Shown here: positions 1-64,000 of the stretch, in pieces
How the letters are laid out: each line of letters starts with the position of its first letter
How positions within the stretch are numbered: the first letter of the stretch is position 1
From: Hyaloraphidium curvatum SAG 235-1
Lineage: Eukaryota > Fungi > Monoblepharomycota
Reading direction: 5' to 3'
Assembly: GCA_025558095.1 (NCBI GenBank)
Contig: JAIVFI010000003.1
Location: forward strand, 930,001 to 994,000
Length of the DNA: 64,000 nt
The notes under the pieces: generated by a model
Told to the model about the DNA's origin: nothing
Database searches by the model: none
Seen by the model: the letters and a program-made list of their open reading frames with translations, nothing else
Position numbers and translations under genes: made by a program

Positions 1-3000
1 GACCCGCCACCCTCCGCGCCCTGGTCCGGTTTCTTCTTCCGTTTCCGCTTCTCCTCCATCTCCCGCTGGTGCCGCTCTTTCTTTTCCTTCTCGAGCTTCC
101 GTGCCCTGGCGTTTTCGTTCTCCAGCTTGGCCTGCTGGTATTCGACGCAGAACTTCCAAAAGATCCCAAAGAATTCCTCGCTGGGCATTTTTGCCGACTC
201 CTCACCGAACATTGTACACAGAGCGTCGTAGTCGGCATCGATGCCATCAATCTTGGAGGTAAGGTCGTCAAGGAACGAGGCGGAGCTTGCGTGGAACTCC
301 TTCATGATCCTTTCGAAGTCCCCCGCGTTCTTCTTGGTCGAGCGCGACAGCTGGTTGAGAAGCACCTCAAGCTGTTCAACGCCATGCTTGATCCGGACAA
401 GGATCGCACGTAGGTCCGCCATTGTCACGCGGGTCCCATCCTCGACATCCACCAGCTCGTCGGTAAAATTGAGAAGATGCGGCATCTTGTCCTCAAACAA
501 CTGGGCAAGATAGTGGAGCAGAGTGTACTTGCGATCTTCAACCACCGTGGATTTGGTATCCCCGAGCCGCAGGAGTGCATCGAGCTTGAAACCATACGTC
601 GGCCCACGTTTCCCGTTCAGAAAGTTTCCCAAGCCAAGAATGACCTTGAGCACGTCGGCGAATTTGGGATCGCGGGAGCTGATCAAGTAGCCACCGCGCT
701 TGACCTCGATCCGCTTGACCGCGCTCTTGTTGATGGCATCGATGGCACGCCGGATCTTTTCGACCATTTCTGCGCCGTCGGCTGCCCCTTCCTCCAGAAA
801 CCACGCCCGGAAACCCAGCGCCCTGAGGCGAGCCTCGTAGAAGGGGATCTTCGAAACCGAGTACATGAAGCGTTCCGCCGGAGCAAGCGATTGCGGATCG
901 TCCTCGTGCTGTGAGAGCACGCCAAGCTCATCCTCCGTCGGCACAAACTTGAGCAGCTCAGTAATGAGCTGCGTAGGAAGCACCGCGTCGTCGACTTTTG
1001 ACATCGCTTCGACTAGCTGCTCGGAGCTCAGCTTGGAAGCCCTCAGAGTGATGTCTGTGCCCCAGTGTCAGATACCCCGAAGCAAGACCACCAACCAAAG
1101 CGAACTCACTAATATTCTGGGAACGCTTCGAGTCCAGGAACGTGACCTTTGTGGCGGCTGTGGGCTTCGTCGCGGGATCTTCCTCTGGCACCTCCTTCTT
1201 GACAAACTCGGCGGAGAAGACCTCCTCAAGCGTCTCGTATTCCTTGAGAAGCTTGCCCTCGAGAGATCGTTCGTCGGTGGTTGGCTTCGCGAAGGGTTCC
1301 GAGAGGTGCGTCCAAACGGTGTTGCGAATCTGAAACGGGGAAAGTTTGGTCCAGTTGAGCGACTTGACGTTCTTCTTCGGCTTCGGGACGCCCCAAGACC
1401 ACGGTGCAGGCGGCAGCGGATGACCGGATTGGATACCGGGGGGAAGCGGCGCTGCGGGTGGCGGCGGCGGGCCGGGCGGGCCCGAACCAGGCGGCGGCGG
1501 AGGTGGCGGTGGTCCCTGCAACACCTAGTCACTCAACATGGGCCTGAACATGTGTGCGAGAGCATACTCACGCCACTGGAAGGAGGAGGCGGGGGCGGAG
1601 GTGGCGGACCACCACCGGGCATTGGTGGCGGGGGCGGAGGAGGAGGAACGCCGCCGGAGATAGGGGGCGGAGGGGGAGGAGGCGGGATCGACGAGCCCGG
1701 CATTGCGGTTTGTGGGGGCGCTGCAGGAATGCTGGAACCTAGTGCGAAGTCGACGGCTATCAGACGGCAGGGAAGAAAATGCACGTCAGGGACATACCCG
1801 ACGGCATCGGCGGTGGCGGTGGAGGAGGTGGAATGGTCGATCCCGGCGCTGTAGGAGGCGAGAAGCATAGAGCGCGATCATTAGACGGCACTACCATGCG
1901 GCCGACATCGGAGGCATACCCGGCAACATCGGCGGCGGCGGTGGAGGAGGCGGGATCGACGGGCCGGGAACAAAAGGAGGTGGTGGTGGCGGAGGAGGAA
2001 TGGACGAAGTCGCTTCCTGGCCTGGCTCTGAATCGGCGATCGGCGACGGCTGCGGGTCAGAGGCTAGGAATGACGACCCTCATCAGAGCAATCGTGGGCT
2101 ACGAACTGCGAATCAACTCACTAGCAGGACCATTCGCCGCCTCTTTCGCAATTCCTTCGAGCCAGAAGCCGTCATTCGCGCTGGCGTCAGCTCCCCGATC
2201 CGCTTCCTCGTCGTCCGAAAGCCCGTCCCTTCCAGCCTTCTTCGCCAAGGCCATCGCGAGGGCAGAAAGCTTCTGCTTTGGTGTGCTCGCGGATGGAGAA
2301 GGGGGGCTAGCGGGCACGTCCGTGGAAGGGCTCGCCGTGGATCCGGGTTCTGGGCTCGGCCAGCTAGCGTTCCGAGGCGGAGATTCAAAGAGGGGATCGG
2401 ATGCCGGTTTGGGCGACGGCATCGCGCTTTGAACCGGCGACCGGAACTGCCTGCGAAGAGTTTCGGTCGCCTCCTCCGCACTGCCAAGGGGAGAAACAGC
2501 TGAGAACTCCTCCTCGGCCAGCAATAGACCGTCCCTGGCAATTGTGACGTGCTTCAAAGCCTCTCGGATCTGTGCCCGCATGGCCGCCGTCTCGGCTGTC
2601 CTGTCGGATTCGCGCTGCGATGCCCGCGAAAAGGTCCGGAAGCGTTCAACTCCTGAGTTGCGTCGGGGTTCCTTGAGTCCGAATCGGCGCCGCGTCATGC
2701 TTTCTCTTGCCATGCGCTTCTGCAAGTGCACCGGACCGCTCCATGAGTCTTCCGATCGCTCGTCCTCCGAGCCCTCCGATTCCGCAGATACGCGAGACGA
2801 TGCCGGCGTCTCGGAGCGCTCGTATTCCATTCTCTCCTCCAAAGGATCGAGAACCCGGCCCAGCAAGGTCGAGTAGCTGCCATGCAAGCGTGCTGCACGC
2901 GGCGACCGCGGTTTGCTCTGTGCTTCTCGCGGTTCCCGAGTCTGAACGGCGACGCCCTTTGCCGCAGCGACACCGGCAAGGGCGGCCAACACCGCAGCTT

Positions 3001-5629
3001 CGTAGAGAGCACCACCGGCTTCGCCGAGTCCTTCGGTGGCGGCATCGATACCCAAAACGGCGGCCATCGCATCCAGATCGGCGTCTGGGCCGGCAGTAGC
3101 GCCTGAAACAGCGAGAACCGCCTCCCTGTCCCGCTCGGCGAGTTCGGTCGCAACCGTGAGCTGAAATTGCACATCGGTGAGCTGCTTCTCGAGACTCTCC
3201 GGGGGCCGTGAGTCGTCGTCTGCACTCTGTTCCGAAAGCGAGACGTCTTCGCCCGCATGCTGAACTGGCACCGCAAGAACTCCCTCGTCCGCCACCGTCG
3301 CCTTGTACCGTGACAGAGCGTTGGTCACCGCGTCGCTGAGCTCGCGCATTGCTTTGGAGCAGCCATGTCTCTCCACCTCCATTCGCCGCCTCATCCTCCT
3401 CGCCAGCGCGTGCGACGCACTCTCCCTCTTCGGCAGTGACAGCAACGGGGATCCAACCGGGGTTGGCGCCCCCGAGGCGGCAGGCGTTGTTGAAGCCGAT
3501 CCGGGGAGCGATCCCTGCGCCGTTCCTTCCGGAACGCCGGCCACCATGGCGTTGAGCAGCTCCGCCGCCCCGAGCGCTCTTCCCAGAGCATCCGGGTCGA
3601 GGTGCGATTCGCCGAGTGCCGCCGCGCTTTCCGCCAGCCATCCGACCACGGCCGCCAGCGGCGCCTCCGAGCCTCCGGGCGCCGCATCCGTCCAGCGCCT
3701 CGCGCGTCCGATCCGGTCCCACACCAGCCTTGCCGAACTCTCGCCCAGGACCGCAGAAGCTGCGAAAAGCTCGGCAACGAGCCTCCTTGCGTTCCCGCCG
3801 CACCTCTCGGGCGGAGCCAGAAGCGCCCCGGCCAGCAAGTCCGCGAGCGGCATCGAGCCGCCCCAACCCTTTCCGGCCGGCACAGGGACTTCCATGGCGA
3901 GCACCTCCTCGGCCGTCGCCCCGTAAGCGTCGCGCTGCGCCAGCGCCGGCCTGGCGCGGAACGCCGGCGTCCCCGCCGGAAAGCCCGCCGCGACCCAGTC
4001 GAGCGCCTCGTTGAGTGGAAACGCCCATTCCTCGGGGCCCACCGGTACCGCCAGCACCGCGTTGATCCCCGCCACGGCGATCTTTGTCCAGCCCTCGGCA
4101 CGGGCCCGGCTGCCCTCCCCGTAGGAGCGCGGGATCCCGAGCTCCCTCGCCATGCCCGCCGCCGCGATCCGGATGCCCCCGCCGGCCGCGAAGCGCCGCA
4201 GCCACGGGATGCTCCTCGTCCGAAGCACGTTCACGGTCAGGTCCTGCAGCAGCGACAGGCGATCCTGGTTCTGGGCGAGCTCCGCGCGGAGAAGGTGCAG
4301 GAAGGAGTCGACGCCGTCCGACGGACCGGGCGGCAGGGGCGGCAGCGAAGGCGGGTCGTCGGCCTCCTCGTCCTCTTCCGCGTCCGCGTGGTCCCATTGC
4401 CGAGACAGGTTGGAGTGAGGTCCGGAGCCCGCGCGCCGCCGCACCCCGCTCGGCGCGCTCCGCCTTCGCGCCGCGGAGACGGTGCTCGGCGCCGGCGTGG
4501 GCCTCAGCAGGAGCACGTCCTCGATGGGCTCCACGGAGTCGCTGGTGACACTCTGTTCGGGCTGATCAGACCCGGGCGCCCCTGCCACGGGGGCGACGGG
4601 ATCCTTTGATCCCGAATCCGCGTCCAGCTCCCCCATGCCCAAGCCCACGAGAGCCGAGGATTCGATGTCCTGCACCTCCTCGGCAACAGATTGATGCGGC
4701 GTTGATGGCGAGGAAGAGCCAGAGCGGGGAGAACGCAGCGACGCTACCGAGGGCGGCCGCAGGCGCAAAAATGGCGGCAGGGGGAGGATGTGCTTCGCCG
4801 CGTCTTCTAAAGGGTACGTTACGGTGGCATGCGGGAGCGAAATGGGTACGGAGAGGCGCCTTCGCCGCTCCAGTGTCCTTGTGTCGCCAATGTCCGAAAC
4901 CGACTTTGCCCTCGGCCGATCGATCCAAGCCGTTCTTCGCACGACCTGTGGCCCTGGCGACTCGACGGCCACAGGCTTCGGCATCGGCTCCGCCAGCGGC
5001 CGCAGGTCGGTTATCGGCCTGGGCGGAATCTTCGCAAGATCCGACAGGGACATCGCCCTCGGCCTGTCCACCCATGACGTCGGTCCCGGCGCCTCCTCCT
5101 TGTCTTCGTCTGCCATCTCCGCACCGAGCAGATCGAGCAGGCCATCGAGGGCGTCTGCGGCCTTCGTCTCTCCCGTCGAGGAAGGTGTCTCCCCGCCCTT
5201 TTCGGGGGAATCGGGGAAGGCGCCGGGTGCCCGTGCAATTTCGGCATCCTTATCCAGCGCCAAGTCCGTGTCCGAAGGCAGCGCCACGTCCGCGGCGTCC
5301 GGCGCCTCGTCCACCGCCCGCCGCGAGGCGGCGGCACCCGGAGGCTGCTGATCCAGCGTCGTCGGCGGCGAGCCCGCGGTGGGCTGCCTCTGAGGCGTCC
5401 GCGGCGGGTCGCCGGGAGGCGCCTTTGCGTCGCCCGCGGGGGCGGCCGGGGCGTCCGGCAGGGGCCGCGGGGTCGGGTCCTTCGGCTGCGGCGCGGGCGG
5501 CGGCGGCGGCTCCGCAGCTTTGCCGAAGACGCGGCCGATGCCGCGCGTCCGCCGCGGCGACCCGGCCGGCGACGACGACGGCGGGGTGCGCGCCGTGCCC
5601 CTGCGGGGGGACGACGACGAGTTCCCCAT
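1..5629 (-). CDS. Formin (FH1 poly-Pro plus FH2 domain); 3' end runs off the window
   Basis: ORF 2099..5629 starts MGNSSS. Inferred GT-AG introns at 2064-2121, 1849-1919, 1739-1797, 1516-1571 and 1055-1109. Poly-Pro FH1 tracts are followed by FH2 motifs KSLNWTKL, FLDSKRSQNI, ELLKFVPTEDE, ILGLGNFLNG, GFKLDALLRLGDTKS, TLLHYL and EEFFGIF. Confidence 0.95.
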
Positions 5630-6146
5630 GGAACCCGGCCGGCCTCCCGTCGGCGCCCGGGAAGTCTATCTCGTTGCGCTAAGCTTGCGGATCCGGCGGT
5701 CTGACTGGATCCATGTCGAACGCCCGGCGTTGGGTGCGCGAGGGCGGGTCGATCAAAAGTGGAAGTGTCGGAAGTGAGGGACAACGACGAGTCAGCCAGG
5801 TGCTCGAGCAGAGAGCGTCCCCAAGGCGCTCGAACGGTCTCAAGGGCCTCGAGAATAGTTCATTGTAGTTGATGTTAGCTGTGGAAGCGTAGACAAAGGA
5901 CAGCGGGGCCTGGATGCCCAGCGCGGCGTGCTGGTCGGCTCGGATCCCCGAAAGACGCCAAAGCTCGTGATTCAGCGCGCCTCGATCATCGTAACATCGG
6001 ATGAGGGGGCTCAGGACCAAGTCGGAATGCAGCTTCGCCATATTTAAGCGCGATACAGCAACGAGCATGTCGATAACTACGGTTCGACAATTCCAGGTGC
6101 CAGTCCATGCCAGAGCCGTCCCACTTCGCAACACATCCACAGTCTC

Positions 6147-6995
6147 TTAAATCGGGTCGAAGTAGTTGCTCGACTTGAGCGACGCCACGACCGTGCATGC
6201 CGTCACGGCAAGCACGAGCACGCCTTCGACTGTAAACGATGCCACGTTGAGCGTCGTCTTGCGTTCCGCGTCTGCCGGGGGCCGAGCGCCCAGGTAGACC
6301 TGCAGCCCGACGAACGCGAAGAACAGCACCCCGCAAAGGCTCGAAAAAACGAGGATAGCCCACGCCGCCGCGTCCCTGCTACCGGTGGCGATCAGCTCCG
6401 CCGAGTAGTACAGGTTCGTCCCCGTGTTCCCGAGCCAAAACAGCATCGCCCCCGCGAAATGGAAGAACGACGAGCACCGCTCCATCCAGTTGGAGCCGCC
6501 TGCCACGGCGGGCAGCACAGCGCGGACGAGCGGGCTCCTGCCGTCGTCCTTTCGCGGTTCCCATTCCCCGCCGTCCCCGACCCCGCCTTCCAGCCCTTTC
6601 GCTGTCCGTCCCATGGTCTTTGCCCAGACATCGGCACCCGGGCTTCCGGGTTCCTTGTAGGAGGGGAATATGGCGACCAGGCCAATGGCGAGGACGAACA
6701 CGAGGTCCAACGGGAAGTAGCCGCGGCGTCCGCCCGAATTGTACCCCTCTATCAGCAGGCCCCCCAGGGAAATGGCCAATGCCATGGTCCCGATCGCCAG
6801 CAGCCTGCAAGCGAACCAATGTCGGCTCCTTGGCGCCGAGCAGTAGCTCGATATCGTGGAGTGCTCGGCCGCCACGCTGGGCCAGTCCGTGTAGGTCACG
6901 TAGAACCATGGGGCCAAGATGAGAACGGCGAACGCCGCAATAAGGGTGAGAAAGAAGTGAGCAAAGGAGAGGGTCGGGGAACACGAGGAAGACAT
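6147..6995 (-). CDS. Multi-pass membrane protein, Frag1/DRAM/Sfk1-like
   Basis: Single ORF with about 6 hydrophobic helices. A TISSYCS..P segment after TM1, HFAGAMLF and a terminal helix containing Glu (ASFTVEGVL) resemble the Frag1/DRAM/Sfk1 pattern. Confidence 0.6.
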   Translation of the reverse strand: MSSSCSPTLSFAHFFLTLIAAFAVLILAPWFYVTYTDWPSVAAEHSTISSYCSAPRSRHWFACRLLAIGTMALAISLGGLLIEGYNSGGRRGYFPLDLVFVLAIGLVAIFPSYKEPGSPGADVWAKTMGRTAKGLEGGVGDGGEWEPRKDDGRSPLVRAVLPAVAGGSNWMERCSSFFHFAGAMLFWLGNTGTNLYYSAELIATGSRDAAAWAILVFSSLCGVLFFAFVGLQVYLGARPPADAERKTTLNVASFTVEGVLVLAVTACTVVASLKSSNYFDPI

Positions 6996-7190
6996 CGCGG
7001 TGTCGGCCTCGGCGGGGGCGAATCCCGGTTCCTGAACCAAGCAATGCACTCAGGTGCCTGCAAAGAGCCCCATAAATGACGTCTCGCCGGCCCGGCCCTG
7101 CGTTCGTTCAACAGGGACGCGAGCAGAGGGACGCTGCGGCGGGAACTCCGGATCGCCCTATCATCGTCTCCAACCGCAACCCTTCGCCCG

Positions 7191-8093
7191 ATGGAGCAGC
7201 CAAAATACCCTCCACCTCCCTACGAGAGCCTCTTTTCCGAGGCCAACCCGTTCCCCGCGCCGGGCCAGGTCCCCGCGGGCTGGATCAACACGTCGACCAT
7301 CCCCGTGCAATCCTCCCTCGCCTGGAGCCAGATTGCCGCGGCACCGCCCCCGCCGTCCTCCGTATCGGTCCAGCGAGAGAGCGACGGCGACGTCGTATCC
7401 TACGACCCGCGTCTGGACAGCAATGCCGAGGAGCTTTGGCGGTTCGTGGTGCAGTACGGGGGCGAGATGCCCGGGCTCGAGGTGGAGATCGAGGGTTGGG
7501 ACACCGAGACTCGTTATGCCCCGAGGTCGTACGGGGACAACGTTGCCCGCGTGGAGGAGGCCACGTCGGCGGGCTCGCTGCCGCGCAACACCCAGTTCTA
7601 CATCATCATGGACCTGAGCTCGTACCTGCCCCCGTCGCCGCTGCGACTGGTCGATGTGCAGGGCAGGCCAATCCGGGCGGCACTTGATGACTACGTTTCC
7701 TCAAAGAACGAGCTGAAGGAGCTCGTTGTCACGAAACAGCTTCTCTGGGACTTTGAGGAGCTGAAGCATGCCATTTACGGGATCGTCAGGCAGGCCGGCT
7801 GGGAAGGCCTCGTGGACATCCGCCTCAAGTTCGTCCGCAGCAAGGTCTACGCCCGATCGAGCTCCTCCGTATCGCAGGCGGCCAACAACCCGATCGTGCA
7901 GTGCTGCATGGTCGTGACGTGCCTCTGGATCTGCGCGGCGCCGGCAAAGGCCGCGACGGGGAAGAAGGTTTCGACACTCGTGATCGAGTACCCGGCGCTG
8001 GCCCCCGTGCGCGAGTTCTACAACAGAAACTACGGGGTCATTCGCGATGCCGTCGAGAGGAGGGTGCAGCAAAAGATTCGGGCGTGGAATTGA
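7191..8093 (+). CDS. Conserved fungal-type hypothetical protein
   Basis: 300-aa intronless ORF with natural composition, an N-terminal PPPY motif and segments YDPRLD..EELWRF and SKNELKELVVTKQLLWDFEEL. Confidence 0.75.
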   Translation: MEQPKYPPPPYESLFSEANPFPAPGQVPAGWINTSTIPVQSSLAWSQIAAAPPPPSSVSVQRESDGDVVSYDPRLDSNAEELWRFVVQYGGEMPGLEVEIEGWDTETRYAPRSYGDNVARVEEATSAGSLPRNTQFYIIMDLSSYLPPSPLRLVDVQGRPIRAALDDYVSSKNELKELVVTKQLLWDFEELKHAIYGIVRQAGWEGLVDIRLKFVRSKVYARSSSSVSQAANNPIVQCCMVVTCLWICAAPAKAATGKKVSTLVIEYPALAPVREFYNRNYGVIRDAVERRVQQKIRAWN

Positions 8094-8349
8094 ACGACAA
8101 CCCGCGAGTATAGACGGAGAGAGATTTGAGACTCATACCACATAGATAGGCTGAATGCGGTCATCTCGACGCTCATGAATGAAAAGTGGTCCTTTAGAGC
8201 CTTATGTCCCATGCTCAGGACTGCAGCTCTACAGATCTGCATTGTGACCAAACATCCCCACGGCTTCGAGATCCGAGATCGAATCCCCTTTCGCAAAGCA
8301 TTCATTCGCACAAGCAACGCGTTCCGACGCGTTTCGGAGCTCCGAAATC

Positions 8350-9363
8350 ATGCGGAAGTACTCGATCGCGATCCACGGCGGAGCCGGGGTCATTGACAAA
8401 CGGAGCGTTACGCCGGAGCAGGAAGCCGTCTACAGGAAGGCACTTCGGGCCGCGCTGGATTTGGGCTGCCGCGCGCTGGAGGATGGTGGAAGTCCGATGG
8501 ACGCCGCTGTCGCGTCAGTCGTCTTTCTCGAGGACTGCCCGCTCTTCAACGCCGGTCGAGGTGCTGTTTTCAACATTGCCGGGAGTCACGAGCTCGAGGC
8601 CGCTGTGATGGACTCGCAGATGCGCATCGGCATCGTCAGCGGCCTCGTGCGGACGAAGAATCCGATCAAGCTGGCCCGATACGTGCTGGAAGAGCTTCCG
8701 AGTACCAACCACCTTTCAGGACCTGAGGCAGAGACTGCGCTCCTCGAAGCGAGTGACCTTCCAACGGTCGAGAACGCCTACTTTTCCACGGACCTGCGCA
8801 AGGCCCAATTGGATCGCGTTCGGGCACGGAAGGCGGGCCCAGACGCACCCCTGGACCACAACGTCCGCGTGGACCCGACGGCCGTGGATTACGACGCCCT
8901 GTTTATGGAGGTCGATCAGGTCATCTTGGACCATGGTGGCATGGGGACCGTGGGCGCCGTTGCTTGGGCCGAAGGCATGGGAGTCGCAGCGGCAACGTCG
9001 ACGGGCGGCTTGACGGGCAAGCCCGTCGGTCGACTGGGTGATACGCCCGTGATCGGTGCCTCGACCTGGGCACACCCCGATACCATGGCGATTTCGTGCA
9101 CCGGGACGGGGGAGCAGATCATGCGCGGGGTCGCCGCTTACGACATCCACGCCAGGATGCTCTACCGGGGCGAGGACGTCGAGACGGCGACGCGGGGAAC
9201 CCTGGAGAGAATGCCCCGCGGATCCTGCGGATGCATCTGCGTAGATGCGCAATCCGGGAAAGTTGTGATGCACATGAACACAGGGGGATGTTTCCGTGCA
9301 GCACGAACCCCGGACGGGACCACGAGCGTAGCCATCTGGCAGAATGTAGAGACTATAGAATGA
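8350..9363 (+). CDS. Isoaspartyl peptidase / plant-type L-asparaginase (Ntn hydrolase)
   Basis: Motifs IAIHGGAG, PLFNAGRGAV, G|TVGAVA (Thr nucleophile), ATSTGG, GRLGDTP and SCTGTGE; intronless. Confidence 0.95.
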   Translation: MRKYSIAIHGGAGVIDKRSVTPEQEAVYRKALRAALDLGCRALEDGGSPMDAAVASVVFLEDCPLFNAGRGAVFNIAGSHELEAAVMDSQMRIGIVSGLVRTKNPIKLARYVLEELPSTNHLSGPEAETALLEASDLPTVENAYFSTDLRKAQLDRVRARKAGPDAPLDHNVRVDPTAVDYDALFMEVDQVILDHGGMGTVGAVAWAEGMGVAAATSTGGLTGKPVGRLGDTPVIGASTWAHPDTMAISCTGTGEQIMRGVAAYDIHARMLYRGEDVETATRGTLERMPRGSCGCICVDAQSGKVVMHMNTGGCFRAARTPDGTTSVAIWQNVETIE

Positions 9364-9502
9364 TCTGATGGTCCGATTCGTTTGATTCGGAAAGTGACGT
9401 GGGCCGGGGCGATCGCTGCGCGCGATCCTTTGCCACCGGCCTCCCTCGTTTCCAAACAGCCTATCTGCACGGCCTTCGTCAGTCAATCACGCGCCAGCAA
9501 CC

Positions 9503-11490
9503 ATGCCTGTACGTCTCGGATCATGCCCTGTCCGGGAGCGCTCGCCGTACTCCGCCGTCTCGGCCCAGCGGCTGACGCAACGATGTCTCCCGCTCTTGCG
9601 CTCCCACCCATTCTCACCGCCTGCGGGACGTCCCGCTCCAGTTCCAAGACGTGCAGGAGATTCAGCTCGGTCCCACCAAGGCCAAGATCCACACCGGCTT
9701 GTTCATCAACAACGAATTCGTGGCCTCCCAGAGCGGCAAGACGTTCCCGTCGATCAACCCTGCTACTGGGGACGTCATTGTCGAGGTCCAGGAGGCCGAC
9801 AAGGCGGACGTGGACATCGCTGTGCGTGCTGCCCAAGCCGCCGCCGAAGGATGGCAGAAGGTTCCCGGCGCCGAGCGCGGGAAGCTCCTGTGGAAGCTGG
9901 CAGACCTGGTCGAACGCGACAGGGAATTCCTCGCTACTTTGGAAGCACTCGACAATGGCAAGAAGTGTGTATGGTGTGCTTGGCTCGGATTTTGTCTGAC
10001 AAGGTGCTGGCAGGGTGCACGTCGCCAAGGCGGGCGATCTCGGCGGCATCATCGCAACCCTGCGCTACTACGCCGGCTGGGCCGACAAGATCCATGGCAA
10101 GGTCATGATGGACGAGCCCAACTTCTTCAACTACACCCGCCACGAGCCCTACGGCGTGTGCGGTGCCATCATTCCCTGTTCGTCATGCGGAACCCACCGA
10201 TGCCTTCAGCTGACGGACCGTGCCTCGCAGGGAACTTCCCCGCGCTCATGCTGGCCTGGAAGCTGGCCCCCGCGCTGGCCACCGGCAACTGCCTCGTGCT
10301 CAAGTCCTCCGAAAAGACCCCCCTGAGCGCGCTCCAGATCGCCGCGCTCGTCAAGGAAGCTGGCTTCCCCCCGGGCGTTTTCGCCGTGCTCTCTGGTTTC
10401 GGCCCTGGCGCCGGCCAGGCCATCATTGAGCACCCTGACATTCTCAAGGTCGCGTTCACCGGGTCGGGCCGCACCGGACGCCGCATCATCGAGGCGTCCA
10501 GCAAGTCCAACCTCAAAAAAGTTTCGCTCGAGCTGGGCGGCAAGTCGCCCGCGATCGTGTTCGAGGACGCCGACCTGCCCGCCGCCGTCAAGTGGACCAA
10601 CGACGGCGTGTTCCGCAACATGGGCCAGGTGTGCGCGGCGGGGACGCGCATCTACGTGCAGAAGTCGATCGCGGAGGAGTACATGAAACTCTTCAAGGAG
10701 ATGACTAGCAAAATCAAGCCCAGCGACCAGTTCAACACGGATTCGACCCACGGACCTCAGGTGGACAGCATTCAGTTCGAAACGATCATGAAATACATCG
10801 AGGTGGGTCCGATCGCGCATATCGCACCCCGCATCAGTTGTCTCACCACTTTCTCTACAGATTGGCAAGACTGAGGGCAAGCTCGTTGCCGGCGGTAACC
10901 GCGTGGGCGACAAGGGCTACTGTGAGTTGCTCGGTCGTTCGCCGTCATCGCGTTCTTGACCAGCGTCCCTTAGTCATTGAGCCGACCATCTTCACCGACG
11001 TCCCCGAGACCGCCCGCATCATGCGCGAGGAGATCTTTGGCCCCGTAAGTTGTCCTTGCACGCGTGGATTAGCGACTGATGGTCCGTTCTAGGTCGCCGC
11101 CATCAACACGTTCGAGACGGAGGAGGAAGTTATCAAGCGCGCGAACGACACTTCCTGTGGGTCTACAACTTTTTGTGCACCTTTTGCACCCTTTTCAGTG
11201 CTAATTACCCCCCAAACAGACGGCCTGTACTCTGCGGTGTTCACCAAGGACGTCAACCGCGCCATCCGGGTGGCCAACGCCATCCAGGCTGGCACCGTGA
11301 CCGTCAACAGCTATGGTGCTGGAGGTGGAGTCCAAATGCCCTTCGGAGGTTTTAAGGAGAGTGGGCAGGGTCGGGAGCTGGGGATCTACGCCCTCGACGT
11401 GGGTTCCTCGAGTTTTCGGCGGTTTTCCGATGCTGACGCCCATTCCAGCTCTGGACGCAGGTCAAGTCGGTCAAGATCAACCTCGCATGA
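9503..11490 (+). CDS. NAD-dependent aldehyde dehydrogenase (ALDH1/2-like), 9 exons
   Basis: Motifs [13 protein letters not shown] (spliced), [31 protein letters not shown] and [15 protein letters not shown]. Introns at 9509-9641, 9965-10013, 10178-10230, 10803-10860, 10922-10973, 11045-11092, 11157-11219 and 11399-11448. Confidence 0.95.
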
Positions 11491-11630
11491 TTCTTTAAGT
11501 TGTACGGTTTTTTGATGGCAAATCGGACCGATTGGAGTGGACTGTGACCTGGGCGGTCTCCTGAGCGCGCTTGGCGGCCACAGACTAGCGGGACCAGCAT
11601 CCCCCTCAACTCCCCCAAATCAATATCGCG

Positions 11631-13610
11631 ATGCCGCCGAAAAAGAAGCTCGCCGAGCTGCGTCCCGCGCCTTCGAAGGCGCCGTCGACGCCGATGACGC
11701 GGCCGCCCACGCTCGAGGACCGAGACAAGGCCCGGCTCCGCATGTGGGTCGCCGCAAACACCGCCCATCCCCCCCGCTGACCGCTCCATGCCCACCCTGC
11801 CAGCACCGACACGCTGCTCGCCTTTCTCCCTCTGGAGCTCCGCGCGGCCGCCGCCCACAACGCGCAGCACGAGGCGCGTCACCTCGAGGCGAGCCACTTC
11901 AAAGCGCACGGCGCGACGCTCGGCTCGTACCTCCGCGCCATGCCCGAGCTCAAGAAGAAAATCGGAGGCGACGCGGGTCTCATCGATCGGCTCGCCGGCG
12001 GGGCGAGGGAGCGGAGCAGCAGCCCGTCCAGGAGCGCGAGCAGGAGCCCGTCGCGGCTGTCCAGCGCAGGGGGTTCGAGGAGCCCGTCGAAGCCAGCCAG
12101 CAGGAGCCCCTCGAAACCTTCGAGCAGGAGCCCGACAAGGAGCCCGAGTCGGAGCACGAGCAGGGGGTGGCACGAGAAGAGGGGAGAGAACGGGAACATC
12201 CCTGGTGCCGTGCAAGAAGGCGTCGAAGATGCGCATGCCGAGGACCAGGGAGAGACGGCAACCGTTGCTGTCCAGCACGATGCTGCGCCCGTGCAGGCCG
12301 TGCAGTCGGACGAGGTCGCTCTCTCCACGGACATGCAGAAGGCCGAGGAGCACGTGATTGCGGGCCCTGCGCAGGACCAGGAGACGAACAACTCCTCGGC
12401 CGTCGCTGCTGCACAGCAAGACGCACAGGAGGACCTCGCCGTCGGAGACGAGGATACTGCCGCCGCCGTGTACGACGACGCACTGGACCGCGCGCAGGTC
12501 CAGGAAGAGCTCGTTCCGCAGAAGGATGAAGAAACCCCACTCACCGAGCACAGCGGCATTCCGGTCGAAGAGATCGAGGACATCCCCGAACCGCACAGCG
12601 AAACCGGTTTCGCTTCGCCCGTTCTTCCTGCCCTCTTCAGCTTCGACGAATGCGACGAGATGCGCATGCGGTATGCCGCCGCGCACTCGATCCTCGCGTC
12701 TGCCCCCGCCTCGCACACCGGACCCCTCGTCGCTGCCCGCGAATCCGCCTGCGCGGCCATGCAGGAGTGCGCCGCCGCGTTCGCGGGGGTCTCGGCCGGA
12801 CTGGCGTTGGAAGGCGAGGTCGCGGCGGCGGTCGACGCGGCGCGGGCGGCTTCGGCGAGAGCGTTCGACGTCGTGCTCGAGTTCTCGAACGCGGTGAGGG
12901 AGGCGCAGCAGGAGCTGCCAACGGAGGGAATGGGGACGCTCGAGACGCTGCAGGCGGAGCTGGCGGCTTTCCACGAACAGCGAGCGATGCTGCGGACTTC
13001 GATCGAGGTGCTGCGCGTGCTGAACGGGGAGCTCTCGGGGAACGAAACCACGACCGGCCAGGAGCAGGCTGGGGACATGCAGATGCCGGGGATCGGATTG
13101 CAGGAAGAGGCAGTGGCGTTGCAAATCTCTGCCGAGACCGTGCAGCTCTCGATCGCCCCTATGGATGAGGAACTTGCAGCTGCCGAGCAAGATGCCACCA
13201 AGGAAACGATGCAGGAGCTTCCTGGCCCGGAGGACGAGGCACTCACCCCGCTGACCGCTGTCGCGGAGGTGGAGGAAAAGGCCGCGCCAGCCATCGAAGT
13301 CAGCGAGGCCCCCAGTGCGCAGCTCGTCACCGATCCGGAGCCCGCCAAGGTCGAGGAGGAGCCGGCGACCCCCGACACCGCGGGCACGTCGTACGAGGAG
13401 GACGCCGGGCCCGAGGAGGAGAAGCAAGCGCCGCAGCAGGAGACGGAGCGAACGGGCCTCGAGCTCGGGGACATCGTCGTCGTGGCGATGATCCCGCTCA
13501 TGATGTGGGTCGCCCACGTCGTCGGCAGCTGGGTTGAAGGGCTGATCTTGTTTCTCAGCTTCGTCTCGGTGCTCAGGAGGGTGCTGGACTACGCCGAGGC
13601 GAGGGTGTGA
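11631..13610 (+). CDS. Hypothetical protein: N-terminal helical (KIX-like?) domain, SR/SP repeats, acidic region, C-terminal membrane anchor
   Basis: ATG at 11631; intron 11744-11803 joins it to the ORF 11940..13610 frame. Hydrophobic C-terminus (IVVVAMIPLMMWVAHVVGSWVEGLILFLSFVSVL). Confidence 0.7.
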
Positions 13611-14067
13611 AGATCGGATCCGACAGGGAGCGGTGGGCTGGCATGGCAGAGAGCCTCTTGCAGCGGGGATCCGGGGCCGAATGGGTTGAAGAGCCGCCTA
13701 GATAGATTTCAGACGGTTCTGATGGACGCCCCAGCAGTGTTGGCTGAATGTTTTCTGTAGTCCGAATGCAGGTCTAGCGGCCCGATAGCGCAAACCGCTA
13801 AGGCCATCGTTTCCACGCGCAACCACCAACCGGGTTCCCCAGGCTGCCGCGGGCCTAGCGGCGCCTTTTTCGGCGGGCTCCAATCGCCGCCTTCACCCCA
13901 TCGTGCGTGCCGAGCGCGCGGCGCGGCGGATCTGCGGGGGACCGTGCGCGAGCTCCTTTTCGGGCGACGCTCTCGCGGCTGCCCGCCGACACCGCTCCGC
14001 ACGGTCCGCGGGATCCGCCGGCGCCCGACTTGCGGCCGCGGGCTGACGGCTCTCCGCGCAGGCGGCC

Positions 14068-17022
14068 ATGGCGACCCCATCCGCGCACGCGCCGGCGCAC
14101 CACTCGCCGGACGATTCGTCCGACGACGACGACCTCGACGACCTCGACCCGGCCGCCGGGCAGGCCAAGAAGAAGAAGTCGAAGAAGAAGAAGAAGCCCG
14201 CCGCGCAGGCGCAGCCCGGCCTGGCGCCGCCGCCGCAGGGCAAGGCAAAGGACGTGTGGTACAAGTCGCCCACGGACGAGCGGCACCGCATCCGCGAGTA
14301 CTGGCTCGGCCTGACCGAGGAGGAGCGGCGGAAGCTGGTGCGGCTCGAGAAGGAGAGCGTGCTCAAGAAGATGAAGGAGCAGGGCAGGCACACCTGCCAG
14401 TGCTCCGTGTGCGGGCGCAAGAGGTGGGCGCTCCGGGCCCTCGCCGGGCGTGCGGCGCTGACCCCGTCCCGCCCGTTGCGCGTCTCGTTCGTTCCTGCGG
14501 CGACCGATCCGCCAGGCACGTCATCGAGGAGGAGCTCGAGCTGCTCTACGACGCCTACTACGAGGAGCTCGAGAACTTTGCCAAGACGGCCCCCACGGCG
14601 CCCAACGCCGCCACGGCCACCTCCTCCGCGGGCATCCCCTTCCCGTTTTCCGACCAGCCGGCGCCGATCCCGACGTCGCGCCCGCACAGGCACCACCACC
14701 ACCACCATCCGCACGGGCACCATCACCACCACGGGCACCACCATCACGACGATGAGAGCGCCAGCGGGAGCGAGGACGAGAGCGGGAGCGAGTACGGGAG
14801 CCACGGCGGGAGCACCCACGGGAGCACGGGGGAGCACAGGCCGCATGGGGCGACTCTTGGGCTCGACCTCATCGGCGGCGGGATGACCGTCAAGGGTGGG
14901 TTGCCAAATATGCTCGCTTGCGGCTCTCTACCCAGCAAACTCACATTTCGCCCCGTGTCAGGCGGCCTGCTCACCATGGCCGACGATTTCCTCAAGAACG
15001 ACGGGCGCAAGTTCCTCGACCTCATGGAGCAGCTCGCCGAGCGCAAGATCCGGCAGCTGGACGCCGAGTCGGGCGCCGGGGGCGACGCGGGGTCAGCGGC
15101 GAGCGCGGCCGAGAACGGGTACGACGAGGAGGAGTCGGGCGAGGAGGACTACGAGGACGACGAATACGACGAGGAGGTGCGTCTTGTTCGCCTTGCGGTG
15201 CGGCGTGGCGACGCGTTGATCGGCGCTGATTGCGCACCGCGCTCCGCAGGACTCCATGACCGAGGAGCAGCGCATGGAGGAGGGCCGCCGCATGTTCCAG
15301 ATCTTCGCCGCCAAGATGTTCGAGCAGCGCGTCCTCGCCGCCTACCGCGAAAAGGTCGCGCTGGAGCGGCAGCAGCGCCTCTTCGAGGAGCTCGAGGAGG
15401 AGGAGCGTGCGCAGGCCGAGCGCGAGATCTCGCGGGCGCGCAAGAACGAGAAGAAGAAGGCCAAGATTAAGGCGGAGAAGCAGAAGCGGGACGAGGAAAA
15501 GAAGGAGCTCGAGCGGCAGAAGGCAGAGGAGGAGAGCAGGGCCAAGGAGGAGGAGGAGCGCAGGCGCCGCGACCGGGAGGAGCGCGAGCGGGCGGAAAAG
15601 GCCAAGAAGGACGAGGAGCGGCGCAAGCGCGAGGAGGAGGAGGCGCGCAAGCGGGAGGAGCAGGCGCGCAAGGAGCGGGAGAAGAAGGAGCGGGCGGACA
15701 AGGCGCGCAAGGAGAAGGAGGATCGCGAGGCCAAGGTGCGCGAGGCCAAGGAGCGCGAGGAGAAGGAGAAGGCCGCCAAGGCCGAGGCCGAGAGGCGCGA
15801 GCGCGAGGACAAGGAACGGGAGGAGCGCGAGCGCAAGGAGGCCGAGGAGGCCAGCAGGGCGGCGGCCGCGCCGGCCAAGGCAGCCGCGCCGGCGCCCGTC
15901 GCGCCACAGCCGCAGCGGCCGGCGCAAGGGGTGCCCGGGCAGCCGCCGGTGAGGCCGATCATGGTCAACCCGAACCGGAGCCCGCGTCCGGCCGGGTCCG
16001 TGCGGCCGGCGCCGCCGGTTCGACCCGTGGTCGCGGCTCTCGCGCAGCCTGGGCGCCCTCCGGCCAGGCCGGTGGTCGGCGCGAGGCCGCATGCTCCGAT
16101 CCAGCCCGCGGTGGCATACCCTGGTGCGAGGCCGCCTGCGGGTCCTCCGCAGGGGCCCGGCGCGGTGCGCTACCCGCAGCCCGGGGCCAGGCCGCCTGTT
16201 CCGCCTGCGCAGGCGGCGCCGCTGCCGCTTTCTACCTCGCCGCTGCCCCTTTCGACGTCGCCGCTCCCGCCGGCGCCCAGGCCCGCCGCCGCTCCCATCG
16301 GTGCTGGCAGGCCGGTGCAGGCGCCTCCCGCTCCGATCGGCGCGGGCAGGCAGACGGCCTCGCCGACGCCTCACCTGCCTACCCCGAAGCCCATCGGCCC
16401 TCCCAGGCCGTCCTCGGACTCTTTGGGCGGCTCGGCCGCCCTGGATGCAGCCCAAGGGGGCGCACAGGGCGAGCACACTTCCGGGTCGGACGATTCCGCC
16501 GCGGCGGGCGGGACTTCGCAGGCGCAGGACGAGGTCTGGAAGCTTTCCGCTCTCGGCGGCGAGATCGTCGAGCGCCCCAAGCACGGGATCGGGCAGGCTC
16601 CCGTCGCCGCGCCCATGCCCTCCGGGCACGTGGTCCGGCCCGCCGCCTTTTTCGACATCTTTGGCGGCGGTGCCGGGGCCCCCGTGGCCGTCAACGGCGC
16701 TTCCGCGGGTCTGCCGTCCCCCATGGCCAATGGCGCAGGGGCGCCGATCGGCGCGCAGCCGCGCATGCCCACGACCACCTCGGGCGTCGCGCAGCTGACG
16801 GGGATCGGATCCGGCCTCAGCCTTTCGCCGCTCCTGGGCACGGGCCTGGGGGCGATCGCAACCCCGGCGGGCGTCGGAGTGCCCGACATCTGGGGCCCCT
16901 CGACGGGCTCCGTGTCGTGGTCGGCGGCGCCGACGGGGCAGGCGCTCGGGTTCGCGCCGGGGTACGGGAGGCCGCCGGCCAGGCCGCAGCAGGCGCCTGG
17001 GACGAGGCCGGCCGGTTGGTGA
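14068..17022 (+). CDS. NST1: Stress response protein NST1
   Basis: Motifs [85 protein letters not shown] and [26 protein letters not shown]. Introns at 14424-14515, 14896-14961 and 15177-15249. Confidence 0.93.
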
Positions 17023-17299
17023 GACACGATGTACACATTGGCATCACGAAGGGAGGCGGCCCGAGGGGTGTGGCCGGGTTGTTCTACGATCGTTACTGCG
17101 TGTCCAGGTCGAGAGAGGCCTTCATTTCAAAGGCGGCATTCATTTCGTGCCTTCGTTTCGTCACCACGTACCGCCTGAATTGATCGGTTGTGACGCCATC
17201 CCTTGGACCCATTTTTCACGCGCCACGCACCTCTCGCGACCATCCCGCGCAGAGGAGAGCAGTTACGCGTCGTTTGGCCGCGCGGACCCGCTCTTCGGC

Positions 17300-18511
17300 A
17301 TGGCATCGCTGCTCGGTCGCCGTGCCGTGGCCGTCCTGTTGTGGTGCCTGCTAGCCACGCTCCTTGTCGGCGCTGCCGATGCCGCGAAGAAAGGTTCCAA
17401 GAAGAAGCCCAAGCTTACGCCGTCGACCATCACGCCTTCCGAAGACGATGAGACGCTGCTGAATGCGCTCACGTGCGCCGACACCCAGTTCCTGTCCCTG
17501 ACCTGCAAGAAGACGAAGGGCACTGTGATCAGGATCACGCCGGACAGCATCGCTTTTGCCGGCGGCGACGCGTGCGCCCCGCCCGAGAGGAGATTGAAGA
17601 AGCGGGAGGACGACGACGACGACGACGAGGAAGAAAGCGACGAAGATCCGTGCGCTCTCGAGGACGAGGCCAAGAGCGCTGCGGTGGAGGCAGTGACCAA
17701 GAAGTGTGAGGGGAAGGTGTCCTGCAGCGGCCAAGTGAAGGATTTCGTCGCGATTCCGGAGGAATGCAAAGGAGGAGTGAGTCGCGAGGATGCGATGACG
17801 CTTACCGTCCCTGACCTACTTTCATACTGCTCCACAAGAACCTTGCGATTCAGTTCACGTGCAGCAAACCTGGAAAGAAGAAGCCAGGAAAAGCGGGAGG
17901 GGCCGGCCCAGGAGCCGGATCGGGCTCCGGCTCAGGAAGCGGATCGAGCTCAGGAAGCTCTACCGGACCCATCGCTCCCCCAGCGGACTCTGGCCGTGGT
18001 AAGTAACCTCACGGCCGTGCTTCACATTGTGTCTCTCAGTTCTAATGTATCCTTCTCAGGTACCTCAGGGTCGGACTCCAAGTGCTCCGGCATTGCGCCC
18101 GACCCATGGGCGACAGAGCAAGCGAGATTGTACATTGACCTCATGCGCCAACAGGAAGGGAAGCTCGGGTTCTACGGATGGGCGTGCTCTACAGGAACCA
18201 AGCCCGGCCGAGTCGTGTTGCAAGTTGTTTCGGCCTCGGACACGAAGGGGAGCGATCTCCAGGTGCTCCCAAAGTGTTACCGGAACGAGGACATTATTTT
18301 CAATGACGACGCGGCGGTGTGGGGCGCATGCGGTGGAGGCCCGGGGCCCATCTTTGGAATGCGATTCATGATCATCGTTCCGGTCACGCCAGATCTGGTA
18401 GGCCGGTTCGTCTCGGTCATTGCGCTGGACCCGGACAAGAAGCGAGGAAAGAACACCGGCTTCGGGCAGGATAAAGCAAGCGAGGGAAGTGACCCGCTGA
18501 AAGTCACTTGA
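17300..18511 (+). CDS. Secreted protein with SUEL/Gal_Lectin-like domain, G/S linker and C-terminal Ig-like beta domain
   Basis: Signal peptide MASLLGRRAVAVLLWCLLATLLVGAADA. Cys pattern C..LSLTC..VIRI..C..V..KCEGKVSC..C..LAIQFTC emerges after splicing introns 17777-17838 and 17999-18059. Confidence 0.7.
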   Translation: MASLLGRRAVAVLLWCLLATLLVGAADAAKKGSKKKPKLTPSTITPSEDDETLLNALTCADTQFLSLTCKKTKGTVIRITPDSIAFAGGDACAPPERRLKKREDDDDDDEEESDEDPCALEDEAKSAAVEAVTKKCEGKVSCSGQVKDFVAIPEECKGGVSREDAMTLTVPDLLSYCSTRTLRFSSRAANLERRSQEKREGPAQEPDRAPAQEADRAQEALPDPSLPQRTLAVVSNLTAVLHIVSLSSNVSFSGTSGSDSKCSGIAPDPWATEQARLYIDLMRQQEGKLGFYGWACSTGTKPGRVVLQVVSASDTKGSDLQVLPKCYRNEDIIFNDDAAVWGACGGGPGPIFGMRFMIIVPVTPDLVGRFVSVIALDPDKKRGKNTGFGQDKASEGSDPLKVT

Positions 18512-18841
18512 TTGCTTCGATGATATTCAGTCGTGTAAACTGCTACCGGGTTTAACGCCTGTAGTATACTCCTGGCGAATGGATGCTTGTTGGTTCCAAA
18601 GGCGGACCTAGGAGAGATGTTCCGACGATACGCCGACTCGAAGCTTGGGCAGGTCATTCATGTAGTGTCGTAGAGGGGGTCCGCTACATGTACGCCTGAA
18701 CAGCTAGCTCCTCATTACACACATGTTGGGCACTTTGAGGGGGCTGGAGGGTCGGCTATTCTCGCGGCCCGATATCTCCACGCCAACCCTCTTCTACATC
18801 GCACGCTACGTGCGCTCGTTGGCTCCCACATTCACGCGGCC

Positions 18842-19938
18842 ATGGCGACGCTATCAGCCGAGGGTGCCGTGGTCGAGGACGAACCGGCTGCCCCTGCCGG
18901 CCCCCGCGACCCCACCTTGATTTACTTCACGAACACCCTGTTCGACTCGGCCCCCGTCTCCGTGGGCGAGCCGTTCCCGTCTCTACCGGATCCTCCAGAC
19001 CAGAAAGTGCCTCCGCGGCCGCATTTCTTCCCGCTCCCGATCACCCTGTCGATGTCGCCGCGGCCGCCGATAAACCTCGTCCATCAACATGTCGGATGGG
19101 CGCTTCCCGAGAAATGGGAGTGGAATCCGAGGATGGCCATCCTGCGTGGCGATCCTTTTCATCTCCGCTATGATTATGGCAGCGAGGTCTTGTGGCAGCG
19201 GGGTCGATTGATGCTCGGCATGAACGTAAGCTGCTCGACAGCCTGATCGAGCTCTAGTCTGAATCCACGTCGCTTCAGGCCCAAGGACCGCCGGGGAACG
19301 GCCACGGTGGCAGTATAGCTGCTGTCTTGGACGACATGGTCGGCAACTTTGGCGCCAACGCCGCCATGCAGCTCCACATGGAGGGCAAGATCCAAAGCAT
19401 GCCCGAGTTTGCCCACATCCCGCCGGACACGCACACCTACATCGCGCGGGCGCTGGATCGTTACGACGCCTTGCCGGAGGCCGAACGCGCCCGGATCCCG
19501 ATTCATCCGGACCTGACCATCGACGGCCTCCGTACGTTGAGGGACAAGAGGCTGCCGTACACGCCGGCGGAGATTTCCTTCATCGTTCCCGTGCTCGCCA
19601 CATCCATGCGCCGCGGGGGCACCGGCAGGGATGGCTCGTCAGCACCCCCGTCGATCCTGGTGTCGGAAATCTCGTGCAAGCTGAAGCGAAGGATCCCGCT
19701 GCTGACGCGGCTCGCCGTCCGCGCCCGTCTGGCCGGCGTGGAGGGCAAGAGGATCAGGGTAGTTGCGGAGATCTGGGGGAAGAAGAATACGAGGATCAGC
19801 GCCCTCGAGGAGGACGTATCGGGCGGTTGGGAAGGGCACTGGGATGTGCTCCTCGCCGAGGGCAAGGGCACGTGCGTGATTCTCTACAACCCGGAGTTTA
19901 TGAATCCTAATAAGGGTAAAGGATCGGCAAAGATGTAG
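18842..19938 (+). CDS. HotDog-fold acyl-CoA thioesterase (THEM4/PaaI-like)
   Basis: After intron 19226-19278 the protein reads AQGPPGNGHGGSIAAVLDD; C-terminal strands EGKRIRVVAEI and LLAEGKG. Confidence 0.8.
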
Positions 19939-19966
19939 ACGAGACTTCTGTTTAACTTCTGAGGTC

Positions 19967-21162
19967 TCACAGTTTCGATATCACCGAGCTCCCAATCTTC
20001 GGATCCTTGACCTCCAAGAACGCCTTGCCAAAGTTGTCCCCAGACACCATCCCGGCCCAGTACGCCACCGCGTTCTCCAGCCCCTTCCGCCCGTCCTCCT
20101 TGAACTTGCCGAGGAACACCTTGCCCCCTCCCGTCCTCCTCCAGAACTCGTCGATGACCTGCCGCGAAGGTGAGCGCCCGATCGCCAGGACCAACGTCGC
20201 GCCCCGCCCACCTGCGCCCGCTTGTCGCGCACGCCGAACGAGCCCATTCTGATCCCGTTCTTCTTGAGCACCTCATGCGCCGCGGGGGAGAGCGGAGGAA
20301 CCGCAGACTGCGGCAGGTTGACGGACGAGATCCGGCCGCAGAGGCTAATCCTTGCCCCCTTGTTGGCGCGCAGGATCGCGGCCTCCAGGGTTGCCCCGCC
20401 GACATTGTCGAACATGAAATCAATGCCGTCCGGGCACAGCTCCGCGAGGGCTTCCGGCGTCGCGCGCTTCTTGTAGTTGAAAACCGCGTCGATCCCGAGG
20501 TTGTCCCGGAGGTAGGCGCACTTTTCGTCCGTGCCGGCCGAGCCCACGACCCGCAGGCCCGGGACGAGCATCTTGCACAGGACCACGACGCACTGCCCAA
20601 CAGCACCGGCAGCGCCCGAGACGAAGAGGGTCTCCCCGGAACGCGGCGGGTCGAAGTTGTGGAAGAGACCGACGAAGGCGGTGAGGCCGGGAGATCCCAA
20701 GGGCCCGACGTAGTAGCTCAGGGGCACGTTGCCGTCTCCTCCCTTCCCGTCGTCCGGGCAACCGACTATCATCCTGTAGACCTCCATCGCGTCGATCTGG
20801 TCCTTCCGCAGAATCTGGTAGTCGCTCCAGGCGGTCATGATGCTCGACACGACGCTCCCGGCCGGATATTTCGCGTTGCGCGACTTTAGAACCCTCGAGA
20901 CACCGTAGCCCTCGACAGGATCATTGAGCCGGAACGCGCCGTACTGCACGCCGGGCAACCACGTGCCCTTGCGCATGCGGTTGCGCATGTACGCGTCGAC
21001 CGAGATGTAGAGCGTCTCTAGGAGGATGTCGCCGTCCCCGAGCAAGCCCGGCGCGTCCGTGTCGAGCTCCGAGGTGGACAGTTTGAAATCCCGCTCCATG
21101 GAGGGCATGGTGCCCTCGGGCGGGTTGGAGACGAGGAGGATGGAGCGGTTCGCGAGCTTCAT
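19967..21162 (-). CDS. NADP-dependent alkenal/prostaglandin reductase (PTGR1/CurA-like MDR)
   Basis: Motifs TLYISVDAYMRNRM, PGLTAFVGL, FVSGAAGAVG, GIDFMFDNVGG and GDNFGK; intron 20159-20211. Confidence 0.92.
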
Positions 21163-21550
21163 CGCGACGATGTTTCGAGACGGTGTCTCCCGCGCCGAAA
21201 GCGGGCCGCAATCACGCGCACCGGTTCTCCCCCTGTTCGTTCTCTGAACTGGAAAGAGGAATAGGACGCACTTGATTGACTCGATTGATACAGGGTGCTG
21301 CACAGTACACTTTGCCCTTCGTCGCGGCGGGACGAGGTGGGCCGATCTCCCAGATTCACAGTCATTTGTCGATGTCGAGGTCGAGTTCATTCGAAGCCGT
21401 CAGGTAGCACATGTCCATTTGTCCGCGTCTGTCCATGTTTTTGTGGGTATGCTAGAGAATGCTGAGGTAAGCACGATGCGGAACGAAGGAACGGACCCGG
21501 GGGTGCGCACTCGTGATGTTGTCCAGGGCAGGGGTCGGGGTGTCGAAGAC

Positions 21551-22257
21551 TTAAAACAGGAGATCGCCGTCGGCCGCGGGGTCCGCGGTTTCCCAGGAAG
21601 CGGGCGAAACGGCGACGGCCGTCAGCCGGCCGTTGCGTGGGTCGTTTGCATGCATGCGCGGGGTTTTGAGGGTGACTACCGAAGTGCGGGCCTGGACATG
21701 CTCGCTTTGGTTGGCGGACATCCAGCCGGACGGACCGGCTGCGCTTGCTTGGCCAGCGGCAATCGCCGGACGCACCATTATCAAGGTCCCTTGGTTTGCG
21801 GCGGCGAGATCCGCGTCGTGAAGGAACGCCTCCAGCGATTCCAGCACGACGGACGTTGTCGAAAGCTGGCGATGGTCCCCGGCATTCCCCAGCGGGTAAT
21901 GCACGTGGACGACGATGCTGACCCCCGGAAGCGCTTCGCGCGGGTCGGGGGCGGGACGGTCTTGGCCCCTAGTGGTGTGCTTGCTCCCGTACGGGTGGTG
22001 CCGATCCCCGGTAAAGTGGCGGCGAGCGACCGTCGGCGACACATCCGGTTTATTCCAACCGGACATTTCTGGCGATAGCGGCGGCGTCGGAAGGCCGTCC
22101 CGGGTGGGGTGATGCGCGCAGTGGCGCCAACCCTGCTCCTCTGCACGGCCGCGTCGAGCGCGGCCGGGTCGTCTTTCAGCGCGCGGATGGCGGCGACGGT
22201 GAGCCCGCCGCGATAAACGCGGGGGTTTGCCGGCGCGCGGTCGGCCGCGCGGGACAT
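21551..22257 (-). CDS. Possible hypothetical gene or degraded gene; structure unresolved
   Basis: Protein-like segments occur in two frames (ORFs 21781..22257 and 21551..22531). A candidate 63-nt intron at 22069-22131 does not join them. Confidence 0.25.
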
Positions 22258-22812
22258 TGCTAGTTTGCTGGTCCGGATGTCCGGTTCCCAGATGTCCAGG
22301 TTCCGAGCAGTGCCGCAGCGGGCCGTGGCGGATGGCCGACGGTGGCGATGTCGCGATGGCGCTGCTTGCTTGCTGCGGTGCGCGGAGGCGATCTTTTGTC
22401 GAGTCCTGATTGTCTTGTCCCGCGAGGAGTGATGGGGTGGACGCAGCGCGGATCGAGATTGGGCTCGATGAAAGTCGCGCGGATGGATCTAGCCTTCCCG
22501 TTTCGCGTCCCAGAGCTCTGATGAATTGCATGCTATGATTGCTGGGCCCAACCGCCGGGATTCCATCGAACTAAGCGGGCATTCTCACGGCGGCCATCGC
22601 AGAGCTCACCCGTGCCGTCGGGCCCCTTTCCAGGCGCCATCACGCCCATCAAAGATAGGCAACGAGCTTTTTTTGTATTGTACATTATCATGCGGCTTCA
22701 GAGCGCCAGTTCCGGAGGATCGGCAATGAGGAGCGAGCTGGACCGACGGTCTTTTGAGACTTGAGACGCCCCGCAAGCTCATTGCTCTCCTGAAGCGTCT
22801 TGTAGACCCGCC

Positions 22813-23220
22813 ATGGCCGTCGCGGACGCGCTCTTCTCCGAGGACACGCCGCTCTGGGTGCCGGTCGCGGCCTTCCTCACGCTCTACGCCTCGTCAATCC
22901 TCGCGCTCTGGACGCTCTCCGCACCCGTCCTCTTCCTCCTCATCGCCCTCGCCTCGGCCTTCTTCTTCGGCGGCCAGCTCGTCTCGCGCGGCATCGATCT
23001 CCAGCGGGACCTCGGCGCCGCGGCCCTCAGCCTCTTTTACGGCGCGGGCATGTTGACCCTTGTTCGGACCGTCGGAGCGGGCTGGCTCGCGCTGGGCGGG
23101 ATCCTCGGCTCCGCGATGGTCGCGGGCTACGCTGTTTCGCGCAAGGCCGCGGATCGGGACCGGGCGGCGAGGTGGGCGTCGTACGCCCCCCCTTCGGAGT
23201 TTGCGAGGCGGTCTTGGTGA
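22813..23220 (+). CDS. Small multi-pass membrane protein
   Basis: 135-aa ORF with about 4 hydrophobic helices and a good ATG context (gccATGg). Confidence 0.7.
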   Translation: MAVADALFSEDTPLWVPVAAFLTLYASSILALWTLSAPVLFLLIALASAFFFGGQLVSRGIDLQRDLGAAALSLFYGAGMLTLVRTVGAGWLALGGILGSAMVAGYAVSRKAADRDRAARWASYAPPSEFARRSW

Positions 23221-23458
23221 TCTGACGGGGAAGGGGTGCTGGAACTTGGGCTTGACGTGCTCGATGGCCGTGCGTGGCGATGCGGACGCGGAAGAGGGAC
23301 TGAGGCAGCAAGTGTGCTTTCATTCGCTGGTGGGCATGGCGTCCCGGATGTAGAATCGACTTCAATCGGATCCGGCAAGGGAGAGGGTTGCTCATTCAAT
23401 TCCATTCGCCTACATCGGCGACCCAATAACCATCCACCGTCCAAATCGGAGCCCCTGG

Positions 23459-25261
23459 CTACCCAGCGACTCCCTCCCCCGCCTCTCGCTTCTTGAAGTA
23501 CGCCTCCAACACCTCGACCTCCCCGCCCACCTCGCCCCCCATCCCCCTGGCAAACTCGAGCCACCTCCCCGCCTCCTCCCTTCTCCCCGCACCATCCAGC
23601 GCCAGCCACACCGTCGCCACCCTCCCCGCTTCGGGCGCCTCCCCGCCCTCCCACGCCCTCCTCAAATGCCCCCCCGCCCGCGCGGGGGAGCCGGCCATGA
23701 CCAGCGCCGACACCAGCGTGCCGCTCAGCCGCCTGGGGTCCTCCCCCGGTACGAGGTCCAGCGACACGATGCGGCGGTGGCATTCCGCCACGGCGGCGCC
23801 GGAGCGGGTGGCGACGGCCGCGGAGCGGAGGAGGAGGTGCGCGGCAAAGGGGAAGTCGGAGAGGTCGATGGGCATGTCGCGGCCGGCGTCGGCCGGAGCG
23901 GGCGGGGCAGCTTGGTCAGAGAATAAGGGCGGGTCGTCGGCGGGTTGGCCCATGGCGGGGGCAAAGGTGGGGTCGAAGACGAGGGAGGAAAAGACGTCCA
24001 GCACGCGGCGGGCGCGGAGCACGTCGGCCTCGCTCGGCGGCGGCGGGGGGGCGTCCATGGCGTCCTGCGGGGCAGGCGGGTCGCGCAGGCCCAGGAGGAG
24101 GGAGGCGACGGTGACCCCGTCGGGGAGCAGGAACCGGTCCCTCCGCATGGACGAGGCGACGCGCATGGCCTCGTCGTGCCGCCCGGCGAGGGAGAGGCCG
24201 GCGATCAGCGCGTTGCATGCGGCCAGGGCTGCCTCCTCGGTCGGTCCGGCCTCGTCGGCGGCCTTGGTCGCCAGGGCAAACTCGCCACGTCCGCAGAGCG
24301 CGTTGACCACGGCGCGCCACACGTCGGGCGAGAGCGGGCCGTGCTCCGCGATCGCAGGGTCGGGCACGGTCTTGTACTCTGTCGCCGCGCGTTGCACCAG
24401 ATCCAGCGCCGCCGCGGGATCCGTAATGGCGTGCAGGAGAACCTCGGATCGCGCGTCGTATGCCGACAGCCCGCCCTTGCCCGCCAGCGCGGCTCGGAGA
24501 AGCGGCACCGCGGCCAGCGCCTGCTCGACGGTGCGGTCCGTGCCCTCTGGCGCCGGCACGGCGGTTGTCGCCGCCCAAGCGACGGTGTTGATGAAGGCGC
24601 GCAGCACGGTGGGGTCCTGCTGCAGCGCCGGCTCGGCCCACAGGCCCGGGTGGTCCGGTTCCGCCTGCTCGGCGCCCTCGGCGGGCGCGGCCGGCACCGC
24701 GACCTCGGCCCACAGATCCGCGGCCACCGCCGGCTCGCCGACCTGCACCAGCCCCGACACCACGAGGCCAAAGACGGCGGGGTCGGCGCCGAGCCCGAAG
24801 CGCCGCGTCAGAAGCAGCAGCTCCGCGGCCTCGCCGAACTCGCCGTGCCGCGCCATCTCGACGATCAGCTTGCGGCGCGCCTCGACGAGCGAGGCGACGG
24901 GCGCGGCGCCGCCCTTGATCCCGGCCAGGAGGAGGGCGCGGGCGACGGCGGGCTGCGCGTCGAGCGCCTCCGAGAACCTGTCGAAGAAGGGCGAGCTGGC
25001 GGGCGCAGCGGGCGGCGTGGGGGCGGCCGTGGCGAGGCCGCGGAGCTGCAGGCGGGGATTCGGGGGGACCGTGGCCGCAGAAGGAGGCAGGGAGGGGGAG
25101 AGGGCGCAGAGGCCGGCGCGAGGCATGCGGCAGAGCTGAGGGGAAACACCAGCGGATCTGCCGGATCCGCCCCTCGAAACACGCGTCGCGGAAGCAAAGC
25201 ATTGCACTGCGAGCGTTTGGGCCCGGGAGGCCCGCCCGCAGGCGGCGTGGAGCGCGGACAT
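23459..25261 (-). CDS. Pentatricopeptide-repeat (PPR) protein, probably mitochondrial
   Basis: Arg/Ser/Ala-rich presequence. PPR-like units FGLVVSGLVQVGEPAVA, VWRAVVNALCGRGEFALA and ACNALIAGLSLAGRHDEAMRV..MRRDRFLLPDGVTVASLL. Confidence 0.8.
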   Translation of the reverse strand: MSALHAACGRASRAQTLAVQCFASATRVSRGGSGRSAGVSPQLCRMPRAGLCALSPSLPPSAATVPPNPRLQLRGLATAAPTPPAAPASSPFFDRFSEALDAQPAVARALLLAGIKGGAAPVASLVEARRKLIVEMARHGEFGEAAELLLLTRRFGLGADPAVFGLVVSGLVQVGEPAVAADLWAEVAVPAAPAEGAEQAEPDHPGLWAEPALQQDPTVLRAFINTVAWAATTAVPAPEGTDRTVEQALAAVPLLRAALAGKGGLSAYDARSEVLLHAITDPAAALDLVQRAATEYKTVPDPAIAEHGPLSPDVWRAVVNALCGRGEFALATKAADEAGPTEEAALAACNALIAGLSLAGRHDEAMRVASSMRRDRFLLPDGVTVASLLLGLRDPPAPQDAMDAPPPPPSEADVLRARRVLDVFSSLVFDPTFAPAMGQPADDPPLFSDQAAPPAPADAGRDMPIDLSDFPFAAHLLLRSAAVATRSGAAVAECHRRIVSLDLVPGEDPRRLSGTLVSALVMAGSPARAGGHLRRAWEGGEAPEAGRVATVWLALDGAGRREEAGRWLEFARGMGGEVGGEVEVLEAYFKKREAGEGVAG

Positions 25262-25432
25262 GTCGGTTGTTTGTGGCGCGATTCCTCGGCGTCACGTCAC
25301 GTCACCCCCCCTTTATCTGCGGCCCCGGTCGTCCGGTCGTTGTAACGGGTCTGACAGCCAACGACGAGTCGCGACTCTCCTGTCTACATAACGGTTGCCG
25401 AGGCATGCACACGTGGCAAAGCTGGGACCGAA

Positions 25433-26448
25433 TCATCGAGCCCGTTTCCCCGATCGGACGATCGCGCGGTCCCACGACTCCCCCTCGGCAATCTCGGCGG
25501 GCGACGTACTTTCCCAGTGTGAGAATCTTCTGATCTTGATCGTCAGCTGGGGTCGCGATTGCAGCAGCTCCGTGATCCGCGCGACGCCGTTCGCGACCGT
25601 GCGGGCGTTGAGCAGCAGCTCGTCGAGCTTCAGCTCGCAGAGATTCGGCGGCAGGCCTCGCTCGACAATGCAGCGCGAAGTCAGCCTGCCCAAGTCCAAT
25701 GATTCGACCGATGGCAGGCCGGCGATCGCGGCGAGCATGTCCTTGGCTTCGTCCTCGAGTGACGAGCGTCCAATCGTATCGCTGATGTCGAAGATCAAGC
25801 GGGGCCGGAAGGCGGGATCGGCACAAAGTCTGACGAACGACGTGATGTTCCAGATTTTACATTCGGTGATACGGGTAACGACTTCTGGGCCCAGGATGCC
25901 AGAGAAATCCACGTTTCTGGAGTCGCGGTAATACAGCGAAAGCTGCTCGAGCTTGGGACTCTTCGTGATGGTCGCCATCAGAAGACCGCTGGTCCTCGCA
26001 GCTTGCCCCGCCTTGAGCCTCAAGCGACGACGGGACGGCTGGGCGAGGTCCTCCCACCCCGCGCCGTCGACGCGGCCGACCCTGAACTCGCTCAAATCGA
26101 GGTCCCCCACGGTGCACGGCACGGCCAAGAGGACCGTCCGGACCTGTTCCACGCGCCAGAAGTGGAGCTCCACGGACAGCAGCCGCCGGGCTTTCCGGAA
26201 GAGCCGCAGCGCCCACTTCGGCCCGCCCGTGCCGGCATCGTACGCGAACGCGGCGCGGGTTACCTGGCCCAGGTCTTCACCCTGCGCGGCGCCTTGCGCC
26301 CGTCGAAGCGCGCGAAGGCGAGCGGCGCGAGGAGCTCGCAGGTCCCGCGGGAGGCGCGCGCGAACTCGAGCTGCCACCTTCGCGGGAGGAAGGTAGCGAT
26401 GTGGTAGAGGAGCTCGGGCAGCAGACGGGGAGCGGTGGGTGCCTCCAT
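25433..26448 (-). pseudogene. F-box/LRR-like protein with an apparent 1-nt frameshift near 26262
   Basis: The F-box LLPELLYHIATFL (ORF 26260..26448) stops at TAA. LRR-like sequence (LEQLSLY, LPSVESLDL, LCELKL) continues in another frame, and no convincing intron joins them. Confidence 0.6.
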
Positions 26449-26695
26449 TTCGAGCGATGATGTGGCGTTCTGGCGTGCGACACGTATAGCAGGATGCCAT
26501 CAGTCAAAAGCCTGGCCACCGCACCCCACGCTCCCCCTTTCGTAGGCCTTCAACCGAGTGATCCTTGAAAACACGGCGCAGGATCCTGGATCGGGCCGAT
26601 GCATCCTGCATCGGCACAGGGTGCGATGTGAGTCAGTGTTGGGGACGCCAAGCTCACTCGGTGTCCCAACCCGTCACGCACGTCGAACCATAGCC

Positions 26696-27346
26696 ATGCG
26701 CGCGCCGACCGCCGCGCTCATCATCGCCATCCTCGCGGCCGCCGCGGCGAGGTGTGCCCGCCGCGTCCGCGCCGCCGCGCCGCGCTCACCGACCTCCTCC
26801 GCAGCGCCGCCGCCGCGCCCGCCGGCACCGTCTTCAGGCGCGCGTGCGCCGACTGCCCCGAGTCCACGTACTGGTGAGCACGCGCACCGCACCCGCCACG
26901 CCCCCGCCGACCCCCCGCCCCGCAGCGAGTACGGCTTCCCCGGCACGCCCGACGGCGCCGTGGCGTGCACCGCCGCCGCCACCGGCGAAGCAAGGTCGCT
27001 CTACAGGCGCTACGAGACGCTCGAAGCAGACTGCCTCCTGCGCCCCGGCGCCGCGGGGCTGGTCTACCAGGCCGGCAGCTACTGCAGCGAGGTCACGGGC
27101 GCGGTGGGATCCTACGGGGGCAAGTACTACGAATGCAGCACCCCCGGCACCGTCCTCGCGACGTGGACGCTCCCGGCGTCCGGCGGGACCCCGGGGACCT
27201 GCCTGGCCGTCTCGTACATCACCCCCAGCGGCCCGCCGACTTACTTCAAGTACGGCGCCAACTGCAACACCATCGAAGACTACGGCGCGTCCTCGAGCTG
27301 CACGGGTTCCTACACGCTGAACACGCTGACGACTCCGTACCCTTGA
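26696..27346 (+). CDS. Small secreted cysteine-rich protein, carrier-cargo family member A
   Basis: Signal peptide; introns 26752-26804 and 26874-26925. The spliced protein reads RRACADCPESTYCEYGFPGTPDGAVAC..RSLYRRY, followed by a Cys/Gly/Tyr/Thr-rich domain. Confidence 0.8.
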   Translation: MRAPTAALIIAILAAAAARCARRVRAAAPRSPTSSAAPPPRPPAPSSGARAPTAPSPRTGEHAHRTRHAPADPPPRSEYGFPGTPDGAVACTAAATGEARSLYRRYETLEADCLLRPGAAGLVYQAGSYCSEVTGAVGSYGGKYYECSTPGTVLATWTLPASGGTPGTCLAVSYITPSGPPTYFKYGANCNTIEDYGASSSCTGSYTLNTLTTPYP

Positions 27347-27498
27347 GTCCTGGACAACCATGTACGACTGATCGTGTAGTGGCATTTTCAAGAGACGTCG
27401 TTGCTTGAATGGGTCGTCATAGCGCCTGTCCGGCCCGCACAACCTGTTTCCTCCCATCTCCATTCGCATCCGACCTTGATCCTCGCAGCCAAGCACCG

Positions 27499-28131
27499 TC
27501 AATCCGGTCCCCGATCCGCCCCCTCCCCCCCGTCCCTCCCCAACCACGCCGCGAACCCGCCCACCGTCGCCTCCATCCCCCTCGCCCCCTCCTCCCCGCC
27601 CTTCCTCCCGACCCCGAGGTCCTCCAGCTCCCACGGCTCGCCACCCCGCCAGAGGTACGCGGCCGGCAGCGCCTCGCACCCTAGGTCCGCCGCGACGCCC
27701 GGGTCGTCGCCGGCGTCCAGCTCGAACAGCTCGATGCGGAAGGGGCCGGCGCCGCGCGCGGTGAACGACGGGCGGAGGTGCGGGTGGACGGAGGCCAGCC
27801 GAGATTTCAGGGCGCGGCAGACGGAGCAGGTCTGCGAGGTGACCAGGACAACCGGGAGCGGCTCGACCGATGCGGCCGGGCCAGTCGTGTCCGACGCGTC
27901 CGGCGTCCCGCTGCCACCCACGTCCTCCGCAGAATCGCGATCATCGCGTCCCGCAGCGCGTTCCGGGGGTGCCAGCGCGTCGAGCACGGAGTAAAAGTCG
28001 TGAGAGGTGAGGACACGCCAGGGCGGTTTCGCGGCCGCGGAGAGGAGGCGCGGGCGGGGGGCCCGCGCGGAGAGCCGGTGCGGGGGAAGCAACGCGCGGG
28101 AGAGGCGGGAGAAGAGGAGGGTTCGGGCCAT
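27499..28131 (-). CDS. Thioredoxin-like protein (CSVC), probably mitochondrial
   Basis: Arg/Leu-rich presequence; VVLVTSQTCSVCRALK, LFELDA and cis-Pro motif GCEALPA. Confidence 0.75.
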   Translation of the reverse strand: MARTLLFSRLSRALLPPHRLSARAPRPRLLSAAAKPPWRVLTSHDFYSVLDALAPPERAAGRDDRDSAEDVGGSGTPDASDTTGPAASVEPLPVVLVTSQTCSVCRALKSRLASVHPHLRPSFTARGAGPFRIELFELDAGDDPGVAADLGCEALPAAYLWRGGEPWELEDLGVGRKGGEEGARGMEATVGGFAAWLGRDGGEGADRGPD

Positions 28132-28677
28132 GTTCGATCTCACGACGAGGAGCGTGAGTCTACCACTTGCATCACCCGCCGCCCTCCCGTCCGCCGTGCG
28201 TGCTCCCTGGCTGCGGCAACCATCCCGATCCCGAGTCGAGCCTCCGAGGAGCCTCCAGGAGAGCTGCCGCGAACGCGAAGCGTGATCCAATACTCCAATG
28301 TTGCGAAATAGATTCTGTGCCGCGCAAAATTCGCAGGTATGGAGAGCGTGTCCGCAGGCACCTGGTCAAACACATTGTCCGTGAACCGCTTTCAATCGAG
28401 ATCGTCCGCGGAGTGTGAGCCCTTCCTGCAGGTGGCGGCGTATGCATGCACTCTGGGACGAATCGAAGCACGGCAAGCGATGTCGGCGCTCACTCTGAGT
28501 CACTCCCGGCGATGGGGACGATGGGAGATTGTGATCCGCGAGCGGGGGATTCATGAGTAAGCGCTGTCGGCGCTCACTCTTGCGTCACTGCCAGCGATGG
28601 GATCCTTGGGGGATTCCCGGTCCCTCATCCCTTGGCGAAAGAGTCTTACCACCACCACCACAACACCTTCAGCAGCC

Positions 28678-29273
28678 ATGAAGTCCGCCGCGGTCCTGGC
28701 GCTCGCCGTCTGCGCGGTCCTCGCTACGCTTGCAAGGTGACCCCGCCGCGCCCCGCCGCAACGCGCCGCCGCCAACCCGTCCCGCTCGCCCACCTCAGCC
28801 CCGTCGCCGCCCGCCCCACGTCCACAGGCCACGTGCTCTTTGCCCGGTCGTGCGCCGATTGCGGCGAGGACACCTTCTGTGGGCGCACCCCTTGCCGCTT
28901 CCGCAGATGACGTCGTCGCTGACCCCCCAACTCCCCCCCAGGCGAATTCGCCTACCCCGGTGCCCCCGAAAACCAGGTCGCCTGCATCTCCAACGCCATG
29001 ACCCGCAAATCCCTGTACCGCCGCTACGGCTCCGCCATGACCAGCTGCGACGGCTACACCGCCAACGGCTCGTGCCAGAACATGATCACCAACGGCTTCG
29101 TGGACGCGGCCACGTGCGAGGCGCTCTGCGTCGCCGACGCGGACTGCAAGGCCTTCTCGCGCCGCGAGGACAACGGCCTCTGCGAGCGTTACTATTGGGT
29201 CGCGGCCAAGGTTCCCGAAACCAACGTGGTGTTCAAGGTCAAGGGCACCTGCCCGGGCGACACGTGCCCCTAA
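28678..29273 (+). CDS. Small secreted cysteine-rich protein, carrier-cargo family member B (PAN/apple-like C-terminus)
   Basis: Signal peptide; introns 28737-28798 and 28879-28941. The spliced protein reads ARSCADCGEDTFCEFAYPGAPENQVAC..KSLYRRY, then CEALCVADADCKAF..GLC. Confidence 0.8.
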
Positions 29274-29815
29274 GAATGGTGCGTCGTGCGGATCCGCGTG
29301 CCGCCGTGTGCTGATGGTTCCGTTGCGGATGGGGATGCAGCTTTCGGCGCGGAATCCTGCGGGGCGCAGCCTGAGGATGCAGTCCCGCCTTCCCTCCTGC
29401 CCTTTGTCTTCTTTGTACGACGTCTACTAGCCATTACTAAAACGTCTTCTTTCAATCCTGCATCGACAAGTCCTTGCCTTCAAATATGACGCTATGCTAC
29501 ATTTCATCAACCGACTCGGCTCTACCTCTTCAACTCTTCAATCCAGCCGTCGTACCCTGCAGGGAACGACATCGATTCACACTTCATTAAGTCGACCACA
29601 CCCGCACGGGAGTTTACGGGTCGAGCAGGGATGTTCGATGCGTCAGAGCAATCGATTGCTTGCCTTGCCCCAAGCCCCTTGCCCCCCCATCCGTCTCCCG
29701 CGGCGCCACAGGCCACATTGTCCGCTCCTCGAGCACAGCGTCGACCGCGACCCTAAAATCCGACCATCGTGTTGAGCGACGGTTCGGCCCCCGCAACCAG
29801 GGAATGCCCGTCGCC

Positions 29816-31347
29816 ATGGCCGATTACGACGTCGCCGTCGTCGGGCTCGGCCCCGTGGGCGCCCTCTTTGCCCTGCTGCTCCCTCCCTCGCTCCGGGTGC
29901 TCGCCGTCGACCGGGAGGAGATGCCGTTCGACAAGCCGCGCGCCATCGCGATGGACTCCGAGGCCATGAGGGCGCTTCAGCGCGTCGGGCTCGCGGACAT
30001 TCTCGAACCGATGCTCGGGTACTATCCTCCTTCGGAATTCAGGGACACGGAGGGCAATTTGCTCCGCAGGATCCGCCCCGCGCCGCCGCCCTACCCGCTG
30101 GCGTGGCCCAGCTACGGCACGTTTGTCCAGCCGGAGCTCGACGGCATGCTGCGCGAGGAGCTGGCCAAGCGGGCAAACATCGACCTCCGCGTCTCCACCG
30201 AGCTCGTCGCGCTCTCGCAGGACGACGACGCCGTCACGCTGTCGTTCAAGTCCGGGGAAACCGCGGCGGCGAAATACCTGATCGCCTGCGACGGGGGCGC
30301 CTCGACCGTCAGGAAGCTGCTCTCCCTCCCCTCCGAGGACCTCGCCTTCGACGAACCCTGGATCGTCGTCGACATGCTCCTCAAGGACGGCGCCACCGTG
30401 ACCCTGCCGCCCTGCAACACCCACTACTGCGACCCCGTCCGCCCCTACTCCTTCATCAACGGCCCGCGGAACCTCCGCCGGTTCGAGTTCTCGCTGCACC
30501 CGCACGAGAATTTGGCGGAGATGGCGACGGACGGGGCGGTGTGGGGGATGCTGAAGCCGCACCTGACGCCGGAGAACTCGACCATCTGGCGGATCGCGCC
30601 GTACAGGTTCCACGCCGTGGTGGTGGAGGAATGGCGCGCGGGACGCGTTTTTCTCGCGGGAGACTCGGCACACCAGTGGGTGCTTTCGGTCCCGATCGCC
30701 ACCGCCTCTTCTCACCCCACCGCGCCAGGACCCCGCCGTTCATGGGCCAGGGCATGAACCAGGGCATCCGCGACTCGGTCAACCTCGCCTGGAAGCTCGC
30801 CTACGTCCTCCAGGGCAGGGCCTCCCCTTCGTTCCTCGACACCTACAGGGAGGAGCGCCGCCCGAACGTGCGCTCCGTGATCGCGATCACAAAGGAGCTC
30901 GGCAAGGTGATCTGCGAGCGCGACCCGGCCAAGTGCGGGGAGCGGAACGCAAGGATGCGCGCGGAGGTGGATGCCGGGAAGGGGGACATCATCCGGCAGG
31001 ACCTGCTGCCGCCGCTCGCTTCGGGCTACCTCTTCCCGAGCCCGGGGGCGGGGACGCCGGGACCGCAGCCGTACGTCAAGGGGCACAGGAGGTTGGACGG
31101 GGTGCTGGGGCATGGGTACCAGCTGCTGCTGCGGGAGGCGCTCGAAGGGGTGCCGGAGAGCAAGCTGGAGATCGGGGTGGGGGTGCTGGGGGAGCTTGAG
31201 GAGGAGGGGACGGTGCTGAGGGATTGGTTCGACAGGTACGGCTGCGGGGCGGCGCTGGTGCGGCCGGATGGGATCGTGTTTGGGACGTCGGACGCGGCGG
31301 GGGTCGGGGCACTGATCAGGGCCGCGGAAGAGGGGCTGTGGGCGTGA
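29816..31347 (+). CDS. FAD-dependent aromatic monooxygenase, MhpA (3-hydroxyphenylpropionate hydroxylase)-like
   Basis: Motifs VVGLGPVG, PRAIAMDSE, VQPELD, IACDGGASTVRK, FLAGDSAHQ|TPPFMGQGMNQGIRD and ALVRPDGIVFG; one intron at 30676-30728. Confidence 0.92.
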
Positions 31348-31648
31348 AGTGGAGAAGGTACACCTGGAGGTCAAAACGGAGACTGGCGCCCACCAGGCGA
31401 ATAGACAGAGCGGCGAAACGATATGGCATGGCCAAGTATCGGTCTGAGTGCACCTCGCACTTGAGTGGAGCGAATAGATCAGTGCGGCGAAGTAAGGTCC
31501 CGGGCCCGTAGAGTGCTGCCGTCCGACAATATCGACGTTTTGAAAGCAGCGACAAGTTGCCGGCCGGGCTTTCGAAGCTGCGAGGGCAACTTAACAATTC
31601 GCTTTCAGAAGACTTACAAACGGACCTTAACCACATGTGAAGTACAAC

Positions 31649-33214
31649 TCAGTAATCCACCCCCGCCTCCAGCTTCTGCAGCCGTTCCACCGACTTGAAA
31701 AGGAGGCGCACGTGGCCGTCCTCTCCAGGCGTCAACGACGCAACCGCCGTCGTCCCCACCCACTTCTGCTTCCTCCCCCCCACTTCGGTCCAGAACTGGA
31801 CGTCGGTCGGGCCGGAGCCTTCCGCCCACGCCTGCGCCTCAGGAATAGCGGTACACTGGACGAGCGCCTGTAGCAGGGTGATGCCCCCGCTGTCAACAGC
31901 GTACACCCGCGAGGCAGACTTGCCCGATCTGCCGGCAACGAACTCAAACGTGCGCGGAACGGGACGGGCGGAGACCTTGGGCGCCGACGTCGGCTTGGGG
32001 GGGCGAGCGGCTGGTTTAGCAAGCTCCTTTGCCTTGGCGTGCTTTCCAGCAGATGGCTCGTCCCGGTGAGCGGCAGGGCCTGAGAAAGGCGCCGGAGGCG
32101 GCGGTGGAGGATGTGCGGGAGGCCAGGGGGGAGGCTGCGCGGGCTTGGCAGGGATGGCGGCCCTGCTGGCTTTGTCCTTGGAAGAACCCTGTTCGCGGTC
32201 CCCGGAGCACCTCTCCTTTATTGCCCGCTTCACGGCCCGCCTGAGCTGGTCGTTCTGGTCATCATCGTCGATGTAGTCCAGCACGGTTTTCCCCTCATTG
32301 TCCTTTGCGAGGATGTCGACGCGAGGATGCATAAGGCATTTGACAATACTGGCAGGTGGGAATTGACCGGAGTACTCATCATACTCGCATGCAAGCATGA
32401 AGGCCGTCGCGCCACCGCTGCCTCTGACATTGGGGTCCACCTTTGGGCAGGTGAGAAGAGCGTTCACTGTAGCCTTCCAGTCCTTCAGGAAGGTTTTGTC
32501 ATCTGGATCCCCCTCTCCCCAGGACGTGCTTGTACGCATGAGCGGGGTCATCTTATCGTCGTCTTGAGCATTGGGATCGACGCGTTCATCTTTGAGCAGC
32601 AGAGCGACAATGCTAGCACGGTGCTTGTAAGCGGCCCAATGGAGCGCCGTCAATCCCATGTAGCTCTTCCGACTGGGATCGGTTTCCTTGTGGCCAAGCA
32701 GCAGTTTGACGGCCTCCAGGTGGCCGACCGCGCAGGCCCATTCGAGGCACGTAAGGTTCAGACAGTCCGTCTCTCCCGGGTACAGCTTCCCGCCAAGCAG
32801 ATCAACATCCCCGATCTCCTCATTCACGACGTTGGGATCGAGCTCCGGGTTCGCAAGCAGCAGTGCCATCACCCGCGTGTCGTAATTGGCCTCATCATCA
32901 TCCTTCCGGACCCTGCAGGCCCATCCCAGCGGGGTCCGGTCGCAGCGCCACCCCCCAAAGGTCTCGTCCTCGCCGAGCTCCCGCGAGTTCACGTGTCCAA
33001 TGTCGTCACTGTGCCTCGAGTCGCTGTTCAATTCCCGGAGCAGGACCTTGACCACCTCGACCTTCCCATAGCGGCACGCGGCGGCGAGGGCACGCCATTC
33101 CTCCCTGTCCCCGCGGGGCGCCCAGACTAGCTTACGCTTGGCTAGCAGCCGGCGAACTTCCGTCACATCGCCGTCCTCGCAGGCGCGCACCAGACCTTCG
33201 ACTTCGTTGTCCAT
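31649..33214 (-). CDS. Ankyrin-repeat protein with Pro-rich linker and small C-terminal domain
   Basis: Repeats ALAAACRYGKVEVVKVLL, TPLGWAC, LEWACAVGHLEAVKLLL, GLTALHWAA, TPLMR, TAFMLAC and DNEGKTVLD; intronless. Confidence 0.9.
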   Translation of the reverse strand: MDNEVEGLVRACEDGDVTEVRRLLAKRKLVWAPRGDREEWRALAAACRYGKVEVVKVLLRELNSDSRHSDDIGHVNSRELGEDETFGGWRCDRTPLGWACRVRKDDDEANYDTRVMALLLANPELDPNVVNEEIGDVDLLGGKLYPGETDCLNLTCLEWACAVGHLEAVKLLLGHKETDPSRKSYMGLTALHWAAYKHRASIVALLLKDERVDPNAQDDDKMTPLMRTSTSWGEGDPDDKTFLKDWKATVNALLTCPKVDPNVRGSGGATAFMLACEYDEYSGQFPPASIVKCLMHPRVDILAKDNEGKTVLDYIDDDDQNDQLRRAVKRAIKERCSGDREQGSSKDKASRAAIPAKPAQPPPWPPAHPPPPPPAPFSGPAAHRDEPSAGKHAKAKELAKPAARPPKPTSAPKVSARPVPRTFEFVAGRSGKSASRVYAVDSGGITLLQALVQCTAIPEAQAWAEGSGPTDVQFWTEVGGRKQKWVGTTAVASLTPGEDGHVRLLFKSVERLQKLEAGVDY

Positions 33215-33632
33215 CTGTGAAGAGGTAACCTGGACTTGACGTAAGGCAGTGAGTCTAAGCGGTGTGGCGCCCTCGGGAAAAAATCGCTCCTACCGACCGC
33301 GATGAGGCTCTTCGGGAAGAGCAAACATCGAATACATGTCTCTAAGCTGGGAATAAATGACACGTCCATCTCGGAAGGAGTCCGACACCACCGTCGGACC
33401 CGGCGACCGAATTCACAACTCACGCGTTCAGGGAGAGCCTGTTCGCCCTGCACAGCGAGAAGGTGTCGAAAGAGGGCTGGGCAGCTGCCACAGTCACCCC
33501 ACGGCGCCAACCCGGGCCTCGTGAGCCACTGGCTCAGAAGGACACGAGGAGGACGACGCGACGCCTCAAGGCAATCTGTAAACAACGCGCCCGTCGCGTT
33601 CAACAAACCGCTCGCGTCTCGAGCAGGCCACA

Positions 33633-35283
33633 ATGGACACCGCCGTCGCGGGTCCGCCGCCCGGCGCGGATGACGATGTGGAACCGACGCCGCCGGCCAT
33701 GAGGAAGATTCTCGCGCAGAAGTTCCTGGACTGGGCGAAGCTGGCCGGCGTGCCCGCCGAGGACACCAACGCGGCGGTGCTCCGCGCGCTCGAGCTGAGC
33801 GGCCGCAAGGACGAGACCGCGCTGTCGGTCGACGCGTGGCTGGAGGATTTCCGCGGCGCGCTGCGGGACGGCGCCCTCGCGGAGCTGGGAGCGCGCTCCG
33901 ACGCGTCGGGCCTTCTCGTCCGCGCCATGCTGCACGCGCTGGCCGCCCGGCATCCCGATTCGGAGAAGCTGGCCAGCCTCGTTGGGGACGTGGCGGCGGA
34001 GGACTACCTGCCCGGACAGCAGCCGGCCGTCGGGGAGCACCTGGCGGCCGCGCTGGACGAGCTGCCGCCGGAGCTGGCGCTCTCGCTCCGGGCCGTGCAG
34101 TCGAGGCCCCAGCAGGGCGACGTGCAGCGGCTGTGGGACTATTTCGCCTCCGGCTCCGCTCTGGCCAAGGGGAAGGAGCGTATCCTCAGGAGGCGCGCCG
34201 TCGTCGGTGGGTCGCTGCCTATGAGACACCTTTCGCGCCTTGCTAAGCCTTCTTCCAGAGAACCTGCTGCGGGTCACGCCGTCCGCCCCACCGCAGCTCC
34301 ATAAGCAGCTCTTTCACATCATCGCGGTGGCGGTCGGCCGACCGGGGGATACAGAGGTGGGAGCCGCTGGGCAGCCTGCTGTCAACCTCACCGACGCGAC
34401 CGCTTGCCCCCAGCTTCTCGAATCCCTGTCCGCCCTTGTCGTCGCGGTCCAGGACCTGCGCACGCACCTCAACCTCGGACCTCTGCTTCAGGCGGTGAAG
34501 GACCCGGTGCCGGCGGCTGTGGTCGTCAAGGAGGTCCGGAAGTTCCTGTCGGACCCGGAGCAGGCGGAGAGCATGCTGCGGATGGGCAAGTGGGGCGCTC
34601 TCGGTGTGCTACTGGAGGTGAGTAGTGGGCTGCGCTCCGCAAAATGTTCGCCATGACACGCGTCTTCGTTCCAGATCGCTCTTCGGCATCGGCATCTCCG
34701 CCAGCTCGTCGTGGACGCCTACATTTTGCTGCTCGGACTGGGCTACGACTCGCAGTTCAAACCGCTGGACCTCGTGGGTGAAGGTCGGCCTTTGGCTCGC
34801 GCAGGAGGTTGACATCCCGTCCAGATCAAGATCCGCCAGCGGTTCCTGGCCGAGCTGGTGGGCATCATGTCGCTCGATGCCGACACGGCCCGGTCGGTAA
34901 TGTCGTGGACCATGTCGCCCGACTCGGAGGACGTTCTGGACGGGGAACTGGTGCGTCGGCCCATGGTTCGATTATGCCAAGTCGGGATTGACGCCCTTTT
35001 GCAGCGCTCGCACCTCCTCCGCGTGTTCCTGAGCTCTACACAGCCCTCCCCCCTTCCCGAACCGTGCCTGCGCTTCCTCCTCTCCAACCTGTCGCGCATC
35101 CGCGCGCAGGAGCCTTCCCTACAGGCCTTTTCCCACCGTCTTGGCCGGACGGGCCTGTCGGGCATGCTGCGACCCGTGGTACTCGAGAACGACGGGTGGG
35201 ACGGGCTGGCGTCGGACATGGAGGCGTCGGGCGAGATCGCGCCGGGGACGGGGGCGGCGGTGGGCGATGTAGTGCTCATTTAA
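33633..35283 (+). CDS. Divergent NELF-C/D (TH1)-like protein
   Basis: Introns at 34207-34258, 34618-34674, 34774-34824 and 34951-35004. The spliced C-terminal half aligns by eye to the NELF-C/D C-terminal region as recalled. Confidence 0.6.
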
Positions 35284-35735
35284 ACACCGCCCGCACCGCC
35301 GCCGGGCCTACGCCGCTTTCGCCTCCTTCTTCGCGGCAGCTTCCGCGCTCCCTTTCTCCTGCCGGCTGGGGCTCTCCTTCGCCGGCGCGTCCTGCTGCGT
35401 GGCCCTTCCCCGCCACGGCCTTCCCGGCGGCACTCGTCGCCTCCCTCGGCACCTAGATACCTACGGACGGCTTCTTTTGTTATGGAAAGACCACTCGAGA
35501 CTCACGCAGGCCCCGCATCGAAATCATTAACATTGAATCAAAGAAAGGTAAACGCGATTTACCGCACGATCCAGGCAAAAGCTCCTCATGTTTCTCAGAT
35601 CACGCCTCCACGGCGCCGAGCACTCCAAATGCGTCCACAGCGCAGTCGTCTCCCGTACCGGCCGGATCTAAGTCTGCCGGCTCCTGCTTCGCGCAACCGA
35701 ATTCCACACAACCCCGACACTCCCAGCTGCCTTCG

Positions 35736-36488
35736 CTACTTGTCACTGTCCGCGGGATCGCCTGGCACAGGAGCGTAGAGCTTTTCAAAGCCGACGTCCG
35801 CCGAGTCCACCTCCCGAGCCTCGACGTTGAACTTGTCCGCAAGTGCCCGGAGCTGACACGCACGCGTTCTGTCGCCCCTGGCGATCGGCAGGAAATGTAC
35901 GCCGCGCGGGTTGTGGATCCCTTCGCACAGGTACGAGTAGAGGTCAACCATGCTTTGAGCCTCGCTCCGCGCCAGTTTCTCGAGAGCACCGGCATTGCCG
36001 CTTTCAATAGCCCTGCTCACGGCCGCCTGCTGTCCGCTGCAACGCGCCATGGTATGCAGAAAGGCCGATTCCTCAATGATGCGCTCCGTCTTTTCGACGA
36101 TGCGTTCCTTCTCCTGAACGATGTGCTCCTTCTCCTCAATGATGCGCTCAGTTTTTTCGACGATGCGCTCCTTCTCCTGAACGACGCGCTCCTCCTCCTC
36201 AACGACGCGCTCCAAAGTCCTGAGAAGGGCTTCCTTCTCCGCCTTCGAGGCACGCAGCGCCGCCAGTTCGGTCCTGTCTGCGTCCCAAAGCCGCAGCAAC
36301 TCCTTGGCAGAATCCATGCGGTCCCCCTCGCCCCTGACGAGCCTGAACAGAAAGTCAGGGAAGTCGGGCACTTCCGCGGCGCGCGCTGCCGGAAGACCCG
36401 AGGAGCGCCGGCGGGCGAGGAGAGCCGGTGCGCCGCAGCGGGCGAGCGGGAAGACGCGCAGGCGCGGGAACGAGGCGGCGCGGAGCAT
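35736..36488 (-). CDS. Coiled-coil hypothetical protein
   Basis: 250-aa ORF with heptad repeats of the type ERIVEKT/ERIIEEK/EHIVQEK. Confidence 0.65.
   Translation of the reverse strand: MLRAASFPRLRVFPLARCGAPALLARRRSSGLPAARAAEVPDFPDFLFRLVRGEGDRMDSAKELLRLWDADRTELAALRASKAEKEALLRTLERVVEEEERVVQEKERIVEKTERIIEEKEHIVQEKERIVEKTERIIEESAFLHTMARCSGQQAAVSRAIESGNAGALEKLARSEAQSMVDLYSYLCEGIHNPRGVHFLPIARGDRTRACQLRALADKFNVEAREVDSADVGFEKLYAPVPGDPADSDK
36072..36212. repeat. Coding tandem repeat, 63-bp period built from 21-bp subunits
   Basis: aatgatgcgctc/aacgacgcgctc units recur at 36075, 36138 and 36201. Confidence 0.85.
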
Positions 36489-36667
36489 GACCGACCGTGT
36501 TTCGGCAAACTTCAGATGTGCTGGCTTGGCGGAGAGGGTTGAAGGGATTCACTCGCGCGTGAGGTTCATCATCAAGTGCAGCAGAGGGAGGCTCGGGGAG
36601 GTCATGGAGGCGTTCCCCATCTCTTCCCATCTAGTGCTCTTTTGAACAACGCCCGCCGCCGAGCGTT

Positions 36668-37944
36668 CTACCCCGCTTTGCCCTTCTTCTTCGCGGCCGC
36701 TTCCGCGCGCCGTTTCTCCTGCCGACTGGGACTCTCCTTTGCCGGCGCATTCTGCCGCGACTGCGACTTCGTGTCCGCACCGGCCCTCCCCGCAGCGCTT
36801 GCCCGCTCGATCATCAGCCATGCCGGCAGCACCACCGCCGGCCCGACGAGCATCATGTTTATGGTCCAGAATGCGCGAGTCCGGGACGGGTCGCCATCCT
36901 TGTTCATGTAGGCCAGCGTGACGGCGGCCGCGGCGACGGCGTCGCACGCGATCGAGGCCTGCGCGGGGTTGGCGCGGAACCCCGCGACGAGGCTGTCCAC
37001 CAGTCTTCCCGGGGAGAAGCCCACGGCGGAGAGCAGGGTGAAGGTGGTGTAGGCGTGGTAGGCCAGACACCAGAGGGTCAGGATCAGGTAGACGGCGAAG
37101 CTGTCGATGTTGGCCGCCTTGCCACGGAGCGCCTCGAGGTGCCCGCGGAAAAAGAGCGCGAGGATGGGAATGCAGAGGATGACATGGAGGCCGATCAGGT
37201 TGTAGGTGTACGCAGGTGAGTCGGGGGCGATGGAAGGGGTCGAGAAGATGGTGACGAGGCCGAGGATCGGGGGGAGGTAGGCGACGATGGGGATCGGGGT
37301 CGTAGATTTCAGCGCTTGGACGTCTCCGTTAGCCAGAGAAGCGAGAACAAGCGGCACATTGGGCCTCACAAGACGTTTCCTCGTGGATCCTGCCGAAAAA
37401 GAAGGCACCGCAGGTGCTCATGGCGCCGAAGAAGCCCGCGATGAGGTGCCACACGCGGTCCATGCCGCTGGGCTGGTCTTCAGAGGCGACATCCCCTTCA
37501 TCCTTGAGCAAACGGGCCGCTCCTTGTTCCCACATCCGGAAGACCACGGTGCACGTCCATGCCAGGAGCTGCCAGGACCACCACCACCCACGCTCGTTCT
37601 CCGTCACGCGCTGCAATCACATGAAAGAAGTCTCAATCCATGTTCGCGCGAACTTTGAGGCCGCAACGAACCCGATACGCGTTGACGAAGAGGTCAGAGT
37701 TGTTCAGGTACCCCTCCAGCGACCCCTGCCCCGAGGCGACATAGTCCATGCAAATGAACTTGTAGATGTTGATCCAGGCGAGCACCAGGCTGCCCAGCGC
37801 GAGCGACGGCCAAAACTTGGCGCGCCAGCCCGCGTTCCAGCTGTAGCCAGACAGGCACCGCGAAATCGCGTACAGCACGACGACGTGGTATATGATCCAC
37901 CACGGTGCTGCGCGCAGGAGGACCGGCCAAGGCGGCAGGTCCAT
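36668..37944 (-). CDS. Multi-pass membrane protein, probably ER-resident
   Basis: Three exons (introns 37611-37671 and 37315-37369), many TM helices and a C-terminal KGKAG matching the KxKxx retrieval signal. Confidence 0.75.
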
Positions 37945-38083
37945 TTTCAAGCGCCGACTGCCCCACGCCAGGTGCGTTGCGCACCGTACGCGGATCGATT
38001 TGTTTGTCGCCGATCGCGCGTTGCGCAGAAGTCGATCAAGCACGCGTGCAGCCGCGACAACCCCCCTGAAACTCCGAACCACG

Positions 38084-39370
38084 ATGCGGTCTCCGTCAGG
38101 CCGGCCGAGAAAAAACCTTCTAGCTCAGCTCATCTTTTTGGGTCTGTTCTTCCTGGCGCTGGCGCATCACGTCGGCGCCGCGGTCGTCGGAACGTTGGCA
38201 CGTGAGCGGACTGGCTATGACTCGCCCGTCGTCGGCGCCCGACAATCGCCTCTCGGCGACCAGCGGCCACTACTTGGACAAGTTGCCGGGGATCTTTACG
38301 CGCCCAACGTGTCTCTCTGCCCGCCCCTGGCTCCGCGGACCTCGCCGCCCACCTCCATCCACGATCTCCGTATCGACGACTTCCGGGTCATCGCCGGGCT
38401 CGGGGACTCGATTACCGCCGCATTCGGTGCCGCCGGCAAGGCGGACAGCCCATTTGACATCGCGAACACGTACGAGAACAGGGGGCGCTCCTTCTCGGTC
38501 GGCGGAGATCCCGGCGCCATAACTCTACCGAACCTCATCCACCATTTCCGCGGCACCCGCGGCCTCATCGGTCCCAGCCGCGGGGATCACCTCGCCGAAT
38601 TCTGCTGGGGAATCCTGTGTCCCGGGTGGACGGTTCGTCCAGGCAAGGACCATTTCAATGCCGCCCTGTCGGGAGCCGTGACCGGGAACATCAATACTGA
38701 GCTCGATTACCTGATTCCAGCCATCCGCATGGATCACGATGTGGATGTGGACCGGGACTGGAAGCTCATTACGTTGTTCGTCATGTCGAACGATCTCTGC
38801 TTGGGCTGCACTTTGTTGCGCGGCTTCCTTTCTCCCGATTCTTTCGAGGGCTACATTCGCGCCGCTCTGGAACGTATTCGCCTGGAGCTGCCCCGCACCG
38901 TGGTTGTCCTCATGTCGGGGCTCAACGTGTCTAAGATCTTCGAGATGACCAAGGATCAGCCTGTGTGCAAAGAAGCCCTCAGTGGCGGACGCTTCGAATG
39001 TGCCTGTGCCTTTGATCCCGACCCCATTTCGGGCCCGAAGCGCCGAGCCGAAATGGACCTTCTCGCTTCGGCCTACAATCAGCGCCTCCGCAGCATCGTG
39101 CTCGATTACCAGGGGAACGTGCCGCCGACCGAGGACTTTGCCGTGATCCTCGAACCCGGGTTCGAGCAGACGGACCTACGGTCTTGGCCTATACAGCTGG
39201 TCAGCACGCTGGACTGCTTCCATCCCTCTCTGCTCGCCCACGCCATGATGGCGGAGATGCTGTTTAACAATTTGCAGCGGCCTCTTTCGGAAAAGAGGAC
39301 ACGGGCCGATCCCGAGGGCGCAGGCGGCGTTCTCTGTCCAACGGCCGATGGCCGCGTGTGGACCAAGTAG
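38084..39370 (+). CDS. Secreted GDSL/SGNH phospholipase B1-like lipase
   Basis: Signal sequence; GLGDSITAAFGA, ENRGRSFSVGGD, WKLITLFVMSNDLC and DCFHPS. Confidence 0.9.
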   Translation: MRSPSGRPRKNLLAQLIFLGLFFLALAHHVGAAVVGTLARERTGYDSPVVGARQSPLGDQRPLLGQVAGDLYAPNVSLCPPLAPRTSPPTSIHDLRIDDFRVIAGLGDSITAAFGAAGKADSPFDIANTYENRGRSFSVGGDPGAITLPNLIHHFRGTRGLIGPSRGDHLAEFCWGILCPGWTVRPGKDHFNAALSGAVTGNINTELDYLIPAIRMDHDVDVDRDWKLITLFVMSNDLCLGCTLLRGFLSPDSFEGYIRAALERIRLELPRTVVVLMSGLNVSKIFEMTKDQPVCKEALSGGRFECACAFDPDPISGPKRRAEMDLLASAYNQRLRSIVLDYQGNVPPTEDFAVILEPGFEQTDLRSWPIQLVSTLDCFHPSLLAHAMMAEMLFNNLQRPLSEKRTRADPEGAGGVLCPTADGRVWTK

Positions 39371-39411
39371 GCATAGCTTCATCAGCAGTCACATCAATTG
39401 GCAACAGAACA

Positions 39412-41554
39412 TCAGGATTTCAATCTCTTCTTCTTCGCCGGGGTGCCAGCCCCGTTGGTTGATCCGTCAGCGATCCCGTCCTCGGAATCCCCGTCGTCCG
39501 CCTTCCGCCTCCGCTTCTTCCCCTTGGCGCCATCCTCGTCGCCATTCACGGTCGCTTCCGTCGACGCTTCCGGGCCGCCGACGTCATTCGCATCCCCAGT
39601 CCCGTTTCCGGCCACCTCCCGGCGCTCAAAGTAGTACGGCGGGCTAGGTTCCGTGTATCCCGGACCCTTGAATTGCGGGCTCTTGCCTCCTGCACCGAAC
39701 TGTGGGCTTCTCGCCCCCGGAGGCGCGGAGCCGAAGCGGGGAGGGCTCCTCCCTGGCGGGGGCGCCGTCGGTTCGCCTCCGTCCGGGTTGAAGGGCACCT
39801 CGTCCGCCCAGTTGGACGGCTCCGCGTCGAATCGATCCCGCGGCTGGTCTGGCGGAGGAAACGGCTGCTCGTCCGCCCATTCCCGCGATTGCGGAGGGGG
39901 AAACGGTTGCTGATCCGCCCAGCTCGGCGCGCGCGGGGGCGGGCCCCGCGGCGGGCCGGAAAACTGTCCCGGTGGCGGTCCACCGTACTGTCCGGAAGGC
40001 GGCGCACCGTACGATACCGGCGGCGGGCCACCAAATGGCGGCGGTTCGGGGGCCTCGAACTGCCGGCCGTAAACCCGCGCTGGAGGCGGGCCACCGAAGC
40101 CTGGAGGGGGGCCACCGAAGCCCGGAGGCGGTCCACCAAAGTCCGGCGGCGGACCGCCGAACCGCTGAGGAGGTCCACCAAAGTGCTGCGGAGGGCCTCC
40201 GAACGGCTGAGGCGGCCCAAAGTTCGGAGGCGGGCCCCTCGGTTGTTGTCTGCCCTGGGCCTCGCGCGCTTTCCACGCCGATCGGATGCGGTCCTGCCGA
40301 GAAAGAAGCTACATAGCGGCGGTCAACAAACGGGAGAGACGCCGACCCGCACGGCACACCTCCTCCTCGCCGACATTGTCCCTGATGCTCTGCATGATGG
40401 AGTTGAGCACGTCCACAAAGTTGGCCGTGTCCTTGTCGTCCCTGAACCGCATGAACCTCCAGTTGCCCGGCCACTCGGGATCGTACCGGCACTCGACGAT
40501 CCTGCCGGCCGGCGGCGACAGCGTCCATTCCTCGAGCAGCTCCGGTTCGGGGCGCATCTCCGTGATGTCGCTGTGCACGTTGCCCTTCTGCATGATCTGC
40601 AGGAAGAAGCGCGGGGGGGAGCCGGGTTCGTAGCGGATCTTGAAGTCAGCCGTGTTCTCCTCGGACGGTTTCCACTTGATCCTAAGAAAGAGACGTCAGA
40701 AAACTGCTCCCGTTCGCTCCCCAACGGCACCAACATTTGGTCGCACTGTCCGCTCACGTAGGGCGCGTCCCTCGCCGTGAACAGCAGCCCGTCGCTCCCG
40801 TGCTTGAGCGTCGGCTGCTGCTGCATCACCGCCCACAGGTGGTACGCGAGCTGCAGCTCCTTGAGCTCGACCGAGAACGGGACCACGGCGGCGTATTCGG
40901 GGTGCGTAGCGAGGTAGGCGTCGTGCGGCTTCAGGATGAACTCGCGCAGCCGACCGAGCCGCTTGTCGAAGGTCTTGCGCATCAGCGACTCGCCGTCGAG
41001 GACGACGCAGTCGAAGAGGAGGAACCGCAGGATCCGCTTGGGTCCGTCGATGTCCAGCACCAGCTCGCCGTCGAGGATGGTGTTGGCGTGGAAAACCTCG
41101 GAGAACGGGTCGCCTGGAACGGGGAAGCGGAGGTTGGGGACGAAGAAGTACTTGTTCTTGCGGTCAATCTGGGCCGGAGTCAGCAAGACAGACGTCAACG
41201 TTCGTAACCTCCACACACCAGAAAGGTCTCGAAGCCGCCGTCGTCTCCGACGTGCATGTAGAGGAGACACCGCACCCCGTCCGCCTTTTCCGAAACGAAG
41301 TAGTTGTCCCGCTCCAGCACGTCCAGGTGGTGCTTCGCGAACGACACGGGCTGGGCGCCCGGAAACCGGTTCGGCGTGGCGTCCATGAGCACCGCGACGC
41401 GGTTCCGGAGGTCCCGCGCGTACTCCTCGCCCACGAGATCGCCGACGAGGTCCAGCTTCGGGATTTCGGTCGGCTGGTGGACCCGGTGCGGCTTGGGGCC
41501 GGAGGCGACGGGCACCTGCGCCGGCCCGCCGCCGTTGAAGCCGGGTGCGGCCAT
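39412..41554 (-). CDS. CEG1: mRNA capping enzyme guanylyltransferase with long repetitive C-terminal tail
   Basis: Motifs FPGAQPVSF, SEKADG (KxDG), LDGELV, FLLFDC, DGLLF, IKWKP and WRFMRFRDDK..AN. Introns at 41169-41218, 40682-40734 and 40309-40359. Confidence 0.93.
40078..40221 (-). repeat. 21-bp coding tandem repeat encoding FGGPP[PQ]x heptads
   Basis: Reads FGPPQP-FGGPPQH-FGGPPQR-FGGPPPD-FGGPPPG-FGGPPPG-FGGPPPA in the last exon of the capping enzyme. Confidence 0.9.
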
Positions 41555-41809
41555 CAGGATCCGCGCAGGAACGTCCTCTGAGGCGCGATTGTTGGGATCC
41601 GTGGGTCAAGGAGGGGTTTGCCGCCAGAGAACTAGCGAGCGGCCATCCGAGAGACCGACGCGTTCCTCCGCCCAAATCAATGACAGAGCCGATACGCGCC
41701 GCCGAAGCAGTGCAGCAAGAGTCAAAAGCAGTCGAGTGAGGTACAACGGTAGCCCCCAACGCCGGAGAGGGCGCCGCCAACTGCCCACGCGGAAACTTAT
41801 GTTAGTTTC

Positions 41810-41830
41810 GGGGGGGGGTAGGGGGGGGGG
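41810..41830 (+). repeat. G9-TA-G10 tract (G-quadruplex-capable)
   Basis: Seen directly; intergenic, about 250 bp upstream of the capping enzyme ATG. Confidence 0.75.
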
Positions 41831-41906
41831 CACCCACACCATAGAGGTGTCAGTCGAAGAAAGAAGAATGGACTTGGGAACAGCTCTCGTAATGAGCAAC
41901 AACACG

Positions 41907-43651
41907 TCAGACTACGATGACGTTCGTCTCGAACTTCCTGCCGAAGGCGAGCGCCACTTCAAGATCGGGGCTGGCCGCAGGCACTGGGTAGTGTCACACA
42001 CTTCTCCGCTGTTTGATCGAATTCCACCCACCGACGACAGCTTCCACGTCCCTCTTCAGCTCGATGTCCCCGTGGATCTGCACCTCCTTGTAAATCCCCG
42101 TCCCCGCCGACGACGCCCCCGATCGCCTCTTCCCCGCGGCAACCTCGACCAGCAGCTTCAGCTCGGCGTCCGAATACGCACGCAGCAGGTGCGCCTGGTG
42201 TTCGCAAGTGCCCAACGGTCCCATCGACGGGGCGTAGCCTCACTATAGCTTTTCGGAGTTATCGCTATAGCTTTCGGCCCTGGTTATCCCTATAGCTTTG
42301 CGGTTCCTGGCATAGCATATAGACCGGAAGACGGAAGGCGTCCCCAAACCGGCCCAAACCTGGTTCCGAGCCCGCCTGTCTCTGGCTGATTGAAGAGAGG
42401 ATGAGCTGACCAGCGACCGGGTTGGCTGCCGAGATTCGTGCAAAGCGGCGTGTGGGCGGCGTGCGGGAATGATCCATGATTCATCGCACCGATAAGGCGC
42501 CAAGCTCCGAGATCGCAGCCTCGGCGAGCTTCTGCTACTGCTCTCCGTCTCTCTCTCAAGGAATGTATTCGCCCTGATGCGTCGCGTTGCACCGATCGCG
42601 TGCGGGGCGCGAATGCCGCCCGAAGTCCTTCGCACAGTTGGACGCGATGGCAAGGCCGCGCCTGACTACGGCACGGCCTTCCCGCAGACCGCGTGTCGCA
42701 AGTGACCATAACCATCGGATGCTGATGGTCGGGCTTGCGGGCAACGTGCTAGCCAGGGACGCGTTGCTCGATAGGATAAGGAGGTTGGCGGCGGTGATCG
42801 GGCCGCGGGCGGAGGGGGATCTCGGGAAGAGAGGCACGAGGCCCCGGTGCAGGAAATCGTGGGGTTCGCCGTGGCAAGGAGAAGGCGCTGGAGGCGTTTC
42901 TAGCGGGCACGGCGCAGGCGGCCGGAGAGAAGCGAAGAGATCGCGGGGCCGTTCCCACCTCTCGTGCTCAGGGAAGCGTAAAGAAAAAGTTCGCTTGAAC
43001 GATGCGTATCTATGGATGCGAGGATGAGGCAAGCTCTCTGGCAACTTCACGATGATCCTTCACCTTCAGCATCTCCCGATCGAAGCCCATCTTCTTGATC
43101 CTTCTGCGAAGTCCCGGCATGGCCGCCTCCGATGCTTCCTTCGCCGCCTTGGAAGCCCGATCCAGCGCTCTCCTGGCCCGCTCGAAAAGCCCCGCGAGGG
43201 TGGAGCCGTGCGGCATCGCCCACGCCGCGTCGCGGAACCGATCGACGACCTCGGGGCAATCGCTGACGTGTCGCGGGAGATCGGCGAGGGCAAAGCTCCG
43301 GCGGCACCACGGACACCATTCGACGGCGTCGCAAATCTTCGTGCATCGCTGCTCGTGGGCGAGGAGCTCGGCGACGGCGATGGGAAGCCCGCAGAGCTCG
43401 CAGGGGGCCCTTTCGTCGGGGCAGCAGCTTTGTGAGTCGCACGGAGAGGCAATGTAGAGGTCGATAATGGCTAAAATGTCCCCATAGAAGGTTTCCCAGT
43501 GCGTGTCGCGCGGTTTTCCGTGCGAGTTGAGCTCTCTTGGGGGGGTGCCTCCAACGCGTCGCCGCTTCAAGGGGCGGTTGTCGCCCGCTGGACAGCCGAT
43601 AGAGCGAGCAACATCGTCCTCGCTGTCGGAAGTCAGGTCGATGACCGGCAT
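41907..43651 (-). pseudogene. SIM plus two UBZ-type zinc fingers plus DUF3626-like domain, centre replaced by unrelated DNA
   Basis: N-terminal VIDLTSDSEDD; CELC..H..RC and CPWC..H..DC fingers (ORF 43010..43651). C-terminal LGTCEHQAHLL..SDAEL..YKEVQIHGDIELKRDVEAVV (ORF 41994..42224) and a last exon ending at 41907. The expected middle of the domain is absent. Confidence 0.6.
42241..43010. mobile_element. Truncated DNA transposon fragment with CACTA-like terminus
   Basis: Begins CACTATAG exactly where the DUF3626-like coding sequence breaks. Subterminal CTATAGCTTT repeats lie at 42243, 42265 and 42290. No matching right terminus was found, so the right boundary is approximate. Confidence 0.5.
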
Positions 43652-43970
43652 CCGACATTACAGTATTCCGCGGGATGGGGAGCGAGCCTAGCACTTTTTC
43701 GTGGTCAATCACCTCGAGGAGTTCCCGGGCTCCCCGCACGCAGCGCAGGCCCGACGGCCCCGCAGATCCAGCGGGACGCTCGGTACTGCGCGCGACGCCG
43801 GCCAGGCGGGGTCCGCGGGACCACCAGCGGGTCGGCAGCGGCGGACGCGGGCGACCTCGTCGGGGAGGCCCGCGCTCGAGGAGAGGCGGGGACGGACCGG
43901 GGACCGCAGGGTCGCGGAGTGCAGAGTGTGGTTGTGGAGGATCTGAGCCGCGCGGGGCGCTCTGATCGCC

Positions 43971-46900
43971 ATGGCCGGTGAGGAGGCACAGCGCGTGCCG
44001 GGCGCGGACGAGGCTCACCCGCGCCCCCCCCCCGCCGCCTGTGCCGCTCCAGACGACTTCTACCGCCCGCCGTGGGCGCCTGACGATGAGGACGGGGAGG
44101 ACGAGGTGCCCATCGCGCAGGAGGAGGCGTGGGGCGTCATCCAGGCCTTCTTCGCCGACAAGGGCCTCGTGCGCCAGCAGCTGGACTCGTTCGACGAGTT
44201 CGTCATGAACTCGATCCAGGAGGTTGTGTCGGAGAGCATGCCGGTGACGCTCATCAAGGACGTGAGCGACGAGGAGCAGTTCAACGGGGACGTCGAGGCG
44301 CTGGTGGGTGCCCTGCTGCGGGCCACCCTCAACTCGGCCTGACCCCACTCCAGCGCCGGTACTCCATCAAGTTCGGCCAGGTGTACCTCACCCGTCCCCT
44401 CGTCAAGAACGACACGGGCGGGCACAAGCAGCTCTTTCCCCAGGAGGCTCGCCTGCGCAACCTCACCTACTCCTCGATGCTGTACGTCGAGATGCAGAAG
44501 CTGGTGCACACCCGCGTGCGGCATCTGGACGGCGACGAGCCCGGCCGCTGGGAGCTCGAGGGCGGGATCGAGCCGCCGCTGGAGAAGGTGTTCCTGGGGA
44601 GGGTGCCCATCATGCTGCGGAGCAAGTACTGCTCGCTCACGAGCCTGGAAGACGACAACCAGATGTACGAGGTCGGCGAGTGTCCGTTTGACCAGGTGAG
44701 CTGCCCCGGGTGAGCGGTTTTGCGGAACGGCGCGCCGACGCGTCTGCAGGGCGGCTACTTCATCATCAACGGGTCGGAAAAGGTCATCATCGCGCAGGAG
44801 CGCATGGCCACCAACCAGGTCTCGGTCTTCCAGAAGGCCCCGCCGTCGACGGCATCCTACACCGCCGAGGTCGTGTCGGTCTCGGAAAAGAGCGGCCGGA
44901 AGTCGTCCAAGCTCTACATGAAGATGATGTCCAAGGGCTCCAAGCTCGCGGGACGCGGCGCCGGCGACCCGACCGCGGGCCAGCAGAGCATCCGGACCTC
45001 GCTCCCCTACATCAAGGAGGACATCCCTATCGTGATCGTGTTCCGCGCCATGAACGTGGTGGCGGACAAGGACATCCTCGAGCACATCTGCTACGATTTC
45101 GCCGACTCGCAGATGCTCGAGCTGCTCCGGCCATCGATCGAGGAGGCCTTCGAGATCCAGGACCGCGAGACGGCCCTGGACTTCATCGCCAAGCGCGGCA
45201 ACATCCAGGGCGGCACGCCGCGGGACAAGCGGCTGCGGTACGCAGAGGACATCCTGACCAAGGAGATGCTGCCGCACATCGGCACCACGCCCGACATGCG
45301 GAGCCGCAAGGCGTGGTTCTTCGGGTACATGATCCACCGGATGCTGCTCGTCGCGCTGGAGCGGAGGGACCAGGACGATCGCGATCACTTTGGGCGCAAG
45401 CGGCTCGACTTTGCCGGGCCGCTGCTGACGTCGCTGTTCAGGCAGCTCTTCCGGCGCCTGCAGCAGGAGGTCAACAAGTACCTGAAGCAGACGCTGGAGA
45501 AGAACAAGGAGTTCAACGCGTCCCTGGCCATCCCCGGCAACATCGTCACCAAGGGCCTGCAGTACTCGCTTGCGACGGGCAACTGGGGCGACCAGCGCAA
45601 GTTCATGGAGGCCAAAGCCGGCGTGTCGCAGGTGCTCAACCGCTACACCTTCACCTCCACGCTGAGCCACCTGCGGCGCCTCAACACGCCCATCGGGCGC
45701 GAGGGCAAGCTCGCCAAGCCCCGGCAGCTGCACAACACGCACTGGGGCATGGTGTGCCCCGCCGAGACCCCCGAAGGCCAGGCCTGCGGGCTGGTCAAGA
45801 ACATGGCGCTCATGGCCTACGTCACGGTCGGCTCCCCCGCCGCGCCCATCCTCTCGTTCCTGAACGAGTGGGGCATGGAGGAGCTCGAGGACATCCAGCC
45901 GTCGCAGATCAAGTCGGCGACCAAGATCTTCGTCAACGGCATGTGGTGCGGGATCCACCGCGAGCCGGACGACCTCGTGACGACGCTGCGGAGGCTGCGG
46001 AGGACGGTGGACCTGAGCCCCGAGATTGCGATCGTGCGGGACATACGGGAGAAGGAGCTGCGGTTGTACACGGATGCGGGGCGGATATGCAGGCCGCTGT
46101 TTGTCGTCGAGGACATGGAGGTGCTCATGCGCAAGAAGCACTACCGCTGGCTCATGATCACCGTGGGTTGCTCGGCTGTACGCTAACTGGTCGTGGCTGA
46201 CGCATGCCGCGGCTCGCAGTCCCAGTACCCGGAGCAGGTCGGCGACGAGCCGTACAACTGGACGCGGCTCATCGGCAACGGCCTGATCGAGTACATCGAC
46301 ACGGAGGAGGAGGAAACGGTGCTCATCGCCATGACCATGGACGATCTCGTCAACGCCCGGCGCGCTTCGCAGGGCCTCGACCTCCTCCCCCGCACGTCCG
46401 GCGGTGTCACGGACCGTGTCAAGGGTACGACCGTCATCACCAAGTACTGGACGCACTGCGAGATCCACCCCAGCATGATCCTCGGCATCTGCGCGAGCAT
46501 CATCCCCTTCCCCGACCACAACCAATCCCCCCGCAACGTCTACCAGTCCGCCATGGGCAAGCAGGCCATGGGCATATACCTCACCAACTACCAGCTCCGC
46601 ATGGACACCATGGCCAACATCCTCTACTACCCGCAAAAGCCCCTCTGCACCACCCGCGCCATGGAGTACATGCGCTTCCGCGAGCTGCCCGCCGGGCAGA
46701 ACGCCATCGTCGCCATCGCGTGCTACTCTGGCTACAACCAGGAGGACTCGCTCATCATGAACCAGCACTCGATCGACCGCGGCCTGTTCCGCTCCTTCTA
46801 CTACCGCTCCTACATGGACAAGGAGGAGGCGCTGGGGATGAACCAGCTCTCCACGTTCGAGAAGCCGTCCCGCGAGACGACGCTCAAGATGCGCCAGGGC

Positions 46901-48057
46901 ACGTACGAGAAGCTGGACGAGGACGGGTTCTGCCCGCCCGGGACGCGCGTGACCGAAGGCGACATCATCGTCGGCAAGACGTCGCAGCTGCCCCCGGACG
47001 CGGTCGAATACGGCGCGAGGGTGGAGCGGCACGAGAAGAAGGACTCGAGCATGGCGATGAAGACCAACGAGACGGGTCTCATCGATCAGGTGCGTTGTTT
47101 TGTTCGCTTCGTGCGGTATCCATCTCATTGCTTTTCCAGGTCATGCTGACCGAGAACGACAATGGCGATCGCATGGTCAAGGTCCGCATCCGCTCGACCC
47201 GCGTCCCGCAGATGGGCGACAAGTTCGCCTCGCGGCACGGCCAGAAGGGCACGGTCGGGATCACCTACCGCGGCGAGGACATGCCGTTCACGGCCGAGGG
47301 CATCGTGCCCGACCTCGTCATCAACCCGCACGCCATCCCGTCGCGCATGACCATCGGCCACTTGGTCGAGTGCCTGCTGTCCAAGGTCGGCGCGCTGCTC
47401 GGCGACGAGGGCGACGCGACGCCCTTCACGGACGTCACGGTCGAGGGCATCTCGCAGGCGCTGTTCAAGTGCGGCTACCAGCAGCGCGGGTTCGAGGTCA
47501 TGTACAACGGCCACACGGGGAGGAAGCTGCAGGCCAACATCTTCCTCGGGCCGACGTACTACCAGCGCCTCAAGCACATGGTGGACGACAAGATCCACGC
47601 GCGAGCGCGGGGGCCCGTCACGATCCTGACGCGGCAGCCGGTGGAGGGTCGTTCGAGGGACGGTGGTCTCCGTTTCGGAGAGATGGAGCGCGATTGGTGG
47701 GTTTGCTTCCGTTGGAGGTCGCGATCGCAGCTGATTGCCCCCGCTCCACAGCATGATCTCCCACGGCGCGGCGCAGTTCCTCAAGGAACGGTTGTTCAAC
47801 GTCTCGGACGCCTACCGCGTGCACGTGTGCCAGATCTGCGGCCTCTTCGCCATCGCCAACATGAAAAAGAACACGTACGAGTGCCGGTCCTGCAGCAACA
47901 AGACCGAGATCGCGCAGGTCTGGATGCCGTACGCGGCGAAGCTGCTCTTCCAGGAGCTCATGGCGATGAACATCGCCCCGAGAAGTGAGTGCGCGCTGAT
48001 GGGCGATCTGGAGAGCTAGTCTAATGCGTTCTCGCAGTGTTCACGACCGAACAGTGA
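43971..48057 (+). CDS. RPB2: DNA-directed RNA polymerase II second-largest subunit
   Basis: Motifs [74 protein letters not shown] and [11 protein letters not shown]. Introns at 43978-44052, 44304-44353, 44696-44749, 46163-46219, 47090-47139, 47697-47751 and 47985-48037. Confidence 0.99.
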
Positions 48058-48275
48058 GGCAGTGCATGTAGATAGAGTGCTTCTTGTTCTCATGTGATCG
48101 GAATGAACGGATTCTCGTGCCTGCCTGGTCCGCGGAGAATCGGGTCATCGCAGATTGTCCGGCGGTTGCGGAGCGGAGGTCAGGTCGATTTTGCCGCCGC
48201 TAGTCAAACCCCGTTGTCTCCCCGCGCGGAATCACTCGCTGCGGAACCCTCCATTGAACTGCCAGAATCTACACG

Positions 48276-48650
48276 ATGAGCTTTCTCTCCAACGTTCCTG
48301 CCTCTCCCTTCCTCGCGCTCGTGGGCGTGGTTCACCTAATGCCGCTCGCCGGACTCTCCGGACGCGCCGCCCTCAGCCGCGGCTATGGGGTTGACATTGC
48401 GGACCCAGTCGTGGTCATGCTGATGCGTCACCGGGCAGCCTTGTTCGGCTGCGTGGGCGGACTGCTTCTTTACTCTGCGTACGAGCCGGAATCGAAAGTG
48501 CGCCGCGCCGCCCTCGGGGTCGGCTTCGCGTCAGTGGTCTCGTTCCTGTACCTCGCGCGGGGCATGGAACTTCCTAAGGAAGTGCAGCGCGTCGTGACGA
48601 TAGACTGGGCGATGCTGGGGGCCCTGGTGCTCGCTGCAGTGGGCAAGTGA
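48276..48650 (+). CDS. Small 4-TM protein resembling a bacterial membrane family
   Basis: Intronless 124-aa ORF with HLMP..G..L..GYG..I.DP...MLMRHRAALFG. Confidence 0.75.
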   Translation: MSFLSNVPASPFLALVGVVHLMPLAGLSGRAALSRGYGVDIADPVVVMLMRHRAALFGCVGGLLLYSAYEPESKVRRAALGVGFASVVSFLYLARGMELPKEVQRVVTIDWAMLGALVLAAVGK

Positions 48651-48727
48651 TTCGGACAATGACAGTACGGCACCCGCCTTGCACATCTACATCGATCTAT
48701 CGAGGCTTCTATGGAGCGTTGATGGCT

Positions 48728-50087
48728 CTACTTGCCAAGCATGTTGCTCCAGTGAAGGAACATGATCTCCTGCGTCACTTCCGGGGGCAGTTCGCCGATG
48801 CTCTGCCTCTCCATCCACCTCTTCCACCTCGCAACGTCCAGGATGTCGTCCAAGAGAAAGGGGTACGAGGGTCCACCACGTCTTCCCTTCCCCTTATGGC
48901 GCACCGAACTGCCGGGTGGTAGGGCCGGTTGCAGAAGAAGAGAACAAGGCGGACAAGCCCGCGAGCCTCCCTCAAGAGTGCCGAGGATCGAGATTCTCCC
49001 TTTGTTGGCGAGGATTCGGGCCACCGGCGGAGCATTTCAATCACCGAAGCGAGCTGCACGGCTCCACAGCCGTCACAGCGAGGAAGAACGAGGCGGAGCG
49101 TCCAGAAAAGCTGCGTTCTGCGCTGCCGTCCGACGAAGTACTCTGAGGGGACAACTGACAGCAGCTTGGAGACAAGTGCCGCGTCTGGCTTCAGGAGCCC
49201 ATGCCGGAGCAGAAGCGCAAAAGCTTGAGTGTCCACGAAGTTCCTGACCATGTCGTGCACGTACGACCTCAGGATGACGCGCTGGTCCTCAGACCCCGGG
49301 AAGAAGAACAAAAATCTTCGTACGAATGTTGCGCAGATTCCCTTGGATCTCCTCGAGACAAGTACAGGAGACGAGGGAAGAAGTCCTTGTGGTTTTCCAG
49401 ACTGACACGGTGACGATAGGTCTGTGGGTCCATGAGGCAGCTTATCCCAACGTGAACTTCTGGCTCGCCATCGAGGATGAAGGGAACGCTGGGAATCCGG
49501 ATTGTCCATCCGGTCATGTGATCCTCAACCAACGGATAATGCGGGAATTTGGCAAAGACGTGCTCCCACAAAATGCGGTAGCAGGCGCGAATCCTGTCCT
49601 CGACCATTCGCCGTTCTTCGTGATCCAACTCATTCTCAGCGTTTACAAGCCGCTTCAGACAGAAACAGGCCTCCGTTCGCTCTTTCATGATGAGGCGGAA
49701 CTCGAAGCCATCTACCGTGTGGCTCGACCTCGACTTCCGGCAAACCGTGACCAGAAACTCGACGACCTTATCGGCAAAGGAGTCCAACGCTATGTCCAGG
49801 CAGCTCTTGAGCGGCAGCCGGCCCACAACCTGCAACCATGCTTTCAGGAAGTCGCAACCTCCGGCACGGAATAGATTGGATCGTCCGAATCGGGATCGTA
49901 GTCGTCGTACTCGCTCTCGCTGAGGTTCCGCAGCTCCTTGCGCTTCTTCCTGGGGTCCTCGGCGTCCCCGACAATCCGCCCCAACGCGTCGGCGCTCCCG
50001 AGCGCCGCGGCGACGTAGACGGGCTGGACCGACTTGCGGGACAGGAAGTTGTGCATGCACGGCGGGACGTATTCCAAAGACCCCATG
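48728..50087 (-). pseudogene. Frameshifted helical-repeat (ankyrin-like) gene with C-terminal F-box-like motif
   Basis: Protein-like sequence passes through ORFs 49844..50170, 49269..50687, 48775..49509 and 48728..49024 with no introns joining them. It ends IGELPPEVTQEIMFLHW and is visibly less GC-rich than its neighbours. Confidence 0.5.
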
Positions 50088-50257
50088 TGCCGCGCGGGAG
50101 AGCGTTTCGAAGCCTCCAAGTGGGTTTGATTCGGGGTGTTTCCAACGGTTGGGACATGCCGCTTCGACACAAGTCAAGCGCTGGAACTCACCAGCTCTCC
50201 CCCAAGGGCAATAGATCACTTCCATCCACATAGAACCCATACACCCATGCATCCGGC

Positions 50258-51480
50258 TCAGAACCCAGCCGCACCCATGCTGCCCATGCTGCTCCCCACG
50301 TCGATCCCAAAGTCCCCTCCCCCCATGCCCGCCGCCACCGCCCCTCCCGCCGACGTCGCCGCCGCCGTGCCGCCCGCGTACCCTGCCGCCGCCCCGCTGC
50401 CGACGTTGGCCGCGACGGCCCCCGAGGTCCCGTCGGCGGCCTTGGCGTCGGCGGCGGCCTGCGCGGCGGCCATCTGCGCCGGGGCGGCGGAGGCTCGGAG
50501 GACGTAGTAGAAGATGAAGGCGGCGGCGATGAGGGAGATGAGGAAGAGGGCGATGAAGAAGGAGTAGCAGTCGTAGAGCTAGGAAGCGGCGCGAGTCAAT
50601 CCCATGAGTCGCGGGCTGCACCGGAACAACCCACAGTTCCGATCGGGGGGATGCCAGGGTTGCTGTTGCGCAGCGCCGGCAGCGCAAACACGAGGGCGAT
50701 GGCCAGCGCGAGAATGGGCGCCTCGACTCTGTGTTTGGACCACGCCGAGTCGATGAAGAGCAGGGTCACGGCCAGGGCCAGGACCCAGGAGATGATGCAG
50801 GTGAACATGGCGTAGACCTTGACGGTCGTCAGGCGCGAGATCGAGATGGTCGTGCTCACGGAGAGGTCGCCGGCGCCGGGGACGGGGAGCACGGAAGTGG
50901 TGACCGAGAGCGTGGCCACGTTGTTGATGAACTGGATGCCGACCGGGATGACCAGCGACGGGTCGTTGAAGCCGTACGCCCGCACGGTGAAGGTCGCCGA
51001 CGAAACGTCAAAGGGGAACATGTTGACGTCGCCGGCGACGTTGACGGCCGTGTCGTAGGGCAGGATCGGAATCGGCATGCCGACGAGCCACCACCACTTG
51101 CGCAGTATGTTGTCCATCTCGACGGAAATGTTCTGGCTCGGCGTGTTCTGCTCCGCCCGGAAGCGGCCTTCGGGGAAAGTGCGGACCGACATCAGGATGC
51201 GATGGTTCACCAGGTCCGCTCCGATCATCCGCAGTGTCAGCCGGATCCGGTCCGGCGTGTCGGGCAAATACGACTCCACCGATGTGTACTCGTCGGACGC
51301 GGTCGTGCGGTACGTGACCACGCTCACGGTGACAAAGACGAGAAGCACGGTGGCCAGGAGGACGAGCTGAAGCAGCGGGTTCCTGACCCATCGCTTCACC
51401 CTGACCTTCCATGGCTCGTGCGGGGCGGGCGCGGCGGCGTCGACCGAGGCGGCCTTTTTGTTTCCCGTGTCGTTGCCCAT
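50258..51480 (-). CDS. DUF4436-like membrane protein (candidate ion-channel fold)
   Basis: N-terminal TM, beta-rich ectodomain with MFPFD, then three TMs including LVFALPALRNSNPGIPPIGT|LYD; intron 50579-50634. Confidence 0.8.
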
Positions 51481-51741
51481 AGTCCAGCGTCGGGCGGGCA
51501 CAGAAGATGGGCCGCCGTTGTCGCCCCTCCCGTACGCCCCGCCGCCCGCGCTGTCCGCTGCCTGCTAGGAGACAGACGGATCGACTGCGCGTGGGCGCCG
51601 GACGGCGGCCGCCGGTCCAGATAGCGAAGCTCCGCGGCGGCGGCAGATGTGCCGCGACCCGCCCGCGCGCGTCGTCACGCCCGCCCATTGGAATCCGATC
51701 GCGATTTCACCGCCGAATCTAACACGGCAGGCGAGCAGAAA

Positions 51742-52968
51742 ATGGAACACGACGCGTCGTTTCTGGCCGATCTCCAGTCGGCGGTGGTGATCAACGCGGC
51801 CGGAACGCTGTCACGTCTTGGTGGTGCCCTCGTGTCTCCCGCCGTCGCCGTGGCGATGGCGTCCGCCGCCACGCGTTCCTTCGACATGCCAAGGCTCCAT
51901 GCGGCAGCCAGCTGCGCCATTTCGCGTGCCACGGGCGCAGAAGCGGGATTGGTGACTCCCGGCGCGTCCGCCGCCCTCACACTGGCGGCAGCCGCCTGCA
52001 TGGCCGGCCTGGACCCTGCGGAAATTGCCGCGCTGCCTTCTCCTCCGCGATCGGGACGCAACGAGATCCTGATCGCAGTCACGCACCGCAACGGCTACGA
52101 TCGCGCGTTCCGGGTGGCCGGGGCAAAGCTCATCCATGTCGGAACGAACGACCGCGGGACGGATTGCGGCATTCGAGGGCCAGAACCCTGGGAGTATGCG
52201 GCGCAGATAACGCCCCGGACGGCCGCCATCGCCTTTGTCGCGTTCCCGGACTCCATGTTCGATCTGCCGGGGGTTGTGCGCGCCGCCAAGGCCGCCGGCG
52301 TCCCCGTGATCGTGGACGCGGCGGCGCAGCTCCCGCCCCTTTCCAACCTCAGGCTGTTCTGGGACCTCGGCTGCGACCTCGTCGCCTTCAGCGGCGGCAA
52401 GGCGATCGGCGGCCCGCAGGGATCGGGGATCCTGTGCGGGAGGCGGGACCTCGTCGCCAGCGCCTTTTTGCAGATGGTGGACATGGACGTGCTCGTGCAC
52501 CCCGTCAGCGGGTGGGTCCCGCCGCCGGAGTTCGTTCCCGATCCTTCGGTTTTGCGCGGCGCGGTGCCGCGTCATGGCGTCGGGAGGGGGCTGAAGGTCG
52601 GCAAGGAGCAGGTGGTCGGGCTCATCGTTGCGCTGGAGGAGTTTGTCGCGCGGGACGAGGCCTCGTGGCGCCGGACGGTGTGCGAGCGGCTGCGCAGGAT
52701 CGCGGGGGATGGGCTGCCCGGGTTCGAGGTGCGGATCAGGAACGCGGAGGGCGGGCCGATCCCGGTGGCGGAGGTCGACGTCGGCGGGGCCGAGGCCGCA
52801 CTGGCGCTCGTGGGTGCGCTGTTGGCCCGCGATCGGCCGGTGCACGTCGACGCAGGGGATGTGCGCTGGGGAAAAATCGCGATCAACCTCGCCGCCGTGG
52901 CAAGCGAGGAGGACGAGGAGCTGGCAAGGGCCTTGAGGGAGGCAGCTGCGGGCTTGGCCATCAAGTAA
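51742..52968 (+). CDS. SelA/DgaE-like PLP-dependent enzyme
   Basis: Motifs VINAAGTLSRLGGA, VIVDAAA, FSGGKAIGGPQGSG (PLP lysine) and GRGLKVGKEQVVGL; intronless. Confidence 0.88.
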   Translation: MEHDASFLADLQSAVVINAAGTLSRLGGALVSPAVAVAMASAATRSFDMPRLHAAASCAISRATGAEAGLVTPGASAALTLAAAACMAGLDPAEIAALPSPPRSGRNEILIAVTHRNGYDRAFRVAGAKLIHVGTNDRGTDCGIRGPEPWEYAAQITPRTAAIAFVAFPDSMFDLPGVVRAAKAAGVPVIVDAAAQLPPLSNLRLFWDLGCDLVAFSGGKAIGGPQGSGILCGRRDLVASAFLQMVDMDVLVHPVSGWVPPPEFVPDPSVLRGAVPRHGVGRGLKVGKEQVVGLIVALEEFVARDEASWRRTVCERLRRIAGDGLPGFEVRIRNAEGGPIPVAEVDVGGAEAALALVGALLARDRPVHVDAGDVRWGKIAINLAAVASEEDEELARALREAAAGLAIK

Positions 52969-53819
52969 GGCACATAGCCAGAAGTAGAACGATGATGCAA
53001 TAGGACCTATTGTACTCGGCAGCACGCGAAAGCTCTGCCGTGCTGGACAATCGATATGTCGGAAAACTAGTAAACAGCGATGGAATGGACAGGGCTCAGC
53101 GGACATGGCAATGGGCCGGGAGGCGAAGTAGGGTATGAGGATGGAGATACCGGCCTCGGGGGCGTGGATGGAAAGCGGGAGGAAGACGTCGGGCGGGTGC
53201 GGTTGTGTTGCAACCGCCCGGTGAGAGAGAGTAGAGCACAATGGGCTCCAGCGCAGCTCGGGAGAGAGGGCCAATCGTGTGGAATAGGGGCCGGCGGAGA
53301 AGTTTGGAGGTAAACAGCGCATGATCTGCCGTCATGCCGCCTCCGGGATCTACTCCGTTAGCTGTCGACGCCCACGCCAACCAGGGCGCCGCTCTGTACG
53401 ATCGGGAAACACCATTCCGTAAGCGATGTACCGCTTGCGCCCGTCTTTTGGACCTTGTGACCCGGCAAGCAGAGGCAAGTCGTCGCCATCGCGACGATGG
53501 CCCTTCGTCGCTTTGTCACAAGGCAGATCTCGTTCGTCCACCTCCCATGCCGCGACCCATATTGATGTGAGAAGAGTTCTTGGGCATGCTGGAATCAGGT
53601 CTCTTGCTCGCCAATGGCGTTGTGACGAGCTTGCATCCGCGGACCGGACAGTGCAGCGCGGGTGCGGGCGGTGGTGATGATCCAACTCTTTTCGGTCGGC
53701 CGTAGCACTGGCCTGCATGAACGGTGGGGTTCACAGATTTTCCGCTCGCGGTGTTGCGCGAGCGCCTGACCTGGACCCGCGAACGCTCCCTCCGGAGTTC
53801 GGGCGGGCTTCGGTCAGAA

Positions 53820-56162
53820 ATGTCGCCGCCTTCCCGGCCTTTCCGCCCCTTACGGGCGGCGATCGCTTTCATCCTGATCTCAGCCGTCTTCGTTCCCGCG
53901 CGCGCCGGCTGCCCCGCGGCGACAGTCCGCCTGCGAGCCGCCCCGCAGCCGAATGAGCTCCCGCGGCGCGTCGTCGCCAACCGCGACGCTTCCATCGCCC
54001 CGCTCGACTATTTCTTCATGCCCGAAGACGGGAACCTCGGCGCCGGCGCGTTCGGCTCCGTCAGCGTAGGCCAGCTCAAGGGAGCAAGGCCGACAGGGCT
54101 TACCGAGGGCGAAGACTACCTCCGCGAGTTCGCGATAAAGTATCAAAAGTGGTACTCCCCTCCAATCGATGCTTGGGCCGAGAACTTGACGGCCTACGCC
54201 TCATTTTCGGAAGTTCACCTGGTAAGCATACCCTAGGGCCCCCGGCGGCGCAGCCGCGCTTGACCCTTGTGCCGAAGATGAGGCAGGTGGCCGGCGGGCC
54301 TTACCTCGCCAAGTTCTGGGGCAACTGGAGCGTTGCCCCGTGCACCCATCGCGGCGTGCGTAAGTTGCACTCGTTTAGCATCGCCCTCACGAAGGCCGCG
54401 ACGACGCTCGACAAGGAGGCCAGGGAGCGGGCCAACGCCAAGTTTTTCCCCCGCCAGTCTGGCGGCATCCCCGAGGCCGACGTGAAGAAGATCGTGGCGC
54501 AGATTGCGGTCGCCGTCGGCTGGCTGCACCAGAACGGCATCATCCACCGCGACCTCAAAATGCCCAACATCCTGCTGGACGGCGCAGGCAGAGTAATGCT
54601 TGGGGACTTCGGGTGCGCGATCAGGAACTCGGATATTCTCACGGGGAGGCCGCCTGAGATGCCAGAAGTCCGCGCCCGTATGAGCCCCCTGCGAAAGTGA
54701 GGCGAGAGGCTGTTGCCTGACCCTCATCCTGCGCACGCAGCTCCGTCCTGCGACATCTCCATCGTCGCGCCCGAAAGCATGCAAATCGTACCATTCCGTC
54801 GCGTTCCGGCCAACAGGGGCAAGCCTTTCTGTACGTCCCGCATCTCGTTGCACCGCGTCCCCGCCTCACAACGCCCAAAGACGACGCGTCGATCGACTGG
54901 TGGGCCCTTGGAGTGGTCACGTGGCAGATGCTCGCAGGCAACCCCCACAGCGACTCGCAAGCCCTCTTCAAGTTTAGCCCCCGAAGCCCAAACTGGATAC
55001 CGTACTGGAGGGGCCAGTTCGGAAAACCGCCCCCGCCCACGAAAGAGTGGATTAAACGTTCACGACTGGATTTCGTCGCCAGCGACGGGGCCAAGGGCTT
55101 TATTTTGGCCCTACTAAACCCGGACCCCGCCAGGCGGCTGGGGAGCTACCAGGCCGAAGGCCGCAAAGGTAGCATAGCCTGGCGGCCACGCCGAACGACG
55201 CTCAGCTGATCGGTACCCACGCAGGCTGGCACGCCATCCTGTGCCACCCCTGGCTCCGGGATGTCGACGAAGCCGCCATCATCCGGGACGGCGAAGCCGC
55301 CGCGCGGGAGGCCAACGCCCCGCTGGTCTGGCGCACGAGGGACGGCAAGCCGCCGGATCCCAAGCGGGACCTGATCGCGCAGCTCGGGCCAGCGGAAGAG
55401 CCACCTTCCGTAGCGGAGCTGGCCAGACAGATCGAGGAAGAGCCCGTGGTGGTCAGCACTGTGGTCGAGGAGGCGAGGCAGTATTCGCCGACTGCCGAAC
55501 AGGTTCAGACTCGGCCGCAGAGCGCAGACCGGGGCGGCTCCCACTCGAATGGCGGGGAGGAGGGCGCGGGAGCGCGGACGTCAGACCGTGACGAGGGATC
55601 CGTCAGCAGCTCTGACGATTCCACGTTAGCGTACTCGCAGAACCTACCTCCGCGGCCATCCGGCGACGGATCCGCATCCGGCGGAGATTCAGACGACTCC
55701 TCTCTCTCATACACGCAGGACCTTCCCCCCGGACCGCCGAGCCGTAGACCGGCCTCTGGCAGGCCCACCTCCGGAATGCGCAACTCCCACGGCGGGCGGC
55801 CGCACAGGCACACGGGCGGTTCCGGCGAATCCGAAGGCAGCTCTCCGTACAGCCAGGATCTCCCTCCAATCGTGAGCGACGGATCGTCTTCCTCCGGGGG
55901 ACCCGGGTCCGAGAGGGCATCGCAAGGGAGGGTGCCTTCCGGCCGCCCAGAGAGCGCATCCCGCGGCCGCGTGGGCTCGACGAGTGGCGGCGGCGGATCC
56001 GGGGGACCCTCGCGGGGGCGCCGCCCGAAGCCGTCGAAGCCTCCGCCGAGCGAGGCGTACGGGGCCGCAGAAGATGGCGGGGACGACGGCGACGCTCCGC
56101 CGGGCAGCTCGGCGTACGACGGGCCCATTGAGGAGGATTCGCTAGGCAGATTGACGATTTGA
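53820..56162 (+). CDS. Ser/Thr protein kinase with N-terminal signal peptide and low-complexity tail
   Basis: Motifs LGAGAFGSV, AIK, HRDLKMPNILL, DFG, APE, IDWWALGV and HPW. Introns at 54222-54277, 54678-54740, 54831-54880 and 55169-55224. Confidence 0.85.
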
Positions 56163-56906
56163 AGTTGGGGCGACGTCGAGGAGTGGTGGGATTGAGTGGA
56201 TGTGTCTCGATGGTTTGGCCCGTTGCATAAAGTAAGGGGCAACAGCAGCTGCTTCCTTCATTCGTCGAGGACTCATCAGGACTCGGATCAATCGTCAATT
56301 TTTGGTGTTTTTGTCTTTTCGCGAACGGCTCGAATAACCGGGTCGGATTGCATGGGGAAAAAGAGAAGCTCTGAAGGTGTAGCCGGTCGAAGCATCCAAA
56401 ACATCAGCCCGCTGGAGCTTAACCTCCCCAACATCATGCGAGATGGCACACAGGCGCTATTCAAGAGTCGCACACCGTGGCGATCCGGGCTCGGTGGGGC
56501 TGATCGATGCGGCTTCCCGCCGGCAGTGAACGAAGCGAGAGCGAGGCACACATACGACGAAGCGCCTCAGGAGAAGCCACCGCCCTGCCCGTCGAGCATT
56601 CCGGAAGACTGAGGCTCAGAAGGCGCTAGATGCGGGCGAAGCGCGGGGCAAGGAACTGGCGGAAGCGAGCGGGGCGGCGATTGGAGAAGAGGACGGGGTG
56701 GCGGAACCGCATGGACGACTGGCAATGGCCCTCCACCGAAGCCGCGTGAAGCGCCGAGGAGGCAAACACTCGAGGGGTGGAGGTATTGTTGCAGGCGCCG
56801 ATCGTCCGCGTACGCCGGAACAGCGCACCTACAGTAAAGGTATCACCGCGAGACGCGCAGCGCGTCCCTGCAGCGCTGAGCTCACCTGTCCCCCACGACC
56901 TCAAGG

Positions 56907-57407
56907 ATGGCCGCCAGCACCATCCTCTGGGCCGCGCCCGCATTCGGCGACATTCTCGGCGGCATCGCGCTACTTTTGGGCCGCGGCGACCTCGTCGCGG
57001 GGGCCGTGGACGGGCAGGCCGCGCCGCTGGGCCTGCAGCCCGTCGCGCCCATCTTTGCGCCCAAGGAACCTACCCCCAGCCTCAAGGTGCTCGGCGTGGC
57101 ATTCGCGGCCCTCGGATTCTTCGAGCTGGTGCTCCGCGACAACGAGGAGTTCCTCGCCGCGAGCGTTGCCACGCACGCCCTTGCCGGTGCCGCGCTCGCC
57201 GGGATGGCCGCATCGGGGCAGCTTCCTTCGGGCATCGGCGTGCTGGCCGCGACCGACTACATGATGGGCTCGATGCACGCCGCCCTGCTGGTCTCCAAGG
57301 CCGGGGTCGAGGGCGCCGCGGCCGCAGCCGACAGGGTGGTCCCGCTCGTCGGGCCCGCGATCAGGGCCGCGGCCCCGCTCTGGCGCGCTCTGGGGTACTC
57401 CAAGTGA
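56907..57407 (+). CDS. Small hydrophobic membrane protein
   Basis: 166-aa ORF with about 4 hydrophobic segments. Confidence 0.65.
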   Translation: MAASTILWAAPAFGDILGGIALLLGRGDLVAGAVDGQAAPLGLQPVAPIFAPKEPTPSLKVLGVAFAALGFFELVLRDNEEFLAASVATHALAGAALAGMAASGQLPSGIGVLAATDYMMGSMHAALLVSKAGVEGAAAAADRVVPLVGPAIRAAAPLWRALGYSK

Positions 57408-57661
57408 TGCGGATCCGGGCATGGGCCGGGCTGGGGCGATTCGGACTATGGGATCGTTGGGGCTTCCCCTGACTGCTCGCCGAAGCGTACCGTCGACCAC
57501 TTCGCGTGCGGATGGGTCATAAATGTACGAGGCGTAGTCTCTAGGCCGCCATTATGCTTGGATTTATTCTTCAGTCCGGCGTGGGGCGGTTCCGCGCCTG
57601 ATTCGTTTCCAAACCATGCGCGACGAAACTCTGCCCGACACCTCCCAGGACCGGCCGAGAC

Positions 57662-59259
57662 TCATCCGCCGGGGCATGCCATATCGATCGTCACCCCCAC
57701 CCCCGCGCTCCTCAACACGCTCCACAAGCCTACCGCGACCGTGAACGCCGTCACCCCCACGGTCCGCACCATCCCCGCGTCCACGATCGCGCCGAACGAC
57801 CTCGCGCGGTGCAGCCCCGCATCGGCTGCGAACCCGCGCAGGATGCGCTCGTGCCACGTCACCGCGGCCGCGAGCGGCGATGAGGGAGGGGCGGCGAAGG
57901 CGAGGGAGCGGAGTTCGTAGGCGGCGGAGCGGTACTGCGCCGAAATTTGCTCGGGCTCGCTGTTGGCTGCCGCGAGGTTGGCGAGGTCGAACAGGAGGAT
58001 GGTGACGGACATGTAGGCGAGGTCCGCGAGGATCGGGCCGGTGATGCAGGAGGATGCGAACTGGGGTGGGGTGTCAGCTATGAAAGACGGTCCAAAGCAC
58101 CGGAGAAGCCCCATACCACGACGATCAGGGCGGCAATGCAGGCCCCCAATAATGCCAGGCGCACAACGAAACTGGTCCCGGCCGCCACTCCCAACCGCGC
58201 CCTCCATGCCGAGACCAGGGACGCGTGCAAAGCGACATAGGCCTCTCCTTCCGGCCTTCGGTGCTCCAAACGCTGGTCTGGATCGTCCGCGGCGGCTGCC
58301 AGCCGGGTTAGCAAGTCGTCGAGACAGAACTGCATCGCCCGCCGGCGGAGGCGCTTTTCGATCCTGAAAACGGCAACGTTCGACACCCCCGCGCTCGTAC
58401 CAATGACGGCGAAGAACACATGGGAGCCGGCGGCCGCGGTGAAGAACGCCAGGAGCGTGGCCGACCACGCGGTTGCCCATGTGGCCTGTGCAAATGTCAC
58501 TAGGACAGTCCACCACATTATGATGAGGTGGCAGGAAAACCCGCCGACCATCATCAGCGCGAAAGTGGCAATGTAAAAGACCTGAGCTTTCCGAAGGTCG
58601 CCCCCGCAGCAGGTGTCGTTTGGGCAGCTGCACAGAATGTCGTGGGGATCATGGCGGACGAGGAAGCGTTCAAGCTCGCTCCCCGGCCTTTCCGGCTCCC
58701 CGGCAGCCCGTTCCAACAGCCGGTAGCGTGCGACGACGGCGAAAATGTGTCCGTCGAGCGTCGACTCGCGGGCCTTTGCCGAGTGCTCGGGCATCCACGG
58801 ATCCGCCGACCTGGCGTAAAGACGGCCGCGGAAGGTGGGCACCTCCCACCCGGCGATCTGAACGGCTGTCGCCACGGTCATGGCGACGAGCTGGCGCGTG
58901 CCGGACGCGGGCGAGACGGCGCCGTTGAAAACCCACACGAGCGCGATGGCAAAGACTTTTCCGGCCTCGTAGACCGCGCGCTGCACGGGGAACGGCACGG
59001 CCGCGCCGACGGGGCGCATCGCGAACTGCAGCCGCACGAGCGCGCGGGCGGCGCCGCCGAGGGAGCCCAGGAGCCGCGCCGACGTCATTGGGCTTTCCTC
59101 GCGGGCGACGGAGGCGACCGGGGGCGTCGCGAGCGCGGCCAGCGAGGGCGCGAGGTCCGGCGGCGGCCGGGGCGTCGGGAACGCGGGGAACAGCGCGGCC
59201 CAGGCAGTGGGCGTCAGCTCCGGCGGCCACGGCGGAGGCGCCCTGCCCGCGGGCTTCAT
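57662..59259 (-). CDS. Seven-TM membrane protein, gustatory-receptor-like/7TM ion channel candidate
   Basis: Intron 58061-58116 joins ORF 58078..59259 to the end of ORF 57662..58633. About 7 TM helices and no signal peptide. The gene is well supported; the family call is tentative. Confidence 0.7.
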
Positions 59260-59654
59260 TACGGCTGCGGAGCAGGAGACTGGAGATTTGAGAGCGTCAC
59301 GGCACTACTGTCTGGCGAGGCATCGTCTGACTTCCGGGTTCGATGTTCTCGTTGCATTGATCGGCTGTCTCCAGCGCCTCACCCCCAGACCTCCCCAGGA
59401 CCGGCCAGCCATGCTCTGATGCGCATTCATTCCCCATGAAGAAGATCATAATGCTACTTGGCTACTCCCAAAGAGAGCTAGCAACGGTTCCCCAGGATCA
59501 TCAAGAAGGAAGGGCTCGATGCACGACCTTCCGTTTCCCCGTCCCCGCCCACCCACGCAGATGGATCAAGATGCTTGTATTCTATCTCGAGGAAGCGATC
59601 AGTAGGCCATCTTTGGCGGTCGGGTGGCACGACATACCCACGACGATCTCGCGA

Positions 59655-61511
59655 TCACGGGCCAACCTGGCCGGTGCACGAGGCGCAGGTCGAAGAGCAG
59701 CAGTTGGTGATGTTGACGTTGGCATCCGAGATGACGCAGCAGACGGCTGGAGGAAAACAATGGGGAGTCAGGTCCGAGCGGCCCGCGAATGCTAGCAGTC
59801 CGGACCAACCGTTCGAGGGGCAGCGGCCGCCACCAATTCCAGCTCCGGCTCCAGCATTGACCCCGAGGCAATCACTTCCGCTCCTGCAGTACGAATCGCA
59901 GACGATCTGCTTGTTGTTCTGACCGCAGCTCTTGAGGCACCTGGGTCGACGACGGAGGGTCAAGAGGCGGCGGCCGGGCGCCGATCGATGACAACTCACA
60001 GGCCGCACTTGTCGCCGCCGGAACCCGACAGGCAGAGCGGTCCGGTGCACTTCCCATTGTAGCACTTTGCGCCCTTGCTAGCGTCGCAGCAGGGAGGTCC
60101 CGTGGCCGTGCAGGGAGAGTCGAACGGGATGCACGAGACGCATGCGCCGTTGAGGCAAGCCTGGGTCGAGGGGCACTGCGTGATCCGGTTGTCAATGAAG
60201 CGTTGCAAGAGCCGCGCAAGCCCCTACGCAGGTGATCGAGCCGGTACTGCTGGTGCAGGTCGAATAGCCCGCCGTAGTGTTGCAGACGCACGAACACTGG
60301 TCGCTGCTGGGGATGAGGCCGGTCCCCGTGCACTGCATGATCGCGGGTGCCTGTCGGTCAGCACGGACGCAGCACCGACCGGGTGCCCGCACCCACGGTC
60401 GTGACGGGAGCCTGGCACGTGCCGCCGCAGCACACGTTGCCGGAGCAGCACGCCGTGGTGGTGCAGTCTCCTCCGGCGGCGACGCAGCAGGGGGTGGACT
60501 GGCACTTTCCGCCGCAGCAGTAGCCGCCGCAGCAGTCCGATCCGGCGGAGCAGGTGTACGTGTCCTTGGTGCAGCAGCCGGTTCCGGATGACGCGCATGC
60601 CTGCGAGGTCGAGTTGCACTGCAGAGTGACCAAGCGCTTCAGTACCAGGTCGGGGGAAAAAGCCGTCTGACGGCGACCCACGCAGATGGGAGAGCCGGTC
60701 ACAGAGTCAGTGCCGCACGTGGTGTACTTGGTGATGTCGCAGACGCACGAGCACTGGTCGCTGCTGGGGATGAGACCGGTCCGGAGCACTGCATGATCGC
60801 GATTGCCGTCGGTCAGCATCGAGGCGGCACCGACCGGATCCCCGCACCCACGGTCGTGACGGGAGCCTGGCACGTGCCGCCGCAGCACGCATTGCCGGAG
60901 CAGCACGCCGTGGTGGTGCAGTCTCCTCCGGTGGCGATGCAGCAGGGCGAGGACTGGCACTTTCCGCTGCAGCAGTAGCCGCCGCAGCACGTCGACGCAT
61001 CGGTGCACGTGTAGGTGTCCTTGGTGCAACAAGTGCCGGATCCGGTGCAGCTCTCCGTCGTCGAATCGCACTGCGATCGGAACCTGCGTCAGTTCACCGC
61101 GGCGACGAAGCCCCAAGGGGGATGACGTGGCGCCCCCACGCATTTGTACGGGCCGGTTCCGCAGACGGTCTTGCCGGAGGGGCAGTTGCAGACGCACGTG
61201 CCGCTGCCGCTGTCGTACTGGACCACGAGATCGGGCGTGCACGACGGCGACGGCAGCGCGACGACGCGCTTGGCGAGGCGGCGGGCGCCGGGGTTCTCGG
61301 CGGCGACGGGCTTGGCGGCGGGCGCGGGCTTGGCGACCACGGCGGGCTTGGCGTACTTGGCGGCGGGCACGGCAGGAACGAGGACTGCGGAGGCGGTGCG
61401 CGTCAAGGGGGCTCGCGCGGGGGAGGTGCCGGGGAAATGCCATCACATGACAGCCACGGCGAGCGCGGCGCCGAGCGCCGCGCACACCGCGAACGCGGTG
61501 GAATGCTTCAT
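59655..61511 (-). CDS. Secreted cysteine-rich repeat protein, multi-exon
   Basis: Signal peptide MKHSTAFAVCAALGAALAVA, an Ala/Pro/Lys propeptide ending RRLAKR, then CC-rich repeats (CCTKDTYTC..CCGGYCC.GKCQS.PCC.A.GGDCTTTACCSGN.CCGGTCQ). Confidence 0.8.
60275..61031. repeat. Internal tandem duplication (about 455-460 bp period) including intron sequence
   Basis: About 60386-60576 is near-identical to about 60841-61031, and about 60275-60385 is similar to about 60735-60840. Confidence 0.85.
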
Positions 61512-62118
61512 CTTGGTAGCGGCTTGCAGACCAGCAGCTTCGGTTGAGCTCTCGTGACCGTGGTCGGGGGATGGTGGTGATGAGTCGATGCCCTCCCATC
61601 CCTGTCAACGATGAGTCGACGACCCTGGGGTCGATTCACCGCCCGGTTCGCCGCGACTTCGACGCCCAGCAGCCCGATTTCCTTCACTTTTTTGCCGCTT
61701 CGGATTCCTGGATCCCGCCCGGAAACGGCCTCCGCACGCCGAGGGCCGACATGCACTACCGCCCAACTGCCCTCGGGCCCATTTGTCAGCGGGCCCCGAC
61801 CCAGGCCGAGCCCATCTCGCCGGCGGCTTTCTCGTGGCATTTCGTGGCGCCGTGGCCGGAAGCCGCGTCCGGTGCATGTTTGCCAACCCGTACGTGCACC
61901 GGATTGCCCCGTCGGCCCTTCCTCCCGGACGACCCGTGGACCGGACCTCCCATCGGCGCGGCACGAGATGGGCGCGATCGACGCCTCCGTCCCCGGGCAC
62001 TCCGGACCTCTGTCCACAGAACCCCGGGATCGGACCCTCCCGCGCCACCGTCGCCTCCATCGGCGGGGGCCCCGCGCCCCGCCATCTACCGTGCCCCTTA
62101 AGAAACCCCCGCTACACG

Positions 62119-63632
62119 TCACCTCTTCCTCTTTGCCCCCGCCTTCTCCCCGCCCCCACCCCTTTCCTTGTCCCCCTTTTCCTGCCCTTGCCCTCCCGGT
62201 CCCGCACCCGCCGCCGCCGGTGGAGGCATCGGAAGATCCCCGAACCCCGGCACCACGATCCCCCAGAACCGCTCCAGCGCCACGGCGACGTCCCGCTCCT
62301 CCAGCACGTGCGACCCGCGGTGCGCGGCGAGGCGGAGGGCGGTGTGCAGGAGGGAGGAGAGGAAAGCGTCGGTGAGCGCGTACAGGACCTGCGGGTGGGA
62401 AACGGGGGGTCAGCTACCGGGACGGGGAGGAAGTGGGGAGAGGAGCACACCTCCGCGACGTCGGGGTCCACGCGTTCCCCCGTGCCCACGCGCGCAACCA
62501 GCTCCCTCAACCGTTCGCCGTCGCCGGCGGGCTCCGCGATCGCGGGGGGCATCCCCGGCCCCGCCGGGGTGGTCCCGCTCCGAGCGCCGGTCTGTGGGCG
62601 GGGCACGGCGAGGCCGTGCAGCGGCATCCCGAAGACGCGGGCGTCCTGCGTGGGAGTGGGGTAGAATAGGGGCGGTTGCGGGGGGGCGGGGGCCGGGGCG
62701 GGCCGGGAGGGGAGGCGCGCGAGGGGCTGCGGTTGCGGTTGTTGCGGCGGTTGGGGTTGGGGGGGATGCGGTTGGAGCTGGGGCTGCGGTTGCAGTTGCT
62801 GCTGCGGGGGTTTTTCGGAGGGGGCGGAGGCGGCGGCGAGGTTGCGGAGGAGGTCCTGGCGCTGCTGCACCTGGGCCTGCGCCGAGGCGGCGGCCGCCTG
62901 CTGGGCGGCCTGGCCCCCCTGGGCTGCCTGCGCCTGCGCCTGCGCCTGCGCGCGCGCTTTTTCCAGGGTGATTTTGGCCACGTGCATCATGTGCGCGGCC
63001 TGGTTCGTGGTCATCTCGCCGCGCTGCACGCGCTGGTCCAGGATGCCCTGCAGCGCGCCGGTGTGATGCAGCTGCGCCAGCCGCACGTGCTGGGCGTTCT
63101 GCTGCGAGACCTGCTCGGGCGTCGGCCGTTGCTGGGGCTGCCCGGGCTGCACGTGGATCCCCTGCCCCTGCTGCACCGCGTGTTGCGGCACCGGCTGCGC
63201 GTTTGGAGGCGGCCGCGCCTTTGCCCGCTGCTGCGCGGCCAGCGCGGCCTGCACGCCGGCCAGCGACGCCGGCAGCGCGGCGGCCTGCAGCAGCCCGTTT
63301 GGCGCGGCGGTGCGCGGCGCGCCGTTGATGGCCGGCATCGCGCCGGCGAGGTTCATGGCGGCGGGCGCCAGCGGGGCCATCCCGCCGCCCAGCGCCGCCG
63401 CGGTCAGCCCCGCCGCCGACAGCGCGTTCAGCGCGCCCAAGTTCGCCGGCGACGCCATGGCGCTGGCCGACAGCGAGGCGCTTAAGGCGCTGGCGAGGGA
63501 GCCCGGCGTCGGCGGCGTGGCCGGGTTGCTCGTCCGCGGGGGCCGCCGCGCGGGGGCCGCGGCCGGGCGCACCGACGGCAGCGTCGTCGGGGGCAGCTCA
63601 AGATCATCGTCGCCCGGTCCAAGCCCCGACAT
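62119..63632 (-). CDS. TAF12: TFIID/SAGA subunit TAF12
   Basis: Q/A-rich N-terminus. Histone fold RLRELVARV..ERVDPDVAE|VLYALTDAF..ALRLAAHRGSHVLEERDVAVALERFWGIVVPGF; intron 62389-62450. Confidence 0.9.
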
Positions 63633-63806
63633 CGCGGGCGCCGGGTGGGCGACGCGTCCCGCTCTCAACGAGAGTGGAGTTAGCGCGTGATGGTTTCCCA
63701 GGACTTCCCGCCTCGACCAAAATCGCGCTGATACTATTTCGGACCAAGCCCTTTCAAACACCCAACACCTCGACCGTCGATCAGGCGCCTTCTTTCCCCG
63801 CCCGCC

Positions 63807-64000
63807 ATGGTGCCTCCGCTCCGCTTCGCCGCGCGCGCGGCGTTCCGCACCGCGTTTGCGCGCGCGCCGGCCGCCCCGCCCGCGGTGCTCGCCGCGCGCC
63901 CGTCGCTCTTCCGCCTCAACGTCGGCGACCGCGCCGCCGCCCGCGCCGTCTCCTCGGCGCCGATCGCAAAGGCCGCCGCGACGCCCGCCGCACGCGCCGC
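63807..64000 (+). CDS. 5' end of a gene with a mitochondrial-type presequence (partial)
   Basis: gccATGg followed by an open, Arg/Ala-rich and nearly acid-free frame (MVPPLRFAARAAFRTAF...) to the window edge. Confidence 0.6.
   Translation, partial: MVPPLRFAARAAFRTAFARAPAAPPAVLAARPSLFRLNVGDRAAARAVSSAPIAKAAATPAARA

Follow-up and report, generated by a model that had tools for sequence, protein, structure and literature searches.

A conserved four-cysteine module joined to unrelated C-terminal domains in a large gene family of Hyaloraphidium curvatum: a putative secretory cassette

The window analyzed here comprises 64,000 nucleotides of the Hyaloraphidium curvatum SAG 235-1 genome (GCA_025558095.1; contig JAIVFI010000003.1, positions 930,001 to 994,000 of the forward strand), and coordinates are given relative to its first nucleotide. 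Two three-exon genes were identified. Gene A comprises exons at 26696-26751, 26805-26873, and 26926-27346 that encode a product of 181 aa, and its spliced model is identical to NCBI protein P0001. Gene B comprises exons at 28678-28736, 28799-28878, and 28942-29273 that encode a product of 156 aa; NCBI protein P0002 has the same splice sites but begins at an upstream ATG at 28597. A module shared by the two products starts at 26827 in gene A and at 28833 in gene B, and the remainder of each product that follows it is referred to as cargo. The features of the two genes are as follows.

26696..26751, + strand: gene A exon 1, predicted signal peptide, ending in a split Ser codon, AG/C (translation; RNA contig joint 26751>26805; P0001)
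26752..26804, + strand: gene A intron 1, GT..AG, phase 2 (skipped in X1 RNA contig)
26805..26873, + strand: gene A exon 2, linker and first half of the module, VFRRAC..C.....Y followed by TG from the third Cys codon (translation, X1 contig)
26874..26925, + strand: gene A intron 2, interrupting the third Cys codon, TG/GT..AG/C (skipped in X1 contig)
26926..27013, + strand: start of gene A exon 3, encoding the remaining half of the module (EYGFPG..VAC..SLYRRY), with Arg-Arg codons at 27005-27010 and the P1' Tyr codon at 27011-27013 (translation, family comparison)
27014..27346, + strand: gene A cargo, a 6-Cys domain predicted to form an 8-stranded up-and-down beta-barrel, and stop (AF2, VIA-align, Atlas)
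28678..28736, + strand: gene B exon 1, predicted signal peptide, from the family-consistent ATG (annotated start 28597) (translation, RNA contig, family comparison)
28737..28798, + strand: gene B intron 1, phase 2, splitting an AG/C Ser codon (skipped in X1 contig)
28799..28878, + strand: gene B exon 2, linker and first half of the module (translation, X1 contig)
28879..28941, + strand: gene B intron 2, likewise interrupting the third Cys codon but slid by one base, T/GT..AG/GC (exact joint 28878>28942 in X1 contig)
28942..29027, + strand: start of gene B exon 3, encoding the remaining half of the module, with Arg-Arg codons at 29019-29024 and the P1' Tyr codon at 29025-29027 (translation, family comparison)
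29028..29273, + strand: gene B cargo, a predicted 8-Cys PAN/apple domain, and stop (VIA-align, Foldseek, weak Pfam match)
29278..29339, + strand: gene B 3' UTR intron (joint 29277>29340, cut +1, in X1 contig)

Both genes are expressed and spliced, and X1 RNA contigs omit exactly the predicted introns, with GT..AG ends. Intron 1 splits a Ser codon (AG/C) in both genes, and intron 2 lies in the third Cys codon of both (TG/GT in gene A and T/GT in gene B, a 1-nt slide). BLASTP comparison of the two products yielded an E value of 2e-14 with 44% identity over 59 residues, extending from the predicted signal peptide to LYRRY, and no significant similarity was detected downstream of LYRRY. This similarity is far beyond chance, because the same module recurs at no fewer than 150 places in the genome. 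An earlier note on this DNA had described two three-exon genes that share an intron within one Ser codon and a module of about 45 aa whose likeness ends at SLYRRY. The RNA check of splicing that it proposed recovered the predicted joints, the splice sites are likewise borne out by P0001 and P0002, and both the split Ser codon and the limit of similarity are as it described.

AF2 models of the two products were confident in the module (pLDDT 86-92) and in the cargo (pLDDT >90; residues 81-180 in gene A), with a dip at the junction to 60 in gene A (residues 61-70) and to 72-74 in gene B (residues 61-80). This dip may simply reflect a variable-length loop that precedes LYRRY, or alignments that end at the junction. 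The starts of the cargo domains coincide with the junction (residues 71-76 in gene A and residue 76 in gene B). The gene A cargo matched avidin, lipocalin, and designed barrels in VIA-align (Z up to 7.8; residues 73-181), and an ESM Atlas fold search with the same model returned generic barrels only (TM 0.36-0.53). These scores are those of a generic topology and are insufficient to establish homology with calycin-like barrels. Foldseek matches of the gene A model to sliding clamps (TM 0.16) were rejected as meaningless.

The gene B cargo aligned to the PAp domain of plasminogen (Z 10.3) and to factor XI and kallikrein apple, HGF N, and TgMIC4 domains (Z 8.6-9.3), in each case over model residues 76-152 (VIA-align), and its best Foldseek matches were all PAN domains. 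The Pfam PAN_1 score was 16.5 bits, under the gathering cut-off of 21.4. The gene B cargo is predicted to share the PAN/apple fold but differs in its sub-threshold sequence similarity and in its fusion to a new module; one internal [KR]R site lies within the PAN domain. Collectively, the AF2, VIA-align, and Foldseek results agree with the proposal of the earlier note that the two C-terminal domains are different, with a predicted beta-barrel in gene A and a PAN/apple domain in gene B rather than one shared fold.

The module comprises ~45 residues with four invariant Cys and three short strands in the AF2 models, and follows the consensus [VLI]-F-x-R-[SA]-C-x2-C-x5-[FY]-C-E-[FY]-x-[YF]-P-G-x-P-x-G-x-V-A-C, which is followed by 7-10 variable residues and by L-Y-[RK]-R-Y. 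The four Cys most likely form two internal disulfides. The intron in the third Cys codon was found at the same position in 23 of the 28 family loci examined. Pfam scans covered the exon 3 products, the whole proteins, and the module by itself, and no match to the module was detected even at E <= 10; comparison of the module profile to PDB sequences returned chance matches only (best E 0.85), and an ESM Atlas feature search gave no usable match. By these searches, the module represents a new domain family outside of Pfam, PDB sequences, and Atlas features, consistent with the failure of the earlier note to recognize it as a named domain. A search of the literature on the motif or on the Hyaloraphidium secretome found nothing relevant. 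Since the module has four Cys and most cargos have either an even number of Cys or none, both parts can fold independently. Module identity was ~52% between cargo classes as compared to 51-57% within classes, and cargo identity within classes (29-33%) was below that of the module. In approximately half of the members, a second dibasic site, F-[RK]-R-S, lies in a predicted strand at the module's N-terminal edge.

Screening of the 32 Mb genome with the module profile yielded 150 scored places among 191 candidates, all with E <= 2.5e-5 and the best with E 2e-17, and the family is therefore counted here as at least 150 loci in the H. curvatum genome. When 1.84 billion proteins were searched with the profile, 89 representatives matched. 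The source could be traced for 35 matches, 34 of which were from H. curvatum and one of which was from a metagenome contig of a different organism. This contig has no DNA match in the H. curvatum genome and a protein identity to it of only 37-41%, and it retains the module together with its intron position and LYRRY. A scan of JGI metagenomes with a tightened alignment gave 43 pattern matches with no relative among them. The family is lineage-restricted, with Hyaloraphidium and one uncultured relative as its only known sources. Word-based protein searches with exon 3 of gene A and of gene B each retrieved only the corresponding NCBI protein, and a search limited to the module region retrieved three further paralogues. 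A hydrophobic 10-residue window (Kyte-Doolittle >= 1.8) was present ahead of the module in 61 of 63 members, with a median pre-module length of 32 residues, and this hydrophobicity suggests that exon 1 functions as a signal peptide. Retained introns were observed in some annotated family members.

The cargo classes include PAN-like, 12-Cys, barrel, EGF, NHL, Stig1-like, leishmanolysin, and Cys-free beta domains as well as a knottin-like peptide, and Pfam screening of 90 members identified EGF, Stig1, NHL, PAN, M8 peptidase, and ALK_LTK_GRD families and no toxin families. The earlier note had suggested a modular architecture and a profile search for further members with diverse C-termini; the loci recovered by that search fall into many cargo classes, and the module is constant while the C-terminal domains are unrelated. 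Cargo length ranges from 32 to >380 residues. The shortest, in a single member (P0030), has 6 Cys and is knottin-like, and is of the size of a peptide that usually derives from a propeptide. A few short annotated members stop directly after the module, which, should these models prove correct, would imply that the module functions in its own right. In the members mapped, the second half of the module and the cargo are encoded in one exon; exon shuffling at the module-cargo boundary was considered and rejected, because no intron is present there. Cargo labels on a module tree (44 columns, unresolved) required 23 changes as compared to 25.6 in shuffles, in a comparison of a single fusion for each cargo class with repeated swapping.

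Among 72 representatives, the junction comprised Leu at P4 in 70, Tyr at P3 in 65, Arg (63) or Lys (8) at P2, Arg at P1 in 67 and Lys in none, and Tyr at P1' in 70, such that L-Y-[RK]-R was present in 66. Information was ~4 bits at the junction and fell under 1.8 bits at P2'. Kex2 sites are characterized by an aliphatic P4, K/R at P2, and Arg at P1 (bioRxiv 10.1101/2020.05.27.120113). The junction agrees with this consensus (P4 Leu, P2 Arg/Lys, P1 Arg), as the earlier note anticipated from the dibasic site, and kexin-like genes are present in the genome. The convertase P-domain family had 11 matches in the genome; of three P-domain loci scanned, two comprise S8 and P domains in one open frame and the third a P domain only, which gives at least two clear kexin-like convertase loci. 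The composition of the junction points to putative cleavage after Arg-Arg. On balance, we lean toward the interpretation that these genes encode a putative secretory cassette, in which the folded module is a common pro-domain that is cut by a kexin/furin-like convertase to release the cargo. The signal peptide of exon 1 would direct the product to the ordinary secretory route, where the module would serve as a folding or sorting handle; one of the kexin/furin-like convertases of the genome would then cut after Arg-Arg, and the cargo would be set free with Tyr as its first residue, which is residue 71 of gene A and residue 75 of the 156-aa gene B model.

The second dibasic site at the edge of the module, the short members that stop after it, and the contrast with known fungal pro-domains removed by Kex2, which are disordered and unconserved, count against the pro-domain interpretation. 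Two further observations call for caution with regard to cleavage. Tyr is almost invariant at both P3 and P1', beyond what a kexin needs, which suggests that the motif serves in some other capacity as well or instead, for example in binding or in structure. Dibasic sites are also tolerated inside the cargo, with no depletion of internal [KR]R (28 observed versus 14.4 expected from shuffles), a depletion that would have been an indirect sign of exposure to kexin. These observations keep in play a possible, if doubtful, alternative in which the module stays on the protein as a stable, uncleaved domain at its N-terminus and acts as a wall or matrix anchor, a Tyr cross-linker, or a binder of a common partner, with L-Y-R-R-Y as a structural or binding motif. 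The confidently predicted three-stranded fold of the module is in keeping with such a role, as are the annotated module-only proteins and the adhesive or interaction types that are common among the cargos (PAN, EGF, NHL, and Stig1-like), which would suit a common anchor. However, P1 is never Lys whereas P2 is Arg or Lys, a protease-like asymmetry that would be unexpected of a structural basic pair. Moreover, conservation ends one residue past Arg-Arg, where the cargo domains start, both AF2 models are least confident around the motif, and the 32-residue knottin-like cargo is hard to imagine as permanently fused to a larger anchor.

The pro-domain interpretation may also be extended to one that we regard as rather unlikely, namely that the module is a dedicated export cassette. 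Here, a folded, disulfide-bonded pro-domain would be read by expanded kexin-like convertases, and maybe by a sorting receptor, and would have been attached repeatedly to unrelated domains, thereby placing more than 150 extracellular proteins under one processing-controlled route. The released four-Cys peptide of ~40 residues might then be active itself. If true, this would represent a plug-in tag for secretion and activation in a eukaryote, for which fungi have no described counterpart.

It is improbable that the module is itself the product, as a ~40-residue four-Cys peptide with a signalling, antimicrobial, or metal-binding role that is cut at [VLI]-F-x-R/S and L-Y-[RK]-R/Y and co-made with each cargo. 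Both flanks do follow an aliphatic-aromatic-x-Arg pattern, Arg precedes the first Cys in 65 of 72 representatives, the module is conserved above any cargo, and module-only gene models exist; yet the N-terminal flank is a predicted beta-strand of the module's own sheet, 29 of the 72 representatives have Ala or Val at its P2, and more than 150 genes for nearly one peptide would be unusual. Finally, while Ala- and Pro-rich frames of a GC-rich genome can yield spurious similarity and introns are retained in some annotated members, a resemblance due to chance, low complexity, or annotation artefact is refuted by the BLASTP E value of 2e-14, the four invariant Cys, the conserved intron position, the spliced transcripts, the 150 genome matches with E values to 2e-17, and the presence of the module in an independent metagenome organism.

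The putative secretory cassette can be compared with several known systems. K2PP effectors of plant-pathogenic fungi include SnTox3, ToxA, and SIX1/4/6, the pro-domains of which are predicted to be disordered and are unconserved between effectors, and the pro-region is thought to help folding or trafficking (bioRxiv 10.1101/2020.05.27.120113). The H. curvatum products are similar in that a predicted signal peptide and a pro-region ending in Leu(P4)-x-[K/R]-Arg precede a functional domain. They differ in that the pro-region has four Cys, is predicted to be folded, and is conserved at ~52% identity in a family of at least 150 genes whose cargos are unrelated. H. curvatum is also a free-living saprotroph rather than a pathogen, and cleavage of its products is putative.

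Conotoxin superfamilies and frog dermaseptin-type precursors combine a conserved signal-propeptide and a basic processing site with divergent, short mature peptides. A conserved cassette, a basic site, and large lineage-specific families are common to these and the H. curvatum family, and the 6-Cys knottin-like peptide of P0030 is a further likeness. In contrast to such short peptides, H. curvatum cargo reaches >380 residues and comprises several folds, the pro-part is Cys-rich and predicted to be folded, and no intron is present at the pro-mature boundary. The RXLR motif of oomycetes and the PEXEL/TEXEL motifs of apicomplexans are short linear motifs that are cut by aspartic proteases and function in parasite export into hosts. 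These likewise place a conserved element soon after a signal peptide, are processed by a secretory protease, and precede hundreds of diverse C-termini, whereas in free-living H. curvatum the element is a 45-residue domain with probable disulfides and a kexin-type site. Bacterial polymorphic toxin systems combine dedicated machinery for secretion with toxin C-termini and with immunity genes next to them; the conserved N-terminus and swapped C-termini are alike, but no toxin domains were identified in the 90 H. curvatum proteins, which would use the ordinary signal-peptide route. To our knowledge, a folded, Cys-rich, conserved cassette that precedes many unrelated folds in no fewer than 150 genes of a free-living, early-diverging fungus is undescribed.

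The analogy to effectors and polymorphic toxins drawn in the earlier note is thus weak, given the lack of a toxin domain among the cargo, and an effector framing is unfit because H. curvatum is a free-living water fungus. Its designation of a secretion system likewise does not hold, since the predicted signal peptide implies the ordinary route with no dedicated secretion machinery. Effector-like gene architecture is accordingly not evidence of pathogenicity. If cleavage is confirmed, the family would provide a natural system in which to study one pro-domain serving many cargos, as well as a candidate for a portable tag that aids secretion and folding. The family also flags a large share of the H. 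curvatum secretome that is now annotated as "hypothetical protein", and several annotated gene models are corrected.

Genes A and B, two neighbouring genes for secreted proteins, share an N-terminal module of ~45 residues with four Cys, which ends in a junction of the form L-Y-[RK]-R-Y and is followed by a different C-terminal part (the cargo). The module feature is real, expressed, and much larger in extent than a first reading of the sequence could tell. The reading with most support is that of a secretory cassette restricted to one lineage and placed before many unrelated extracellular domains, where the cassette would comprise a signal peptide and a folded pro-domain that has four Cys and a kexin-type exit site.

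The window spans 930001-994000 of contig C3 in a genome of 31.9 Mb (55 contigs, 60-75% G+C), whose encoded proteins NCBI lists under Hyaloraphidium curvatum, a free-living water fungus of the Monoblepharidomycetes. The two gene models are as follows.

Exons and products of genes A and B
26696-26751, 26805-26873, 26926-27346: gene A, 181 aa
28678-28736, 28799-28878, 28942-29273: gene B, 156 aa

The sole public run covering this stretch (X1) consists of assembled contigs, and its RNA label is only a guess. These contigs omit exactly the four predicted introns of A and B, all GT..AG; X1 therefore contains transcripts with the introns removed, which shows that A and B are both expressed, with splicing as in the three-exon models that an earlier note had drawn from the sequence. 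Model A is identical to its NCBI protein, P0001. P0002, the NCBI protein of gene B, agrees with model B in its splice sites but begins at an upstream ATG at 28597, and the stretch 28597-28677 adds 27 residues before the signal peptide. Of the two candidate starts, the ATG at 28678 is favoured by comparison with the family; the RNA contig of gene B starts at 28595, just 2 nt ahead of the upstream ATG. Searches used individual exons at first and then P0001 and P0002. A fifth intron (29278-29339, 62 nt, GT..AG) lies in the 3' UTR of gene B, five bases past the stop, and is likewise omitted in the X1 contig. Between A and B, an expressed minus-strand gene (27499-28133; RNA contig 27753-28138) has a C-x2-C motif and matched no Pfam family.

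Comparison of A with B by BLASTP (E 2e-14, 44% identity across 59 residues) gave an alignment that stops exactly at LYRRY, with no significant similarity beyond it, which bears out the claim of a shared module ending at that motif. Intron 1 is in phase 2 in both genes and cuts an AG|C Ser codon where the signal peptide ends. Intron 2 interrupts the module's third Cys codon, with the boundary TG|GT in A and, shifted by one base, T|GT in B.

Six-frame searches of the genome with the exon-3 products of A and B returned 77 and 128 matches, respectively, mostly limited to the first 30-45 residues, which are those of the module. A profile of the exon-3 half of the module gave 150 scored matches among 191 candidates (all E <= 2.5e-5), located on nearly all contigs. 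Among 28 loci examined, the module intron is at TG|GT in the third Cys codon in 23, slid by one base in two (gene B and locus L009), and absent in three. An intron where the signal peptide ends was present in 12 of 15 members mapped to annotated proteins, and in 7 of these 12 it cuts the Ser codon as AG|GT. The full-module profile identified 89 proteins at E <= 1e-3 (61 at E <= 1e-10) among 1.84 billion representative proteins. Further members, which the earlier note had anticipated, are thus plentiful in both searches.

Of 35 proteins traced from the profile search, 34 are from H. curvatum. The remaining one, P0089, is encoded on an ENA metagenome contig of an uncultured organism (L041; 954 nt, 66% G+C) and keeps the module, the Cys-codon intron at the same place, and LYRRY. 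At the DNA level this contig matched nothing in the H. curvatum genome, and the protein is only 37-41% identical to its nearest H. curvatum match; therefore, the family occurs in at least one other organism. No further organism was found among the traced proteins, and a scan of JGI metagenomes found no relative.

The module begins a median of ~32 residues from the N-terminus, behind a hydrophobic leader, with the consensus [VLI]-F-x-R-[SA]-C-x2-C-x5-[FY]-C-E-[FY]-x-[YF]-P-G-x-P-x-G-x-V-A-C followed by 7-10 variable residues and L-Y-R-R-Y. AlphaFold2 (71-row alignments) predicts three short strands at pLDDT 86-92. Searches with the module gave no Pfam match even with a threshold of E <= 10, nothing among solved-structure sequences (lowest E 0.85), and no cluster by features in the Atlas, and the motif was not found in the literature searched. 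These comparisons agree with the earlier view that it is not a named domain and indicate that it is a new domain family, as judged from sequence.

The cargo of gene A (residues 73-181) is predicted to be an 8-stranded up-and-down beta-barrel (pLDDT above 90) that resembles avidins, lipocalins, and designed barrels at a generic level only (Z <= 7.8). That of gene B (residues 76-152) is modelled as a PAN/apple domain: its match to plasminogen PAp reaches Z 10.3, and eleven chains have Z >= 8, among them factor XI and kallikrein apple, HGF N, and TgMIC4 domains. The models thus predict different C-terminal folds in A and B, contrary to a shared fold, which the earlier note had named as grounds for refutation. 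A tabulation of cargo across the family, also suggested at that stage, revealed diverse cargo behind the module.

Cargo classes from all-against-all BLAST of the post-junction parts of 90 proteins
PAN-like (8-10 Cys): 16 clustered, plus ~7 singletons of equal size and Cys count
12-Cys: 11 members
Barrel: 7 members
Cys-poor beta: two classes, of 5 and 4 members
Stig1-like: 3 members
Remaining: several pairs and ~30 singletons

Pfam searches further identified EGF, NHL, leishmanolysin, and ALK/LTK glycine-rich domains. The smallest cargo seen, in P0030 (H. curvatum, 111 aa), is a knottin-like peptide of 32 residues whose six Cys follow the C-C-CC-C-C arrangement usual in inhibitor cystine knots, and in several members the cargo is a Cys-free, Thr-rich beta domain. 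With four Cys in the module and mainly an even number or none in the cargo, each part is able to form its own disulfides. Module identity is 51-57% inside a cargo class versus 52.5% between classes, and cargo identity inside a class is just 29-33%. A module tree (44 columns) did not resolve the branching, so that a single fusion for each cargo class and repeated swapping are both compatible with it. Exon shuffling at the module-cargo boundary is not supported, because no intron lies there in the members mapped.

Residues at the junction in 72 representatives
P4: Leu 70
P3: Tyr 65
P2: Arg 63, Lys 8
P1: Arg 67, Lys 0
P1': Tyr 70

Information content is ~4 bits per position across the junction, then under 1.8 bits at P2'. 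The junction fits the major Kex2 pattern described in a preprint on SnTox3 (P4 aliphatic, preferably Leu; P2 Lys or Arg; P1 Arg; bioRxiv 10.1101/2020.05.27.120113). In A and B, the cargo domain starts one to five residues from the site. We lean, by a modest degree, towards predicted cleavage at the junction, and the cassette mechanism proposed here is plausible. The main rival, to which we assign a clearly smaller probability, is that the module stays uncleaved as an N-terminal domain for anchoring or interaction. An exchangeable Arg/Lys at P2 with Lys never at P1 would be expected of a protease site and not of a purely structural basic pair. Caution comes from the Tyr at P3 and P1', whose near-invariance kexin specificity alone does not account for, from the absence of depletion of internal [KR]R sites in cargo (28 observed versus 14.4 expected), one of which is within the PAN domain of gene B, and from F-[RK]-R-S at the N-terminal edge of the module, within a predicted strand, in about half of members. 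A reading in which the module peptide is itself released as the product is improbable.

Outside the leader, pLDDT is lowest at the junction in both models (60 at residues 61-70 in A; 72-74 at residues 61-80 in B), which may reflect a variable-length loop before LYRRY or the many alignment rows that end there. The convertase P-domain family has 11 matches above the cut-off in the genome (C21:106766, C33:286159, C17:596445, and eight more places). Of three loci scanned, two encode a subtilase together with a P domain in a single open frame and one a P domain only, and the 11 matches suggest several kexin/furin-like genes. Many fungi have a single such gene.

The architecture, a folded module before varied cargo, varies a known principle. 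Among the closest known systems are animal prepro cassettes of the conotoxin or dermaseptin type and RXLR/PEXEL-type N-terminal tags. Kex2-processed pro-domain effectors, also among these, have site logic in common with the module family; the pro-domains of those effectors, however, are disordered and show no conservation, a defining feature not seen in the module. Of the modular secretion system envisaged earlier, the module and varied cargo hold, whereas the likeness to polymorphic toxins is weak: the cargo of the 90 proteins included no toxin domains, no dedicated secretion machine is involved, and the organism is free-living.

Family loci are often found in the first ~35 kb of a contig, and tandem arrangements also occur (e.g., three on C17 at 634-636 kb).

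Family loci near contig starts in the H. curvatum genome
C28: 1.6-17 kb
C3: 9.6-17 kb
C16: 9-32 kb
C9: 5.8-6.9 kb
C31: 4-9.5 kb
C41: 2.5-10.7 kb

Judged from contig starts alone, the family may be subtelomerically enriched. Two pairs of loci, C17:636361 with C47:81829 and C30:62486 with C48:18035, have equal scores and the same translated exon 3, and are recent duplicates or alternative haplotype contigs. Elsewhere in the genome, P0043, P0052, P0060, P0080, and P0083 read in frame through the module intron ('...FW' plus intron-derived residues before 'SEF.YPG'), and these gene models are probably mis-annotated. P0062 (VIT family, module, and PAN domain) and P0049 (1318 aa) have the appearance of fused gene models.
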